A stretch of 64,000 nt of DNA from Chloroflexota bacterium (lineage in GTDB: Bacteria > Chloroflexota > UBA11872 > VXOZ01). Under the pieces are notes generated by a model, which ran no database searches, was not told the origin of the DNA, and worked only from the letters and a program-made list of their open reading frames with translations. Within the stretch, counting starts at the first letter, position 1, and each line of letters starts with the position of its first letter. The position numbers and the translations under genes were made by a program. Positions 1 to 64,000 of this stretch are shown one piece after another. The stretch spans positions 108,842 to 172,841 of the forward strand of contig OZ219801.1 in assembly GCA_964291655.2 (NCBI GenBank), in the 5' to 3' direction.

Positions 1-426
1 TTCGTTGACGACCCCCGCGATGACACAAGGCAAGAGCGGCTGGTAGAACTCAGCGACTCCGGCGGCGTGTACGACTGCACGCATTGCTTCTTCTGTGTAG
101 AAGTCTGTCCGAAGGGTGTCGCGCCGCTTGAGCGCATCGTGGAGATACGCGAACGCGCCCAAACCGCGGGTGTCACGAATAATGCCGGTACCCGCCATGC
201 CAAAGCCTTTGAAGGGATTATCCGCGACAGCGGCATCCTGGATGAGCCGATGCTCTTGCTGCGCTCGATCGGCATGAATCCGGTGGAGCAAATGAAGAAC
301 GTGCCCGGCGGCGTGCGCCTCTTGCGCGCAGGTAAGCTGCCGTTGGCTTCAGGCCCGTTCCATCACAAGATTCCGGGCCACGGCAATGTACAACGCCTCT
401 TTGAAAAAGTGGAGTCTTCCCAGTGA
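1..426 (+). CDS. sdhB: Succinate dehydrogenase/fumarate reductase iron-sulfur subunit, C-terminal part (5' end lies outside the window)
   Basis: Frame 1 is open from nt 1 (FVDDPRDDTRQERLVELSDSGGVYDCTHCFFCVEVCPKGVAP...). The DPRD..ERL..C-x2-C-x2-C-x3-CP segment is the third Fe-S cluster region of SdhB/FrdB. Its TGA overlaps the next GTG (GTGA at 423-426). Confidence 0.85.
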   Translation, partial: FVDDPRDDTRQERLVELSDSGGVYDCTHCFFCVEVCPKGVAPLERIVEIRERAQTAGVTNNAGTRHAKAFEGIIRDSGILDEPMLLLRSIGMNPVEQMKNVPGGVRLLRAGKLPLASGPFHHKIPGHGNVQRLFEKVESSQ

Positions 427-1313
427 AGTATGCCTTCTTTCCCGGTTGCGTCTCGCGGGGCGCGTGCCCGGAACTCATGCAATCACTCACGGCAGTGGCG
501 GCACACATCGGCATGGAACTGGAACTCATGGAGACCGCTTCGTGCACAGGCGCCGGCGTCATCAGCGAGCGCAATCAAAAACTGGCCGATGCCTTGAATG
601 CCCGCAACTTTGCCTTGGCGGAACAGACCGGTTTGCCGCTCATGAACATTTGCAGCACGTGCCAGGGCGTGATGAGTGGTGTCAATGAGCGACTCAAGGC
701 CAGACCGGAATACCTGGCAGAAATCAATGAGATGCTCGCGGAAGAGGGCTTGTCGTATTCCGGCAGAGCTGAACCACGCAACTTCCTGTGGGTGCTGGTG
801 GAAGACTTCGGCCTGGATAATCTGCGCAAGCTCGTGAAGCGACCTCTATCGGAACTGAATGTCGCTCCCTTCTATGGCTGCTACATTTCGCGCCCGACCG
901 ACATCCTGGGTTACCATGACTTTCCTCAGCGCGGAGTTTACCTTGAAATGATCATAGAGGCATGCGGCGCGACGCCGGTGGACTACTCCGGCAAGAAGAA
1001 GTGCTGTGGTTTCCCTATTATCACTATGAACCGCACGAATTCGCTCAAGATGGCGGGCAATCACGTCGGTGAAGCATCGGAAAAGGGCGCCGACTTTATG
1101 GTCACGCCCTGCCCGCTGTGTCACTTGAACCTGGACGCACAGCAGCCTGACGCCGCCAGAGTTGTACAAACACCCCTCAACTTACCGATTCTGCACCTTT
1201 CACAACTCATCGGCATGGCACTGGGCCTCGACGATGCGGACCTTGGCCTCAATCGCCACGTCATCTCCACCAATCCGGTGCGAGAACGCGTCCACGCGCT
1301 GCCAATGGCATAG
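423..1313 (+). CDS. HdrB-like two-CCG-domain subunit of a non-classical succinate dehydrogenase/fumarate reductase (SdhE-type)
   Basis: 296 aa. Cysteine-rich CCG-type blocks (FFPGCVSRGACPE..ASCTGAG in the first half, FYGCY..KKKCCGFP..TPCPLCHLN in the second), as in heterodisulfide reductase B and SdhE. Translationally coupled to sdhB. Confidence 0.75.
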   Translation: MKYAFFPGCVSRGACPELMQSLTAVAAHIGMELELMETASCTGAGVISERNQKLADALNARNFALAEQTGLPLMNICSTCQGVMSGVNERLKARPEYLAEINEMLAEEGLSYSGRAEPRNFLWVLVEDFGLDNLRKLVKRPLSELNVAPFYGCYISRPTDILGYHDFPQRGVYLEMIIEACGATPVDYSGKKKCCGFPIITMNRTNSLKMAGNHVGEASEKGADFMVTPCPLCHLNLDAQQPDAARVVQTPLNLPILHLSQLIGMALGLDDADLGLNRHVISTNPVRERVHALPMA

Positions 1314-1543
1314 GCGGCATGGGTGCAAACACGTGCCGGTTTGCGCGGCAGACAATGTGGCATATTGCGGCAATGTCTAGGGGTCCGCGAATATCTCCTT
1401 CAAGATCGAGCAATCGTGCCACTCTGGTAATTGTGCGTACTCCCTCTCAACGGTACGTGTGAGACATTACACTCTCGATCAACGCGGTTACGTAAACTCA
1501 ATCCGGCAAGAATAAGCAAAGCGGCAATGGAGGCAATCCAGCT

Positions 1544-2470
1544 ATGCGGAAGAAAGTGACAATCGTCGGTGCGGGTCAGGTTGGCGGATCGTGCGCCCGG
1601 CGGCTTGCCGAGCGCGACTATGCGGACATCGTACTCATTGACATCGTAGAAGGGTTGCCACAAGGCAAGGCGCTCGACATCCTGCAGGCAGCGCCCATAG
1701 TCAATTATGACTCGAAGGTTGTCGGAACCAATCACTACGCCGACACCGCTGGATCAGATGTTGTTGTCATTACAAGCGGCAGCCCGCGCAAACCCGGTAT
1801 GAGCCGCGACGACCTGCTGGCCGTCAATCAGAAAGTAATCACTGCCGTCACAGGGGAGATCGTCAAGCACTCGCCCGACTGCACCATCATCGTCGTCACC
1901 AATCCGGTTGACGCCATGACTCACCTCGCGTGGAAAGTTAGCGGCTTTCCCACAAACCGCGTCGTAGGGCAGGGCGGCGTGCTCGACTCGGCACGGTATC
2001 GCACGTTTCTCGCTCAGGAACTCGGCGTATCTATGCGCGACATCACCGGCTACGTGCTCGGCGGCCACGGCGACCAAATGGTCCCCTTGCCCCGCTACAC
2101 GAGTGTCTCCGGCAAGCCGGTTTCGGATTTCATCGCGCCCGATAGACTGGAAGAAATAATCCAACGCACGCGCGACGGCGGCGCCGAAATTGTAAACCTC
2201 CTCAAGATTGGCAGCGCCTATGAAGCGCCGGGGGCCGCGCTGGTGGAGATGATCGACGCCATTCTGCTCGATCAGAAGAGAGTCTTGCCGTGCGCGGCGT
2301 ACCTCGAGGGGGAGTACGGCATTAGCGGCGTCTACGTCGGCGTTCTCATACAACTTGGCGCCGGTGGCGTAGAGAGCATCGTGGAGCTCGATCTCACCGC
2401 AGACGAAAGCGCCATGCTCAACCAATCCGCGGACGCTGTACGTGAGTTAGTGGACGTGATGGGCTTTTAG
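1544..2470 (+). CDS. mdh: Malate dehydrogenase, NAD-dependent (LDH-like MDH family)
   Basis: 308 aa. Rossmann GAGQVGG at the N-terminus. Blocks ITSGSPRKPGMSRDDL, VVTNPVD and GGHGDQMVP are typical of LDH-like malate dehydrogenases. Confidence 0.9.
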   Translation: MRKKVTIVGAGQVGGSCARRLAERDYADIVLIDIVEGLPQGKALDILQAAPIVNYDSKVVGTNHYADTAGSDVVVITSGSPRKPGMSRDDLLAVNQKVITAVTGEIVKHSPDCTIIVVTNPVDAMTHLAWKVSGFPTNRVVGQGGVLDSARYRTFLAQELGVSMRDITGYVLGGHGDQMVPLPRYTSVSGKPVSDFIAPDRLEEIIQRTRDGGAEIVNLLKIGSAYEAPGAALVEMIDAILLDQKRVLPCAAYLEGEYGISGVYVGVLIQLGAGGVESIVELDLTADESAMLNQSADAVRELVDVMGF

Positions 2471-2531
2471 GCGGCTACTTTTGCGCCAACTCTCGCATGG
2501 AGATTGCAGCTCTTCGTACCCTCCACAGTCT

Positions 2532-2558
2532 CCGGTAGCGCAGGTTTGCAACCTGCGC
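2532..2558. repeat. REP-like hairpin, family A (ccggtagcgcaggtttgcaacctgcgc)
   Basis: Perfect 9-bp stem gcgcaggtt/aacctgcgc with loop tgc. Lies in the convergent spacer between mdh and the LCP gene. Near-identical copies at 16381, 26967 and in the tandem array 39661-39829. Confidence 0.9.
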
Positions 2559-2658
2559 ATACTTGGCACAAGTCGGCACGTGCGTGCAGTCCCTCTACTG
2601 CGACCGAACGAGGCAAGCTGCCCAATCCGGACCGGATGGTGTCCCGGGCCGAGGTAGA

Positions 2659-3618
2659 CTAGGGTAATGCCGTCCGAGCAACCTGCGGCGCTTCTTCAGC
2701 AAGCGAGGCTATACGCTCACGCAAGACCGCCTGTATGCCAACAAGATCCGGTTCGAGGACAAACATCCCATTGATTTCTTGTGGACTTACCAGTCCCGAC
2801 GCCTCGTCTATCGCGTAGGTGTCTATACTGTCGGCATCCACGTTGCTGGCAAACCTGGCCAGGAGTACTAACGTTTGTAGCGAGATGTTGGTGTTCACCG
2901 TGTGACGGAAGTCATTGTAGAGCGCGGGTAAACGAAGCAAGGTACGCGGCGTTAGCGCCTGTGCCTTGAGCGCGTACATTACCTGCTGCTGCCGGTACAT
3001 ACGCCCAAAGTCGCCGGTAGGACTGGACTTACGCGTCCGCGCATACTTCAATGCGGTTTCACCATCGAGGTGCTGCACACCGGCATTGAGCACGAACGGC
3101 TCGTAGCTGATGCCATCCGCCGCCGGAAACTGCATGTCAGAAATGTCAGCTGGCACATCAATGGTGACACCGCCGAGCGTATCGACAATGCGCGCAAAAC
3201 CGGAAAAGTTCACTACCGCATAGTAGGGAATGTTCACACCGAGGACGTGCTCAAGTTTGGCGCGTGCAAGTTCGGCGCCGCCATGCGCGTAGGCAGCGTT
3301 GATGCGCTGCGGCTGCGGAAGCCCGTCGAGGCTCACGCGCAGGTCCCGCGGCACAGACGTCAGCAGCACGCGCTTGTGGTCCACGTCGATGCTGAGCATG
3401 GCAATGGAATCGCTGCGCCCCGACAGCGCGTCCCACGAATCCACGCCAAGGAGAAGGACGTTTACAATCTGAGGGCTCTCCTCAGCACGCTCATCAATTG
3501 ACTCCACCGCCTGATCGGATTTGGATACGCTGGCTACTGTCGCGCACCCCGCAAGCATGCCGGTGAGGAGAAAGAGGCAAAGCAATTTCATCCAGCGTTC
3601 CGTCCGCGTTCGCCTCAT
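2659..3618 (-). CDS. LytR-CpsA-Psr (LCP) family cell-envelope phosphotransferase
   Basis: 319 aa. N-terminal signal/lipobox-like LTGMLAGCA. LCP core blocks NVLLLGVDS, GRSDSIAMLSID and LTSVPRDL. Confidence 0.85.
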   Translation of the reverse strand: MRRTRTERWMKLLCLFLLTGMLAGCATVASVSKSDQAVESIDERAEESPQIVNVLLLGVDSWDALSGRSDSIAMLSIDVDHKRVLLTSVPRDLRVSLDGLPQPQRINAAYAHGGAELARAKLEHVLGVNIPYYAVVNFSGFARIVDTLGGVTIDVPADISDMQFPAADGISYEPFVLNAGVQHLDGETALKYARTRKSSPTGDFGRMYRQQQVMYALKAQALTPRTLLRLPALYNDFRHTVNTNISLQTLVLLARFASNVDADSIDTYAIDEASGLVSPQEINGMFVLEPDLVGIQAVLRERIASLAEEAPQVARTALP

Positions 3619-3935
3619 CCGCTGATTCTCTCCTACGCGCTCTGCCGCTGATACGAGACACTTTCTCTATCATGACCCAATAAAGTGAAGGCTGTATGAG
3701 TTTTCAGCAATCCGCGCCCGCATCTTCACCAATGAGTAAATGCGGGGTAGCGCCCGCCCGAACACAAGCCCGCGCAGACTGCACCGTTGCGGCATGTCGA
3801 TGGCGCTTGGCAAGCCTAGCACACACGTATCATGTGCGCCAATTAGCCTTTCTCCACTTCGGAGCGTGCAAAGATGAAACTGCACGTGGCTCGGAGTATG
3901 ATTGTGCTAAGTAAAATGTTAACAGGATCTTCAGA

Positions 3936-5387
3936 GTGACTATCTCCATACAGCACATCGACCTCAACGTCCTCAATATGAAGACGCGCATGCCGTTTCG
4001 CTACGGTATAGCCTCTTTAGAGTCCGTCCCTCACCTCTTTCTGCGCGTGACGGCAAAAATTGGCGGTGCAACGGCTATGGGAGTCTCAGCCGAAGGCCTG
4101 CCGCCGAAATGGTTTACGAAGAACCCTGACACGTCCTTTGCCGAAGACCTCGACGAGATGCTTACAGTGATCCGGCAAGCGGTGACGTTTGCGCTGGATT
4201 CACCAGCGGCGAGTAGCCCATTCGACCTGTGGCAAGGGATTTTCCAACGCCAATCGACATGGGCAGCCGAGACTGATTACCCACCCCTCCTATGGGGGTT
4301 TGGCGTAAGCATGGTTGAGCGGGCATTGATCGACGCTTTCTGCCGCGCTACCGGGAGAACTCTTGCGCAGGCCATGCGAGACAACTCACTCGGGGTCCGC
4401 CTCGATGCCCTTCATGGAGAACTCAGCGGATACGAACCTGCTGACCTACTGCCAAAACACGCCAATCGCACGATGATCATTCGGCATACTGTCGGCTTGG
4501 CCGATCCGCTAACCGACAGCGAGGTCCCGCAAGATGAGCGCCTGACCGACGGCTTGCCGCAATCGTTAGAGGCAAGCGTGCAATTCTATGGTCTTACCCA
4601 TCTCAAGATCAAGCTATCGGGCGACACCGACGTTGATGTCGAGCGCTTGCAGCGCATTGCCCGGATTGTGGAAACCCACGCGTCCGCTGGCTATGCCCAT
4701 ACTTTGGACGGCAACGAGTTCTATACGGAAGTGGGTCCGTTTCAGCGTTTCTGGGAGACGATTCAGTCCGAGTCTACGCTCCGCTCCTTCCTCGATCGTG
4801 CGCTCTTCGTGGAGCAGCCGTTCCATCGAGACGTAGCTCTAAGTGATTCCGTACGTTTGGATCTCCAGCGGTGGCACGGCCGGCCCCCATTGATCATCGA
4901 TGAGTCAGATGGGGAGTTGAACAGCATCGCCGCTGCGCTGGATTGCGGCTATGCCGGCGGCAGTCACAAGAACTGCAAGGGTGTCTTTCGCGGGATCGCG
5001 AATGCCTGCTTGCTCGAGCACTACCGGCAGCACAATCCCAAGCAGGCCTACATCTTAAGCAGTGAGGACCTTTGCAGTGTGGGTCCGGTTGCCATGATCC
5101 AAGACCTCACTGTGGCAGCGAACCTGGGAATCGACCACGCGGAACGCAACGGACATCACTATTTTGCGGGGCTCAGCATGTATCCGCAGCGCGTCCAGGC
5201 GCACGTGCTGGCAAACCACGGCACGATTTATCGCCGTCACGATGAGGGGTTTCCGGCGCTCGACGTGCGCGACGGTCGGGTGGACGTATCGAGTATCGTG
5301 GACGCGCCGTTCGGGTACGGCTTTGACCTCGATACGGCACAGTTCACACCTCTGGACGAATGGAACGTAGATTCCTTGGAAGACTGA
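3936..5387 (+). CDS. Enolase-superfamily enzyme (mandelate racemase/muconate lactonizing enzyme-like), substrate unknown
   Basis: 483 aa, GTG start. Catalytic pattern in the canonical order: K-x-K (HLKIKLSG), then metal ligands D (TLDGNE), E (FVEQPF) and D/E (LIIDESD). Longer than typical family members. Confidence 0.6.
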   Translation: MTISIQHIDLNVLNMKTRMPFRYGIASLESVPHLFLRVTAKIGGATAMGVSAEGLPPKWFTKNPDTSFAEDLDEMLTVIRQAVTFALDSPAASSPFDLWQGIFQRQSTWAAETDYPPLLWGFGVSMVERALIDAFCRATGRTLAQAMRDNSLGVRLDALHGELSGYEPADLLPKHANRTMIIRHTVGLADPLTDSEVPQDERLTDGLPQSLEASVQFYGLTHLKIKLSGDTDVDVERLQRIARIVETHASAGYAHTLDGNEFYTEVGPFQRFWETIQSESTLRSFLDRALFVEQPFHRDVALSDSVRLDLQRWHGRPPLIIDESDGELNSIAAALDCGYAGGSHKNCKGVFRGIANACLLEHYRQHNPKQAYILSSEDLCSVGPVAMIQDLTVAANLGIDHAERNGHHYFAGLSMYPQRVQAHVLANHGTIYRRHDEGFPALDVRDGRVDVSSIVDAPFGYGFDLDTAQFTPLDEWNVDSLED

Positions 5388-5418
5388 GCCGGTGTCGAGA
5401 ATTGTCGGTATCCTGCCG

Positions 5419-5841
5419 CTAGCCCCCTTCCTGAGCAAGGAGCAGGATGTGCCCGTTGCAGTCTTCGATTTCGAATTCGCGCAGCCCCCATGGCTTCTTG
5501 ACCGGACCGTCCTCGTACTCCGGTCTAATCGTGACTCCTCTCCGCCGGTACTCTGCGAACAGCTCATCGATCAGCACACAGTGAATATACGTGTATCCAG
5601 CCGTAGTCGGTTCAGTGCCGTGGCGGCGACGGTAGCCGGTGAAACGCATACGCTGCACGCTCTTGCCTCCCCCGCCGCCTATTGAGACTCGAGCATGACC
5701 CCCACGCGCCATATCCACAAAGTCGAGCGTAAAGCCTAGAATCTCGCAGTACCACGACGCGGTTGCTTCAACATCTGCTACTTCTAGCACTGGCTGGATG
5801 CCATAGAAGCGATATCTCTCTGCATCGATGGGAGCTTTCAT
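5419..5841 (-). CDS. VOC (glyoxalase/bleomycin-resistance/dioxygenase) family protein
   Basis: 140 aa. Pattern PVLEVADVEATASWYCEILGF ... WGLREFEIEDCNGHILLL is typical of the paired beta-alpha-beta-beta-beta VOC fold. Confidence 0.7.
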   Translation of the reverse strand: MKAPIDAERYRFYGIQPVLEVADVEATASWYCEILGFTLDFVDMARGGHARVSIGGGGGKSVQRMRFTGYRRRHGTEPTTAGYTYIHCVLIDELFAEYRRRGVTIRPEYEDGPVKKPWGLREFEIEDCNGHILLLAQEGG

Positions 5842-5895
5842 AGGACTTCCTTGGAGTTCTTGACTGGATCGACACGCCCAGCTCTAAGGTACCCT

Positions 5896-6972
5896 CTACG
5901 GTTGGAACGGCTTCCCCAGCCGGATGACGCGTTCCGCTCGTGCGTACCAGCCTTGGGGAGCAAAGTCGGACGTGTGTAGGTAGCACTGCACGCGCACTTC
6001 ATCGCTGCCCGCGGTAAAGGTGAGAAGCCGGCTCATCGGCAACGTTGTGCGTCCAGCGTGGTGGCGCGCGAGCGCAGCGCAGTTGATGAAGTTCACGTCC
6101 CATTTCCGTTCAATGTGCGACCGTCCGCCATGCCGGTCGTCAGGATGGGTGTGCGTATGGCCGCCGAGCCAAAGGTCGATCGCCCCCGGCCGCTCTGCCA
6201 GGTATCGCTCGAATGCCTGGGCGTCCGGGTGTTCATCCAAGAAGTACAAGTACGAAGCCCCTGCCGGCCCGCCGTCGGCAAAGTAGCCGTGGTAGTGCCC
6301 GCGCCATGCGCCGCTCTCATCCTTGCGGTAACCTTCCCAGGGCCCTGAAGCCACCGTAGTTTCCTTGAGCATGTGGTGATGTGCGGAAACTATGATGCAA
6401 TCTGGATTTGACTCTACAATTTCACGCCACCAGGTGAAAGTCTCGCCGGTCACCGCTCCCGATGGGTAGCCTCCACCGCTTGGATTGCGTCCCACCGGTG
6501 GCGGCAAATCGTTGCGGTCGCCCATCATGAGAAAGAGCATGTTGCCGACACGAATTGCATACCGCTCCCACGTTCCCTCGATGGGATACGGTCGCTGCGC
6601 CGCGTTCACCCCGGAGAACTGACGACTTTCACCCGTGGGGTCAACCCACTTGCGGAACCACCATTGGGTCGGTTCCGCATGGAACGTAGCATCATGGTTG
6701 CCCACCAGGTTGTAAAAGTGCTCGCGTCGGTGGTGTTGCGCCGCGCCGAACTGGCGCACAACTTCCTCACCTTCCGCATCGTCAGGCGAGCCTTGATTGC
6801 CGGAGAGGTCGCCGAGATGCAGCATGATGTCCCAGTGAAACGTCGGTCCTCCTTCAGCTCCGCCAAACTCCGACTGCCGAATCGCCTCGGCCAAGCTTTC
6901 GCGGCCAAACCTCTTGTCTGTGCCTACATGCGCGCAGCCGGTAGCCCAAACTGAAAATGTCTCCACTGGCAT
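5896..6972 (-). CDS. Metallophosphoesterase (calcineurin-like)
   Basis: Motifs GDLSGN, GNHD, SAHHH and GGHTHTH in the canonical order. ATG at 6972 (MPVETF...) preferred over the upstream track start at 7023. Confidence 0.75.
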   Translation of the reverse strand: MPVETFSVWATGCAHVGTDKRFGRESLAEAIRQSEFGGAEGGPTFHWDIMLHLGDLSGNQGSPDDAEGEEVVRQFGAAQHHRREHFYNLVGNHDATFHAEPTQWWFRKWVDPTGESRQFSGVNAAQRPYPIEGTWERYAIRVGNMLFLMMGDRNDLPPPVGRNPSGGGYPSGAVTGETFTWWREIVESNPDCIIVSAHHHMLKETTVASGPWEGYRKDESGAWRGHYHGYFADGGPAGASYLYFLDEHPDAQAFERYLAERPGAIDLWLGGHTHTHPDDRHGGRSHIERKWDVNFINCAALARHHAGRTTLPMSRLLTFTAGSDEVRVQCYLHTSDFAPQGWYARAERVIRLGKPFQP

Positions 6973-7331
6973 GTGCTTTCCTTCATTTTCCGCAAGCAAG
7001 GGAATTTGAAACTGTGCACCCATTCAGGCCATTATGTAAATATGACTTCGCCGGGCCGGTGCGGCGGGAGCGTGCCTACACTGCGTACTCTTCCACCTTC
7101 TAGTGTTCGAGCGCGCTGCACACCAGCATCTCAATGGTAAACACAACCCATCGAGGCCGCAAAGACATCCCATCTGAGAATCGCTATCATAAAGGGCAGC
7201 AACTTAGCTGCAAGATGCACAGCTAGACACAAGGGTAAGATCCCTCACCCCCGCAGATCGGGTGCGGCATGAGTTCAGAATCTTCGATCGGGCATTCCGC
7301 CCGAATCCATAGCGACACGCAGGGAGGATGG

Positions 7332-8891
7332 ATGGGAGGCAAGTTTCTCTCAATCGATCAGGCGGTATGGCTCATCCAGGATGGCGCTGCCATTGGCGTG
7401 GGCGGATTCGTCGGTATCGGACATCCGGAGGCGCTTTCCGCGGCAGTAGAGCGGCGCTTCTTGCAGACCGGAGAACCACGGAATTTGACGCTCATGTATG
7501 GCGCCGGGCAGGGCGACCGCGAGACGCGCGGCCTCAACCACTTTGGCCACGAGGGGCTTGTCAAGCGTATTATCGGCGGTCACTGGGGTCTGGCGCCGAA
7601 GTTGTGCCAGCTCGTCCTCGACGGCAAGATTGAAGGTTACAATTTTCCCCAGGGCGTCATCATTCATCTCTTTCGCGACACCGCCGCGGGCAAGCCCGGC
7701 ACGATTACCCACGTTGGCCTTCACACGTTTGTAGACCCGCGTCAGGAAGGGGGACGGGTCAACCCAGCCTCCACACCCGACCAATTGGTGCAACTTTTAG
7801 AATTGAACGGAAAAGAGCACCTCTTCTATCCGCGCATTCAACTGGACGTCGGATTCATACGGGGCACCACTGCCGATCCCGACGGCAACATCAGCATGGA
7901 ACGCGAAGCCGTGTACGGCGAGATGCTCAGTGTGGCTCAGGCTGTGCATAACTGTGGCGGCACCGTAATCGCGCAGGTAGAGCGCACGATATCCACTCCC
8001 TTGCCCACACGCGAGATCAAGATTCCCGGCATTCTGGTAGATGTCGTAGCGGTGGCCGACCCGGCCGAGCACTGGCAGACGTTTAGTGAAGACTTCAATC
8101 CAGCGTACGTCTCAGAGACCCGCGGTGAGGCGCCGGAGTTCCCTCCGCATGTCCTCGATGAACGCAAGATTATCGCCCGCCGGGCCGCAATTGAGCTGCA
8201 AAAGGGAGACATTGTAAACCTTGGCATTGGCTTGCCGGAGAGTGTGGCAGCGGTAGCCGCGGAAGAAAGCATCATTGCTGACCTTGTGATGACTGTTGAA
8301 AGCGGCGCGATTGGGGGCATTCCGGCCGGCGGTCTCTCTTTTGGAGCTTCGTTTATGCCCACGGCGCTGATCGACACGCCTTACATGTTCGACTTTTATG
8401 ACGGCGGGGGGCTGGATATCGCCTGCTTAGGCGCAGCGCAGATTGATGCCGCCGGCAACGTAAACGTCAGCCGTTTTGGGGGCGTCATCCCGGGCGCAGG
8501 CGGCTTTGTGAACATAAGCCACAATGCCAAACGCATCGTATTCTGCGGCACGTTCACGGCTGGCGGTCTGGAGGTCATGATCCAAGACGACGCACTGCAA
8601 ATCGCCCGCGAAGGCAAACACCCGAAGCTGGTGCAAGCGGTCGAGCAAATCACCTTCAACGGTGCCTACGCACGCTCGCTGGGGCGCGCCATAACGTACG
8701 TTACCGAGCGTGCAGTCTTTACACTCACAGATCAGGGACTTACCCTCACGGAGATTGCACCCGGCGTGGATCTGGAAAGAGACCTGCTCGCACACATGGC
8801 TTTTCGGCCTCATATCTCTCCCGATCTGTGCCCTATGGATTTACGCCTCTTCCGCGTAGAGCCCATGGGCCTGGCCGAGAAGTTCAGATAG
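7332..8891 (+). CDS. Family-I CoA-transferase (acetate/propionate CoA-transferase, YdiF/Pct-like)
   Basis: About 520 aa, two-domain length. N-terminal GVGGFVGIGHPEAL block. ATG 7332 is preceded by GGGAGG; the track start 7269 is the alternative. Confidence 0.75.
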   Translation: MGGKFLSIDQAVWLIQDGAAIGVGGFVGIGHPEALSAAVERRFLQTGEPRNLTLMYGAGQGDRETRGLNHFGHEGLVKRIIGGHWGLAPKLCQLVLDGKIEGYNFPQGVIIHLFRDTAAGKPGTITHVGLHTFVDPRQEGGRVNPASTPDQLVQLLELNGKEHLFYPRIQLDVGFIRGTTADPDGNISMEREAVYGEMLSVAQAVHNCGGTVIAQVERTISTPLPTREIKIPGILVDVVAVADPAEHWQTFSEDFNPAYVSETRGEAPEFPPHVLDERKIIARRAAIELQKGDIVNLGIGLPESVAAVAAEESIIADLVMTVESGAIGGIPAGGLSFGASFMPTALIDTPYMFDFYDGGGLDIACLGAAQIDAAGNVNVSRFGGVIPGAGGFVNISHNAKRIVFCGTFTAGGLEVMIQDDALQIAREGKHPKLVQAVEQITFNGAYARSLGRAITYVTERAVFTLTDQGLTLTEIAPGVDLERDLLAHMAFRPHISPDLCPMDLRLFRVEPMGLAEKFR

Positions 8892-8914
8892 CCAGAAGTC
8901 GTCTTGTTGCAGTC

Positions 8915-9739
8915 ATGGGGAATCTCTTGGGTCTCGAGGCGGATAAAGCTCTTCTACAGGGAAAGCACATCAAGGGGCTCTTGCTCGACCTGGACGGTAC
9001 GCTCTACTTCAAAGGTGTGCAGATTCCGCGCGCCGACCAGGCTCTCGTTGCGCTCAGAGAGATGGGAATTCGGGTGTGTTTCCTTACAAATATCGACTCG
9101 AAAACCGCGAGTACCATCCATCGCGAGTTAGCTGCAATGGGCTTGGCGATTGAGAAAGAGACGATATTCAGTGCCGCCAGCGCCGGAGTGCGTTTCTTGA
9201 TGCAGCGCCCTGACAAGCGCAGCTATTGTCTGGTCTCAAACGAATTGGCCGCCGAGTTTGCACCTTTTCTTGCCGGTGAGGGTGCCGTAGACTATGTAAT
9301 TGTCGGAGACTTTCGCGATTCCGTAAGTTACGAAGTCCTCAACACGGCCTTCCGCCATGTCATGGAAGGCGCTGAGATCATAGCTCTACAAAAGGGTAGG
9401 TACTTCGTGAACACTGAAGGTAAAAACCTGGATACGGGAGCCTTCGTGCAGCTCTTGGAGTATGGCTCCGGCAAGACTGCCAGAGTCCTTGGGAAGCCGT
9501 CACCGGACTTCTTCAGAATGGCAGCAGCGCAGGTTGGATGCTCTCCCGAGGAAATCGCCGTTGTGGGAGATGACGTGACTACTGACATCGTTGGAGCACG
9601 TGCGCTAGGCGCGCTGAGTGTGCTGGTCCGCACAGGAAAGTACTCAGATGAGACTCTGGCGTGCTCCGCCGTCAAGCCCAATCTGATTGTAGATTCCATC
9701 GCCGACGTGCCACAGCTTCTTGCTGAGATTGCACGATGA
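8915..9739 (+). CDS. HAD-superfamily hydrolase, subfamily IIA-like
   Basis: DxDGT nucleophile motif (LLLDLDGTLY) and the C-terminal VVGDDVTTDIVGA motif. ATG 8915 chosen because the track start 8828 overlaps the preceding gene. Confidence 0.75.
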   Translation: MGNLLGLEADKALLQGKHIKGLLLDLDGTLYFKGVQIPRADQALVALREMGIRVCFLTNIDSKTASTIHRELAAMGLAIEKETIFSAASAGVRFLMQRPDKRSYCLVSNELAAEFAPFLAGEGAVDYVIVGDFRDSVSYEVLNTAFRHVMEGAEIIALQKGRYFVNTEGKNLDTGAFVQLLEYGSGKTARVLGKPSPDFFRMAAAQVGCSPEEIAVVGDDVTTDIVGARALGALSVLVRTGKYSDETLACSAVKPNLIVDSIADVPQLLAEIAR

Positions 9740-9888
9740 AGGGTGCGCAAGCGCGCACAGCCGTAAGCACATGGGCTTCTTTCAGTAGGAATCATTGCGA
9801 GCAGACCATGGATTCAAGGGAGGCAACAAGCAAACAGTTCAGAACTAGCAGACCCTGACTTGATAGAATCGAAAGGCTGCATCTTGTA

Positions 9889-9978
9889 TTATTCCGAGCG
9901 CAGCGTCGAACAGGGTTCGCGGAATCTCGAAGTCCTCGCACCCTAGATTCTTCGTCGCTGCGCTCCTCAGAATGACAG
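9889..9978. repeat. MITE/REP-like palindromic element, family E (copy 1)
   Basis: Read on the minus strand it starts ctgtcattctgaggagcgcagcgacgaagaatc and ends agattccgcgaaccctgttcgacgctgcgctcggaat. The same termini occur in the copy at 36795-36928. The small ORFs here (HSEERSDEES..) are translations of the repeat. Confidence 0.8.
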
Positions 9979-10230
9979 ATTGTCGAACTGCGTCGGGCGT
10001 GCACCTGTGCGGCGTTTCGCAAGTTCGCACGGTGTAAGTCAAATTCTACTTACTTGAGAACTGATCCTATGAATAGAGGGAGTCTTGAATATCGGATACA
10101 TGGGGCACACCCTTAGGATGAATGTTTTCACTCCCCGGGGAGACCATGCGTGAATCCGACCAGAGGCAAGCTAAATGCTCACTCTCTCTGGGAAGTACAC
10201 TGCAAAACCCAAACCTGTTGGCGAGGAAAC

Positions 10231-10264
10231 CCCCTCTCCCTTGAGTGAGGGTTGGGGTGAGGGG
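10231..10264. repeat. REP-like element, family C (ccctctcc..gagggttggggtgagggg)
   Basis: ccccctctcccttgagtgagggttggggtgagggg. An inverted copy lies at 19328-19360 (cccctcaccccaaccctctccccgaggagaggg). Confidence 0.8.
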
Positions 10265-10437
10265 ATGTTCTTAGACATTTACCCAGGGGCGCACACATGG
10301 CAAGATTGCCGACAATGTGATGATGGAAGGCTAAGAAAGCCAATTAAAGGTCAATCATCTCGACACATGCAAAAGAGCGTCAAGAATAGTCCAACCAGCC
10401 CATCGCTTTCACCAACCCTCGGAGGATAGAAGGGAAC

Positions 10438-11631
10438 ATGAACAGTCAACAGCCGGTAATCCTGGCCGCTGCCCGCACGCCGATTGGGAAATTCGGCGGC
10501 GCGCTGAGTGAACTCGCGGCTCCTGAATTAGGTGTAGTTGCCTCACAGGCGGCGTTGGCGCGGGCAGAGATCGCGCCCGACGAAATACAGGTTTCGATTT
10601 TCGGTCAAGTTTACCAGGGCGGCAGCGGCATGAATCCGGCGCGACAGGTTAGCATTCGCGCCGGCGTGCCTGAAGGGTCGCCGGCCATGACCATCAACCA
10701 GGTCTGTGCATCGGGACTGCAAGCCGTTGGGCTTGCCGCCCAGTACATTCGCCTGGGGGAAATCGATGTGGCCTTAGCCGGCGGCATGGAATGTATGAGC
10801 CAAGCCCCCTATGTGTTACCCGATGCACGGTGGGGCAGCAAGCTGGGACATGCCAGAGTCGTGGATACCCTCCTTGGCGACGGCCTCTGGGATGCCTTTG
10901 CCGACTGCCACATGGCGACCACCGCCGATGCCCTCGCGCAGGAATATGGCATTTCGCGGGAAGCGCAAGACGAGTATGCGCTGGAGAGCCAGCAACGCTA
11001 CGCAGCCGCGCGGCGGGCTTGCTTCCTTTCTGGCGAGATAGTCCCTGTTTCGGTGCCCCAGCGCCGCGGTGCACCAAGAGTCATAGACGATGATGAATAC
11101 CCCCGGCCGGATACAGACCGAGAAGCGTTGGCCTCGCTCCGACCGGCTTTCAAAGACGTTACGACCATCACCGCCGGCAACGCCTCCGGCATCAACGACG
11201 GTGCGGCTGCCGTCGTGGTGGCATCCGCAGAGTGGGCGCAAGCGCACAATCGGCAGCCGCTTGCCATCCTCAGGGAGGTCACGACCACCGGCGTTGCACC
11301 GGTGCGCATGGGTATCGGGCCGGCCAAGGCAATTCGAATCCTCCTTGAGAAGACCGGACTTACTCTGGACGACATTGACCTACTCGAAGTCAACGAAGCC
11401 TTCGCCGCGCAAGTGCTCTCAGTCGAAGCCGAACTTAAGTGGGACCGCTCACGGGTGAACGTAAATGGCGGCGCTATTGCCGTCGGTCACCCGGTCGGCG
11501 CCAGCGGCGCCCGCATATTGGGTACGCTGATCTTCGAAATGGAACGCCGCAACGTGCGGCGGGGCATTGCCGCGCTGTGCGCTGGCGGCGGCATGGGCAT
11601 CGCCGCGTTGGTGGAACGAGAGGTGCACTAG
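10438..11631 (+). CDS. Acetyl-CoA C-acetyltransferase (thiolase II)
   Basis: 397 aa. Active-site Cys block NQVCASGLQA. C-terminal NVNGGAIAVGHPVGASG and CAGGGMG thiolase signatures. Confidence 0.9.
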   Translation: MNSQQPVILAAARTPIGKFGGALSELAAPELGVVASQAALARAEIAPDEIQVSIFGQVYQGGSGMNPARQVSIRAGVPEGSPAMTINQVCASGLQAVGLAAQYIRLGEIDVALAGGMECMSQAPYVLPDARWGSKLGHARVVDTLLGDGLWDAFADCHMATTADALAQEYGISREAQDEYALESQQRYAAARRACFLSGEIVPVSVPQRRGAPRVIDDDEYPRPDTDREALASLRPAFKDVTTITAGNASGINDGAAAVVVASAEWAQAHNRQPLAILREVTTTGVAPVRMGIGPAKAIRILLEKTGLTLDDIDLLEVNEAFAAQVLSVEAELKWDRSRVNVNGGAIAVGHPVGASGARILGTLIFEMERRNVRRGIAALCAGGGMGIAALVEREVH

Positions 11632-11635
11632 CTTC

Positions 11636-12394
<759 letters not shown>

Positions 12395-12487
12395 GAATAT
12401 ATCATGGGTTCGGTTCCGACGTAGCGCGGGGGCTTGTCCCCCAATCTGCCTGAGAACACGACCTCTAGGCCCGAAAGGAAACGTCCG

Positions 12488-13150
12488 ATGCTCATCGACA
12501 CCGCACAATTCAAGACCAAACACCTCGCCGCCGACGACGTGCTTCCACCCGAGAAGACCGCGCTCATCATCGTGGACATGATGCGGCGCTTCTGCGATCC
12601 GACTTGGCTGGGAAGCGGTAGCAAAGAGAGCGAGCAGTGGTTTACGGCGGAATTGCAGACTGTGATCCCCAACCTGCGCTCGATCCTGGACGCCTTTCGC
12701 GCCTCCGGCGGCCTCGTGGTCCATGTCGTTAATGCCAAATGGACCGAGGAGGCGCGCGAGGCCGTGCCCTACCAGCGGGGCCGCGACTACGATTACTTCG
12801 ACTCCCACGCCATGTCCGTGACCGACGAACTTGCTCCTCAACGCGACGAGATCGTCGTACGGAAGCTGACGAGCTCCGCCTTCACCGGCACGGGTCTTGA
12901 CTACATGCTCAACAACGCGGGCATAAAGAATGTGGTCCTCACCGGACAGTATGGTGGTGCCTGTGTGTTCTACAGCCTCATCCAGAGCCGAGAATACGGC
13001 TTCACCAATTACTGGCCCAGTGACGCCATTCTCCACGCCTCGGCCCTTGATCAAGCCATGATTACACCGCTGGTGGGCACACGCTGGGCGACGTTAGCTA
13101 CCTCCGCGCAGGTCGCGCAGGCAATCACCGGTCAGCGCACTTCGGCGTGA
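12488..13150 (+). CDS. Isochorismatase-family cysteine hydrolase
   Basis: Blocks ALIIVDM, VRKLTSSAFTGTGLD and the catalytic-Cys block LTGQYGGACV. ATG 12488 preceded by AAAGGAAA; the track start 12434 is a TTG. Confidence 0.75.
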   Translation: MLIDTAQFKTKHLAADDVLPPEKTALIIVDMMRRFCDPTWLGSGSKESEQWFTAELQTVIPNLRSILDAFRASGGLVVHVVNAKWTEEAREAVPYQRGRDYDYFDSHAMSVTDELAPQRDEIVVRKLTSSAFTGTGLDYMLNNAGIKNVVLTGQYGGACVFYSLIQSREYGFTNYWPSDAILHASALDQAMITPLVGTRWATLATSAQVAQAITGQRTSA

Positions 13151-13215
13151 AGGGCCACTCCACGTTACTGTTTTCAAATGCCGACCAGGAATAGATTGAA
13201 CGGTCCGACCTGCCC

Positions 13216-13240
13216 GTCACTCCCGTGAAAACGGGAATCC
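13216..13240. repeat. REP-like hairpin, family B (gtcaYtccSgNgaaaRcSggaatcc)
   Basis: gtcactcccgtgaaaacgggaatcc, stem tcccg/cggga. Related copies at 35464-35487 (inverted) and 54472-54496. Confidence 0.8.
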
Positions 13241-13471
13241 ATCTCTTCCGCGCATAGAGGATTTCCCCTGCCAGTCTGTTCGCAGGTACGAGTCTTGTTC
13301 TGAGCCACCGTTGCAATGCACACTCAATTGAGCCGGCACTCCCATCCCGTCGCGCCGCCAAGCAACGCGCTTTGGCACAGGACTTCGCTTCAATTCTGCT
13401 TGACACTCGGCAAATGCGCTGCTAATCTGCAACCATCCGGTTGGTTGGAGCATCCACAGAGGAGCTTTCAA

Positions 13472-14857
13472 ATGACACGACGAAAAGTGCTACTCGGACT
13501 TGGTTCCGGCGCAAGTTTGGCGCTCTTGGCGGCCTGCGGTCAGGCAACGATGACGTCCGATGAGGCGCCGGCAGCCGCAGAAGAGACGGAGGCTAAGGCG
13601 GAAGAGCAGCCTGCCGCTCCTGAGACTTACGAAATCCGGGTCTTTACAACGGCTACATGGGACCTCAGCCAGGGCATTGGGCTAGAGGTTGTGCAGGAGT
13701 TGGAAGAAGCGAACCCCGGCATCACCGTAAACGCCACGGCGGAGTCCGGCAACCGCATGGACAAGATGGTGACGGCCGTCGCCGCCGGTTTTGGCCTCGA
13801 TGTCGGCCAGGCGGGTTCGTGGCAGTCCCAGACATTGGCCGTGCTCAAGGTACCGCATGGCCTCGACTCTTACATGGCGGCCTCAGACGTTATCAAGAAA
13901 GAGGAGATTTGGGAATCGCTGCGCGGCGACCTGGAGTGGAAGGGCGTTGTGCATGGCATGCCCTTCGGACCCGACATCCGCTTCCTCTACGTCGGTAATA
14001 AAGCCTACCTCGACGCGGGATTAGACCCCGAGAATCCACCAGCATCGTGGACTGATCTTGAAGACGCAATCTCGACGCTCTACACCGTGAGCGGTGACAA
14101 GATTGAGAAACTGGGGTTCGACCCCTTGCGCGGCACCGGCGGCAACCACCTTTGGATGGTTCCCATGTGGCAGTTGGGCGGTGATACTACTTCCCCCGAG
14201 GGACTCGTCACTCTTGACACGCCCGAGGCTGAAGAGGCCCTGAACTGGCAGAAGCGCAATATCTACGATGCCCAGGGCGGCTACAACCAGGTGTTGGATT
14301 TTTGGGGAGAAGCAGCCCGCTATCCGGCTTACTTCCAACCGTTCTTCCAGGGCGTGGTCGGCAATATGCACCTGACCAATTCTGAGCGAGCCACCCAGAT
14401 TTGGCCGAACAATCCTGACTTTGAATTCAGCTTTGGCCCGTATCCTGTCCCTGAAGGCGGTCGCCAGGCCGGCTACGGCGGTTGCCATACCTGGTTCCTG
14501 ACCGTTGACTCGCCGGATCCGGAAAAGGGTTGGAAGTTCCTCGAGCACTTTGGCAGTGCGGGCGTAAATGTCCGGTGGGCGCAGCACTTCGATCGTTTGC
14601 CGATTCGCGCTGATGTGGCCAATGACGAGGAATATCATCAGGGCGACGAATTCGTGCTCTTCGCGGCTAACATGATGCAGCACCGCAAATTTGTCATACC
14701 CTTGCCGGGCGCGCCCCAGGTTCTCTCGTTTGTCAACGGTTTCGTGCCTGACGTCATGGCGGGTAACCGCACGATCCCCGAAGCTCTCAAGGAAGCCGAA
14801 GAGCAGGTCCAGACTATCCTCGACGACTTCTTGGCTGAACACGGCGAAACGCGGTAG
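13472..14857 (+). CDS. ABC-transporter extracellular solute-binding lipoprotein (family 1, sugar-type), no adjacent permease or ATPase
   Basis: ATG 13472 preceded by GAGGAG. Lipoprotein signal MTRRKVLLGLGSGASLALLAAC. Shares the GLDPENPP..W and GG.HTW blocks with the paralogue at 55552-56943. Confidence 0.8.
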   Translation: MTRRKVLLGLGSGASLALLAACGQATMTSDEAPAAAEETEAKAEEQPAAPETYEIRVFTTATWDLSQGIGLEVVQELEEANPGITVNATAESGNRMDKMVTAVAAGFGLDVGQAGSWQSQTLAVLKVPHGLDSYMAASDVIKKEEIWESLRGDLEWKGVVHGMPFGPDIRFLYVGNKAYLDAGLDPENPPASWTDLEDAISTLYTVSGDKIEKLGFDPLRGTGGNHLWMVPMWQLGGDTTSPEGLVTLDTPEAEEALNWQKRNIYDAQGGYNQVLDFWGEAARYPAYFQPFFQGVVGNMHLTNSERATQIWPNNPDFEFSFGPYPVPEGGRQAGYGGCHTWFLTVDSPDPEKGWKFLEHFGSAGVNVRWAQHFDRLPIRADVANDEEYHQGDEFVLFAANMMQHRKFVIPLPGAPQVLSFVNGFVPDVMAGNRTIPEALKEAEEQVQTILDDFLAEHGETR

Positions 14858-14888
14858 GTCCTGCCCATCAACTCGTAGCGTCAACGGA

Positions 14889-14918
14889 GAAGGAGGAGGT
14901 CAGGCGGCCTCCTCCTTC
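14889..14918 (+). other. Stable intercistronic hairpin (perfect 11-bp stem, no U-tract)
   Basis: gaaggaggagg-tcaggcgg-cctcctccttc. Lies between the SBP stop (14857) and the next start (14942). Confidence 0.6.
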
Positions 14919-14941
14919 CGCACTTCAACGAAAGGTGTCTC

Positions 14942-16087
14942 GTGATAAGCGAGGATCCTAGACTAACCGGAGCCGACGTAGACCCGCTGCGGCAGCAACT
15001 CTTTGAGGCGTATGACAACTGGCTCATGCTCCAATGCCGCGTGCGCTATAACGCCCGCGGCGAAAACTGGCAGCGGGACTACTCAAATCAGGATGCGTAT
15101 CTGAAGTCAATTGAACCAAATCGCGAGCGCCTGCTCGCCATGATCGGCGGCTGGCCGTGGGAGCGCGGCCCGTTGGAGCCGCGCATCGAGGAAATCGCCG
15201 CTACTGACACCTACACGGCTTCCCGCGTCTGGTATACGTCATTCGACGACGTGCGCGTGGACGCTATTCTCATTCGCCCTCACGGCCCGGGGCCGTTTCC
15301 GGCGGTGCTCGCCCAGCACGGCGTCAATCACACGCCGGAGCAGATTTGCGGGTTTTGCGACCCAGAGCACAGCGCCGCGTACCACGAGATCGGCGTGCGC
15401 CTCGTCAAGCATGGCTATGTCGTCATCGCGCCGCGCATGATTGGCGGTTACGGCGAAGACCGCTTCAACGTGCCCAACATTCCCTCCCTACGTCAGCAGG
15501 AGCAGGGCCGCGCCCAGAACCAGATTCACCGCAAGGCAATTCTCATCGGCCAGAGCATACAGGCGTTGGAGTATTTTACGCTTTCCCGCGCCGTCGACTA
15601 CCTGGAATCGTTGCCGGAAGTGGCCAACGACCGCATCGGCCTCTACGGCCTTTCGCGCGGCGGCCGTGCCGCCCTCTGGCTGGGGGCTCTGGAGCAACGC
15701 TTGCAGGCGGTGGTCTCATCGGCCTGGTTCAACGAGCGCTTCAGCAAGATGCTGCAGCCGGAGATAATCAAAGTCGGTTCCTTCATTGAGACTTCATCCG
15801 AATTTCAATTCATCCCAGGTCTTTTTCATGAGTTTGGCGATGCCGACATAGCCTCTCTCATCTGCCCGCGCGCCTTCTTCGTGGAGGACGGCAAGCACGA
15901 CCGCGCCGTGTGGTGGCCGAAAGCAATCCAAGAGTTTGAGTTGGTTGAAGCCAATTACGAAAACCTTGGCATTCCTGAAAAGTGCGGCATTCGCATTCAC
16001 GAACAAGGTCATGAGACGGAACCGGAAGCGGAGATCACGGATATCCAAGCCGTGGCGTTTCTCGACCGCTGGCTGAAGGCTGTGTGA
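14942..16087 (+). CDS. Alpha/beta-fold hydrolase (dienelactone hydrolase / esterase-like)
   Basis: 381 aa, GTG start preceded by GAAAGG. GxSxG nucleophile elbow (GLYGLSRGG). Subfamily assignment is tentative. Confidence 0.6.
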   Translation: MISEDPRLTGADVDPLRQQLFEAYDNWLMLQCRVRYNARGENWQRDYSNQDAYLKSIEPNRERLLAMIGGWPWERGPLEPRIEEIAATDTYTASRVWYTSFDDVRVDAILIRPHGPGPFPAVLAQHGVNHTPEQICGFCDPEHSAAYHEIGVRLVKHGYVVIAPRMIGGYGEDRFNVPNIPSLRQQEQGRAQNQIHRKAILIGQSIQALEYFTLSRAVDYLESLPEVANDRIGLYGLSRGGRAALWLGALEQRLQAVVSSAWFNERFSKMLQPEIIKVGSFIETSSEFQFIPGLFHEFGDADIASLICPRAFFVEDGKHDRAVWWPKAIQEFELVEANYENLGIPEKCGIRIHEQGHETEPEAEITDIQAVAFLDRWLKAV

Positions 16088-16162
16088 GGAGTTTCCGCCT
16101 TGCGCGCCGCACTGAAATGCAATCGAAAGCAATGTCCTTTCAATCTTGAATTGACAGCAGTG

Positions 16163-16188
16163 CTGCCGTTCGCCCTGAGCTTGTCGAA
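16163..16188. repeat. REP-like element, family D (inverted copy)
   Basis: ctgccgttcgccctgagcttgtcgaa is the reverse complement of ttcgacaagctcagggcgaacggcag. It matches ttcaacaagctcagtgcgaacggcag at 16759-16784. Confidence 0.8.
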
Positions 16189-16380
16189 GGGCATTCCGAC
16201 AATTTTGTGCCTTGGAAGTGGCGTCTTTAGTAATGCTGCGTAGCCACTTCACCACAAACGGTATCCCGGTAGGCCCTGTAGTCGCCTAGACTTGAGGATG
16301 AGTCACGATGCCAAGACTCTTAAATTTCTTCATCGATCCCTACGTCGTGCTCCGACGGGATGAAACCACGGGCGACGACT

Positions 16381-16407
16381 CCGGTAGCGCAGGTTTGCAG
16401 CCTGCGC
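16381..16407. repeat. REP-like hairpin, family A
   Basis: ccggtagcgcaggtttgcagcctgcgc, one mismatch to the copy at 2532. Confidence 0.9.
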
Positions 16408-16758
16408 TAACACGCGAGCTTGAAGTCCATGTCGCCGGTCTCGCCTGCACGAGCATATGAGCGCGGCGTACACAGGAGGGCCTTGCGTCACTCCCGGGCG
16501 TCCAAGAGACTAGTTTCAACCCTAAAACCGATACCTTTTCTGTCCGCTATCACGGGGACGAGCTAGATCTCGCTAGTGTCAACGCAGCGGTGCGCGGGAA
16601 GGTGGTCGCCAAGCCGGTGCGCAGGCTGCTTGCTTGGATCAGTCGCCCGTTTCGCCACGCCCCGAAAGCATGAACCCAGTGGGCGCGCCGGACTCCAACC
16701 ACCTAGTTGAAGACCGGAATAAGAGGGTGGAAGGGAACTCCCGCTCTGCCGTCCACAC

Positions 16759-16784
16759 TTCAACAAGCTCAGTGCGAACGGCAG
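16759..16784. repeat. REP-like element, family D
   Basis: ttcaacaagctcagtgcgaacggcag, embedded in a hairpin ctctgccgt...acggcagag (16744-16786). Confidence 0.8.
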
Positions 16785-16967
16785 AGCTTACCGCGAACTA
16801 CTTGTGCTTGGCGATGCGAATTTTCTTCGACACGCCTCAACTCAACGCATGCAACTTTGCATCGCTCTCGCTTGTATCTCCTCCCAAGAGCGTCTAAAGT
16901 GAGGCTAATGTTTGCGTAGTCACTCAAGACCTAGCGCACACTTGACGCGAACTCCCTTTGACCGTTA

Positions 16968-18044
16968 GTGCCAAGAGGACGTACATTCGTGCCTGCACCC
17001 TCATCTGACACAGCGCCCAATACCGCAGGGGATCACAAAGAACCCCCAATTCTGACCACCGTGGTGGGGAGTTATCCGGTGCCCGGCTGGCTGCTCGCCA
17101 TGCCCAGCAGATCGGCGCTGCGCGACGCCATGCTCGCAGTCTTCAAGACCCAGGAACTTGCCGGCATCGACGTGGTGACGGACGGCGAACTCTCCCGCTT
17201 CGACGTCAACCATCCGGAAACCCAGGGTATGATCGAATACTTTATTTCCCCCTTGTCGGGCGTAGACGTGGAGTTTAGTCGCGCTGATGTAGACGCTTTT
17301 CGTCAGCAGGCGGGCATGCAGTTTCGCAGACAGCCGGCGGGGGTCGTACGAGAGGCAATTGGCGCGGGCACGCTTGACCTGCCGTCCGCCGCAAATGGTG
17401 TGACCTTCACCACGAGGCCCTACAAGTTCACGGTCACCAGCCCATACATGTTGGCGAAATCTCTGCTTGACGTTCACTATCGCGACATTCGCCAACTGGC
17501 ATTCGCGATTGCCGATGTCTTTCGGGAACAGGTCGCGGACCTCGATGCCGCCGTCCTGCAAATTGACGAGGCAAATCTGGTTGGCTCTCCGCAGGATGGC
17601 GAGTGGGCGGCCGACGTGCTCAACCACGTTTTTGCGGGGTTCAAAGGACAAAAAGGAGTGCATCTCTGCTTTGGCAACTACGGCGGCCAGACCGTTCAAC
17701 AGGGCCTCTTCAAAGACCTGTTGCCCTTCTTCAACCGGCTCGCGTGCGACCATCTAATCTTGGAATTCGCCCGGCCCGGAGATTCCGAACTGCCGGTCTT
17801 CAAGGACTTGCAGCCCGCTGTGAGCCTGGGTATCGGCGTTATTGACATCAAGGACAACGCCGTGGAGACTCCGGACCTCATCGCCCGCCGCATCGAGCGC
17901 GCTGTCACCGTATTAGGCGCGGACCGCATCAAGTGGGTGCACCCGGACTGCGGCTTCTGGATGCTCTCGCGCATCGTGGCCGATCAGAAGATGGCTGCGC
18001 TGGTCGAGGGCCGTGACCTCTATCTCGGAAAGACACGCACCTAA
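16968..18044 (+). CDS. Cobalamin-independent methionine synthase family protein (MetE C-terminal-domain type)
   Basis: 358 aa. N-terminal ILTTVVGSYPVPGWL block. Zn-ligand blocks HLCFGNYGG and WVHPDCGFW. The start (GTG 16968) is uncertain. Confidence 0.75.
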   Translation: MPRGRTFVPAPSSDTAPNTAGDHKEPPILTTVVGSYPVPGWLLAMPSRSALRDAMLAVFKTQELAGIDVVTDGELSRFDVNHPETQGMIEYFISPLSGVDVEFSRADVDAFRQQAGMQFRRQPAGVVREAIGAGTLDLPSAANGVTFTTRPYKFTVTSPYMLAKSLLDVHYRDIRQLAFAIADVFREQVADLDAAVLQIDEANLVGSPQDGEWAADVLNHVFAGFKGQKGVHLCFGNYGGQTVQQGLFKDLLPFFNRLACDHLILEFARPGDSELPVFKDLQPAVSLGIGVIDIKDNAVETPDLIARRIERAVTVLGADRIKWVHPDCGFWMLSRIVADQKMAALVEGRDLYLGKTRT

Positions 18045-18054
18045 GGAGTGACCA

Positions 18055-19113
18055 ATGGGAGAACAAGCGCGCGTAGCCGTTATCACCGCCCCATCGGGCA
18101 CCATGCACGTCAGTGGTTTTCTGGAAATCCTGGCGGCGCTGCCTGAGGTCGCCCAGGTGGCGTTGGTGACGGACGGCGCCGACGACATAGAGACGCATGC
18201 GCAGGCGCATCTTGGCGCACGGCTCGTCGGCACGTTCGCGGATACGGATTCACTGTTTGCCGCCTTCCAACCGGACCTCGCCATTGTTAGTTTGGAACCA
18301 CGCACCGCGCCTCCTGTCATTGCTGCCTGTGTTCGCCAGGGCAGCCACGTGCTTGCCGAGAAACCCGCCTGTCTGCATTGGGAAGATTTTGCGGAACTAG
18401 CTGCTCTGGCTGATGCGCAGCAACGCAATGTCGGCCTCGCCTTTGCCGCGCGGGGCTTTCCCTTCTTGCAAGACGCGAGAAGCCTCGTCGCCAACGGCAC
18501 GCTCGGCAAGCTCTACGGCGTCGACACGTATTTCATCGCCGACCAGACACGCGTGCAGCAAGCTGAATGGCAAGCATCCTGGTTTTCGCAGCAGGCCTTC
18601 GCCGGTGGCGGCCACCTCATATGGCTTGGCATTCATTATGTCGATCTGTTGCACCATCTCACCGGACAGCGCATTGTCGAAGTCGCGGGCCTTACCGCGG
18701 TTGTCGGCGGTGCGCCCATCGATACGGAAGACGCCGCCGTCGCGGTGCTGCGTTTCGAGGACGGCATGGTCGGCACACTGACCTCGGCCTACTACGTGGA
18801 CCGCAACAAGCAGTCGCACCTCCATCTCTGGGGTTCCGATGGCTGGCTGCGGGGAAGGCCCAACGATTGGGAGAGCCTGGAGTGGTATAGCACACATTCC
18901 GCCGAACGCTCCGCGCCCTACCGCACCATCCGGTACGATGCCCCGACAGACGACGCCGCGCCCACGTACTACGGATTGGTGCGGGCGGCGGTGCGCGGCG
19001 CCTTGGGACTGGAAGCACATCCGGTCGCCACGGCGGAGGCCCTGCACGTACTCAAGGTCGTCCACGCCATTTACCGCGCTGCGGAAACCGGCCAGACCCA
19101 GCGGGTTGAGTGA
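18055..19113 (+). CDS. Gfo/Idh/MocA-family oxidoreductase
   Basis: 352 aa. ATG preceded by AAGGAG. N-terminal Rossmann region and the EKP motif (VLAEKPACL). Confidence 0.8.
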   Translation: MGEQARVAVITAPSGTMHVSGFLEILAALPEVAQVALVTDGADDIETHAQAHLGARLVGTFADTDSLFAAFQPDLAIVSLEPRTAPPVIAACVRQGSHVLAEKPACLHWEDFAELAALADAQQRNVGLAFAARGFPFLQDARSLVANGTLGKLYGVDTYFIADQTRVQQAEWQASWFSQQAFAGGGHLIWLGIHYVDLLHHLTGQRIVEVAGLTAVVGGAPIDTEDAAVAVLRFEDGMVGTLTSAYYVDRNKQSHLHLWGSDGWLRGRPNDWESLEWYSTHSAERSAPYRTIRYDAPTDDAAPTYYGLVRAAVRGALGLEAHPVATAEALHVLKVVHAIYRAAETGQTQRVE

Positions 19114-19327
19114 CAAGGTCACGGAGATAGGAGTTCTTGATACCGCAAGAGAGCCAATTCATGACCATCATTGAAGTGATAGAGTCCCGTTTCCAAGTGG
19201 AGGAATTTAGAACCTGCCCAGTCATCACCTTGGGGTGAGGGTGAATCCCCACAACCCGGTCTACACGTACAGATTTGGCACTATGGCGCACAAGTCCTAC
19301 CGGGAGTGGAAGGCACGTTGGCAAGAG

Positions 19328-19360
19328 CCCCTCACCCCAACCCTCTCCCCGAGGAGAGGG
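19328..19360. repeat. REP-like element, family C (inverted copy)
   Basis: cccctcaccccaaccctctccccgaggagaggg with hairpin ccctctcc/ggagaggg, in the spacer between two Gfo/Idh/MocA genes. Confidence 0.8.
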
Positions 19361-19448
19361 AGTGATCTCTGCGTCTCCAGTCGAAGTTGTGCAAAGCATT
19401 ACGCGTGAACTAATTCCAAGGTCTCCATAGGAAAAGAGGGAGTTGGCA

Positions 19449-20552
19449 ATGCAACGATACCGGGCGGCGCTGATCGGCTGTGGGGGGATGAGCAAGTCGC
19501 ACCTTCCCGCGCTTCACGAAGTTGGTGAGATAGACGTCGTTGCCGTCTGCGACATTGACGAGGGCCGACTGCATGCAGTTGGCGACGCGTTCAACGTGGC
19601 AAACCGCTACACCGACTACCACGCCATGTTCGCAGCGGAGAAGCTGGACATCGTCGCCATTGCTACGCAGGGACCCCAACACTGCGCCGCTACGGTAGCG
19701 GCGGCAGAGCATGGCGTCCACGTGCTTTGTGAAAAGCCCATGGCTCTCGACCTTGTTGAGGCCGATCAGATGGTGGAGGCTTGCGACCAGGCCGGCGTGA
19801 AGCTTGCCATTAACCATCAAGCCACGGTGCGCCCGTCCCTGCAACGCATGCGGTCCATGATCGAAAATGGGGACATTGGTGACGTAGTCTTGGTGCGCGG
19901 TAACAACAAGAGCGGGCGCAAAGCCGGTAACGAACTTATGGAGATGGGCACGCACGTCTTCGACCGCATGCAGTTCTTAGGCGGAGCGCCGACCTGGTGC
20001 CTAGCCCACCTTACCTGGGAGGGAAGAGCCGCCACAATTGATGACGCCATGGATTCTCAGGAAATGAGTCCCAGAGACCGCGCCTCCGGTCCGGTGCTGG
20101 GCGAACGAGCCTATGCGCTGTTCGGCATGTCACGCGCACCGGTGGGTGAATGCCAGTTTCTGGGCTATGAGAAGACTGACAACCGGCTCTACAGCGTGGA
20201 CGTGCTTGGTACTAAGGGGCAGCTATCCTTGCGCGGCACCGGCACGCGGCGGGGCAACAGCGATCTCTTCCACCTGCCCGTGCCGGCGTTCTATCCTGCT
20301 GATCTGCAGGATGCGCCTCAATGGCAGCACATAGCGGTGCCGGAAGAGCTCGACCCGCGACTTGGCGAGCACAGCATTACCCCAATCCTGCAAGAGCTAA
20401 TCAAGTCCATCGAGACCGGCAGTGATCACCCCTGCAGCGGCGAGGCGGGCCGCTACAACCTGGAGATGGTGATGGCTATGTATACCTCGCACCTGAGCGG
20501 GCAACGTGTAAGCATTCCTCTCGCCGAGCGAGCACACCCCTTGTCTCCGTGA
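19449..20552 (+). CDS. Gfo/Idh/MocA-family oxidoreductase
   Basis: MQRYRAALIGCGGMSKSH Rossmann N-terminus and EKP motif (VLCEKPMA). ATG 19449 preceded by AAGAGGGAG; the track start 19443 is a TTG. Confidence 0.8.
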   Translation: MQRYRAALIGCGGMSKSHLPALHEVGEIDVVAVCDIDEGRLHAVGDAFNVANRYTDYHAMFAAEKLDIVAIATQGPQHCAATVAAAEHGVHVLCEKPMALDLVEADQMVEACDQAGVKLAINHQATVRPSLQRMRSMIENGDIGDVVLVRGNNKSGRKAGNELMEMGTHVFDRMQFLGGAPTWCLAHLTWEGRAATIDDAMDSQEMSPRDRASGPVLGERAYALFGMSRAPVGECQFLGYEKTDNRLYSVDVLGTKGQLSLRGTGTRRGNSDLFHLPVPAFYPADLQDAPQWQHIAVPEELDPRLGEHSITPILQELIKSIETGSDHPCSGEAGRYNLEMVMAMYTSHLSGQRVSIPLAERAHPLSP

Positions 20553-20663
20553 TTCTCGCGCAACGGGCCGTCTCGCTTCTCAAGCTCAGTATGATTCCAT
20601 GGAGTGCTCTTGACACCTCTCTTACTTGCAGCTGGGGCGAGCATGAAGATACTTAACAACAAA

Positions 20664-20700
20664 CCGCCCCAGGCAGGAATTCTGCCTAGGGCGGCATTTT
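20664..20700. terminator. Bidirectional rho-independent terminator candidate
   Basis: 13-bp stem ccgccccaggcag / ctgcctagggcgg (one mismatch), 5-nt loop. Followed by TTTT on the + strand and by tttgttgtt on the - strand. Lies between convergent genes ending at 20552 and 20820. Confidence 0.6.
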
Positions 20701-20819
20701 GGATGCCTATTCCTCTTGGAGCGCTGTCAATGGCACTCCACAGCGCAGTAGACGATTGCCTCTAGGACTCTTGCCGAACGCGTCGTGCAGAGGCAAGGCC
20801 ATCAATGATTGACTATCCC

Positions 20820-21632
20820 CTAAGGCCAATAGATCCGTATGGGGGCGCTCTCAACCGTAGCGCCGTTCGGCGTGAGAGCTCTCACTGTGATGATGAGATT
20901 GCTGCTTCCTTCCAAGATGTCGATTTTGCGTAACGTGAACGTGCCACCCACGTTCGCAACGCCTGATGCTGCCTGGGCGCTATCCAGAACCCTTCCATCC
21001 GCACGGACAATATCAATTTTCGATGCATTTGTCACCGAAATGCTCAAGCTGACCGGATCCTCTGTGGCCCGATACGAGCCTTGACTATCCTCCGTTGCGG
21101 TCCCCTTCGCAGCAATGAACGTAAAGGTCACTCCACCATTTGCTGCCGTAGGTGACGGGAAGAAGGTTGGCTGGGTCGCGGCGGGAGCGGCGGTTGGAGT
21201 GGATGAACTCGATGCGAGTTCCTGGGGTACTCGGAGTGTCTGCCCTTCAAATATCGTATTCGGATCAGCGAGGCAGTTCGCTGCCTGGACAATTGCCTGT
21301 GTGGAATCACTGCGCAGGGCGATGCTATAGAGCGTGTCTCCCGATTGTACGGTGTAGGTCGGCCAATCGGTACGTGGTGTGCAAGATGGCGGGGCGGTCG
21401 CGGCCTGCTGAGCCCGCGTCGGCAATGGCACTAATGTTGGCACCGGCGAGGCAGCAGGCGCCTCGGAGGTTTCTTGCGTTGGGCGAATGACCGTTGGGAT
21501 GAATTCAGGAGTGGGCGTCTCTTCATCGGGGCCGTTCCCCACAAATGGGACGCAAGCGGTTGCTATGACCGCAAGTCCCAGCAACAAAAGCATGACCCGG
21601 AAGAAATTAAGGGGCATTTTCACTGGCGACAC
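20820..21632 (-). CDS. Secreted LysM-domain protein
   Basis: 270 aa. N-terminal signal/TM (FFRVMLLLLGLAVIATAC), Pro/Thr-rich linker, LysM motif YTVQSGDTLYSIALRS...IFEGQTLRVP. Confidence 0.8.
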   Translation of the reverse strand: MSPVKMPLNFFRVMLLLLGLAVIATACVPFVGNGPDEETPTPEFIPTVIRPTQETSEAPAASPVPTLVPLPTRAQQAATAPPSCTPRTDWPTYTVQSGDTLYSIALRSDSTQAIVQAANCLADPNTIFEGQTLRVPQELASSSSTPTAAPAATQPTFFPSPTAANGGVTFTFIAAKGTATEDSQGSYRATEDPVSLSISVTNASKIDIVRADGRVLDSAQAASGVANVGGTFTLRKIDILEGSSNLIITVRALTPNGATVESAPIRIYWP

Positions 21633-21870
21633 TCCTCTTCTCGCAAGCTACCTACACCACGGCCCGAAAGGTGCAAAGTAAAAACATCCCTCGGGACTGA
21701 CTTTGTGAGAATGATCCACCAACCTAAACCACGCTGAGACCAGGGCAGGTGGTGGATACAAAACAACTAAACAGACGCTCTGTGGGACTGACGAATCAGA
21801 GAGCTATATATATGATGCCTGGAATGGCTGCACATTACAAGCGAACCGCAGAATCCGGCGCATGACGGCC

Positions 21871-22824
21871 CTACAGCAAGGACCGGGCTTTCGCCACAAT
21901 GTGTTGAGCGGTCAAGCCATACTTCTGCAGGAGCGCTGACGCATCCCCGGACTCAGCGTAGGTGTTCTCAACTCCGACGAATGCCATTGCGCAGGGGGCA
22001 TGCTCGGCAACCGCCATTGCCACGACACTACCGAGACCGCACTGAACCAGATGTTCCTCAGCAACTACGATCTTGCCTGTTTCACGCGCCGCTTTCGTCA
22101 CGGCTGCCACGTCCAGCGGTCGCACCGTGTGCATGTCGAGCACACGAGCCTGGACACCCTCCGCGGCTAATGTCTGTGCTGCCTCCAACGCGGCAGCAAC
22201 CATGATGCCGTTACTAATGAGCGTAATGTCCCCGCCGCTGCGCAATTCGTTCGCCTTGCCCAGCGTGAAATCAGGATTGTCCCCGTAAGTGACGGGCACG
22301 TCCGGCCGACCCACGCGCATGTATGCGGGACCCTCTGCGCTCAACATCGCCGCAACCGCCTTATGGGTGGAGGGCTCATCGGCGGGTACGATCACGGTAA
22401 ACGTCGGCAATCCCAACGCCAAAGCGACATCTTCGATAGCCATCTGCGACGGGCCGTCTTCACCGATGCTTATTCCTGCATGGCTGCCGACGACTTTTAC
22501 ATTGAGATTCGGGAAAGCAATCGACATGCGCAACTGGTCGTACCCGTTGCACATGATAAAGCAGGCGAAGCTGGCAATCACCGGCAGTTTTCCACACGCT
22601 GCCAAACCGGCGCCGATACCTACCAAGTTCGATTCCGCGATGCCGACATTGATGAAGCGTTCGGGAAACTCCTGCGCGAACCACTCGGTACGCGTGGAAT
22701 TATTGACGTCGCCGTCCACGACGACAATATCGGGATTAGTCCTGCCGGCCTCCCGCAACGCGGCGCCAAACGCATCGCGAGTCGCCTTGCCCATCTTGAG
22801 ATTGACTTCTGGTTCTACTGCCAT
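21871..22824 (-). CDS. Transketolase, C-terminal (pyrimidine-binding) subunit of a split enzyme
   Basis: 317 aa. Blocks FINVGIAESNLVGIGAGLA and GSHAGISIGEDGPSQ. Its start overlaps the stop of the N-terminal subunit gene by 10 nt. Confidence 0.9.
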   Translation of the reverse strand: MAVEPEVNLKMGKATRDAFGAALREAGRTNPDIVVVDGDVNNSTRTEWFAQEFPERFINVGIAESNLVGIGAGLAACGKLPVIASFACFIMCNGYDQLRMSIAFPNLNVKVVGSHAGISIGEDGPSQMAIEDVALALGLPTFTVIVPADEPSTHKAVAAMLSAEGPAYMRVGRPDVPVTYGDNPDFTLGKANELRSGGDITLISNGIMVAAALEAAQTLAAEGVQARVLDMHTVRPLDVAAVTKAARETGKIVVAEEHLVQCGLGSVVAMAVAEHAPCAMAFVGVENTYAESGDASALLQKYGLTAQHIVAKARSLL

Positions 22825-23639
22825 CCGAGTTCCTCCAAGGCACGTTGCTCTTCTTCCTTGGTAAGCGATTTGCCATGATATGAATAGTCTGCTTCAACGA
22901 AAGAGACGCCTTTGCCCTTGACCGTATGGGCGACAATGCAAGATGGGCGTCCCTCGGTGGACTTGGCTCGCTGCAATGCTTGCACCACGGCGGATGTGTC
23001 GTGACCGTCAATTTCCTGAACATCCCATTGAAAGGCCCGCCACTTTTCCGTCAGCGGCGAGTAGTCGAGCACGTCTCTCACCCAGCCGGTCTGCTGGGCT
23101 TTGTTGTGGTCCACAATGGCGGTCACGTTGTCGAGGTTATAGTGAGCCGCCGTCATGGCAGCTTCCCAAATCTGCCCTTCGTCCAGTTCCCCATCACCCA
23201 ATATGACGAAAACGTGGAAATCTCTATTCTCGATGCGGGCTGCGAAGGCATGTCCCAAGCCTAGCGAGAGTCCCTGACCCAGAGATCCGGTACTAGCTTC
23301 TACACCGGGCAGGCGGGTCATGTTGGGATGCCCCTCGAGCGGGCTGCCAATCTGCCTAAGGGTTGCCAGCAGGTCCGTTGAGAAATACCCGGCCTGCGCC
23401 AAGACAACATAGAGCAACGGGCTCGCGTGGCCTTTACTCATGATCAAGCGATCACGATCATGCCATTGCGGATTTGCGGGATCATATTGCATGATGCCGC
23501 CGAAATACAATGCAGCCATGATCTCTACGCCGGAGAGCGAGCTTGACGGGTGCCCTGACCCTGCTATTGTCGTGCAGGTGATGATGTCGCGGCGGATTAG
23601 TCGAGCTTGTTCTTCTAGATCTTCGATTGACATCTTCAT
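22815..23639 (-). CDS. Transketolase, N-terminal (thiamine-diphosphate-binding) subunit
   Basis: ATG 23639 (MKMSIEDLEEQARLIRRD..). Blocks GSGHPSSSLS and the TPP-binding VILGDGELDEGQIWEA. The upstream part of the track ORF is unsupported. Confidence 0.9.
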   Translation of the reverse strand: MKMSIEDLEEQARLIRRDIITCTTIAGSGHPSSSLSGVEIMAALYFGGIMQYDPANPQWHDRDRLIMSKGHASPLLYVVLAQAGYFSTDLLATLRQIGSPLEGHPNMTRLPGVEASTGSLGQGLSLGLGHAFAARIENRDFHVFVILGDGELDEGQIWEAAMTAAHYNLDNVTAIVDHNKAQQTGWVRDVLDYSPLTEKWRAFQWDVQEIDGHDTSAVVQALQRAKSTEGRPSCIVAHTVKGKGVSFVEADYSYHGKSLTKEEEQRALEELGWQ

Positions 23640-23754
23640 CGATACACCCACTGCCTTGAAAATCCTTCTGCTACCTTCACTCTGACGTCGTGTTCCCGGC
23701 GGAGAACCATCCGCGTCCAATGCGCCTTGGTATACTTCCGGGACAGGAGGCTTA

Positions 23755-23770
23755 TTCTTCTCGAGAAGAA
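23755..23770. promoter_or_regulatory. Perfect 16-bp palindrome ttcttctcgagaagaa, upstream of the transketolase operon
   Basis: Exact palindrome read from the sequence, 116 nt upstream of the ATG at 23639, in a 480-bp divergent spacer. Confidence 0.35.
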
Positions 23771-24120
23771 GCACACACACTCACACTATTGTAGCGTTTA
23801 CGCGCCGGGGGCGCGAGCGCTTCCGGCCAGTCTCCTATTTCAGCCCCTTCCCAGTCGCCCTGCCACTGAACGTGCACCCCTCGCTTCCCTTGCGGAGACA
23901 ATTCAAGCCGCACAGACAATTCGGCACTTGAGTGCAGAGGGCACTGTGGGAAAATCGTAGCGTGCATCCCCTTGCGGCCTGGACGTGTACGCCAGTGCTA
24001 TACTTGAGCCGACGTGAGTGCTAAGAATTGATTCTCAAGAACTGTGCCAATGACTATTCGCTTGTCCGGTGAGTGTAGCAGGCAAGAACAGGACTCTAGG
24101 TTTACGGCCTGGCTCTCCGC

Positions 24121-25008
24121 TTGCACGATCTGAATCGAGAGGACCCCCATCCCTTGGCTACGTCTGAGTCCACCCCCGAGACCAACCAACCTAAGACTCG
24201 CGCCTTTCCCAACGTCTGGCAGGCCCTGGTTTTACTCGGCCTGCTTTTGATTCTGCAGTTGGGCGTGACTGTGGTAGTAGGCTTCTACCTTTCCCTTCAG
24301 TCGATTCCGATGCAGGAGTTGTCCACGGTGCTTGCAATGGTGAACCTTTCCACCTTTGGCGCCGTCGTAATCTTGGGTACGGCATGGTCTCGCGTTTCGG
24401 CCCGCCAACTCTTCTATCTGCGGGGATTCTCCCCCATGCTGATCCTGCCGATGTTCGTGATGATGCTTGGCCTCATCATTGTCGTATCGGAACTCGATAA
24501 CGTCCTCCAACGTTTCCTTCCGATACCGGACTGGCTCATAGAGATGCTTGGCGAGCTTGGTCTTGGCGAGGGCTTCGCCCTTGGCACCTTCATTGTGCTG
24601 GTTGTTGTCGCGCCAATCACCGAAGAACCACTGTTCCGCGGCATCCTGCTCCATGGCTTCACGCGCAACTACGGTGCGTGGTGGGCGGTGATAGTTACCG
24701 CTTTCCTATTTGGTGCTATTCACATGAATCCCTGGCAATTCGTAGGCGCTTTTTTCCTGGGGCTTGCGTTTGGGTGGTGGACGTTGGAGACGCGGTCTAT
24801 TCTGCCGGCGATCCTCGGCCACGCTATGAACAATGGCATGGTCGTCATTACGGTCGACGTGTTAAGCGTGGAGATTCAAGGTTTCAATGCCTGGGAAGAA
24901 GGGGTGCAGACTCACCAGCCGTGGTGGTTCACACTCTCAGGCGTTATTTTGCTCGTAGTCGGAGCGGGGATTCTGTACCAGCTATGGTTGCAGGAGCGCC
25001 AGACCTGA
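24121..25008 (+). CDS. CPBP-family intramembrane glutamic endopeptidase (CAAX protease/Abi family)
   Basis: 295 aa multi-pass membrane protein with EEPLFRG, FGAIH and HAMNN motifs. TTG start, uncertain. Confidence 0.75.
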   Translation: MHDLNREDPHPLATSESTPETNQPKTRAFPNVWQALVLLGLLLILQLGVTVVVGFYLSLQSIPMQELSTVLAMVNLSTFGAVVILGTAWSRVSARQLFYLRGFSPMLILPMFVMMLGLIIVVSELDNVLQRFLPIPDWLIEMLGELGLGEGFALGTFIVLVVVAPITEEPLFRGILLHGFTRNYGAWWAVIVTAFLFGAIHMNPWQFVGAFFLGLAFGWWTLETRSILPAILGHAMNNGMVVITVDVLSVEIQGFNAWEEGVQTHQPWWFTLSGVILLVVGAGILYQLWLQERQT

Positions 25009-25138
25009 TAGCGCCTTCACCCGGCGCCAGCCCTTCTCGTTGTGAGACTCGCGTTTCGTACGCTCGTGCATGAAGAGTCGCCAACGTCGGCCAGTACGAG
25101 ATTGCTCTCTCTTACAGCGGATCGGTAGCAGGATTTGA

Positions 25139-25495
25139 CTAACGCGAGCGCCACAACCAGAGAACGTTGATGAAGAAGACCATTCCCAAAACGGCATAGA
25201 AGCCGTTTGCGCCAGCCACGATCGCGCCGACGATCACCAGCGGCACGCCAAAGCCCAACACGGGCATCGCCACTTTGAGAAAGGCCTCCGCGTCGGATCT
25301 TGCCTGCGTGCGTGCCTGGATCATAGCAACCTCGATGCGCTCGTTGATGTGGGAATCAATGCGCTCCATTAGCGCCGCCACGATGTGATCGTCATAGTGC
25401 TCGCCCAGCTCGCGGCGGGTGGCCACTGTAGACCTCAGCTCATCTTTCAGCCGGGCTGTTTCCGCGGGATCCTGCGGCCGAAACTTACTTGCCAT
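25139..25495 (-). CDS. Hypothetical small membrane protein
   Basis: ATG 25495 (MASKFRPQDPAE..). Charged helical N-terminal half, two predicted C-terminal TM segments (VLGFGVPLVIVGAIVAGANGFYAVLGMVFFINVLW). No family recognised. Confidence 0.45.
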   Translation of the reverse strand: MASKFRPQDPAETARLKDELRSTVATRRELGEHYDDHIVAALMERIDSHINERIEVAMIQARTQARSDAEAFLKVAMPVLGFGVPLVIVGAIVAGANGFYAVLGMVFFINVLWLWRSR

Positions 25496-25606
25496 CGGCT
25501 GGCTTCCTTTGTACTCCGCGCCGCCATGCCTCCTCCGGTAAACCACGACCCCATCATAACGCAATTGACGGAACTCGAGGTGAGAAGCCTCTAGGTTTTG
25601 TCCTGC

Positions 25607-26740
25607 TCACAGCAATGCTCCCTCGTCATGCAACCGCCACGCAGCATCAACGAGCGCCCAGAGGCCCCCGCTTACCGCCGCATTGCCGCCCAGCACCACA
25701 GGATAGCCTGCGTCCCACGCTGCGCCTGCAAAGTCTTGTGTCGATTCATCCTCGATCTCGCTAACCAGTCCCATGTCTGCAGCAAACCTATCATGTCCGT
25801 TGACCTGCCCTCCGCCGTGCGCAAACAGCACGCGCGAGTCGAGAAAGAGGGCGTCTCCCATCTGCGAGAACGCGTCAAAGAAAGCCCGAGGCCCTACTTC
25901 CTCTAAGTAAAACCCCAGCAATGAGCGCACCGGCCGTGCGCTTGTGCTCATGCCCCGTTCTTCGGAATAGACGCGGATGCGGCACGCCATGTCCCGCCTG
26001 AGCAACGGCCAGAGCTGGGCGCTAACGCGCCCGGCCAAAACGACCTCTTCATGCGGCCGCACGAAGGAAGGCATTGCATCGCGCAGACGCGAGCTTAAGG
26101 AGAGCAGTGGCCGGCTAACAGATTGCTGTGCAATATAGGCGCGGGCCACCGGACCGCAAAGTGGATGAAGCCCGAGCATGGCAAGATCAGTAGGGGTGTC
26201 GATATCGAACATTGCGGCAATTGCGGGTTCCAGCGGTTCATGGCGCAGACTTGCTTCCAGGACCAGTTGCCGCGCCAGGCCGTTATCACGTGTGCGCGGC
26301 AGATCGACAGCGGTAAGGGCGTTCGCAGGATGAAATCCGATGAAGTCTGCCGAAAAGAAGTTGTTCGCAATCAGCCCATGGTCCAGGAGCGCAACCGCGT
26401 CGCGCAGGGCTGCCAATTCGCCAACGGAGAGCAGGGGACCGCTGCCTCCGCCGATATAGAGGACGCGTGATATGCAGTGTCGTGCGACGATTCCCGCGAG
26501 GGTATTGCCAAAGTGAAAGCACCGCGCGTCCGCGGTTGGCTCAATGATGACTTCCGGCGCAATGCCCCTGCACGCCTCCGCCCGCGAAGTTGCAAGGATG
26601 ATTGGCGCAAATCCCCCGGCCGTCTGAGCCTTGGCAATTAAGTCTTGAGCAATGGCAAGATGGCTATCAAAGACCAATTGCTCCAGCGCGGTGGCGCCTT
26701 CCTTGCCGGCAAAGAGTACGAGACCGACGTCATCAGCCAT
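25607..26740 (-). CDS. Hypothetical protein; N-terminal half resembles a MobA/CofC-like nucleotidyltransferase fold
   Basis: ATG 26740 (MADDVGLVLFAGKEG..). LVLFAGK start and FDIDTPTDL block are reminiscent of GT-A-type NTP transferases. The C-terminal 170 aa is unassigned. Confidence 0.45.
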   Translation of the reverse strand: MADDVGLVLFAGKEGATALEQLVFDSHLAIAQDLIAKAQTAGGFAPIILATSRAEACRGIAPEVIIEPTADARCFHFGNTLAGIVARHCISRVLYIGGGSGPLLSVGELAALRDAVALLDHGLIANNFFSADFIGFHPANALTAVDLPRTRDNGLARQLVLEASLRHEPLEPAIAAMFDIDTPTDLAMLGLHPLCGPVARAYIAQQSVSRPLLSLSSRLRDAMPSFVRPHEEVVLAGRVSAQLWPLLRRDMACRIRVYSEERGMSTSARPVRSLLGFYLEEVGPRAFFDAFSQMGDALFLDSRVLFAHGGGQVNGHDRFAADMGLVSEIEDESTQDFAGAAWDAGYPVVLGGNAAVSGGLWALVDAAWRLHDEGALL

Positions 26741-26966
26741 ACGCAAATCACTTCCGCTGCGTTGTGTTGGCGGTTGCCACAGTATGGCTGGGCACTCTTA
26801 CAGATCGCACACCGAATTACGAACTGTGGCCGAACTCTTCACCCGCCACACCAAGATTGCGACGCGAGACTAGTTCTGTTGCTTGCACCGCAATGGCTTA
26901 CAGCCCTCATGCAATTACGAACTACACCAAACGCGGACAACCCATCGTGACGATTGCCCAACCCTT

Positions 26967-26993
26967 GCGGTAGTGCAGGTTTGCTACCTGGGC
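26967..26993. repeat. REP-like hairpin, family A (diverged copy)
   Basis: gcggtagtgcaggtttgctacctgggc. Confidence 0.75.
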
Positions 26994-27184
26994 TCATGCG
27001 GCAGCGTGACTCTCGCCGGATCGCAGACCTACTCTTGGCAAGAGTCCGGCCCTACTCACGTAAAGTCCCGCCACCTGTGCGCGTGTGCCACACACAAACA
27101 GCCGCCAGATGAATTACCAAAGTACTCATCCAGCGGCAATCGAGTATCGCATTGCCAAAGCATTTTCACGCAATGGCAAAGAAC

Positions 27185-27496
27185 CTACATGTACCCATAC
27201 TCCATGCGGATCTCTTCGGACATCATTTCCGGCGACCACGCCGGGTCCCAGACGATTTCCACTTCCACTTCCTCCACGCCCTCAAGGTCTTCGACTACCT
27301 GATTGACCTGGGCAATGATGTACGGTCCCGCTGGACAACCGGGAAACGTGAGCGTCATCTTGATCCCAACGTTGTTGTCATCGGCAGTGGTGTTGATCTC
27401 GTAGATTAACCCCAAATCAACAATGTTGACGCCCAGTTCAGGATCGATGACTTCCTTCAGGCCTTCACGAATTACGTCTTCAGCAACAATAGCCAT
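27185..27496 (-). CDS. DUF59/SufT-like Fe-S cluster assembly protein
   Basis: ATG 27496 preceded by GGAGAAAAA. Blocks VIDPELGVNIVDLGLIY and TLTFPGCPAG. Confidence 0.8.
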   Translation of the reverse strand: MAIVAEDVIREGLKEVIDPELGVNIVDLGLIYEINTTADDNNVGIKMTLTFPGCPAGPYIIAQVNQVVEDLEGVEEVEVEIVWDPAWSPEMMSEEIRMEYGYM

Positions 27497-27577
27497 GTAT
27501 TTTTCTCCTGGCTCCGATCTCTGTCGTGCCTCTATGGACCATAGTAACAACCGCAAGCGCGACCCGGCAATGTTGGG

Positions 27578-28285
27578 CTAGTCTACCTCCCGCGCGTAGA
27601 GTTCCAGAATGCTGCCCGCAAAGCCGGTGGCCTCCGGTGAAGCAAGAAACACCAAGGCGTTGGCAAATTCGTCGAGGCTCACGGCGTTGCGCATGTCTTC
27701 TTCATCGAGGTATTGTTCCGCCTCCACGGTTGCGATCGTGCCCGCCACAAGGCACGTTGGTACAATGCCGCGCTGCTTGTAGTCGCGCGCCACACCTTTG
27801 GTGAACGTGACCACCGCGGCCTTACTCGCACCGAAGAGCGCGCGTCCCGGCGCCGGATCAAAGGCGCTGCCTCCGGCGATCGTGATGATATGTCCGTGCC
27901 CCTGCGCCAGCATCGCCGGCAGAACCGCGCGCACAAGATTGTAGCTCGTGTAGAGGTTCGCCTCGATCTGATGTTGCAAGTCCGCCAAGGTCGTCTCTGT
28001 TACCTCGCGTTGATCGAAGCTGCCGGAGAGGAGCGTCGCCGCATCCAAGTGCCCAAACGCGGCGCAGGTCTGCTCTACTGCGGAATTGGCTTGATCAGCC
28101 TCTGCGAGGTCCGCCTCTATGCCCAGCACCGTATCCCCATGTGGAATCCGGCTCAACGCAGCCTGCAGGCGGTCACGATTGCGTGCAGTGGTTGCCACCT
28201 GATAGCCGGCGTCGAGAAATGCCGAGATTACGGCCCCTCCTGTCCGGGCCGTCGCACTTCCGATTAGAATTATTCGAGCTTCCAT
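27578..28285 (-). CDS. Divergent SDR-family protein (catalytic Tyr position occupied by Phe)
   Basis: ATG 28285 (MEARIILIGSATARTGG..). SDR layout, but the Y-x3-K position reads LFGASKAA and the Gly-rich motif is non-canonical. Confidence 0.7.
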   Translation of the reverse strand: MEARIILIGSATARTGGAVISAFLDAGYQVATTARNRDRLQAALSRIPHGDTVLGIEADLAEADQANSAVEQTCAAFGHLDAATLLSGSFDQREVTETTLADLQHQIEANLYTSYNLVRAVLPAMLAQGHGHIITIAGGSAFDPAPGRALFGASKAAVVTFTKGVARDYKQRGIVPTCLVAGTIATVEAEQYLDEEDMRNAVSLDEFANALVFLASPEATGFAGSILELYAREVD

Positions 28286-28481
28286 AGGACACCTTTCTCC
28301 CAAGCCCGCGCAATACTCTCCCCTCACAAGAGATCGCAAGCTGTGTGCGCAGTCACACTCGCACGTGAACGTTCACCGATTTCACCCTCGCATGTTTTCC
28401 GGTTGAGGAATCCCGTAAGGACGCTAGACGCTCTAAACTATTAGCAGAGATTTCGCCCAAGCAACTTGCCGCGAATAAGGA

Positions 28482-29450
28482 TTACTTTGCCGCAAGAGCA
28501 TAGCAGGCATCCACCAGCACCATAGCGCGGTGCATGTCTTCTAGACTAGCCAGAGGTTCGTGTCCTTCACGGTACGCCTGCAGCGTACTCTTGACAAAAT
28601 CCTGGTAAAGTCCAGGTACAGAGTGGCCGCCGCGCTCCTCAATACCTTTGTCTGTAACGATGCTGGTAGCGCCGTCGCGATAGGTAACGTAAGTTGATCC
28701 GTCGCTCACGTTCCACACCACGTCTGCGGCATCCGCCGGGTACGTATATGCTACCTCAACCACCGCAAATGCACTGTCATCGCCGCAGAATGTGACGTTG
28801 GCGTACTCTTCAACCGGGACCCCCGGCGTAATGCGCTGCAGTTGGACGGACCCGATACGTACCTCCTGGCTGCCAGTGAACCAGGAGAAGAGGTCGGCGT
28901 AGTGCACACCGAGATTGCGCAAGGCGCCGCCACCGGATTCTTCCGCCTTCAGCATCCATGGACAGCCCGAATCCACGTATCGCTGTACCGGTCCCCCGGC
29001 GTAGCGAAAATGCGCATGCTGAATCTGCCCCATGCGCCCATTGTCGCGCAACTCCTTCACGGCTTGAGAAAAAGGCGCCGCGCGATTCGTGAGCGGAATG
29101 GCGACAAAGACGTCATTTTGCTTAGCAAGTGCGATCAACCGTTCGAATTGGCTGGCGTCGGTGCCGAGAGGTTTTTCAATTACGAATGGAATGTGCCGCT
29201 CGATCAATTGGGTGGCGATCTCCGGCTGCAGCCGGTAGCGTCCAAACGAAAAGACGAAGTCGGGCTTCTCTCTCTCCAGGAGTTCCACATAGTCCGTATA
29301 CGGCGTACAGCCTGCGTACTGCCTGGAGAACCGTTCGGCATAGCTGGGCTGCTCGTCAGAAACGGCCACCGGCGTGATACCAAGCGCGCCAAATGCAGGT
29401 AAGTAAAGCGGTACGTGCCAGTGGCTGATCTCCAGTATCGCAATGCGCAT
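28482..29450 (-). CDS. Gfo/Idh/MocA-family oxidoreductase
   Basis: 322 aa, ATG start. EKP motif (FVIEKPLG). Confidence 0.8.
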   Translation of the reverse strand: MRIAILEISHWHVPLYLPAFGALGITPVAVSDEQPSYAERFSRQYAGCTPYTDYVELLEREKPDFVFSFGRYRLQPEIATQLIERHIPFVIEKPLGTDASQFERLIALAKQNDVFVAIPLTNRAAPFSQAVKELRDNGRMGQIQHAHFRYAGGPVQRYVDSGCPWMLKAEESGGGALRNLGVHYADLFSWFTGSQEVRIGSVQLQRITPGVPVEEYANVTFCGDDSAFAVVEVAYTYPADAADVVWNVSDGSTYVTYRDGATSIVTDKGIEERGGHSVPGLYQDFVKSTLQAYREGHEPLASLEDMHRAMVLVDACYALAAK

Positions 29451-29697
29451 GTTTTGTTCTCGCTCCCAAGGAAAATTCTATTCACCAGATCTTGCGGCCC
29501 TCGCGGGATCAACCATTGAGCGCTCGGGCCGACGCCGCTTTGCCAATGGAAAACAGGGCATCTGCAAAGTCGATAAAAACCTTTTATGTCCAGTCGGGTT
29601 CGGCCAAGACCCTGTCGAACTATGAACTGCCCCATGGCAGGTTTAGGGCGTGAAGACACCAGTGCGCGAATGACTCCTGCGAGTGCCCACTTAGCCT

Positions 29698-32481
29698 CTA
29701 TTCTTCCTCAGCGGATCGGCTGCCCGCCAGCAGATTTCGCAAGACATACTGCAACACCCCGCCGTGAAGATAGTAGTCCACTTCGATGGGAGTGTTGATG
29801 CATGCGGTCGCCGAAAATTCTTTTTCATTTCCACGTGCGTCACGTGCACGCACTTTCAAAGTCTTGCGCGGCGACAATCCTGCTGCGATGCCTTCGATAG
29901 CATAGGTCTCCTTGCCGTTGAGGCCTAGAGACTCTGCATCTTCGCCTTCCTCATACTGCAATGGCAAAACGCCCATGCCGATGAGATTGCTGCGATGGAT
30001 GCGCTCGTAACTTTCGGCGATAACGGCGCGCACACCGAGGAGCAGCGGACCCTTGGCAGCCCAGTCCCGGCTGGAACCCATGCCATAGTCCTTACCCGCA
30101 AGGAGGACAAGGGGCACCTCGTCACGCTCGTACTGCTTGGCAGCATCGTAGATGGTCATTTCTTCTTCGCTTGGCAGGTGAAGCGTCCAGCCGCCCTCTC
30201 GTGAAACGAGTTGATTGCGCAGCCGCACATTGGCAAACGTGCCCCGCATCATGACCTCATGGTTGCCCCGGCGCGAACCGTAGGAATTGAACTCCTTGGA
30301 TTGCACGCCCTGGTCGATGAGGTACTTGCCCGCGGGGCTGTCTTTGGCGATTGAGCCTGCGGGCGAAATGTGATCGGTGGTCACCGAGTCGCCAAGCACC
30401 GCCAGCACACGCGCGCCCGCAATGTCGATCGGAGAGCCGGGCTCGGCCGCCATATCTGTAAAGAACGGCGGCTGACGCACGTAGGTAGACGATGGTTCCC
30501 ACTCGAAAAGCCTACCTTCCGGCACTGCCAGGGTCTCCCACTCAGACATTCCCTCGAAGACTTTGTCATATTGCGAGCGGAACATCTCCGCATCCACCAC
30601 ACGCGTCATTGCGTCGGCAATTTCGCGCTGGCTCGGCCAAATGTCGCGCAGGTAGACGGGCCGTCCTGCGCCATCGTGTCCGATGGGTTCGTTCGTCAAA
30701 TCCGTATTGACCGTTCCGGCCAACGCGTACGCAACCACGAGAGGAGGCGAGGCGAGATATGACGCCCGCACCAAGGGATGAATTCGTCCTTCGAAATTTC
30801 GGTTGCCGCTGAGCACCGCCGCCACTGCCATTTCGTGATCGCTGATCGTCTCTTCAAGTGGAGAAGCCAGCGGGCCGCTGTTGCCAATGCAGGTAGTGCA
30901 GCCGTAGCCTACGAGGTGAAAGCCAAGCGCTTCCAAATGCGGCACCAGGTCGAGCTTCTCTAAGTAGTCCATTACTACGCGCGAGCCGGGGGCCAAGCTC
31001 GTCTTTACCCACGGCTTGCGGCCAATGCCGGCGGCGACGGCATTCTTCGCCAAGAGGCCCGCGCCAATCATGACGGCAGGATTGGAGGTATTCGTGCAGC
31101 TTGTAATGGCCGCGATCACCACTGCGCCTTCGCCAATCCTGGCAGGCACGCCATCCAACGAGACATCAACGCTTGCGGACGGATCCGCGACCGCAACCGA
31201 GCCGCCAGGTTGCGCAACTGTTGCCGCGACGCCGTTTCCTCCCCCACCAGCCCCGTTGCCATTGGTCTGTGCAAACTTGTCCGGATACGCCTCATGAAAG
31301 CTCTGCCGCACGCCGTGCAACGGCACACGGTCTTGGGGGCGTTTGGGTCCGGCCAGACTTGGCTCAACCGATGACAAGTCAAGTTCCAAGATGTCGGTAA
31401 ACACCGGCTCCGCATCGGAGGGTCGGTAGAACATACCTTGTTCCTTGCAGTACGCCTCGACGAGTTTAACCAGGTCTTTATCGCGCCCGGTAAGGCGCAG
31501 GTAGCGGAGCGTCTCGTCGTCTATCGGGAACATTCCCACAGTCGCGCCGTATTCCGGGGCCATGTTCGAAATCGTCGCGCGGTCCGGCAAGCTCAACGAT
31601 GCCATGCCCGGGCCGCAAAACTCCACGAACTTGCCCACAACCCCATGCTGCCGCAGCATCTGTGTCACGGTGAGTACGAGGTCGGTAGCGGTAGCGCCCT
31701 CCGGTAGCCGGCCGCTGAGCCGAAAACCGACCACATCCGGGACTAATAGAGAGATAGGCTGGCCGAGCATCACCGCTTCGGCCTCAATGCCGCCCACGCC
31801 CCAGCCCAGCACACCGAGACCGTTGATCATTGTCGTGTGGGAGTCTGTGCCCACGAGCGAATCCGGGTACGCCGTGAGCTCGCCGTCTCGCGCATCGGCA
31901 AAGACGACTTTTCCGAGATATTCCAGGTTGACCTGGTGAACGATTCCTGTGTCCGGCGGTACGATGCTGAAGTTGTCAAAAGCCTTCTGTCCCCAGCGCA
32001 GAAACGCGTAGCGTTCCTGGTTGCGGGCAAACTCTCGCTCGGCATTGATGGCGAAAGCCTCAGGCATACCGTACACGTCCACCTGCACCGAATGATCGAT
32101 AATGAGATCGGCTGGTTGCAAAGGATTGATGCGATTGGGATCTCCCCCTAAGTCGCTGATTGCTTCCCGCATCGCCGCCAGGTCTACCACCGAAGGCACG
32201 CCGGTAAAGTCCTGGAGGATCACGCGCGCAGGAGTGAAGTTGATCTCTCGCGCCTCGGCTTGATTTGGCTCCCAATTCGCAAGGGCAACCACGTCGTCGC
32301 GCAGCACCGAATGTCCGTCTTCGGTGCGCAGCAAGCTCTCGAGCAACACCTTGATAGAAAAAGGCAGCTGCGCCACGTTCCCAATTCCCAGGTCTTCAAG
32401 CGCCGCGAGACGGTAAATTGTGTGGGCGTTCCCACCAATAGAGATCGACGACTTGCTGTCAAAGCTATTCACAGTGCTCAT
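29698..32481 (-). CDS. acnA: Aconitate hydratase A
   Basis: About 927 aa from ATG 32481 (MSTVNSFDSK..). Blocks VLLESLLR, DHSVQVD, VGTDSHTTM, ITSCTNTSNP, GCTTCIGNSG and GSSRDWAAKG. Confidence 0.92.
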   Translation of the reverse strand: MSTVNSFDSKSSISIGGNAHTIYRLAALEDLGIGNVAQLPFSIKVLLESLLRTEDGHSVLRDDVVALANWEPNQAEAREINFTPARVILQDFTGVPSVVDLAAMREAISDLGGDPNRINPLQPADLIIDHSVQVDVYGMPEAFAINAEREFARNQERYAFLRWGQKAFDNFSIVPPDTGIVHQVNLEYLGKVVFADARDGELTAYPDSLVGTDSHTTMINGLGVLGWGVGGIEAEAVMLGQPISLLVPDVVGFRLSGRLPEGATATDLVLTVTQMLRQHGVVGKFVEFCGPGMASLSLPDRATISNMAPEYGATVGMFPIDDETLRYLRLTGRDKDLVKLVEAYCKEQGMFYRPSDAEPVFTDILELDLSSVEPSLAGPKRPQDRVPLHGVRQSFHEAYPDKFAQTNGNGAGGGGNGVAATVAQPGGSVAVADPSASVDVSLDGVPARIGEGAVVIAAITSCTNTSNPAVMIGAGLLAKNAVAAGIGRKPWVKTSLAPGSRVVMDYLEKLDLVPHLEALGFHLVGYGCTTCIGNSGPLASPLEETISDHEMAVAAVLSGNRNFEGRIHPLVRASYLASPPLVVAYALAGTVNTDLTNEPIGHDGAGRPVYLRDIWPSQREIADAMTRVVDAEMFRSQYDKVFEGMSEWETLAVPEGRLFEWEPSSTYVRQPPFFTDMAAEPGSPIDIAGARVLAVLGDSVTTDHISPAGSIAKDSPAGKYLIDQGVQSKEFNSYGSRRGNHEVMMRGTFANVRLRNQLVSREGGWTLHLPSEEEMTIYDAAKQYERDEVPLVLLAGKDYGMGSSRDWAAKGPLLLGVRAVIAESYERIHRSNLIGMGVLPLQYEEGEDAESLGLNGKETYAIEGIAAGLSPRKTLKVRARDARGNEKEFSATACINTPIEVDYYLHGGVLQYVLRNLLAGSRSAEEE

Positions 32482-32696
32482 CAATTCCCTCGGATCACGT
32501 ACCAAAGAATTCCAATACAGGTCTGAGGCTCACTCAGAGTTCTGAGTAGAGGATACTATACTCCGCTCATTTCAACACGTGATACGGTTGTACGGACCTT
32601 GTTGCCTCCCTACGGTGCTTCTTGTAGCAGGGGTGTTTGCGGGGTATAGTGAGCTCAATTGGGCGCCAGACCACCGAGACATGGTGGAAATGCACA

Positions 32697-33527
32697 GTGA
32701 AACTCTCCCTGTCAGGTAGAATCGCCGAAGCCGAGGACGTAAAGGACTTCTCTTCTCTCGACTTTGGCGGCTTGGTGCAGCTTGCCGCCCGTGTCGGCTT
32801 CAACGCCGTTTGCGTGCGGCCCACACATCTATCTAGTGAAACTCCGCTTGAACGCGTGCGCGAAATGCGTGCCATCCTCGAGTGTCACGGATTAGCGGCC
32901 TCGATGGTCACCGCGGACTCTCGTGTGTCACGGGAAGGCAGCGTTCCTGACTCAGGCGCCCCGCTGCAAAATCTCGGACCAATTCTAGAACGCGCCAACG
33001 CTCTCGGTGCAGACCTCATTCGCGTGGGCGTGAAGAGTGTGGACGACGTGGTCTGGGCGCAGCGAGCAGCGGACCAAGCCCGCGAACTCGGCATTCGGCT
33101 CGCCCAACAGACTCACACCGGCACACCGTTTGAAACCGCCGCGGGCTGCCAGGAAATGATCGCACGCATCAACCGAGCCAACTTCGGTCTCGTCCTCGAA
33201 CCTGCAAACTTTGCGCTCTGTGGAGAGGACTATGGCGCGGCAGCCTTGGCTCCGGTCGGCCCGTCCGTCTTCAACGTCTATGTGCAGAACTTGCGGGTCA
33301 CAGACCGCGGCGATTCCTCCGTCGAGACTAATCGCGGCAAGGTACGCTATGAACGGCTGATAATTGGCGACCCGGCGGGAATTGACTTGCCGCGATTCTT
33401 TGACGGGCTTTCCGCTATTGCATATCACGGCTATGTGACCTCTCACCAACCCGCAATCCCGGCACTTTCCGAGCGCAGCCTGTGCGATCAGGTGTATGCA
33501 TCGCTTGCCCGCTTCGTAGGTTCCTAG
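32697..33527 (+). CDS. Sugar-phosphate isomerase/epimerase (xylose-isomerase-like TIM barrel)
   Basis: GTG 32697 (VKLSLSGRI..) preferred to the track TTG 32637. AP-endonuclease-2/TIM-barrel-like blocks FNAVCVRP, ADLIRVG and LVLEPANF. Confidence 0.65.
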   Translation: MKLSLSGRIAEAEDVKDFSSLDFGGLVQLAARVGFNAVCVRPTHLSSETPLERVREMRAILECHGLAASMVTADSRVSREGSVPDSGAPLQNLGPILERANALGADLIRVGVKSVDDVVWAQRAADQARELGIRLAQQTHTGTPFETAAGCQEMIARINRANFGLVLEPANFALCGEDYGAAALAPVGPSVFNVYVQNLRVTDRGDSSVETNRGKVRYERLIIGDPAGIDLPRFFDGLSAIAYHGYVTSHQPAIPALSERSLCDQVYASLARFVGS

Positions 33528-33553
33528 TGCCAGACCCAAACCCGCATAGTTCG

Positions 33554-33573
33554 TCTCTCTGACGTCAGAGAGA
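33554..33573. other. Perfect 20-bp palindrome tctctctgacgtcagagaga
   Basis: Exact palindrome 27 nt downstream of the stop at 33527. No U-tract follows. Confidence 0.5.
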
Positions 33574-33794
33574 GGCTCCGATAGCTCTCCCCGTGTCCAT
33601 CCGGAATTCAGGACAACCGAGTATTCTTCGGGCAGATAATTGCAAAGTATCTGTGTTCGCAGCACGCGACTAAGTTAAAAAAGCCTTGCGGCCTTGATGC
33701 AGCCGGCACTAGGTGACGCTATACTAACGACAATAGTCATTCCGCGTAGCACCGAAGCTCAAAATAGCAATTCTCACTATGGGAGGAAAAGGCC

Positions 33795-34211
33795 ATGGCA
33801 TCGACTCTGGTTCACGTAGGAGTGCGCGCCAGTGACATTGACAAGACTATTCACTTTTGGCGTGACGCGCTCGGTCTTGAAGTAGTCAACGAACTGCACC
33901 ACGGCTTTGATCTCAGTGACGGCTATCACAACTTTCGGGTCTTTCAACACGAGGGGCCGGACCGTCCGGCGCACGTGTCCGGTATGCTGGACTATCTTCA
34001 TATTGGTGTGAAAGTTTCGGACTTGGCAGAGGCTGCCACACGGCTCGCCGACTTGGGGTACGAGATATTCTGGGAAGGCGTGAGTGAAGGCCAAGAGTAC
34101 TCGTACGACCCGTCCAAACCGCCTTCCGGCTCATTCAAAGTGGAAGACCCCGACGGTATCGTGGTGGACGTCACCGCGAGCAGCGACCAGTGGCCGGGGG
34201 TGGACCTGTGA
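33795..34211 (+). CDS. VOC (glyoxalase) family protein
   Basis: 138 aa. LVHVGVRASDIDKTIHFWRDALGL and YLHIGVKVSDL blocks. Its stop overlaps the next GTG (GTGA at 34208-34211). Confidence 0.7.
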   Translation: MASTLVHVGVRASDIDKTIHFWRDALGLEVVNELHHGFDLSDGYHNFRVFQHEGPDRPAHVSGMLDYLHIGVKVSDLAEAATRLADLGYEIFWEGVSEGQEYSYDPSKPPSGSFKVEDPDGIVVDVTASSDQWPGVDL

Positions 34212-35305
34212 GCGAGCAGTATCGGGTTGCCATCATCGGTACCGGCCGCATGGGCGGCCTCATCGAAGACGAGCAGGACATCCGGGGGTTCATGACGCCT
34301 TACGGCCACTATCCCGGCTATGCGTCCATGCCGGAGACGACGGTCGTCGCCGTTGCCAACCGCGGCAAGGAGCGCCTTGAAAGATTCTGCAAGCGATTTG
34401 GTTTCTCCAACGGTTATCTCGACTACCGTGAGATGATTGCAAAGGAAAAGCCGGACATCGTCAGTGTTACCACGCCGTCATTTGCGCGCGCCGAACCGAT
34501 CATATTCTGTGCCGAAAACGGCGTGCGGGGAATCTTTTCCGAAAAAGGTCTGTGCGCCTCGCTGGCAGAAGCGGACCGCATCCACGAGGCGGTGACGCGC
34601 AACAACGTCGCCTTCAATTGGGGCACGCAGCGGCGTCATCACGATGCTTACAAGCGGCTGCGCGCCGCCATTCTGGATGGAGCCATCGGCAAACCGCTGC
34701 ACGCATTTGTGTACTTCTCCACGGACATCATCAAGCACCATCCACACACCATAGACGCTGCCAACATGATGCTAGGTGACCCGAAGCCGACATGGGTCGA
34801 GGGACGCTTGGTTGATCCCAGCGATCCACGTGTCAGGAACAACGAACGGGCGTCGGCTCCTTATGACTCTGAGAAACACGCCTTTGTGCCAAAGCAAGGC
34901 CAGGAAATTGCCGATCCCTTGGTGGACTTCTTCCGCATTGGCTACGAGACCGGTCAGGAAAGCTACTTTATTCCCACGCCCGGCCCGTTTGACGTGGAAG
35001 TACGCGGCACGGAGGGGCGTGCGCTTGCCTTGGACAACGGCATCAACACGCGCATACAGCGGCCGCTGCGACGCGGCGATGAATTGGAAGAGACGATCAT
35101 CCATGCCATTGGCGATGGGCCGACGGTGACGAACATCCGCAATCTCATCCGCGAGATTGAGACCGGCGAGCGGACAGACGGCAATATCGACCGCGTCATG
35201 CAGACCGTGGAAGCCCAATTTGGCGTAGCGCATTCTTCGTTGCAAGGTGGCGCGCGCGTGTCGCTGCCGGTTGCTGATAGGAGTCTTTATATTCCGGGCG
35301 GCTAG
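34208..35305 (+). CDS. Gfo/Idh/MocA-family oxidoreductase (divergent)
   Basis: GTG 34208 (VSEQYRVAIIGTGRMG). The EKP position reads FSEKGLC. Translationally coupled to the VOC gene. Confidence 0.75.
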   Translation: MSEQYRVAIIGTGRMGGLIEDEQDIRGFMTPYGHYPGYASMPETTVVAVANRGKERLERFCKRFGFSNGYLDYREMIAKEKPDIVSVTTPSFARAEPIIFCAENGVRGIFSEKGLCASLAEADRIHEAVTRNNVAFNWGTQRRHHDAYKRLRAAILDGAIGKPLHAFVYFSTDIIKHHPHTIDAANMMLGDPKPTWVEGRLVDPSDPRVRNNERASAPYDSEKHAFVPKQGQEIADPLVDFFRIGYETGQESYFIPTPGPFDVEVRGTEGRALALDNGINTRIQRPLRRGDELEETIIHAIGDGPTVTNIRNLIREIETGERTDGNIDRVMQTVEAQFGVAHSSLQGGARVSLPVADRSLYIPGG

Positions 35306-35463
35306 AGTCCGGCGCGTTAACTCGCAACAATTCCAGCCGATTGTAAACCTCCGCACTGGGGAAATCAAGGCAAACGGTTTGGCGCGATTGTAGATTGCCT
35401 GTCATTCCTGCCGATGGTTTGTAACTCAGGCATTGGCCGGGGTCCAGAGACAAGGAGTAGATA

Positions 35464-35487
35464 GATTTCCGCTTTTGCGGGAGTGAC
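35464..35487. repeat. REP-like hairpin, family B (inverted copy)
   Basis: gatttccgcttttgcgggagtgac is the reverse complement of gtcactcccgcaaaagcggaaatc. Confidence 0.8.
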
Positions 35488-35614
35488 AGTTAGAGGCGGC
35501 ATCCGGAAACTAAATTCAGCTACAAATTATGTAGATGTCGTCGGAAGTTTCGGTCAGAAGAGCAGTCTAGACTAAGTGGCATTAGGTGGCCCGTAAGCAT
35601 GAGGAGTAGATAGG

Positions 35615-36691
35615 ATGGCAAAGACTTACCGCGCAGCGCTTATCGGCTGTAGCCGCATGGGAGCTTTCATAGACAACGAAGTGAGATCAAGCCGCTCAAT
35701 AACGCTTCCCTACTCTCACGCTGCGGGCTATGAGGCATGTGAGCGTACCGATTTGATTGCCGGCGCTGATTTGCGGCAGGACGTGTTGGAGCAGTTTGGC
35801 AGCCGCTACAATGTGAGTTCCGACCACTGGTATACGAACTACCGCGACTTGATTGCCAATGAGCAGCCGGACATTCTCAGCATTGCCACGCAACCGGAGC
35901 AACGCTGTGAAATCATCCTTCATGCAATTGAGCAAGGCGTCCGCGCGCTCTATGTGGAAAAACCTCTCTGCGCCTCGGTAGCGGAGGCCGAAGCCATACG
36001 CGACGCTGTCCGTGCCAACAACGTAGCCTTGAACATGGGCACCAATCGCCGCTGGCACAACGGCTTTGAGGCGATGCGCGCCAAGATCAACTCGGGCGAC
36101 TTTGGCGATCTCCGCACGCTCACCATATTCTCTACGGGAAGCTTCTTCAATACGGCAAGTCACTTCTTCGATCTCCTGCTGTATCTCAATAGCGATGTCG
36201 CGCCCAAATGGGTGCAGGCCTACGTCTTTCGTTTTGACGAGCTCGTCGTGGGCACGGAAGTGCGCGACGATCCCGCGGGCACGGGCACCATGATGTTTGA
36301 GAACGGCGTCTTGGGCTATGCTCTGGACGGTTCCAGACGCACTGAGTTCGAGGCAGTGTGCGGCAACGGTGTAATAACGGCGTTGAACAATGGCGCAGAA
36401 ATTCGCACGCGCACGCAGGCGCCGGACTCATCAGCAGACGGGCCAAATCTAGACTTTGATGAGGCAAGCAGCACGCTGAACCTCGTCAACGATCTTGTGC
36501 ACGCGCTGGACACGGGTGAGCCAGTTCGTGGAGGGTCTGCCGTGGCCTATTGGAACACCCAGATCATTTTCGGGTTCATCGAGTCGCATCGGCGTGGAGG
36601 TGCGCGAGTCGAGCTCCCGTTGACTAACCATGACTTGCGATTCGTCCGGCACGACCACGTGGCACGCCAGCCGAAGTACGCACCCGGCTAG
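35615..36691 (+). CDS. Gfo/Idh/MocA-family oxidoreductase, tandem paralogue 1
   Basis: 358 aa. MAKTYRAALIGCSRMGAF N-terminus, YVEKPLC motif. 283/358 identical, ungapped (hand count), to the ORF at 37280-38356. Confidence 0.8.
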   Translation: MAKTYRAALIGCSRMGAFIDNEVRSSRSITLPYSHAAGYEACERTDLIAGADLRQDVLEQFGSRYNVSSDHWYTNYRDLIANEQPDILSIATQPEQRCEIILHAIEQGVRALYVEKPLCASVAEAEAIRDAVRANNVALNMGTNRRWHNGFEAMRAKINSGDFGDLRTLTIFSTGSFFNTASHFFDLLLYLNSDVAPKWVQAYVFRFDELVVGTEVRDDPAGTGTMMFENGVLGYALDGSRRTEFEAVCGNGVITALNNGAEIRTRTQAPDSSADGPNLDFDEASSTLNLVNDLVHALDTGEPVRGGSAVAYWNTQIIFGFIESHRRGGARVELPLTNHDLRFVRHDHVARQPKYAPG

Positions 36692-36731
36692 AGCCATGCA
36701 ACCGGCCTCAGTCATTCCCTGCAAATGTCAG

Positions 36732-36975
36732 GTAATTCGTTGACAGATTTGAGAACAAAAGCAGCTGAACGCAGTACTCTACATGAACAGTACACATGTC
36801 ATTCCGAACGGAGCGCAGCGAAGAGTCGCTCGGAGCGCGGAATCTAAGATGTTGAGCCTATCGGGCGACACGTTGCATGGGCCCTAGATTCCGCGAACAG
36901 GGTTCGACGCTCCGCTCGGATTGACATGATCTGTCAACACTGCCAATTTGGGAGAGAATTCTGTCAACGAATTAC
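36732..36975. mobile_element. MITE-like element candidate bounded by perfect 15-bp inverted repeats, enclosing a family-E palindromic element
   Basis: gtaattcgttgacag (36732-36746) and ctgtcaacgaattac (36961-36975) are exact reverse complements. No coding capacity and no clear target-site duplication. Confidence 0.45.
36795..36928. repeat. MITE/REP-like palindromic element, family E (copy 2)
   Basis: Starts catgtcattccgaacggagcgcagcgaagagtc and ends agattccgcgaacagggttcgacgctccgctcggattgacatg. The arms are mutually complementary at both ends, and the termini match the copy at 9889-9978. Confidence 0.8.
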
Positions 36976-37279
36976 TCAACACATGCAATTCCCCGCGACA
37001 GTGGGGGTCTTGGAGGACGAACAAGAGGCCGCTGAATCCTAAATGGTGGCGTGGATGAAAGGCGATATTCAGGTGGGCCCGCTAGATCTAGTTTACGGGC
37101 GCTAATCAGTGGTACAAGCCAACCTGCCATGGCGAATAAGATGGGTTCCCGCCCTCATGGAAACAACGGACTCAGGCTGCTTCTGTCCTTCGACAGCGAA
37201 GACATAATGGCCGAGACTCCAGTGCCGTGAATCCATAGCTGCTGCCACTGCGCAATGCTTCATCTGAGGGGTTTCAACT

Positions 37280-38356
37280 ATGGCAAAGACATACCGCGCC
37301 GCGCTTATCGGCTGTAGCCGCATGGGAGCATTCATCGACAATGAACACCAAGGCATACCCTCGATACCGCTGCCGTATTCCCATGCCGCCGGCTATGAGG
37401 CCTGTCCACGCACCGACCTCGTAGCGGGCGCCGACCTTCGTTCGGAAGTGCTGGCAAAGTTTGGCGAACGCTACAACGTGGGACCAGATCATTGGTACAC
37501 TAATTACCGCGAGTTAATTGCTAACGAACAGCCCGAAATCCTCAGTATCACCACGCAGCCGGAGCAGCGTTGCGAGATAATTCTGCATGCCATCGAGGCG
37601 GGTATTCGCGCGCTCTATGTTGAGAAACCGCTCTGTGCCTCGGTTGCGGAGGCTGAAGCCATCCGCGATGCTGTGCGCGCCAACAACGTCGCCTTTAGTA
37701 TGGGCACTAACCGACGCTGGCACTATGGATTCGCGGCAATGCATGCCAAGATTCACTCCGGGGACTTTGGCGACTTACGCACTTTGGTCAACTACTCAAC
37801 TGGTCAATTCTTCAATGGATTTAGTCACTTCATCGACCTATTCATGTTTCTCAACAACGACGTGACGCCGCAATGGGTGCAGGCCTTTGTCTTTCAATTT
37901 GATGAACTCGTTGTGGGCACCGAGATACTGCAGGACCCGGCGGGAACAGGCACCATAATGTTCGAAAACGGCGTCCTCGGCTATGGGCTGGACAGTTCCA
38001 GACGTGCCGAGGTCGAGGCGGTATGCGAAAGAGGTATGATTGCGGCGTTGAATAACGGCGTGGAATTTCGTACGCGCAGCAAGGACATGGACTCGTCGGA
38101 GGACGGGCCAAATCTCGACTTCGAACAGAAGAGTGCGACCCTGATCCTCGTTGAGGACATCGTATCTGCGCTTGACACGGGCGAGCCGACCCGCGGCGGC
38201 GCGGAGGTGGCGTACTGGAACACCCAGATCATATTCGGTATGATCGAGTCGCACCGCCGGGGCGGCGCGCGTGTCGAGTTGCCCTTGACCAATCACGATC
38301 TGCGTTTCATCCGCCACGGCCACGTCGCAAGCCAACCAAAGTACGCGCCCGGCTAG
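37280..38356 (+). CDS. Gfo/Idh/MocA-family oxidoreductase, tandem paralogue 2
   Basis: 358 aa, same length and termini (MAKTYRAALIGCSRMGAFIDNE ... QPKYAPG) as 35615-36691. Confidence 0.8.
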   Translation: MAKTYRAALIGCSRMGAFIDNEHQGIPSIPLPYSHAAGYEACPRTDLVAGADLRSEVLAKFGERYNVGPDHWYTNYRELIANEQPEILSITTQPEQRCEIILHAIEAGIRALYVEKPLCASVAEAEAIRDAVRANNVAFSMGTNRRWHYGFAAMHAKIHSGDFGDLRTLVNYSTGQFFNGFSHFIDLFMFLNNDVTPQWVQAFVFQFDELVVGTEILQDPAGTGTIMFENGVLGYGLDSSRRAEVEAVCERGMIAALNNGVEFRTRSKDMDSSEDGPNLDFEQKSATLILVEDIVSALDTGEPTRGGAEVAYWNTQIIFGMIESHRRGGARVELPLTNHDLRFIRHGHVASQPKYAPG

Positions 38357-38655
38357 GTTCTACCGGCAATGCAGGTAATTCCGATTGGAAGTGAGGAGTC
38401 TAGAGCCGCTCAGGTACTGACACTCGCACTTGTACTTAAGCATGGCACGAACATCAACGGATAGCGAGCGACAATAGTTCGGAAGTGTCGCCTCTCCGCG
38501 CAATCGCACAATCAATCTTCAAGTCAAGACAGATTCTCGCTTGCGTAGGACTGACGGCGAACAGTTGTTTGGTGCCGTTGTCTCGGTCCCCTTAAGCGAT
38601 GTGTGCGAACAATTGGAGAGTCCGACATTTTCATGTGGAGAAAGGCGAGAGCAAT

Positions 38656-39633
38656 ATGGCTGAAATGATGTGGCGAGTCGCCAAGCATGAGGGTTTAGGC
38701 AACATTGTCATGGAGCATGTGCCCATACCCGACCTCGGGCCCCATGAAGTGCTCGTGCGCGTTCACGCCAGCTTGATTAGCCGCGGATCGGAACTTTGGC
38801 GACGCTACGTCATGCCCGGCCCGGTCGACCCTGGCTCAATGGGGTATTCCACGGCAGGCACAATCGTGCAAGTTGGCAGCGACGTAACCGGATACGCGCC
38901 CGGCGACCGCGTCGCATGCACGGCGCCCCACGCTGAATTTGCGATAGGTGACGTGAGTTCCACCGCGCGCAAACGTGTGACGCCGTTGCCCGACGACCTT
39001 CCCTTCGAGAGCGGCACCTTCCAACCTCTATCGACCAGCGCATTTGGCTGGACCGCGACCGCGGGAATTTTGCCGCAACATACCGTAATTGTCCTCGGCC
39101 TTGGGTTGGTGGGAAACCTGGTGATGCAGGCCGCCACCCGCTTTCTGCCCGCGCACCTTTGCGGAATTGACATGCTGCCTTTACGGCTTCAGCTAGCAGA
39201 GCAATTGGACATTGGCGAGATCATTGACGGAACTGCTCACGATCCGGTGCGAGCCGTCCTGGAACGGACTAAGGGCAATGGAGCCGACATCGTTATCGAT
39301 TGCGTAGGCGGGCGCGCAGGATTAGAGTCGTTTCGGCAAGCGCAAGACATGCTCGTCGCAGGCGGTCTGCTGCAACTCATTGGCCTCTACCACGACGATC
39401 CCTTGCCGCTCGATGCGGGGAAAATACAGCGCAAGCGGCTTATTGGCGGGTACCTGCCGGACACGGATGTGGAGGCCATGGCCCATGCGGCGGTGCGGTC
39501 GTTAGCCAGCGGCCTCATTCAATCCACGCCGCTGATTACCCACCGCTTCCCCGGCAATCAAGCAAAAGAAGCCTTTGACCTACTCTATGAACGACCTGAT
39601 GACGCCATGGGCGTAATTCTGGAGTGGACGTAA
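38656..39633 (+). CDS. Medium-chain (zinc-type) alcohol dehydrogenase/reductase family protein
   Basis: ATG 38656 preceded by GGAGAAAGG. GroES-like N-terminal region (HEVLVRVHASLISRGSE) and Rossmann block VLGLGLVGNL. Confidence 0.75.
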   Translation: MAEMMWRVAKHEGLGNIVMEHVPIPDLGPHEVLVRVHASLISRGSELWRRYVMPGPVDPGSMGYSTAGTIVQVGSDVTGYAPGDRVACTAPHAEFAIGDVSSTARKRVTPLPDDLPFESGTFQPLSTSAFGWTATAGILPQHTVIVLGLGLVGNLVMQAATRFLPAHLCGIDMLPLRLQLAEQLDIGEIIDGTAHDPVRAVLERTKGNGADIVIDCVGGRAGLESFRQAQDMLVAGGLLQLIGLYHDDPLPLDAGKIQRKRLIGGYLPDTDVEAMAHAAVRSLASGLIQSTPLITHRFPGNQAKEAFDLLYERPDDAMGVILEWT

Positions 39634-39660
39634 CGGCAAGTAAGTCCCGCCGCCTCCGCT

Positions 39661-39829
39661 CTGGCAGCGCTGGTTTGCTACCTGCGTCCACACGAACGTA
39701 CCCGCAGTGTGGCTCTGCGTCCCTCCCCATTCCGGTAGCGCAGGTTTGCAACCTGCGTCCACACGAATGTACCCGCAGTGTGGCTCTGCGTCCCTGCCCA
39801 TTCCGGTAGCGCAGGTTTGCAACCTGCGC
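39661..39829. repeat. Tandem array, 2.4 copies of a 71-bp unit that begins with the family-A hairpin
   Basis: Units start at 39661, 39732 and 39803. The unit is ccggtagcgcaggtttgcaacctgcg + tccacacgaatgtacccgcagtgtggctctgcgtccctgcccatt. The inter-hairpin segments are almost identical to each other. Confidence 0.9.
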
Positions 39830-39924
39830 CCGAGAAACCTCAACTAGCGGCTTGTGCGCCGCAGAAATTCGTCTACATCGCTGGTAAACGCCACCTGTGG
39901 TCAGATTCTCACGAGGAGGTCTGC

Positions 39925-41115
39925 TCACTCCCCCGCCAACGCACCCACCCCAGGCATGGCTGCCTCAATACGCTCCGCCGCCGCCATGAGATTTTCCAGC
40001 GAGTTGGCAAAAGAGAATCTCACGTAGCCTTCGCCGGCGGCGCCAAATCCCGTCCCGGAGAGCGAGGCTACCCCTGCTTCCTCCAGCCAATACCGTTCCA
40101 AACGCGCGGACCCCACGCCAAGCTCCTTCACGTTGCAGAAGGCGTAGAACGCCCCTTGCGGCACTAAACATGAGAGGCCGTCTATGGCATTGAGCGCGCC
40201 GATGAAGGCATCGCGTCGGCGGCGAAACTCCGCCACCATAGCATCTACCGAATATTGTGGGCCCTCAAGTGCCTCGATGCCTGCCATCTGGGTAAAGCTC
40301 GCCGTGCATGACGTGGCGTTATTCAAGATCAGTCCGATCTTCTCTGCCAGAGGGACCGGCATCACGCCGTACCCCAGGCGCCAGCCCGTCATGGCATAGG
40401 TCTTCGAATGGCCGTCCAGTAGAATAGTCTGCTCCTGCATTCCAGGGTGTGCCAAAATGGAAGCGTGGCTGCCATCGTAGACTATGCGGCTGTAGATTTC
40501 ATCGCTCAGCACCCAAATCGGCTTGCCCCGTACCATGTCGGCGATTTCCCCGAGCTCCTCCGCCGTGAACACGCCGCCGGTGGGGTTGTGGGGTGCGTTC
40601 AAGATAATGAGCCGCGTCTTGTCAGTAATGCTGTCGCGCAATTCATCCAGGTCCCAGCGGAACTGCCGCTCCTCGTAGAGGGTCAGCGGCACCCTGGCGG
40701 CACCGGCAAAGCGCAGCATTGAATCATAGGTGGGAAATCCCGGATCAGGGTAGATCGCCTCATCTCCAGGATTGACCGTGGCCAAGATTCCGGCAAAGAC
40801 GATTGGCTTCGCTCCCGGCGTTACCACCACGTTCTCGGCTGAGGCATCGACACCCCACCCTTGCTGCACGTATCGCGCTATGGCCTCACGACAAGGCATG
40901 AGACCGGGAGTAGGGCCATAATGCGTATGTCCGTCCTGTAATGCCTGAACGCCGGCCTCCACGATGTTTTCCGGTGTGGGAAAGTCCGGCTCGCCGATCT
41001 CCAAGTGGATGATGTCTTTCCCGGCACTTTCCAGTTTACGGGCGCGCGCAAGAACCGCGAACGCCGATTCGCCTTTCAATAGGTCGGTACGAGCGGCTAT
41101 GTTCGGGACAGCCAT
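39925..41115 (-). CDS. Class I/II pyridoxal-phosphate aminotransferase (aspartate aminotransferase-like)
   Basis: 396 aa. ATG preceded by AAAGGAG. Blocks NAPHNPTGG and the PLP-lysine block GHSKTYAMTGWRLGY. Confidence 0.88.
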   Translation of the reverse strand: MAVPNIAARTDLLKGESAFAVLARARKLESAGKDIIHLEIGEPDFPTPENIVEAGVQALQDGHTHYGPTPGLMPCREAIARYVQQGWGVDASAENVVVTPGAKPIVFAGILATVNPGDEAIYPDPGFPTYDSMLRFAGAARVPLTLYEERQFRWDLDELRDSITDKTRLIILNAPHNPTGGVFTAEELGEIADMVRGKPIWVLSDEIYSRIVYDGSHASILAHPGMQEQTILLDGHSKTYAMTGWRLGYGVMPVPLAEKIGLILNNATSCTASFTQMAGIEALEGPQYSVDAMVAEFRRRRDAFIGALNAIDGLSCLVPQGAFYAFCNVKELGVGSARLERYWLEEAGVASLSGTGFGAAGEGYVRFSFANSLENLMAAAERIEAAMPGVGALAGE

Positions 41116-41236
41116 CAGTCCACTCCTTTCCCAGAGGCATTACTGATTCAATTGTACTGGTTCCAAGAATCTCCGCCAACACTATGCTACACTCGTCGTA
41201 CCAAACGAGGGACAATCCGAAAGTTGGGAACCGCTC

Positions 41237-42187
41237 ATGGCACTTGCGACACTCGCCCAAGATCCAAGAATTTACCGCATTACGGCCATTTGGAATTGGG
41301 ACAGCATCGTTGAACTTTACTTTATCAACGGCCCCACGCGGGCGCTCATAGACACGGGAGCATCTGACACGCCGCGAGAGTACATTGAGCCTGCGCTGCG
41401 GTCGCTCGATCTGACGCTCGACGACATCGACGTCATTCTCAATACCCACGGGCACCAAGACCACATGGGTGGCAATCACGCGCTGCTCAGCAAGATTGAG
41501 GCACAGGTGTACATGCATCAAGATGATGCATTCCTCGTTGAAGACCTTGAAGCGCATATGGATTACATCTGGCACGCAGACAAGCACGTTCTTGGCTACG
41601 ACCTTTCGGCGCGGAGGGCGCAGTTTCTGCATACGGTAGGCGGCCCTTCAGCAGTGCACCGCAGGCTGGAAGACGGCGAGATTGTCGACCTCGGCGATGA
41701 CATCCAACTCCGTGTGGTGCACCTTCCCGGCCACTCACCGGGCAGCACTGCTTACCACTGGGAAGCCAAGGGCATCGCGTTCGTTGGAGACGCCGTGCAA
41801 GGACTTGGCAGCAAGCCGGGCACTTTCCCTCTTTATTACACGGCGAGAGGCTACGAGCAATCCATGCTGCGGCTGGCTGCTCTAAACATCGAGACACTCG
41901 CGCTCGCCCATCGATACCTATGGTCACAGGAACCCCGTGGCCCAATTCGCACCGGTAAAGTCGCGGAACAAACGGTGCAAGACAGCATCAACGTTGTCCG
42001 ATTGATTGATCAATCTGTGCGGCACGCGCTCGAATCTCTTGCAGGCGCCGGTTTTCTGCAAGTCGCGCTCGCCGCGACACAGGCGCTGGCTACCGAGATA
42101 CCCTTCACCGTCGATCCTCGCACGGGCTTGCCCACCGGCCTACCCGCAACCTTCTTTGCCCACTACACGGAACTAAATGGTGGCTAG
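41237..42187 (+). CDS. MBL-fold metallo-hydrolase
   Basis: 316 aa. HxHxDH motif (NTHGHQDHMGGN) and later HLPGHSPG. Confidence 0.8.
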   Translation: MALATLAQDPRIYRITAIWNWDSIVELYFINGPTRALIDTGASDTPREYIEPALRSLDLTLDDIDVILNTHGHQDHMGGNHALLSKIEAQVYMHQDDAFLVEDLEAHMDYIWHADKHVLGYDLSARRAQFLHTVGGPSAVHRRLEDGEIVDLGDDIQLRVVHLPGHSPGSTAYHWEAKGIAFVGDAVQGLGSKPGTFPLYYTARGYEQSMLRLAALNIETLALAHRYLWSQEPRGPIRTGKVAEQTVQDSINVVRLIDQSVRHALESLAGAGFLQVALAATQALATEIPFTVDPRTGLPTGLPATFFAHYTELNGG

Positions 42188-42272
42188 GGGCGCCCCCAAT
42201 GCGCTGGCTGCCGCCGTGTGTTGGTTGCCCGTCCCCACGTCCCGTGATAGAATCCCGCTGGGGACTGGTATC

Positions 42273-42357
42273 GCCGAAGTGGCGGAATTGGAAGACGCGC
42301 TACGTTCAGGGCGTAGTGGGCCTTGCGCTCGTGAGGGTTCGAGTCCCTCCTTCGGCA
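42273..42357 (+). tRNA. tRNA-Leu (anticodon CAG)
   Basis: 85 nt. Acceptor stem GCCGAAG/CTTCGGC, D-arm GCGGAATTGGAAGACGC, anticodon stem CTACG/CGTAG with loop TTCAGGG, long variable arm, T-arm GAGGG-TTCGAGT-CCCTC, discriminator A. The 3' CCA is not fully encoded (CCT). Confidence 0.88.
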
Positions 42358-42413
42358 CCTCATAGGCCTGGTGGCTCGTGCGACCAACCATCAGAGAAAG
42401 GTTTGGAAAGACC

Positions 42414-43247
42414 ATGAGCACACAGGATTCTAATCAGTTGGGCCCTCTGTTTACGCAGTACTTGCAAACAGTGGGCGTGGCAAACCTGAAGGGTGAAGAG
42501 GCCCGGCACCTCCGCAGATTTGTTAGTTGGTGCGGGCCGGACTCCCGAATAACATCGATCTATCCCCACCAACTGCAGACCTATCTCGATCAAGTAACAG
42601 CGACCGCTGCCGATCCCAAGCCCTGTGCAAGTGCCTTGCGTACGTTCTTTTCCCATGCGCTGAAGTCTGACTGGGTAGAGAACAACCCCGCCACCGGTTT
42701 GCGAATCACCAAGCGCGCCACTAAGAGCAATTCCCGTGCCGCCGATGCTCAGGCCGGAAGCACTTTCATCAGCCGCAAGCGCTACGATGAATTGGGTGCT
42801 GAATTGAAGAACCACAAGAGTGAAGGACGCGAGCGCATCAGTAAGCTTCTGCATGCGGCCATCAAGGATGGCGATCTGCGTGAGAATGCGGCCTATGATG
42901 AGGCAAAGTATCAGCAAGGCATGCTGGAAGCCCGCATTCGCGAACTGGAGCAAACGCTCCGTACAAGCACGATTACCGAAGAGGAAGCACGGCCGGCAAA
43001 CGGCGGTATTGACGCCGCCGACGAGGGCGTCAAGATTGGTATGCGCGTTGAATTGGAATTGACTGACGGCAGTGAGACCATTGCTTATCAATTGGTTGGA
43101 CCTTCCGAGGTCGACCCCCTTGAGGGCCGGATTTCGTACCTCTCTCCCGTTGGAGCAAGCCTCCTTGCCAAACGCGCCGGCGACACCGTTGCCGTGGAAA
43201 CGCCTGCCGGAAGTGAGACCTATCGGGTTCTTAGCTACTCGTTCTAA
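42414..43247 (+). CDS. GreA-family transcript-cleavage factor with an N-terminal integrase-type SAM-like (core-binding) domain
   Basis: ATG 42414 (MSTQDS..). The first 100 aa follow the tyrosine-recombinase core-binding pattern (FTQYLQ..HLRRFVSW..I..QLQTYL....ALRTFFSHALKSDWVENNPATGL). The rest is GreA-like: coiled coil with GDLRENAAYDEAKYQQ and a C-terminal domain GRISYLSPVGASLLAKRAGDTV. Confidence 0.75.
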   Translation: MSTQDSNQLGPLFTQYLQTVGVANLKGEEARHLRRFVSWCGPDSRITSIYPHQLQTYLDQVTATAADPKPCASALRTFFSHALKSDWVENNPATGLRITKRATKSNSRAADAQAGSTFISRKRYDELGAELKNHKSEGRERISKLLHAAIKDGDLRENAAYDEAKYQQGMLEARIRELEQTLRTSTITEEEARPANGGIDAADEGVKIGMRVELELTDGSETIAYQLVGPSEVDPLEGRISYLSPVGASLLAKRAGDTVAVETPAGSETYRVLSYSF

Positions 43248-43492
43248 CCACTCGCAGCAACCGCCAAGCGGATACTGAACCGCGAGAGTCCGTCTGCCGG
43301 CTGGTCTCGCCGCGGCCCAATTCCACCCGCCGGAACCTGCATGTAGCAACTGCTACATGCTACGCCTGTGTTGAAGACTCTTGTGCGCCGCCCCCACGTC
43401 GAATCCGCTTGTGAACGCTCCTAGTACCGCCTCCAAATGGCTGGTACAATACGAGTGTACCTGCCAAATATTGTCCACCAGAGGATGTCTTG

Positions 43493-43918
43493 ATGGAGAC
43501 CATTGCTGCTGTTCTTAACTATGTCCTTGCGTTTCTTATCGCCTACTTTCTCGCGTTGTGGGTAGCCCTTGCCATCTGGGCATTCTATGACATTCGCACT
43601 CGCACCACTGACATATTGGTGCAGCTCTTCTCGGTTCTTCTCGTGCTGGCCTTCAATGTTTTCGGCCTCATTCTTTACTTGTTCCTCCGACCTAAAGATA
43701 CGCTGGCAGAGGCAAACGTACTGGCGTTAGAAGAGGAGAGCTTCTTGGCCGAAAGCGAATCCTTGTCGCGATGCCCCAATTGCCACTATCGCTTGCAACA
43801 CGACTACCAGCTTTGTCCAATGTGCCAGCTTGAAATCAGAAGGCGCTGTACCGGCTGCCGGAATCTCACCGACTTGCAGTGGAGTGCTTGCGCCTACTGC
43901 GGGACGCCGGTCAACTAA
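43493..43918 (+). CDS. Membrane protein with PLD-nuclease-N-terminal-like (PLDc_N) TM domain and a double zinc ribbon
   Basis: Two TM helices with FYDIRTR and FGLILYLFLRP. C-terminal CPNC..CPMC and CTGC..CAYC pairs. Confidence 0.6.
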   Translation: METIAAVLNYVLAFLIAYFLALWVALAIWAFYDIRTRTTDILVQLFSVLLVLAFNVFGLILYLFLRPKDTLAEANVLALEEESFLAESESLSRCPNCHYRLQHDYQLCPMCQLEIRRRCTGCRNLTDLQWSACAYCGTPVN

Positions 43919-44014
43919 GCTCGCTAAGGCTAGTCTTAGTGAGTTCAGGCCGATACTCTTCACCAACTCTTCGCTTTCCCATTCTGCAACTCACCTCCAC
44001 GCTTAAGGATTGCC

Positions 44015-44791
44015 GTGCCACTCGCAGCCAGCCAAGACACTGAAAGCCGCACGTTGACGGAAACCTCCGATGTACCTGACGACTCCCGGCTTTCGGTCCG
44101 CGAATGGCCGGCGGCGGAGAGACCACGTGAGCGCTTGCGCGACCTTGGTCCTGCTCACCTATCGACTGCTGAGCTCCTCGCCATCATTCTGCGTACGGGC
44201 ACGCGCGAGAGTTCCGTTGTAGCCGTCGCCCAAGGGTTACTTGATAAGTATGGTGGGGCCAGCGGCTTGGCCCAAGCGAGCTTTCGGCAGATTACCCAGT
44301 ATCCCGGCGTTGGTGAAGCAAAAGTAGCCCAGTTGAAGGCGGCGCTGGAGCTTGGCCGCAGAGCCAGCGCGAGTTCCCAGCCCGTACAACCCGTAATCCG
44401 TTCGGCCACCGACGCGAAGAACTTCCTGCTGTCCGACTTTGTCGACGAGGAGCAAGAAAAATTCCTCGTAGTTTTGCTGGACACCAAACACCATGTGGTG
44501 GGCAAAGAAACTTTGTATCGCGGCACGCTGAACCAGACGGCAGTTCGTCCCGCCGAGGTCTTCCGCGAGGCCGTGCGGGCCAACTGCGCGGCCGTGCTGG
44601 TTGCGCACAACCACCCGAGTGGCGACCCTACCCCTTCCGCCGATGACGTTGCCACCACGGCCCGGTTGGAGAGTGTAGGTGATCTCTTGGAGATTGAGCT
44701 TGTCGACCACATCATCATGACACGCGACGGCGCACTCTCACTACGGGAAAGAGGACTTGGCTTTACCCGTAAGCGCCCGCAAGGGACATGA
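44015..44791 (+). CDS. radC: RadC-family JAB/MPN-domain protein
   Basis: 258 aa. N-terminal ERPRERL and AELLAIILRTG blocks. JAMM-like HNHPSGDPTPSADD. GTG start uncertain. Confidence 0.85.
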   Translation: MPLAASQDTESRTLTETSDVPDDSRLSVREWPAAERPRERLRDLGPAHLSTAELLAIILRTGTRESSVVAVAQGLLDKYGGASGLAQASFRQITQYPGVGEAKVAQLKAALELGRRASASSQPVQPVIRSATDAKNFLLSDFVDEEQEKFLVVLLDTKHHVVGKETLYRGTLNQTAVRPAEVFREAVRANCAAVLVAHNHPSGDPTPSADDVATTARLESVGDLLEIELVDHIIMTRDGALSLRERGLGFTRKRPQGT

Positions 44792-44941
44792 CAAGGATCC
44801 ACATAGGTACGCCCAGTTTGAGCTGAGATTGAGACGCGGCGTGTGATCGGGCAAGTTGCCAAGAAGCTCCAGGACAGTAACTTTCTGCAGGTTCCAGCAC
44901 GAGACATTGCAGCATGTATACAATGTTATGCTATAGGAAGA

Positions 44942-45637
44942 ATGCCGACCTTAGGCTGGGAGGAGATCGCCACGAAATCATTCGCTAAGGAAGTTCTGCA
45001 AACGCTTCTACTCACCGCCATCATCTTCTTTGGCACACGTCTAGCGGTTCAAAACTATCGCGTCGAAGGCAGTAGCATGTATGGGACACTCCACCACAGT
45101 GAGTTCGTCTTGGTAAACAAGCTTGCCTACGTCCGCTCGGAGCCGCAGCATGGCGATATAATCGTCTTTAACTATCCCATTGATCCTTCAGAGCAGTTTG
45201 TCAAGCGCATTATTGCCATACCCGGCGACACGATTGAGATTCGCCAGGGCGTAGTTTATGTAAACGGTGAGAGTGTGACTGAACCATACGTCAGTGTGGG
45301 GTCTCAACTCGCTGGATTTGCCAACCGGGACGAACTCTCGAGCCGTACGATTCCCGCGGATGCCTACTTTGTGATGGGTGACAATCGGCGCGGCAGCAGG
45401 GATTCTCGAGAGTGGGGATTCTTGCCGCGCAAATTCATCGTGGGCAAAGTCTGGGTAGCCTATTGGCCTTTGGAGGACTTCGGCGTTATCGAACACTTCG
45501 AGCTCATCGTGCCGGATCCCATTGACCGCAAGGAAGCTGTCGTCTTCGACGAAGTCGTCGTCTTTGACGAAGTCGTCGTCTTTGACGAAATCGTCGTCTT
45601 TGACGAAGTCGCTGATTACGACAAGGTCGCCGTCTAG
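44942..45637 (+). CDS. lepB: Signal peptidase I with a repetitive acidic C-terminal tail
   Basis: ATG 44942 preceded by AGGAAG. Catalytic Ser box VEGSSMYGTL, Lys box FVKRIIAIPGD, FVMGDNRRGSRDSREWGFLP. The C-terminus carries (VVFDEV)x4. Confidence 0.85.
   Translation: MPTLGWEEIATKSFAKEVLQTLLLTAIIFFGTRLAVQNYRVEGSSMYGTLHHSEFVLVNKLAYVRSEPQHGDIIVFNYPIDPSEQFVKRIIAIPGDTIEIRQGVVYVNGESVTEPYVSVGSQLAGFANRDELSSRTIPADAYFVMGDNRRGSRDSREWGFLPRKFIVGKVWVAYWPLEDFGVIEHFELIVPDPIDRKEAVVFDEVVVFDEVVVFDEIVVFDEVADYDKVAV
45539..45610 (+). repeat. Four tandem copies of an 18-bp unit inside the lepB 3' end
   Basis: gtcgtcttYgacgaaRtc repeated at 45539, 45557, 45575 and 45593. Encodes VVFDEV x4 in frame. Confidence 0.9.
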
Positions 45638-46071
45638 TGCCTCCCGACCTCTTTGAATACCTCTTCGCGGCCCCCGGACCGCCGGGATCATTCTATCGCG
45701 AAATCGCGCCCCTGCTTACGATAGGGTTTGGCTCCGGTCTGGGGATTTCATTCGTCTATTACCTAATTAGCGGAATGCTCTTCGGCAGCAGCCCACTACG
45801 GCGCCTGGCCGTACGGGTAGTATTGCTAACCAGTATGGTTATCAACGGCCTGGGGCTGGTGGCCGTATTCTTGCGTCAGGCAGGATGGGGCATCCTTTCC
45901 TACCGATTCGTGCTCGTCCTCATTGCGTTCGTGCAGATCTACATCTTGGTCAGGACGTTTTGGTACCTCTTCCGCGTGTTGCCCGCCAAGATAGCTGAAT
46001 CGGCAGAAAACCGGAACAAGAAAAAAGGTGGAAGTAAACGCAAGCGGGCGCCACGACGCAAGAAACGCTAG
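45637..46071 (+). CDS. Hypothetical membrane protein with a Lys/Arg-rich C-terminal tail
   Basis: 144 aa. GTG overlaps the lepB stop (TAGTG). Three predicted TM segments. Tail NRNKKKGGSKRKRAPRRKKR. No family recognised. Confidence 0.5.
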   Translation: MPPDLFEYLFAAPGPPGSFYREIAPLLTIGFGSGLGISFVYYLISGMLFGSSPLRRLAVRVVLLTSMVINGLGLVAVFLRQAGWGILSYRFVLVLIAFVQIYILVRTFWYLFRVLPAKIAESAENRNKKKGGSKRKRAPRRKKR

Positions 46072-46121
46072 CGCCGACTCCCACGTGCAGGTGCAGGCCG
46101 GAGGCAGGTCCGTTTGACGGT

Positions 46122-46625
46122 CTACGGCCGAAAAGGCATCTCAGCCATCGCCGCTGAGAGACGCTCGAAGGTTTCTTCCAGCGTCTCGGGAATTACCCGC
46201 GTGCCGGATAATACCGTCATGAAACTCGTGTCGCCCTCCCAGCGCGGCACGATGTGCATGTGGACGTGGTCGAGGATGCCCGCACCGGCCGCGGCGCCCA
46301 AGTTCATGCCGACACTTACCGCATGGGGGCGAAACGTGCTTCGCAAGAGCCGCACGCCGTAGCGGACGACGTGCATGACGTTCGCGCTCTCCTCTGCCGA
46401 TAGGTCGTTCAGGTCCCCGACGTGCCGGAACGGCACCACGAGGAGGTGTCCGTTATTATAGGGGTAGCGATTGAAGACTATGAAGCACGCCTCATTGCGG
46501 TGCAGCACGAGATTGGCCTTGTCGTCAAGCCCTTCGCTCGCCAAACAGAACACGCACCGGTCGTTTGGCTGCTTCTCTCGTTCCAGGTATTCCTTACGCC
46601 ACGGTGACCACAGAATATCCATCAA
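46122..46625 (-). CDS. HIT-family nucleotide hydrolase/transferase
   Basis: 167 aa. Histidine triad HVHMHIVPR and NRYPYNNGHLLV block. Confidence 0.85.
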   Translation of the reverse strand: MMDILWSPWRKEYLEREKQPNDRCVFCLASEGLDDKANLVLHRNEACFIVFNRYPYNNGHLLVVPFRHVGDLNDLSAEESANVMHVVRYGVRLLRSTFRPHAVSVGMNLGAAAGAGILDHVHMHIVPRWEGDTSFMTVLSGTRVIPETLEETFERLSAAMAEMPFRP

Positions 46626-46654
46626 CGTCCTTACCGGATGACTCGACTCATCTC

Positions 46655-47392
46655 TTGCCCACGCTCCGCGCCGGCTGCGCGGCGTTTGACGTTGCCCTCT
46701 ATCCCAACCAGGTACGGCGATTGCAAGACTACATGACGCTGCTTTTGGGACAGCGCGGGCAAGTAAATCTTACTGGAATTCGCGATCTCGCGCAGGCAGA
46801 GCGGCTGCTTCTACTAGAGTCTATTGCTGCCGCAATTGCCTTGCCAATCCTGCGTGCACCTCCCAGCGGCACTGTGGCGCTCCGGCTCTTGGACGTTGGC
46901 ACCGGCGGCGGTATTCCGGGAATACCTTTGGCAATTGCCTTTCCACATCTCTCAGTCACGCTGATCGAAGCGACACGCAAGAAGGTGGACTTTCTGGGGC
47001 ACGCCGTGCGATCGCTGGGCCTCAAAAACGTTGAAGCGCTGTGGGGACGAGCGGAAGAACAAGGTCACGTGGCGGCGCTTCGTGAGCAGTATGACGTCGT
47101 TACGGTGCGGGGTGTGGGCGGACTTGCTACGGTGACCGAACTGGCACTGCCGTTCTGTGCGTTGGGCGGCAGGCTATTAGTCTACAAGTCTTTACCGCTA
47201 GACTCTGAAATTCAAGCGGCAATGCACGCGATCAATGTACTTGGCGGAGGCAGGCCGCGCGTTACGCCGTTCAATCTGCCTGAATTACCGCAGCAGCACT
47301 GTGCAGTGACCCTAAGTAAGGCCGCAGGCACGCCACAGCAGTATCCGCGCCGTGACGGGCTACCTGCCCGGCGCCCGCTCACAGAAACCTAG
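46655..47392 (+). CDS. rsmG: 16S rRNA (guanine527-N7)-methyltransferase
   Basis: Blocks NLTGIRD and the SAM-binding LLDVGTGGGIPGIPLAI. TTG 46655 chosen so the gene does not overlap the divergent HIT gene; the start is uncertain. Confidence 0.78.
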   Translation: MPTLRAGCAAFDVALYPNQVRRLQDYMTLLLGQRGQVNLTGIRDLAQAERLLLLESIAAAIALPILRAPPSGTVALRLLDVGTGGGIPGIPLAIAFPHLSVTLIEATRKKVDFLGHAVRSLGLKNVEALWGRAEEQGHVAALREQYDVVTVRGVGGLATVTELALPFCALGGRLLVYKSLPLDSEIQAAMHAINVLGGGRPRVTPFNLPELPQQHCAVTLSKAAGTPQQYPRRDGLPARRPLTET

Positions 47393-47513
47393 ATCTACCC
47401 AGTCACACGCAGCGCCGTCGCGATTCTCTATGGGATGCTCAGGAGAATGCGCGTCGCTTGGACAATGGCGGCTGTTTGTTGCTGCATGCGCATGCAACAT
47501 CTGCACGTCTTGC

Positions 47514-48263
47514 TCATAGAAGTTCCGCCGCCGCACTGTCTACGAACACGGTGACGTGGCGGTGGAGTTGGAGGAAAGAGGCAGGAACCTGCGGCGTAAG
47601 CGGGCCGGCAATGGCCCGGTGGACTGCCTGTGCTTTGGTGGCGCCGCTTGCCAAGAGCAGAATGCGCTCGGCCTTGAGAATCGTCCCCATGCCCATCGTT
47701 ATGGCACGGCTGGGGAATTCACTGAGGCGGGCAAAGTGGCGCGGATCAGTTTCGCTCCAGTATTCGAACGCCAGACGACGAGTCTCAGCACTGAGGCGCG
47801 CCACGTGGACGTTCGCGCGCAACTCGAGCCCCGGTTCATTAAAGCCCACATGCCCGTTCAGGCCGACCCCTAGCACCGCTAGATCGAGGTATCCCGCGCC
47901 CGCAATGGCATTCTCATAGGCATGGCATTCGACGTGCGGGTCCGGTGCGGCGCCATTGGGAATATGCACTTGACTCGGCTGCAGGTTTATGTGACCCAAG
48001 AAATGGTCCCGCATGTAGGTGTGGTAGCTTGCGGGATGTTCCGGCGACAGGCCAAGGTATTCATCGAGATTGAACGTTTGCACCCGTGAGAAGTCAGCGG
48101 TGCCTCGTCGATGCGCCGCCACAAGCTGCCGGTACATTCCTATGGGTGTTGCGCCCGTGGGCAGCCCCAGCACCAGGTCCGGTTTCTCGCCAATAGCCTT
48201 ACAGACGGTTTCCGCCGCACACAGACTCAGGTCTTCGTACGACGGCACCGTAACGACTTCCAT
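47514..48263 (-). CDS. nagB: Glucosamine-6-phosphate deaminase
   Basis: ATG 48263 (MEVVTVPSYEDLS..). Blocks LGLPTGATPIGMY, FNLDEY and LGVGLNGHVGFNEPG. Confidence 0.88.
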   Translation of the reverse strand: MEVVTVPSYEDLSLCAAETVCKAIGEKPDLVLGLPTGATPIGMYRQLVAAHRRGTADFSRVQTFNLDEYLGLSPEHPASYHTYMRDHFLGHINLQPSQVHIPNGAAPDPHVECHAYENAIAGAGYLDLAVLGVGLNGHVGFNEPGLELRANVHVARLSAETRRLAFEYWSETDPRHFARLSEFPSRAITMGMGTILKAERILLLASGATKAQAVHRAIAGPLTPQVPASFLQLHRHVTVFVDSAAAELL

Positions 48264-48432
48264 TTGCCTCCCTTTCTTGTCCGCGCCCATTATACACAGT
48301 TGCGTGCCAAACAAGCGGCAGCCCGATTTGCGGGCAAAGCGTTGCCTATTAGGACAAGCATGGTGCTCCGCAGTATACTTGCAGGCAAGTCAACGCCAAT
48401 GCTATTCGCCCGTGATTGCAAGGTGAAAGACC

Positions 48433-49626
48433 ATGAATATCCGTCCTGACGAACTCTTCGCTCACATTAAATCGGAAGAGTTGGTGGCACTTGCCGCCGG
48501 CCTCGCGCGAATTCCCAGTGAGATTCCCAACGAAGGCGCAATCGCTGAGTTTCTTGCTGCCGAGATGCGCAAGTCCGGCGCTTTCGATGAAGTGCAAATG
48601 CAAGATGTCGTAGCGGGCCGGCCCAACGTCATCGGCATAGTGCGGGGCAGCGGCGGTGGCCCGAATCTGCTGCTCAACGGCCACATCGATACGGGCGCGC
48701 CTGCAGGCGACTGGTCGCGTGACCCCTACGACGCGTACGAGGAAGACGGGTATCTCTACGGGTTCGGGCTTACGGACATGAAAGGTGCGGTCGCCTGCTT
48801 GGTAAAGGCAGCCGAAGCGGTTGCGCGCGCTGACGTGCGCCCGACGGGGGACCTAGTTGTTACCGCAGTGGTGCACCATGACGTGTGCGGCTTGGGCACG
48901 AAGTTCTTTCTCGAGTCGAATGATCGGCCGTTCGCAATGTGCATCAACGGCGAACCGACCGGACTGCGCCTCCAGCTCGCTCACGGCGGCGCCTGGCAGT
49001 TCGAATTGACGACCCACGGAATCGCCGAGCACATTAGCCGCCGCGATGGTGGTGTGGATGCCACCAAGAAGATGATTAAACTGCTTGCCGCCTTGGACGA
49101 GAGCGCATTGACGTTTGATCCTGCCCAAGCCTTGGAAGGACTGCCCCGCCTCGTCGTCGGCCAAATCAACGGAGGAACCGCAGCTTCACGCACTGCCGAC
49201 CATTGCACTGCCCGCGGCGATGTACGCATCGTTCCCGGCATGACCGCTGAGTCCTTGACCGCTGATTTCAGGCGGGTGATGGCGGAGGTCGCAAAAGACG
49301 ATCCGGAGTTTCGCGCCGATCTCCGCACCTTGGTGTACCAGCGCCCATTTCGCATTGAACCCGACGCCTCGGTTGTGGCGCTTACGGCCCAGGCACACCG
49401 CGACGTAAATGGAGCAGAGCCCGAGACCTCAACCGGACTTCCGGTGTGCAGCTACGTCACGGACTCCTCCGACATCGTGCGTCACGGAATCCCAACCGTA
49501 GTCTACGGCCCCAGCAATTGGCGCATGGTGCCGGACGAACGCATCAGCATCGCGGAAATGGTAGCCGCCACGAAAGTCTACGCCCTTGCCGCGGCACGAG
49601 TTGTCACAGGTCAATATTCTGATTAG
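48433..49626 (+). CDS. M20-family metallopeptidase (ArgE/DapE/acetylornithine deacetylase-like)
   Basis: 397 aa. LLLNGHIDT and GLTDMKG metal-ligand blocks. Confidence 0.8.
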   Translation: MNIRPDELFAHIKSEELVALAAGLARIPSEIPNEGAIAEFLAAEMRKSGAFDEVQMQDVVAGRPNVIGIVRGSGGGPNLLLNGHIDTGAPAGDWSRDPYDAYEEDGYLYGFGLTDMKGAVACLVKAAEAVARADVRPTGDLVVTAVVHHDVCGLGTKFFLESNDRPFAMCINGEPTGLRLQLAHGGAWQFELTTHGIAEHISRRDGGVDATKKMIKLLAALDESALTFDPAQALEGLPRLVVGQINGGTAASRTADHCTARGDVRIVPGMTAESLTADFRRVMAEVAKDDPEFRADLRTLVYQRPFRIEPDASVVALTAQAHRDVNGAEPETSTGLPVCSYVTDSSDIVRHGIPTVVYGPSNWRMVPDERISIAEMVAATKVYALAAARVVTGQYSD

Positions 49627-49638
49627 GCCGAACTAAAC

Positions 49639-49673
49639 CTAATCGCCTCAAGAGTAACTCTGGAGGCGATTAG
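49639..49673. terminator. Strong hairpin between convergent genes (terminator candidate)
   Basis: Perfect 11-bp stem ctaatcgcctc / gaggcgattag with a 13-nt loop. On the - strand it is followed by gtttagtt. The U-tract is weak on both strands. Confidence 0.5.
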
Positions 49674-49748
49674 CTTGTCCAGCCGCTCTGAACATGCGGG
49701 AATTGTGCCGTCATCTGGAAGCCGCTTCTTCCCCACGCACGTTGCGGA

Positions 49749-50678
49749 CTATGACTCGCTTCCATTGGTGCGCGGTTGGTTGGGAGTGGAGTCAACAATT
49801 CCGCTCAGACCTCCCGCCAACGTCGCCAGCTCCATGGGGAAGATCCACTTGGTGGAAGGACTTTCGGCCATGTTCTGCAGCGTTTGCAGATACTGTATGA
49901 GCATTGTGTTGGAATCCACCGTTTGCGCGATTTGGAAAACATGGTTGATTGCGGTTGCGTAGCCCTCTGCGCGCAGCGATTGTGCCTGTTTCTCCGCCTC
50001 TGCACGCAGGATTGTGGCCTGCCGATCGCCTTCCGCCTTTAGGATTTCAGACTGTTTGGCGCCTTCTGCCACCAGGATCGCCGACTGCTTCTGACCGCCG
50101 GCCTCAGTGACCATGGCGCGCCGGTTACGTTCGGCGGACATCTGGCGGTTCATAGCGTCCTGCACGTCGCGCGGCGGCAGGATTTCGCGAATCTCCACCG
50201 TCGTTACCTTCACGCCCCAGCGCGCGGTCACTTCATCGAGCTTCGCACGGAGGATGTTGTTTATCTGCTCACGCTTCGCGAGCACGTCGTCCAGGGAAAT
50301 ATCGCCAATCACGGCGCGTAGGGTAGTAGTGGCTATACCTTGCGAGGCTCCCGCAAAGTTCGCCACCTGCACGACACTATCGGTGGGTTCCGTAACCTTC
50401 CAATAGATGAGAAAGTCAATGAGTATTGGCGCGTTATCTGAGGTAATGCAGCTCTGTTGCGGAATTTCGAGAAACTGCTCGCGCAGGTCGACGCGGACCG
50501 GCCGGTCGATGATGGGCCAGAGCCAGACGATCCCCGGTCCTCGCGGTTCGGACATAACGCGTCCCAGCCGAAAGACCACCAGCCGCTCATATTCCGCCAC
50601 AATCTTGATGGCAGAATATAATAGCCAAAGTAAGAGAACTACCAGGACTACAATCAGAACAATGAGTTGGCCATCCAT
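49749..50678 (-). CDS. SPFH/band-7 (stomatin-like) membrane protein
   Basis: 309 aa. N-terminal TM, then YERLVVFRLGR ... and Ala/Glu-rich coiled-coil repeats (AEGDRQATILRAEAEKQA). Confidence 0.88.
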   Translation of the reverse strand: MDGQLIVLIVVLVVLLLWLLYSAIKIVAEYERLVVFRLGRVMSEPRGPGIVWLWPIIDRPVRVDLREQFLEIPQQSCITSDNAPILIDFLIYWKVTEPTDSVVQVANFAGASQGIATTTLRAVIGDISLDDVLAKREQINNILRAKLDEVTARWGVKVTTVEIREILPPRDVQDAMNRQMSAERNRRAMVTEAGGQKQSAILVAEGAKQSEILKAEGDRQATILRAEAEKQAQSLRAEGYATAINHVFQIAQTVDSNTMLIQYLQTLQNMAESPSTKWIFPMELATLAGGLSGIVDSTPNQPRTNGSES

Positions 50679-50773
50679 AACAGGTTACCCTCTCTTTAGT
50701 GCACACTACATCCCGCTGATGTCCAGCCTGCCGAGCGGCTGCACCTCCTTAGTCCAAACCGGCTTGCCCCGGA

Positions 50774-52111
50774 CTACATCGAAATCGCTGGAATCTCCGG
50801 CGCCGGCCCTACAACCAGTGCCAATCCGTCTACGTCATAGACCCAAATCTGATCCCCCTCCTGGACCGACGTGCCCATAGTTCTTGCCGACCACTCCTCA
50901 CCGGCAACCCGGACAACACCCTCCGGGTCCAACGCCGTCAACGCCAGTCCTTCCTGCCCGACTATGCGCCGCTGGCCGCGGAATTGCTGGGGTTCATTCT
51001 GTGACTGAGCGGCAATTCTCAGCAGCAGAAGGAGAAAGGCGACTGTGAGCGCTACCATGAAGCCAAGCACCCATGGCGACACAAAGAACGGACCGCCAAA
51101 CGGCGAGGTAAGCGGTTGATAGAGCAGGAGCGTCCCGAGCACGAGTGCAACTACACCGCCGATTCCAAGCACACCCAGGCCGGGATTCTGGGCCTCAAAT
51201 GCAATCAATGCAGCGGCAACCAAGAGGAGCACCACGCCGCCCCAGTTGATGGGCAAGGTGCCGAACGCCACCAGCGCCAGTACGATGGCAATTGCTCCTA
51301 CGACTGCCGGAACTATCGCCCCCGGGTTATAGAGCTCCGCAATTACAGCGTACAGTCCAATTAAGAAGAGCAAGTAGGCGGTATTGGGGTTGAAAATGAA
51401 CTTGAGCACCTGCTCCGCAAAATTGTATTCCATCTCCCGCAAAGGTGCGCCTGCTACGACCAGCGTGCGTGTCCACGTAGGCGTTTGCACCTGGCGGCCG
51501 TCAAGCTTTGCGAGAAGGTCGGGCAAGTCTCGCGCAATCAAGTCTACGACATCCGACTTTACCGCTTCCTCTGCAGTCATCGTCTGACTGGAGCGAACCG
51601 CCTGTTCTGCCCACTCGGCGTTCCGGTCCCGCAATTCTGCCAGACTGCGGATATATGCCACCGCTTCGTTCGTCACCTTGTCATTCATGTCGCCCATGAT
51701 CTGCCCGCCGCCTGCGGAGACCGGATGGGCAGCGCCAATGTCAGTGCCCGGGGCCATTACGGCCACGTGCGCCGCCATCGCCAAGAATACGCCGGCACTC
51801 GCAGCACGGCCTCCCTGCGGATAGACGAATACGACCACCGGCACAGGCGACATGAGCATGTCCTGCACCATCGCCCGCATCGAGGAATCCAGACCACCGG
51901 GGGTATCGAGGAGGACGATGAGCACTTCCGCCTGGTCGGCAACAGCGCGATTGACCGCGCGGGCGAAGAGCTGCTCAGAGGCAGGATCGATGGCGCCGGA
52001 AATCCTCACGGTGTCCACCGTACCCACGCGCTCTTGGGCAAGGGCCCCTTCAACCGATAGGAGGCCCGCAACTAGCACGATGATGCCCAGCAGTACTCTT
52101 CGCATCGCCAC
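50774..52111 (-). CDS. NfeD-family membrane-bound ClpP-class serine protease
   Basis: 445 aa. Signal peptide, ClpP-like domain (LDTPGGLDSS, GGRAASAG), multi-TM region, C-terminal OB-fold-like tail. Directly upstream of the SPFH gene, the known pairing. Confidence 0.85.
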   Translation of the reverse strand: MAMRRVLLGIIVLVAGLLSVEGALAQERVGTVDTVRISGAIDPASEQLFARAVNRAVADQAEVLIVLLDTPGGLDSSMRAMVQDMLMSPVPVVVFVYPQGGRAASAGVFLAMAAHVAVMAPGTDIGAAHPVSAGGGQIMGDMNDKVTNEAVAYIRSLAELRDRNAEWAEQAVRSSQTMTAEEAVKSDVVDLIARDLPDLLAKLDGRQVQTPTWTRTLVVAGAPLREMEYNFAEQVLKFIFNPNTAYLLFLIGLYAVIAELYNPGAIVPAVVGAIAIVLALVAFGTLPINWGGVVLLLVAAALIAFEAQNPGLGVLGIGGVVALVLGTLLLYQPLTSPFGGPFFVSPWVLGFMVALTVAFLLLLLRIAAQSQNEPQQFRGQRRIVGQEGLALTALDPEGVVRVAGEEWSARTMGTSVQEGDQIWVYDVDGLALVVGPAPEIPAISM

Positions 52112-52341
52112 TCCTCCCCAACCTTTAACTTCATTATACTCCCGCCCAATGGCTAACGAACCCCTATTCGCTCCCCCTGTCGCATCGCGCTTGCCCGCTC
52201 TTGCTGCCTCACTACCTATCTGTCACGATGGAAGGGAGATTGGGCTGCTGGCAGGGATTTCGAAATGTTGGCACCGCCCGTCCCAAGCGGCCAGTACACT
52301 GAAATACATGCCTTCTATTGCTTTGATCAGAAAGACAAGAT

Positions 52342-54375
<2,034 letters not shown>

Positions 54376-54421
54376 GCCCTCTTCAGTCTCCCCTTTTCGC
54401 ACGGACCTACGATATACAAAG

Positions 54422-54443
54422 GGGGCACGACATGTCGTGCCCC
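54422..54443. repeat. Perfect 22-bp GC-rich palindrome ggggcacgacatgtcgtgcccc
   Basis: Exact palindrome in the convergent spacer 54376-54611. Confidence 0.85.
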
Positions 54444-54471
54444 TACCGAGTGTTACCTGCCGGTCAGTTCC

Positions 54472-54496
54472 GTCATTCCGGCGAAAGCCGGAATCC
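54472..54496. repeat. REP-like hairpin, family B
   Basis: gtcattccggcgaaagccggaatcc, stem ccggc/gccgg with loop gaaa. Confidence 0.85.
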
Positions 54497-54611
54497 AGAT
54501 GCCTCAAATTGGGAAAACATCCTCGCCCGTCACTTCCGTAGAAGAGGGTGCCCATCCTTGTCTCACAGTCAGCAATGCTTCTTCGGCGAAGCAGCGCAAT
54601 TGCCATGGGCC

Positions 54612-55334
54612 CTACATCATGCTGCGCGCGACGTTCCCTCCGTAGGCAGACTCACCGCGCACGAGAAGCCTATAGGGATCCTGCACCCCGGCGAGTTCAT
54701 CCACACTGACGTACCCCATCGTCATGCTCGTGCGCGTGCCGGTGGTCACATTCGTGCCAACGCGGTGAAAAATCTGGCTGTCGATTACGGCCAGGCCGCC
54801 GGCCGGGCTCGGCACCGGAACTTCCTGTCTAATGATTTCGTCAGTTATGACGTCTTCGACGCTCGACTTCGTGCCGATATTCTGAATCCAATTGAAGAGG
54901 TGAGTACCGGGCACAACGTGGGTGCAGCCGTTGTCGACGGTGGCTTCTTCCACGTAGAACAACACCGTTACGATATCGCGCGTCCACTGGAGCACGTCGC
55001 GGTGCAGCTCCGTGCGACCGCGTGACGGGGGATTGAGCGTGGCATGGTTATGCCGGTTTGTAATGAGCTCGATGTTTGGACCCAAGAGCGACTCCAAGGA
55101 GTCGAGCACAAGCGGGCTGGTCGCGACTTCTCGAAAGATCGGGTCACGATCGAGTACCTGTGAGAGCCGGATCACGTCTCCATTCTTATCGCGGACGTAC
55201 GGCTCAACCTCATTCCCTACATCATTCTGGATGGCTTCCTTGAGGCGTGCCACTGTCGCGTCGGACATGCGACCCGGCAGACGCAGGAAGCCATTGTGGC
55301 GGAAGAGCTTAACTTGATCGTCAGAAAGCGCCAT
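54612..55334 (-). CDS. Phytanoyl-CoA dioxygenase (PhyH) family Fe(II)/2-oxoglutarate oxygenase
   Basis: 240 aa. N-terminal FRHNGFLRLPG. Facial-triad context LHRDV ... and HRVGTN. Confidence 0.8.
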   Translation of the reverse strand: MALSDDQVKLFRHNGFLRLPGRMSDATVARLKEAIQNDVGNEVEPYVRDKNGDVIRLSQVLDRDPIFREVATSPLVLDSLESLLGPNIELITNRHNHATLNPPSRGRTELHRDVLQWTRDIVTVLFYVEEATVDNGCTHVVPGTHLFNWIQNIGTKSSVEDVITDEIIRQEVPVPSPAGGLAVIDSQIFHRVGTNVTTGTRTSMTMGYVSVDELAGVQDPYRLLVRGESAYGGNVARSMM

Positions 55335-55476
55335 GCTTGCACTCCTCTAGGTACTTGACTCGGCGTTAGCAGTATTATCTATGTTACACAGGCACAATGA
55401 TACGCTTCATTCCACTAACGCGCACCTGTACCGCCAAGCCGCGTACGATGCGTGCACACCTCAACCCATTCGATTG

Positions 55477-55516
55477 AAATAAAACCACCCGCCCTGCGAA
55501 TTGGCAGGGCGGGTGG
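55477..55516 (-). terminator. Rho-independent terminator of the SBP gene 55552-56943
   Basis: Perfect 13-bp stem ccacccgccctgc / gcagggcgggtgg, loop gaattg. On the - strand it is followed by TTTTATTT. Confidence 0.75.
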
Positions 55517-55551
55517 TAATTTGCGCTGAACAAGCTTGGCTGGACTGTGAT

Positions 55552-56943
55552 TTACCCGTCGATGCGGGCCTTCCACTCGTCGAGAATTGCCTGCATGTCG
55601 TGCTCGGCTGACGCCAAGCCTTCCTGTGGCGTTACCTTGCCCGAGGTCACGTCGTCGACCAACGGGATCCGCCAGCGTCGACGCAAGGCCTCGGCTCCAG
55701 GTATACCCACGTTACCCACGCGATGCGGGATCATCTCGTTTTGCAGCAGCAAGAACGGATCATTCTCGTGGAATTCCGCCGAGTGGGTTACGTCAATGCG
55801 AATAGGAATACGGTCGTAGCGTTTGGCGAATAGGAGGTTCCACTCGGGTCGGGCCCCAAACTCAATGAACGCCCAGCCGCCGTCCGGGTTGGCAGCACTA
55901 TTGCCAATGTGCCAGGTGTGCGTGCCACCCCAGGTCGCGTGCTTATCCGTCTCACGCGGACGCGGATACGGCATGAAGTGGAACGTGAGATCCGGCGCAT
56001 TCACGCGCAGCCACTCGCCGCGTTCGGCGTAGGTAGCCCAATAGTTGGCGATCCGGCCGTCATTGAAGTGGACGTTGGACTGAATGCCCTGGCCTCTAAG
56101 CTGCTGGACATTATCCCAGCCGCCCTGGAGATCGAAGATCTTCTTCAGCCACGTGAGCGCCTCCACCGCCTCAGGGCTGTTGATCGTAACCGTCCAGCGG
56201 TCCTCGCTAAAGCGCGAGCCGCCGAGTTGGGTCAGAGGAACGATCCACTCGTTGTGGCCGCCGCTGCCCCAGAACGGCGCATAGCCGGAGACGGTGAGCT
56301 TGCCGCCCGCATCCACCTTAGACGTCTTGGTGACTACCTCTTCCATCTCATCCCAGTATTGGGGCGGATTCTCCGGATCGAGCCCCGCTTCCAGGTAGCT
56401 CTCTGTCCGCATATACATGACACGCAGGTCGGGAGAATAGGAGAAGCCGTAGAGCTTGCCGTCCCAGTAATTCTCTTGGAAAAGAGATCCCCAGAACGCG
56501 CTCATGTCAACGTTGGACGCCTTGACGCGCGGCAAGAGGTCGGTTGCCACACCGGTGAGACCCCACTCCGGCGAGAACCAGTCGCCACCTGAGGCAACGT
56601 CCGGCGAAGAGCCTGCCGCAGCCGCGGTTGCAATGGTGTTCCACAGACTGGCCGGCGTGGAACCCACAACGCGGACTTTGTTGTCGTATGCCTCGCGGAA
56701 CGCATTGGAAATTTCGCCACCCGTGTCGGTGCCAAAGTCGTACTTGGTGGGACTCCAGACCGTCACCACGCCTTCAACTGCGCCCGGCTCCGTCATGGCT
56801 TCAGGCGCTTTGGCTTCCGGCTCGGCATCATCGGCCGCCGGAGCTGCCGCCGGCTGCACACCGCAGGCTGCAGCCAAGAGCGTAGTGGCGCCAATTCCTG
56901 TTGCCGCCAGGAAACCGCGTCGCGAAATGTGCGCTGCTTTCAC
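55552..56943 (-). CDS. ABC-transporter extracellular solute-binding protein (family 1), Tat-type signal, no adjacent permease or ATPase
   Basis: 463 aa. GTG preceded by AAGGAGG. Signal ISRRGFLAATGIGATTLLAAAC. Paralogue of 13472-14857. Confidence 0.8.
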   Translation of the reverse strand: MKAAHISRRGFLAATGIGATTLLAAACGVQPAAAPAADDAEPEAKAPEAMTEPGAVEGVVTVWSPTKYDFGTDTGGEISNAFREAYDNKVRVVGSTPASLWNTIATAAAAGSSPDVASGGDWFSPEWGLTGVATDLLPRVKASNVDMSAFWGSLFQENYWDGKLYGFSYSPDLRVMYMRTESYLEAGLDPENPPQYWDEMEEVVTKTSKVDAGGKLTVSGYAPFWGSGGHNEWIVPLTQLGGSRFSEDRWTVTINSPEAVEALTWLKKIFDLQGGWDNVQQLRGQGIQSNVHFNDGRIANYWATYAERGEWLRVNAPDLTFHFMPYPRPRETDKHATWGGTHTWHIGNSAANPDGGWAFIEFGARPEWNLLFAKRYDRIPIRIDVTHSAEFHENDPFLLLQNEMIPHRVGNVGIPGAEALRRRWRIPLVDDVTSGKVTPQEGLASAEHDMQAILDEWKARIDG

Positions 56944-57144
56944 TGTGCCCCTCCTTGCTTAAGGGTCTACTTTTTCACCGACACAACAGTACCACTCTAG
57001 TGAGGATGTAGTCAATAACCTTGCGTATACTCAGAGTCTCATAATCAAAGCGCTTCCTCTGTCAAACTGAAATGCTGGCCGCCGTACACGCACGTGTACC
57101 GCGAGCCGGTGATTTGCCTAGGTATGTACCCACAAACGTACCAT

Positions 57145-57153
57145 TGGTATAAT
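57145..57153 (+). promoter_or_regulatory. Extended -10 promoter element TGGTATAAT upstream of accD
   Basis: Exact TGnTATAAT match ending 25 nt before the ATG at 57178. No good -35 at 17-nt spacing. Confidence 0.4.
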
Positions 57154-57177
57154 GTCTCTGATATCCCCCGAACACTC

Positions 57178-58122
57178 ATGGACCAGCCAGGGCTTATGCG
57201 GAAACTATTCAGCAATCAAGAGCGGCGGTTTGGCTTTTTGCCGGGACGGCAACAGCAGCCTGAGTTACCTGATGAACTTTGGGAAAAGTGCGCTGGCTGC
57301 GGCGAGATGATCTATGCGGCAGAATTCGAGCAGAATGCTCATGTCTGTCCAAAGTGCGATCACCATGCCCGCCTGAGTGCTCGCAAGCGTGTCGCCTACC
57401 TTCTCGACGAGGGCTCTTTTGCCGAACGCGACAATGGAATGCGCTCGCGTGACATTCTGGGCTTCGAGCGGCCTGACCGCAGCTACGAACAAAAGCTTGC
57501 AGATGAAGCGGACAAAGCCGGCATTCCGGAATCAGTAGTCTACGGTACCGGCACGGTACGAGGCGAAGACGTGGTGCTGGCCGTCATTGACACAAATTTC
57601 TTCATGGCGACAATGGGCTCGGTGGTCGGCGAGAAGATTACCCGGGCAATCGAGCTCGCCACGATAACGCGCACGCCGTTGATCATCGTATCGGCATCCG
57701 CCGGCGCACGCATGGAAGAAGGCATGTTTTCCCTCATGCAGATGGCTAAGACATCCGCCGCCTTGACTCGGCTGCACGAGGCGCGCGTACTCTACGTCTC
57801 TATCCTTACCGATCCCACGCTTGCGGGTGTTACCGCCAGTTTCGCGACGCTTGCCGATGTGATTGTCGCCGAGCCACAGGCCACGATAGGCTTTACCGGT
57901 CCGCGCCTCATTGAACAGATCACGCACGCCAAGTTGCCGGCAGGGACACACTCGGCAGAATTCATGCTCGAGCGCGGCATGGTGGACTGTATTGTGCCGC
58001 GGGCAGACCTGCGGCGTACGCTCGCCCGCTTGATAGGCCTATACTCCCACCAGACATCGGACCCCCGCACCGACGTTGTGCCGCCGACAAACGGCAGCAC
58101 GCCAGCAGAAACAGTTACCTAG
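57178..58122 (+). CDS. accD: Acetyl-CoA carboxylase carboxyltransferase subunit beta
   Basis: Zn-ribbon CAGCGEMIY..CPKCDHH, then carboxyltransferase blocks GTGTVRGEDVV and GGARMEEG-like (SAGARMEEG). ATG 57178 or 57196. Confidence 0.88.
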   Translation: MDQPGLMRKLFSNQERRFGFLPGRQQQPELPDELWEKCAGCGEMIYAAEFEQNAHVCPKCDHHARLSARKRVAYLLDEGSFAERDNGMRSRDILGFERPDRSYEQKLADEADKAGIPESVVYGTGTVRGEDVVLAVIDTNFFMATMGSVVGEKITRAIELATITRTPLIIVSASAGARMEEGMFSLMQMAKTSAALTRLHEARVLYVSILTDPTLAGVTASFATLADVIVAEPQATIGFTGPRLIEQITHAKLPAGTHSAEFMLERGMVDCIVPRADLRRTLARLIGLYSHQTSDPRTDVVPPTNGSTPAETVT

Positions 58123-58124
58123 CC

Positions 58125-59075
58125 ATGGCGTACGAGTTCGAACAAGCACTTGTAGACCTGCGCGAACGCATCGACTCAATGGAAGCCGATCTCAAGAACG
58201 GTGCTCCGGCCGACGCGGCGCAAGCGGTAAAGGCGCTCCGCACCGAGCTTGAGCGTCAGACCGTTGATGTCTTCGCGAATCTCTCGCCGTGGGACCGGGT
58301 GCAGCTTGCCCGCCATTCGCAGCGACCGCGGTCACTGGATTTCATCCGCTACGCCTTTTCCGACTTTGTGGAACTCCACGGTGATCGCCACTACGGTGAC
58401 GATCTGGCGATAGTCGGCGGTCCTGCCCGCCTTGGCGACACGCCGGTTATGGTAATAGGACATCAGAAGGGCAAGGACGCCAAAGACAACCAGCAACGTA
58501 ATTTTGGCATGGCGCACCCGGAAGGCTTCCGCAAGGCGCGGCGCCTCATGCTGCAGGCGGAGAAGTTCCGGCTGCCGCTCTTCACGTTTCTCGATATTCC
58601 CGGCGCCAGTCCGTTTCTGGCTGATGAGGAGCGCGGCCAAGCGTGGGCCATTGCCGAAAACCTGCTGACGATGAGCCAATTGCGGACGCCAATCATCGTT
58701 ACCGTCATCGGAGAGGGCGGCAGCGGCGGGGCCTTGGCGCTCGGCATCGGTGACCGCGTGCTCATGCTGGAATTCAGCATGTATTCGGTCGCCTCACCGG
58801 AAGGGGCAGCTTCCATTGTCTGGAAGGATTCCAAGTTTGCGCCGGAAGCGGCTGGCTCCTTGAAGCCATTTGCCCAGGACTTGGCAAAACTCGGCATTAT
58901 CCACCGCATTGTACCGGAACCGGTCGGCGGCGCCCACGTGGACCCGCGCGATGCAGCACAAATGCTCAAGTCCGCCCTGGTAGAAGAGCTAATCGCGCTC
59001 CAGGAGCTCTCGCTCCCCAGTCTCATAGACCGTCGCTACGAGTTCTATCGCTCGCTCGGCGTTGTGATTCCGTAG
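58125..59075 (+). CDS. accA: Acetyl-CoA carboxylase carboxyltransferase subunit alpha
   Basis: 316 aa. Blocks RHSQRP, FGMAHPEGFRKA and IGEGGSGGALALG. Starts 3 nt after accD. Confidence 0.9.
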   Translation: MAYEFEQALVDLRERIDSMEADLKNGAPADAAQAVKALRTELERQTVDVFANLSPWDRVQLARHSQRPRSLDFIRYAFSDFVELHGDRHYGDDLAIVGGPARLGDTPVMVIGHQKGKDAKDNQQRNFGMAHPEGFRKARRLMLQAEKFRLPLFTFLDIPGASPFLADEERGQAWAIAENLLTMSQLRTPIIVTVIGEGGSGGALALGIGDRVLMLEFSMYSVASPEGAASIVWKDSKFAPEAAGSLKPFAQDLAKLGIIHRIVPEPVGGAHVDPRDAAQMLKSALVEELIALQELSLPSLIDRRYEFYRSLGVVIP

Positions 59076-59330
59076 CAGGGCCAACCGCTCACTCGCCGGA
59101 CGCCCGGCTCTCGAGCCGGATTTACTCTGCGCGAAAACCTGCTCTACACGCCGAATCTCCCCCCGCCGACTGGTTGCCCGGCTGGGGCGATTCGCCGTGA
59201 CAGTTCTGGGGGGCTACCTCTAACGGACTCTGGGGCCGGCTACTGCGGGTGCGACGGCTTACCTACAGCGCAGATTCTCCAGTCGAACCGATGCCATCCC
59301 GCCATGTCTGATCCAGCCTGCGCCGCAAGG

Positions 59331-60293
59331 CTAATTGGACGGATTACTCAATTCCCAACGCAGCGCACCTTCCAGGGCGGGCTCCTCCCAGCGGAATCCT
59401 AACGCATCGAGACGGGCGGGAAGCGCCGCCTGCCCTTTGAGAATGAGTTGCTCCCCCATCTCTCCGTACAAGGCGCTGATCGCAAAACTCGGCACGCGCG
59501 CGAACGCAGGTCGCCGCAGCACAGTCGCCAGGGCGTGGGTAAACTCCCGGTTGGTGGTCGGCTGGGGGGCCACCACGTTGATGGGTCCTAGCGCCTCCTT
59601 GGAACACACAAGGAAGTAGAGCGCGCCTATCGCGTCATCCATTCCGACCCAACTCATCGGCTGAGAACCGCTACCAACTACCCCACCTGCCCCCATGCGA
59701 AACAGCGGCAACAATCGCTTAAGCAGTCCACCCTGTGGGCTGAGAACCGCACCCAAGCGTGCATGTGCCACACGGATACCCGCATCCCTCGCCGGAGCGG
59801 CGGCATGCTCCCATGCGTCAGTCAGCTCCGCCAAGAATCCGTTACCCACCGGCGCAGATTCGTCAACCTGATCCGCCGTGTCGCCGTAGTAGCCAACTGC
59901 TGATGCCGCCACCAAGACCGCCGGAGGCTGCGACAGTCCGGCCAAAGCGCCGCACAATAATTCCGTGGCCTGAACGCGACTCTGCCAGATCCTGCCGCGC
60001 CGCGCCGCGGTCCAGCGCCCAGCGCCAATATTCTCACCCGCCAGGTGGATTACTGCGTCAAAGCCCTCCAGAGCCGACGCATCGATCTTCCCTGCGGCGG
60101 GGTCCCAGGAAATCTCAGCCGGCGCCGCAGCCGACCTACGTACCAGCCTGCACACCTCATGGCCCCCACTCTCAAGAAACGGGACGAGCGTGGCGCCAAT
60201 CAAACCGGACGCGCCCGTTACCAGTACTCGCTGCGGACTATCCGGACCGTGGGAAAGCCGGGCGAGATTTCGCCGTGACCGTTCTGGTGTCAT
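59331..60293 (-). CDS. TIGR01777-type NAD-dependent epimerase/dehydratase family protein (YfcH-like, with DUF1731 C-terminus)
   Basis: 320 aa. VLVTGASGLIG Rossmann motif and overall YfcH-like layout. Confidence 0.78.
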   Translation of the reverse strand: MTPERSRRNLARLSHGPDSPQRVLVTGASGLIGATLVPFLESGGHEVCRLVRRSAAAPAEISWDPAAGKIDASALEGFDAVIHLAGENIGAGRWTAARRGRIWQSRVQATELLCGALAGLSQPPAVLVAASAVGYYGDTADQVDESAPVGNGFLAELTDAWEHAAAPARDAGIRVAHARLGAVLSPQGGLLKRLLPLFRMGAGGVVGSGSQPMSWVGMDDAIGALYFLVCSKEALGPINVVAPQPTTNREFTHALATVLRRPAFARVPSFAISALYGEMGEQLILKGQAALPARLDALGFRWEEPALEGALRWELSNPSN

Positions 60294-60302
60294 ATCAAAG
60301 GC

Positions 60303-60566
60303 CTATTCTACTTTTCGTTGCGATGTCGCGCGACCAACGAGAGCCACCGTCCTGCTCGGTAAATCTTCGGTCCGGCCAGTCATCTCAGACTGCGACTCCA
60401 CGGTCAACCGGTTGCCGAATTCTTGGGGAGAATCGTAGTTTTCATTTCCCAGCGCAAAAGGAATGCAAAGCGGACCGACGCGGAACTGCCTCTCAAGCCA
60501 TGCCCAAGCCACTTCCAGGCCGTGTGGATGTGCTCTTGACCGTTCGTATACTTTCACTTTGGACAT
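60303..60566 (-). CDS. Hypothetical protein
   Basis: 87 aa from ATG 60566 (MSKVKVYERS..). No Shine-Dalgarno and no family recognised. Ends 10 nt before the next gene start. Confidence 0.3.
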   Translation of the reverse strand: MSKVKVYERSRAHPHGLEVAWAWLERQFRVGPLCIPFALGNENYDSPQEFGNRLTVESQSEMTGRTEDLPSRTVALVGRATSQRKVE

Positions 60567-60828
60567 AGCTATAGGGCCTTGCTCCGGAGAGCAACCGTCC
60601 CAAGAAGCGCCCATCCCTTCCTGTCCAGCGGCCAGTCTAGGTGCGAACCCACACCAAGCCCAAGATCGCCGCCTAGGCCTTTTGCAGCGCGCTCACATTG
60701 TTAGAATTATGCTCCCTGCTCAAGCGCTGCGGCAGAGCCTGGAAACCCACACAGCACTTTGCAAATACTCTTAAGCTGCTCATCTTCGAGCAACTCGGAG
60801 TAATCTTTCTCCACAAGCTGCCAGATTC

Positions 60829-61644
60829 CTACTCTAAGCCGAAGATCGTATCCAAAGATTCAGCCATTATACGCACGCCCAACTCTGGATTGTGGCGCAT
60901 GGGCCCGATCTCAACGGTTACATAGTCGTCATACCCAATCTCGTTCCACGCCTGTCGCACGGCGGGCCAATTCACATCGCCTTCCAACAAGGTAGTAAAG
61001 TGGCCGCCGGGCCGTTGCGCAACGAAGTCCTTCACATGGCACTTCTTGATGCGCTTGCCCAGAATCCGAATCCATTGCTCCGGGTAGCCGTAGGCAAGGA
61101 TATTGCCCACGTCAAAGTAAGCGCCGACGTGGGGATCATTGATTTCGTCAACGAACCGAGCAAATTCAAGCGGGCTCAGCAAGAATTTATTCCACACGTT
61201 CTCTACGCCAATCGACACGCCCAGGCTTCTCGCTTTGGGAACAAGACCCGCTAGCGCGTCGCGTGCACGGTTGTACGCATCGTCGTAGGCGGTGGTTTCA
61301 TCGACCACTCCCGGCACAATGAGCAGAGTGTTCGCGCCAATCTCATGCGCCACTTCCAGCATGCGCTCGTTGATGCGCGCCGCATTGGCGCGTACGTCCG
61401 GGTCGGCAGACGTCATGAGAACCTGCCAATTCAAGCTGGTATATAAGCTGGGAAGTTCTATACCAATTGACTCGGCATGTTTCCTGATGGTGCCCAACTC
61501 GTCGTTCGTGAGGTTGACATGCAAGTATCCTTCATTGCCAAATGTCAACTCCACACCATCGAAGCCCGCTGCTTTAGCCGTATCGAGAATTTGCGCAGGT
61601 TGCCAGTCTTGCGGCAACGCTCCCCGGTTAAGACCCTTCTTCAT
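60829..61644 (-). CDS. Sugar-phosphate isomerase/epimerase (xylose-isomerase-like TIM barrel)
   Basis: 271 aa. ATG preceded by GAGGGAAA. Blocks FDGVEL, LLIVPGVV, IGVENVWN, YFDVGN and HVKD. Confidence 0.8.
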   Translation of the reverse strand: MKKGLNRGALPQDWQPAQILDTAKAAGFDGVELTFGNEGYLHVNLTNDELGTIRKHAESIGIELPSLYTSLNWQVLMTSADPDVRANAARINERMLEVAHEIGANTLLIVPGVVDETTAYDDAYNRARDALAGLVPKARSLGVSIGVENVWNKFLLSPLEFARFVDEINDPHVGAYFDVGNILAYGYPEQWIRILGKRIKKCHVKDFVAQRPGGHFTTLLEGDVNWPAVRQAWNEIGYDDYVTVEIGPMRHNPELGVRIMAESLDTIFGLE

Positions 61645-61723
61645 GGTTTCCCTCTACTCTTTATTGCCCCCATTTCATGTCGACTCAAGTACTAGCGCTT
61701 ACCTCAAATAAGAACATCATTCC

Positions 61724-61743
61724 ACATGAAACAGGTTTCATGT
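61724..61743 (-). terminator. Weak terminator candidate downstream of the 541-codon ORF
   Basis: Hairpin acatgaaac-ag-gtttcatgt. On the - strand it is followed by a moderately U-rich stretch (ggaatgatgttcttatttgagg). Confidence 0.3.
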
Positions 61744-61843
61744 TGAGAAGTCAAAGGAAGTCTTCCTGCTTCACCCAAAAGAGGAGGTCGAGTCTCGGAG
61801 GCGTAAGTACAGTCCTTGGACATGACCCAAGTCAACGCCACAA

Positions 61844-63469
61844 TCAACATTCAAGCACTTGCTTCCCTACAGAATCCAGCCAAGCCTTGTTCCAGGCTAT
61901 GCGCCACTTCCCCCTCGTCTCAATCGTAGAATCCAAAATATCTGGCGCTCTAAGGCGACTGATCCTCTGAAGTCTCACTGTACAGACCAAGTCGTCACCA
62001 AGACCGAAAATTGAGAGCCTTCGCCGCCGGTAATCTCGTCTGAATACGTTGATTTGAGCATAACCAATCGGCAGCAATCCCGCGAAGCTAAAGGAGCTTG
62101 TTCTACGCGCATTTCTCTTACCATTCTTGACAATGCGCCCACAGTTGTCACGGATAATACCTACCAGTTCTTGATCGGCAACTCCCTCAAGCACGACACT
62201 GCCCCACAAAACGGCACCCCAAGAGTTACGGTGCACGGTGGCGGATCTACAATGCATTAATGGTTTTCCTAAACTCTCCCTAAACTTCTGGACGGCAATT
62301 GGAATAGTGATGCGAAAGCTCGTAGTGTAAGTGTCCACCTTAGCGAGTAAAGCAGGCAACTTAGGTCGAGGCTCATAATAGAAGATATTGTCTTCAAGAA
62401 CTCCCTGATACGCCGAAAGAGTATCTGCTCCACTTTCTCGCAAATCCCTTAGCTTTTCCCCGTCAAAGGCCGCCCAGCCCTGTAATGCCTTACGCGAGTG
62501 CAGCGAGAAAAAGTATCGGTCGTATCCTGGCGCCAGACTCTCACTCAGAATGCCACTTTGGACAGTTGACCAGAACACTTTCCACTTGTCCCGCGAATCT
62601 GGCCTCGCATAGATAGTCAACTGCGATCCACCAGCGATCTCAGCTTCGACGCAACCTTCAATTGCCCACCAGGGTGCCCTAGTATGTTCTTGAAGTACCT
62701 CAATCATGAACTCTCGCGGCCGCACGTAATCTTTACTCGGTGAATTAAGTAGGAACACTTTGAGCGCCGCAGCTATTCCATTGCATGAATCCAATAAGCC
62801 ATCGAAGAGTTGGATCAAGTACCCTGTGTCGAGGGTTTCCTCATTTCCTTTCAGGTCGCGGTAGCGAATCCCTCGTTGTAGAAAAGTAATGCCACCGTGG
62901 GCGACGCCATTGCGGACTGTGTGTTGATAATATTCACTTAGATGCTCTTCACTTTGGCCCTCTATTTCGTCAACAATCGACCAGACATTTAACCCACTTA
63001 CACACTTACCGCGATGTAGCCGGGAAAAGTAGGCTAAGGGCCGAAGAAGTGGAGTAAAGACCCCCTCCACCAATCGTAGGTACGCTGGGTGGACATGTTT
63101 GTCGATCACTCTGATCAAGTCATATTCGTCTCCCTCAGAAAGGCGGCCGTCGTGCCATCCTTCCATGTTTAGTTCCCTAAGGAAGAGCAATGCACGATTG
63201 ATCTCTAAACTGAACTGAGCGAGGTATTTCCTCAGTTGTTTCGAACATATCTGATCCTGTCTTTGGAGCCAGTACAGATAAGTCTCATAGGCATCTCTAT
63301 CGAAGAATTTCTCGGGACGGCTGTGAAGATATCGCCGTAGTACCAAAGAGTGATGCTCTGATTCTGCGCCTAGTATGGTGAATACTCTAAGGATACGCGC
63401 TATATCGCGTTGATCTCGTTCCTTAGTAAGTGGGTTTTGAATTTTATCTAAAAGCTTCTCATTTAGCAT
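61844..63469 (-). CDS. Orphan 541-aa protein; helix-rich N-terminal half with an R-x4-H (HEPN-type) motif; function unknown
   Basis: Longest ORF in an AT-rich island, ATG 63469. Motif TVRNGVAHGG (R186..H191, nt 62897-62914). No other family signature recognised and no Shine-Dalgarno. Confidence 0.6.
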   Translation of the reverse strand: MLNEKLLDKIQNPLTKERDQRDIARILRVFTILGAESEHHSLVLRRYLHSRPEKFFDRDAYETYLYWLQRQDQICSKQLRKYLAQFSLEINRALLFLRELNMEGWHDGRLSEGDEYDLIRVIDKHVHPAYLRLVEGVFTPLLRPLAYFSRLHRGKCVSGLNVWSIVDEIEGQSEEHLSEYYQHTVRNGVAHGGITFLQRGIRYRDLKGNEETLDTGYLIQLFDGLLDSCNGIAAALKVFLLNSPSKDYVRPREFMIEVLQEHTRAPWWAIEGCVEAEIAGGSQLTIYARPDSRDKWKVFWSTVQSGILSESLAPGYDRYFFSLHSRKALQGWAAFDGEKLRDLRESGADTLSAYQGVLEDNIFYYEPRPKLPALLAKVDTYTTSFRITIPIAVQKFRESLGKPLMHCRSATVHRNSWGAVLWGSVVLEGVADQELVGIIRDNCGRIVKNGKRNARRTSSFSFAGLLPIGYAQINVFRRDYRRRRLSIFGLGDDLVCTVRLQRISRLRAPDILDSTIETRGKWRIAWNKAWLDSVGKQVLEC

Positions 63470-63472
63470 TTG

Positions 63473-63676
63473 TCAACAACCAACAAGAGTGATGTTCGAA
63501 GAGTGAGTCACGAGAAACCGCAACAAATGAAGCATTTGAACAATCAGTGACCCGAGAGACTCTAGTCTCTGCCACAACCATGCGACAGCCACCTTGAAGT
63601 AGTCGCTCGAATCGCCTCTTGCTATTTCCATTGCAGTCCAAAGATCGTGAACATTGTAGACGGTGGAATTCTCCAA
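63473..63676 (-). CDS. 67-codon ORF in the same frame as the 541-codon ORF, separated from it by one TGA plus one sense codon
   Basis: TTG start (first in-frame ATG at 63631). Ends TGT TGA CAA ATG. Could be a small coupled gene or the severed N-terminus of a 609-aa protein. Confidence 0.3.
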   Translation of the reverse strand: MENSTVYNVHDLWTAMEIARGDSSDYFKVAVAWLWQRLESLGSLIVQMLHLLRFLVTHSSNITLVGC

Positions 63677-63894
63677 CAGGTGGTTAGAGCCTGGCTAAAT
63701 TGAGGAACGCCGAGTACCGGAATCATGTGTGTATTGTGTACCACGTTTAGTTAGAAATACAAGCAGTTGTTGGCTTAAGAATCTGATTGTACAATGATTC
63801 TTGGAGGGAATTTTCTCTCGCCTCAAATACGATCAGGGTTAGGAGAAAGCAAAATAGCACTCCTCTCTGCTTCTGCCGCTGCTAATGTGACTTG

Positions 63895-64000
63895 ATGTTC
63901 CGTAAGTTTGGGCGCCTTATCGTGCCCCTTCGCATCCCGTTGCTTGTCTTTTGGATCGCTCTGGCGCTTATCCTCGGCTTTACGGCGCCATCTATCAGTG
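63895..64000 (+). CDS. N-terminus of a membrane protein, MMPL/RND-transporter-like (3' end outside the window)
   Basis: ATG 63895, MFRKFGRLIVPLRIPLLVFWIALALILGFTAPSIS: basic N-terminus then a TM helix, as at the start of MMPL-family transporters. Only 35 codons are visible. Confidence 0.4.
   Translation, partial: MFRKFGRLIVPLRIPLLVFWIALALILGFTAPSIS

What the first reader, a model, noticed from the sequence alone, without database searches (positions are those of the whole stretch)
61844..63469. Orphan 541-aa protein with an R-x4-H (HEPN-type) motif: candidate uncharacterised defence or abortive-infection nuclease
The only recognisable feature is TVRNGVAHGG (R186-H191, nt 62897-62914), located in a helix-rich N-terminal half. 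The R-N-x-x-A-H form is the catalytic signature of many HEPN RNases, such as the Abi_2/AbiD-F, Swt1-like and RiboL-PSP-type families. The remaining 280 aa has no motif I can place. Three further points fit stand-alone anti-phage genes: foreign composition, a stand-alone arrangement with at most a tiny upstream partner ORF, and the absence of metabolic neighbours in the same transcription unit. The evidence is a single short motif, so this is a hypothesis, not an annotation.
Basis: inference. Interest (0 to 1): 0.75.

Follow-up and report, generated by a model that had tools for sequence, protein, structure and literature searches.

The report
Unannotated HEPN-motif mobile cassette protein
This gene is not an orphan: it belongs to a large, unnamed, horizontally spreading protein family whose few invariant residues form a HEPN-RNase-like catalytic motif in a fold matching no solved structure, making it a plausible but unproven new single-gene defence or conflict nuclease.

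Summary
The ORF (61844-63469, minus strand, 541 aa), the TVRNGVAHGG motif (R186-H191, nt 62897-62914) and the low GC are all real. "Orphan" is wrong: the family has at least 536 clusters at 50% identity across about 20 phyla, archaea included. Its architecture is a constant ~540 aa, and it has no Pfam, NCBIfam, PADLOC or PHROG hit. Across 76 sequences down to ~21% identity, only six positions are invariant: P52, E135, R186, N187, H191 and D227. That matches the HEPN pattern of R-N-x3-H plus an upstream acidic residue. However, confident AlphaFold models (pLDDT 88) match no HEPN or other solved structure. A profile comparison with a genuine HEPN family aligns only the 11-residue motif. The gene has no conserved partner and is AT-richer than its flanks in 36 of 38 loci. 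It moves as a single-gene unit. In three genomes it is a textbook integron cassette. Elsewhere it sits inside a type I R-M locus, beside toxin-antitoxin genes, or in IS-rich or mobilisable regions. In this window the neighbours are metabolic genes. Verdict: a new protein family, most likely an autonomous HEPN-like RNase effector. HEPN membership and a defence role are both unproven.

The parts
61844..63469 (-). Complete ORF, 541 aa plus stop codon. It is a member of a large unannotated protein family of constant ~520-560 aa architecture.
   Evidence: ORF list. 317+ homologues. 536 clusters at 50% identity. dN/dS 0.09-0.27.
62684..63469 (-). N-terminal all-alpha domain (aa 1-262). It carries five of the six family-invariant residues.
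   Evidence: AlphaFold models with pLDDT 87.6 and 88.2. Invariant positions.
62897..62914 (-). R186-N187-G-V-A-H191: an invariant R-N-x3-H motif at the C-terminal end of the short helix 183-191. It is followed by G192-G193 and a three-strand beta meander.
   Evidence: Coordinates. Invariance. Secondary structure.
63065..63067 (-). E135 codon. This invariant acidic residue lies in the long helix 115-152 and is the candidate equivalent of the HEPN helix-2 acidic residue.
   Evidence: HEPN criteria from PMC3710099.
62789..62791 (-). D227 codon. It is invariant and part of a D223/D227/N230 polar stripe on helix 215-241. This stripe is not part of the canonical HEPN site.
61847..62683 (-). C-terminal alpha/beta domain (aa 263-541). 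It is basic (pI 9.7) with conserved Arg and Trp residues (W268, R481, R483, W526). No sequence or fold relative was found and there is no internal repeat.
63470..63885 (.). AT-rich 416-nt spacer between the gene and the divergent MMPL transporter gene. No conserved small ORF, tandem repeat, Rfam family or unusual RNA structure was found.
61645..61843 (.). 199-nt spacer to the co-directional AP_endonuc_2 gene. No terminator and no attC-like hairpin was detected, so the window copy is not in cassette form.

Best explanation
The gene encodes an autonomous single-protein effector that spreads horizontally as a one-gene unit. Its N-terminal helical domain most likely carries a HEPN-like, metal-independent RNA-cleaving site built from R186, N187 and H191, assisted by E135. 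The basic C-terminal alpha/beta domain most likely binds the RNA substrate or senses the activating signal, and keeps the nuclease silent until then. By analogy with other HEPN enzymes, the active form would be a dimer that brings two R-N-x3-H motifs together. The likely biological role is a conflict or defence function: growth arrest or abortive infection on invasion by a phage or other mobile element.

Shown: the gene is real and under purifying selection; the motif plus E135 is invariant; the gene has no partner; it is mobile, including as integron cassettes; it has foreign composition.

Inferred: RNase chemistry, dimerisation, autoinhibition by the C-terminal domain, and an anti-phage role.
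For: Only P52, E135, R186, N187, H191 and D227 are invariant in 76 sequences down to ~21% identity. The same residues are invariant in a 26-sequence set that includes an archaeal copy at 27% identity. The motif-plus-meander segment is the most conserved part of the protein.

The HEPN criteria in PMC3710099 are Rx4-6H at the end of helix 3, a polar N/D/H after the R, and an acidic residue in helix 2. These map onto helix 183-191, N187 and E135 in helix 115-152 of the models. The best local hhalign alignment to a genuine PF18735 HEPN family pairs RNgIAHG with RNKAAHG (P=0.023), whereas the C-domain control gives P=0.35.

The gene is stand-alone: no neighbour family recurs across 48 loci, and no upstream ORF or RNA partner exists. 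It is mobile and foreign. GC is lower than the flanks in 36 of 38 loci, p=4e-7. Related copies share only the ORF plus <=45 nt upstream and 10-120 nt downstream. Integron cassette structure is seen in L039, L040 and L041, and attC-like sites are enriched next to family genes, p=0.010.

Conflict-type contexts include a position inside a type I R-M locus with SLFN/AlbA and ParE/RelB, a Card1 nuclease neighbour, BrnT toxins, an IS and ParB-MTase region, a mobC/relaxase element and an SSB/RadC/MTase/helicase block. Occasional decay is seen: an IS-disrupted copy and split ORFs. Integron cassettes are documented carriers of phage-defence genes (bioRxiv 10.1101/2024.07.02.601719; PMC12614218). The C-terminal half has pI 9.7.
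Against: No HEPN fold was detected. Foldseek with the full model and with the N-domain model gave no match at E<=0.001 in the PDB or BFVD. HEPN structures were absent apart from Csx1 at E=4.5, TM 0.11. No Pfam, PADLOC or NCBIfam HEPN model matches. One member gave a motif-only hit at E=0.24. hhalign similarity to PF18735 is confined to 11 columns, probability 2%.

The motif helix is only 9 residues long, and a beta meander is inserted before the next helix. Additional conserved acidic and His residues (H106/D107, D223, D227, N230) are not part of a canonical HEPN site and could indicate metal-dependent chemistry. The Ex3[KR] form of the acidic motif is absent.

The defence-island test is inconclusive. 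PADLOC hits are as frequent 6-10 kb away as next to the gene. The window's own context, and that of L003, is metabolic or housekeeping. The high sequence conservation (35% mean column identity) is not what I would expect of a fast-evolving defence gene (own knowledge). The family is absent from 72,556 plasmids and 50,697 phage genomes.
Confidence: 0.4

Rival explanations
1. The protein is an enzyme with different chemistry. It would be a metal-dependent nuclease or phosphohydrolase whose site is built from the conserved acidic and His residues (H106/D107, E135, D223, D227, N230), with R186 and H191 as phosphate-binding or general-base residues. On this reading the R-N-x3-H resemblance to HEPN is convergent.
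For: E135 and D227 are invariant. H106, D223 and N230 are at least 90% conserved and D107 is nearly so. They form i/i+4/i+7 stripes on helices 115-152 and 215-241. No HEPN fold or profile similarity was found. A few all-alpha metal-dependent phosphodiesterase (PDE10) entries appear among the noise-level N-domain hits.
Against: Those PDE hits have E about 3 and TM about 0.1, which is noise. No HD or other metal-hydrolase Pfam model matches any of 50 members at E<=10. The three contiguous invariant residues are exactly the HEPN signature, including the polar N after the R. The spatial clustering of these residues could not be examined because the model coordinates are not exposed.
Confidence: 0.2
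2. The protein is a cassette-borne accessory gene with a non-defence role. Examples would be an RNA-processing, RNA-repair or stress-response factor, or a nucleic-acid-binding regulator, that is simply advantageous in some niches.
For: The conservation is higher than I would expect for a defence gene (35% mean column identity over ~20 phyla). The architecture is constant. In the window lineage the gene is stably syntenic across three Chloroflexota species, next to metabolic genes. Most integron cassettes have unknown, diverse functions (10.64898/2026.03.17.712381 and PMC10661359 abstracts). The PADLOC near/far comparison shows no enrichment.
Against: The distribution is sporadic: 48 loci among 185,579 species representatives. 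GC is foreign in 36 of 38 loci. Copies are pseudogenised. The gene repeatedly sits next to R-M, TA, IS and other nuclease genes.
Confidence: 0.2
3. The protein is the toxin of a toxin-antitoxin or other two-component system whose partner was missed.
For: HEPN toxins often pair with MNT antitoxins (PMC3710099; PMC13000451 abstract). TA genes occur near some copies.
Against: No neighbour family recurs across 48 loci. No conserved upstream small ORF or DNA element exists. There are no tandem repeats and no Rfam RNA. The cassette and the comparative boundaries enclose only this ORF.
Confidence: 0.05
4. The protein is itself a recombinase or transposase that mobilises its own gene, making it a single-gene selfish element.
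For: The unit that moves is essentially the ORF alone. In L003 and L059, direct duplications of 97 and 177 nt of the 3' end of the upstream gene bracket a 1.9-2.3 kb unit that holds only this gene and no integrase.
Against: There is one copy per genome (48 distinct loci from 49 matches). No terminal inverted repeats are present. No recombinase or transposase family matches. In L039, L040 and L041 the mobility is explained by attC sites, which are substrates of integron integrases acting in trans (PMC12614218). Most loci have no flanking repeats.
Confidence: 0.05

Closest known systems
HEPN superfamily RNases with an R-N-x3-H motif (RiboL-PSP-HEPN PF18735, Abi_2/AbiD-AbiF, Swt1-type)
   Same: An invariant R-N-x-x-A/G-H-G motif lies at the end of a helix, with a polar N after the R and an invariant upstream acidic residue. 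The domain is all-alpha. The gene occurs in conflict-type genomic contexts, and integron-associated HEPN domains are already known (PMC3710099). hhalign pairs the two motifs.
   Different: There is no detectable fold or profile similarity beyond 11 residues. The motif helix is very short and is followed by a beta meander. An extra conserved acidic stripe (D223, D227, N230) and a WHD motif are present. The domain is N-terminal, ~260 aa long, and fused to a 280-aa basic alpha/beta domain that I found in no HEPN family I compared.
PrrC/RloC-type anticodon nucleases embedded in type I R-M loci
   Same: This is a single-polypeptide effector with an Arg/His-based nuclease site plus a large second domain. 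One homologue (L058) lies between hsdS and hsdM of a type I R-M locus. The classical position of prrC in such a locus is own knowledge.
   Different: There is no ABC-ATPase or other NTPase domain. The R-M embedding is seen in only one of the loci examined. No sequence similarity was found.
Integron gene cassettes encoding phage-defence genes
   Same: In L039, L040 and L041 the gene is a single-ORF cassette. It is bounded by the GTT of the upstream attC R' box and followed by its own ~110-nt attC hairpin. Cassettes are documented reservoirs of defence genes (10.1101/2024.07.02.601719; PMC12614218).
   Different: At 1.6 kb the ORF is, to my knowledge, long for a cassette gene. The window copy and most other copies are not in cassette form. 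No integron integrase was identified on the short contigs. No defence activity has been tested.
CARF/SAVED-HEPN effectors (Csm6/Csx1) and Cas13
   Same: The logic is a two-module protein: a sensor or binding domain plus a HEPN-type motif. Csx1 was the only HEPN structure listed by Foldseek.
   Different: That hit is noise (E=4.5, TM 0.11). The domain order is reversed, with the motif domain N-terminal. No CARF, SAVED or Rossmann-like match was found, and there is no CRISPR association. The second R-N-x3-H-like string (R408-H413) lies in a beta strand and is not invariant.

Membership tests
HEPN superfamily | Conserved Rx4-6H motif | tested here: met
   R186 and H191 (spacing x4) are invariant in the 40-, 26- and 76-sequence alignments.
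HEPN superfamily | Polar residue (N, D or H) immediately after the R | tested here: met
   N187 is invariant. Criterion from PMC3710099.
HEPN superfamily | Second conserved acidic residue in helix 2, typically as Ex3[KR] | tested here: inconclusive
   E135 is invariant and lies in the long helix preceding the motif helix. Position 139 is not K or R, and proximity to the motif could not be measured because no coordinates are available.
HEPN superfamily | [quoted passage not shown] | tested here: inconclusive
   The secondary-structure order is compatible: H115-152, an insert at 153-182, H183-191 ending in R..H, then GG and a meander, then H215-241. However, helix 3 is only 9 residues long, and the 3D packing was not inspected.
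HEPN superfamily | Four-helix up-down bundle superimposable on solved HEPN domains | tested here: not met
   Foldseek against the PDB with the full model and with the N-domain model (pLDDT 88) gave no hit at E<=0.001. The only HEPN entry was Csx1 4eog at E=4.5, TM 0.11. Foldseek may be less sensitive on helical bundles (own knowledge), so this is a failed test, not a disproof.
HEPN superfamily | Profile-level sequence similarity to an established HEPN family | tested here: not met
   Pfam gave 0 hits for the window protein. Among the 50 members scanned (40, 10), there was only one motif-only hit, to PF18736 at E=0.24. hhalign against 110 PF18735 sequences aligned 11 columns with probability 2%.
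HEPN superfamily | Metal-independent RNase activity yielding 2',3'-cyclic phosphate | not testable with these tools
   This requires biochemistry.
Integron gene cassette | attC site: an imperfect single-strand hairpin with R''/L''...L'/R' boxes, unpaired bases and a conserved AAC/GTT triplet | tested here: met
   Met for homologues L039 and L040: ~110-nt hairpins with z = -3.4 to -6.0, YTAAC...GTTAG ends and compensatory stem changes. L041 is included through the cassette boundary at an upstream attC and one further attC-like site on the same contig (positions 22-94, E=3e-5). Criteria from PMC12614218. Suggestive in L023, L046, L053 and L013. NOT met for the window copy.
Integron gene cassette | Cassette boundary at the G|TT crossover of the preceding attC | tested here: met
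   The upstream junctions of L039, L040 and L041 are unrelated on the left and converge exactly at C|GTTAGAAT, about 15-20 nt before the start codon.
Integron gene cassette | Integron integrase (intI) and attI at the head of the array | not tested
   The contigs are 4.8-6.9 kb and no intI was sought. All ORFs on L039 are co-oriented, and L040 has 3 attC-like sites in 4.8 kb.
Known anti-phage defence systems (PADLOC-DB 2.0) | Match to a model of a known or candidate defence protein | tested here: not met
   0 families at E<=10.
Known anti-phage defence systems (PADLOC-DB 2.0) | Enrichment next to known defence genes (defence islands) | tested here: inconclusive
   Individual loci are clearly in defence or mobile regions. 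However, PADLOC hits are as common among ORFs 6-10 kb away as among adjacent ORFs, and no genome-wide baseline was available.
Type II/VII toxin-antitoxin (HepT-MntA-like) | Conserved adjacent antitoxin gene | tested here: not met
   There is no recurrent neighbour in 48 loci and no conserved upstream ORF.

The most novel reading that the evidence does not exclude
This is the founding member of a structurally new class of single-protein nuclease effectors. The two-domain fold has no solved relative. Its active site either converged on, or diverged beyond recognition from, the HEPN R-N-x3-H/E constellation. The gene is disseminated across about 20 bacterial and archaeal phyla as a one-gene integron cassette or islet, and acts as a previously unrecognised anti-phage or anti-plasmid immune gene.
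Probability: 0.3. Interest if true: 0.75.

Novelty: new variant of a known kind. Interest (0 to 1): 0.55.

Why it matters
If the prediction holds, this would add a widespread single-gene immune or conflict effector that current annotation resources miss entirely (Pfam, NCBIfam, PADLOC and PHROGs all return nothing). The family has at least 536 clusters at 50% identity across about 20 phyla. It occurs mostly in uncultured environmental lineages, where defence repertoires are, to my knowledge, poorly charted.

It would also give a new fold context for the HEPN-type catalytic motif, which bears on whether that site arose more than once. In addition, it is a clear example of a long (1.6 kb) functional gene circulating between phyla as an integron cassette.

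The family is experimentally tractable. Copies exist in cultured strains: Rubritalea spongiae KCTC 12906, Desulfuromusa kysingii DSM 7343, Geomonas sp. Red32 and Methanosphaerula subterraneus EG. Only five or six residues need to be mutated for controls.

Tried and rejected
- **SAM lyase / SAM-AMP lyase similarity of residues 396-457.** The 40-sequence profile gave E=0.2. The hit vanished with the 76-sequence profile, so I rejected it as chance.
- **L042 as an 823-aa fusion protein.** Rejected. It is a copy interrupted by an IS transposase.
- **L059 mobC fragments as two halves of one gene split by insertion.** Rejected. Both match the full MobC profile, so there are two mobC copies followed by a relaxase.
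- **Upstream small ORFs at 63459-63676 as partner genes.** Rejected.
- **RNA antitoxin or structured RNA in the upstream spacer.** None found.
- **attC in the window copy or its Chloroflexota relatives.** None found.
- **Internal duplication of the C-terminal half, or a second HEPN domain there.** No signal. R408-x4-H413 lies in a beta strand and is not invariant.
- **HEPN comparator from a remembered HepT-like consensus.** It recovered only fragments of PDB chains, so I abandoned it. A profile against a single HEPN sequence had no power.
- **PADLOC near-versus-far neighbour comparison.** Uninformative, because the summary counts families, not proteins, and the 'far' set also lies inside islands.
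- **Plasmid and phage databases.** No matches. IMG/VR gave one ambiguous hit at the edge of a prophage contig.
- **Literature search.** No description of this family turned up.
Full report
**Observation**

The window contains the ORF as described: 61844..63469 on the minus strand, 541 aa, ATG start. TVRNGVAHGG occupies residues 184-193. R186 to H191 maps to nt 62897-62914. GC is 0.48 in the gene and 0.45 in the 416-nt upstream spacer, against 0.58 for the rest of the window. Pfam, PADLOC, NCBIfam and PHROGs each return nothing, even at E<=10. A sequence search of the PDB is also empty.

A bare R-x4-6-H string carries no weight. This protein alone has four, and RN..xH strings turn up in spurious ORFs elsewhere.

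**Not an orphan**

The protein has 317+ full-length homologues at 48-88% identity. An exhaustive profile search finds 536 clusters at 50% identity with E<=1e-3, of which 225 have E<=1e-30. Almost all are 520-560 aa with the same end-to-end architecture, the shorter ones being fragments. Source annotations call every named member 'hypothetical protein'.

Among GTDB species representatives there are 48 loci in about 20 phyla. These include Chloroflexota, Planctomycetota, Gemmatimonadota, Acidobacteriota, Bacteroidota, Verrucomicrobiota, Desulfuromonadales and Gammaproteobacteria, a candidate-phyla-radiation lineage, and archaea. A few are cultured strains: Rubritalea spongiae, Geomonas sp. Red32, Desulfuromusa kysingii and Methanosphaerula subterraneus.

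The window itself is Chloroflexota-like. Its closest relative, at 88% identity, shares the flanking MMPL and AP_endonuc_2 genes. dN/dS against relatives is 0.09-0.27.

**Conservation**

In 40 sequences, R186, N187, H191 and G192 are invariant. In 26 divergent genomic copies down to 27% identity, they remain invariant. In 76 representatives down to ~21% identity, only six positions are invariant: P52, E135, R186, N187, H191 and D227. A further set is at least 90% conserved: Y47, N101, H106, I189, G192, D223, N230, E258, W268, Q283, R481, R483, G489 and W526. The motif-plus-beta-meander segment is the most conserved part of the protein.

**HEPN test**

The HEPN reference paper (PMC3710099) defines the domain by five features:
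- a four-helix up-down bundle of two alpha-hairpins;
- a variable insert between helices 2 and 3;
- Rx4-6H at the end of helix 3, running into the loop to helix 4;
- a polar residue (N, D or H) after the R;
- often an acidic residue in helix 2.

Two AlphaFold models were built, one full-length (pLDDT 87.6, pTM 0.87) and one of residues 1-262 (pLDDT 88.2). Both show the following order: a long helix 115-152 carrying E135; a loop and short-helix insert at 153-182; a short helix 183-191 ending in R..H; then G192-G193 and a three-strand meander; then helix 215-241 carrying D223, D227 and N230. On paper this order is compatible with HEPN.

The direct tests fail, however.
- Foldseek of both models against the PDB, and of the full-length model against BFVD, gives nothing at E<=0.001. 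The only HEPN entry is Csx1, at E=4.5 and TM 0.11.
- No Pfam HEPN model matches any of 50 members, apart from one motif-only hit at E=0.24.
- hhalign against a genuine RiboL-PSP-HEPN family aligns just the 11-residue motif, at probability 2% and P=0.023. That family was built from a neighbour gene in L044 and confirmed as PF18735 by its homologues' labels. The C-domain control gives P=0.35.

Membership is therefore unproven. The claim that the protein works like a HEPN enzyme rests on the invariant E...R-N-x3-H constellation. The extra conserved WHD(105-107) motif and the D223/D227/N230 stripe leave room for metal-dependent chemistry. Model coordinates are not exposed, so residue clustering could not be checked.

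**C-terminal half**

Residues 263-541 form an alpha/beta region that is basic (pI 9.7) with conserved Arg and Trp residues. It shows no internal repeat at the sequence level and has no sequence or fold relative. A weak SAM-lyase match disappeared with a broader profile.

**Context and mobility**

No neighbour family recurs across the 48 loci. Nothing upstream is conserved. The window's upstream spacer has no tandem repeats, no Rfam family and no unusual structure. The gene is AT-richer than its flanks in 36 of 38 loci, by a mean of 9.3 GC points (Wilcoxon p=4e-7). Related copies in unrelated flanks share similarity only from <=45 nt upstream to 10-120 nt downstream of the ORF, so the gene moves as a one-gene unit.

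In L040 the gene is bracketed by ~110-nt repeats. L039 carries the same element downstream of the gene. As single-stranded DNA these fold into long imperfect hairpins (z = -3.4 to -6.0). Their ends read YTAAC...GTTAG, they contain bulged bases, and the stems show compensatory changes. The upstream junctions of L039, L040 and L041 diverge to the left and converge exactly at C|GTTAGAAT. All ORFs on the Desulfuromusa contig are co-oriented. These are the hallmarks of integron attC sites and cassette boundaries (PMC12614218).

A generic attC heuristic finds sites in 8 of 94 family-adjacent segments, against 3 of 176 controls (p=0.010). Candidates lie on both flanks in Rubritalea spongiae. The whole-locus background rate is not negligible, so only L039, L040 and L041 are firm. 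The window copy has no attC.

Other contexts:

| Locus | Context |
|---|---|
| L058 | Between hsdS and hsdM of a type I R-M locus, with SLFN/AlbA, ParE and RelB |
| L060 | Next to an AAA-protease and a Card1 nuclease |
| L007, L059 | Next to BrnT toxins |
| L057 | IS elements and a ParB-methylase |
| L059 | mobC/relaxase element |
| L056 | SSB/RadC/methylase/helicase block |
| L044 | RiboL-PSP-HEPN gene directly upstream |
| L039, L032 | NYN-LOTUS RNase gene directly downstream |
| L042 | Copy disrupted by an IS |
| L020, L046, L047 | Split ORFs |
| Window and L001, L003 | Metabolic or housekeeping neighbours |

A PADLOC near-versus-far comparison was uninformative. The family is absent from PLSDB plasmids and INPHARED phages. 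It has one ambiguous hit, at a prophage edge, in IMG/VR.

**Interpretation**

The best-supported reading (confidence about 0.4) is an autonomous single-protein effector. It would have a HEPN-like RNase site in the N-domain and a basic C-terminal domain that binds substrate or senses a signal. It spreads horizontally as a cassette or islet and serves a conflict or defence role.

The rivals are:
- a different (metal-dependent) chemistry, about 0.2;
- a non-defence accessory function, about 0.2;
- an unrecognised toxin-antitoxin pairing, about 0.05;
- self-mobilisation, about 0.05.

The 97-nt and 177-nt duplications of the upstream gene's 3' end that bracket the gene in L003 and L059 remain unexplained.

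**Novelty**

This is a large family that is invisible to current annotation. Its confidently predicted fold has no solved relative, and it carries a HEPN-type motif. I file it as a new variant of a known kind (motif-defined nuclease effectors on mobile cassettes), not as a HEPN family member. Interest is moderate to high (0.55): it is a well-defined, testable candidate, but no function has been shown.

Noticed in passing
L003 7680-7775 / 10010-10106; L059 7743-7919 / 9605-9781: Direct duplications of 97 nt (94% identical) and 177 nt (93% identical) bracket a 1.9-2.3 kb unit that holds only the family gene. They copy the 3' end of the upstream gene (surE and mobC respectively). No integrase and no attC is present. 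This is an att-like signature of unknown mechanism. Shorter flanking repeats occur in L026 (34 nt) and L034 (41 nt).
   Followed up: partly
L044 9266-9928 (+): A genuine RiboL-PSP-HEPN (PF18735) gene lies directly upstream of the family gene in a Marinimicrobia genome. Its own family has more than 4,000 members.
   Followed up: partly
L039 4987-5754 (+); L032 11900-12634 (+): A NYN plus OST-HTH/LOTUS RNase gene lies immediately downstream of the family gene in two unrelated genomes. In L039 it is the next integron cassette.
   Followed up: partly
L058 3114-15313: A type I R-M locus (hsdR, hsdS ... hsdM) is split by inserted genes. These include the family gene, an SLFN/AlbA_2 gene, a Peptidase_M78-HTH gene and RelB/ParE modules. 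This is a classic defence-island layout.
   Followed up: no
L042 7672-11026: The family gene is interrupted by a DDE-transposase IS element right after the RNAIAHG motif. L020, L046 and L047 carry split ORFs, which could be frameshifts or assembly errors.
   Followed up: partly
window 63152-63157 (H106-D107) and 62780-62803 (D223-N230): There is a conserved W-H-D motif in the loop after helix 87-101, and a D223/D227/N230 stripe on helix 215-241. Neither is part of the canonical HEPN site, and together they may indicate metal binding.
   Followed up: no
window 62231-62248 (R408-H413): A second R-N/S-x3-H-like string (consensus CRNAxxHRN) lies in a predicted beta strand of the C-terminal domain. 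R408 and R414 are conserved in close and mid-range relatives but not across the whole family.
   Followed up: partly
window 61673-61731: A 21-nt imperfect inverted repeat (76% complementary, 17-nt loop) lies in the spacer about 30 nt upstream of the AP_endonuc_2 start codon. It is not attC-like and does not fold significantly better than shuffled sequence.
   Followed up: partly
L061 368-7928: This is the only IMG/VR hit. The family gene lies at the extreme edge of a 42-kb viral contig, next to a CI/LexA-type repressor, a 706-aa ORF and AAA ATPases, which looks like a Mu-like left end. It could be prophage edge cargo or host flank.
   Followed up: partly
L060 3290-6924: In a Campylobacterales genome, an AAA plus Peptidase_M41 protein and a Card1-type (CARF-associated) endonuclease lie just upstream of the family gene. 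This may be a cyclic-oligonucleotide-responsive defence module.
   Followed up: no
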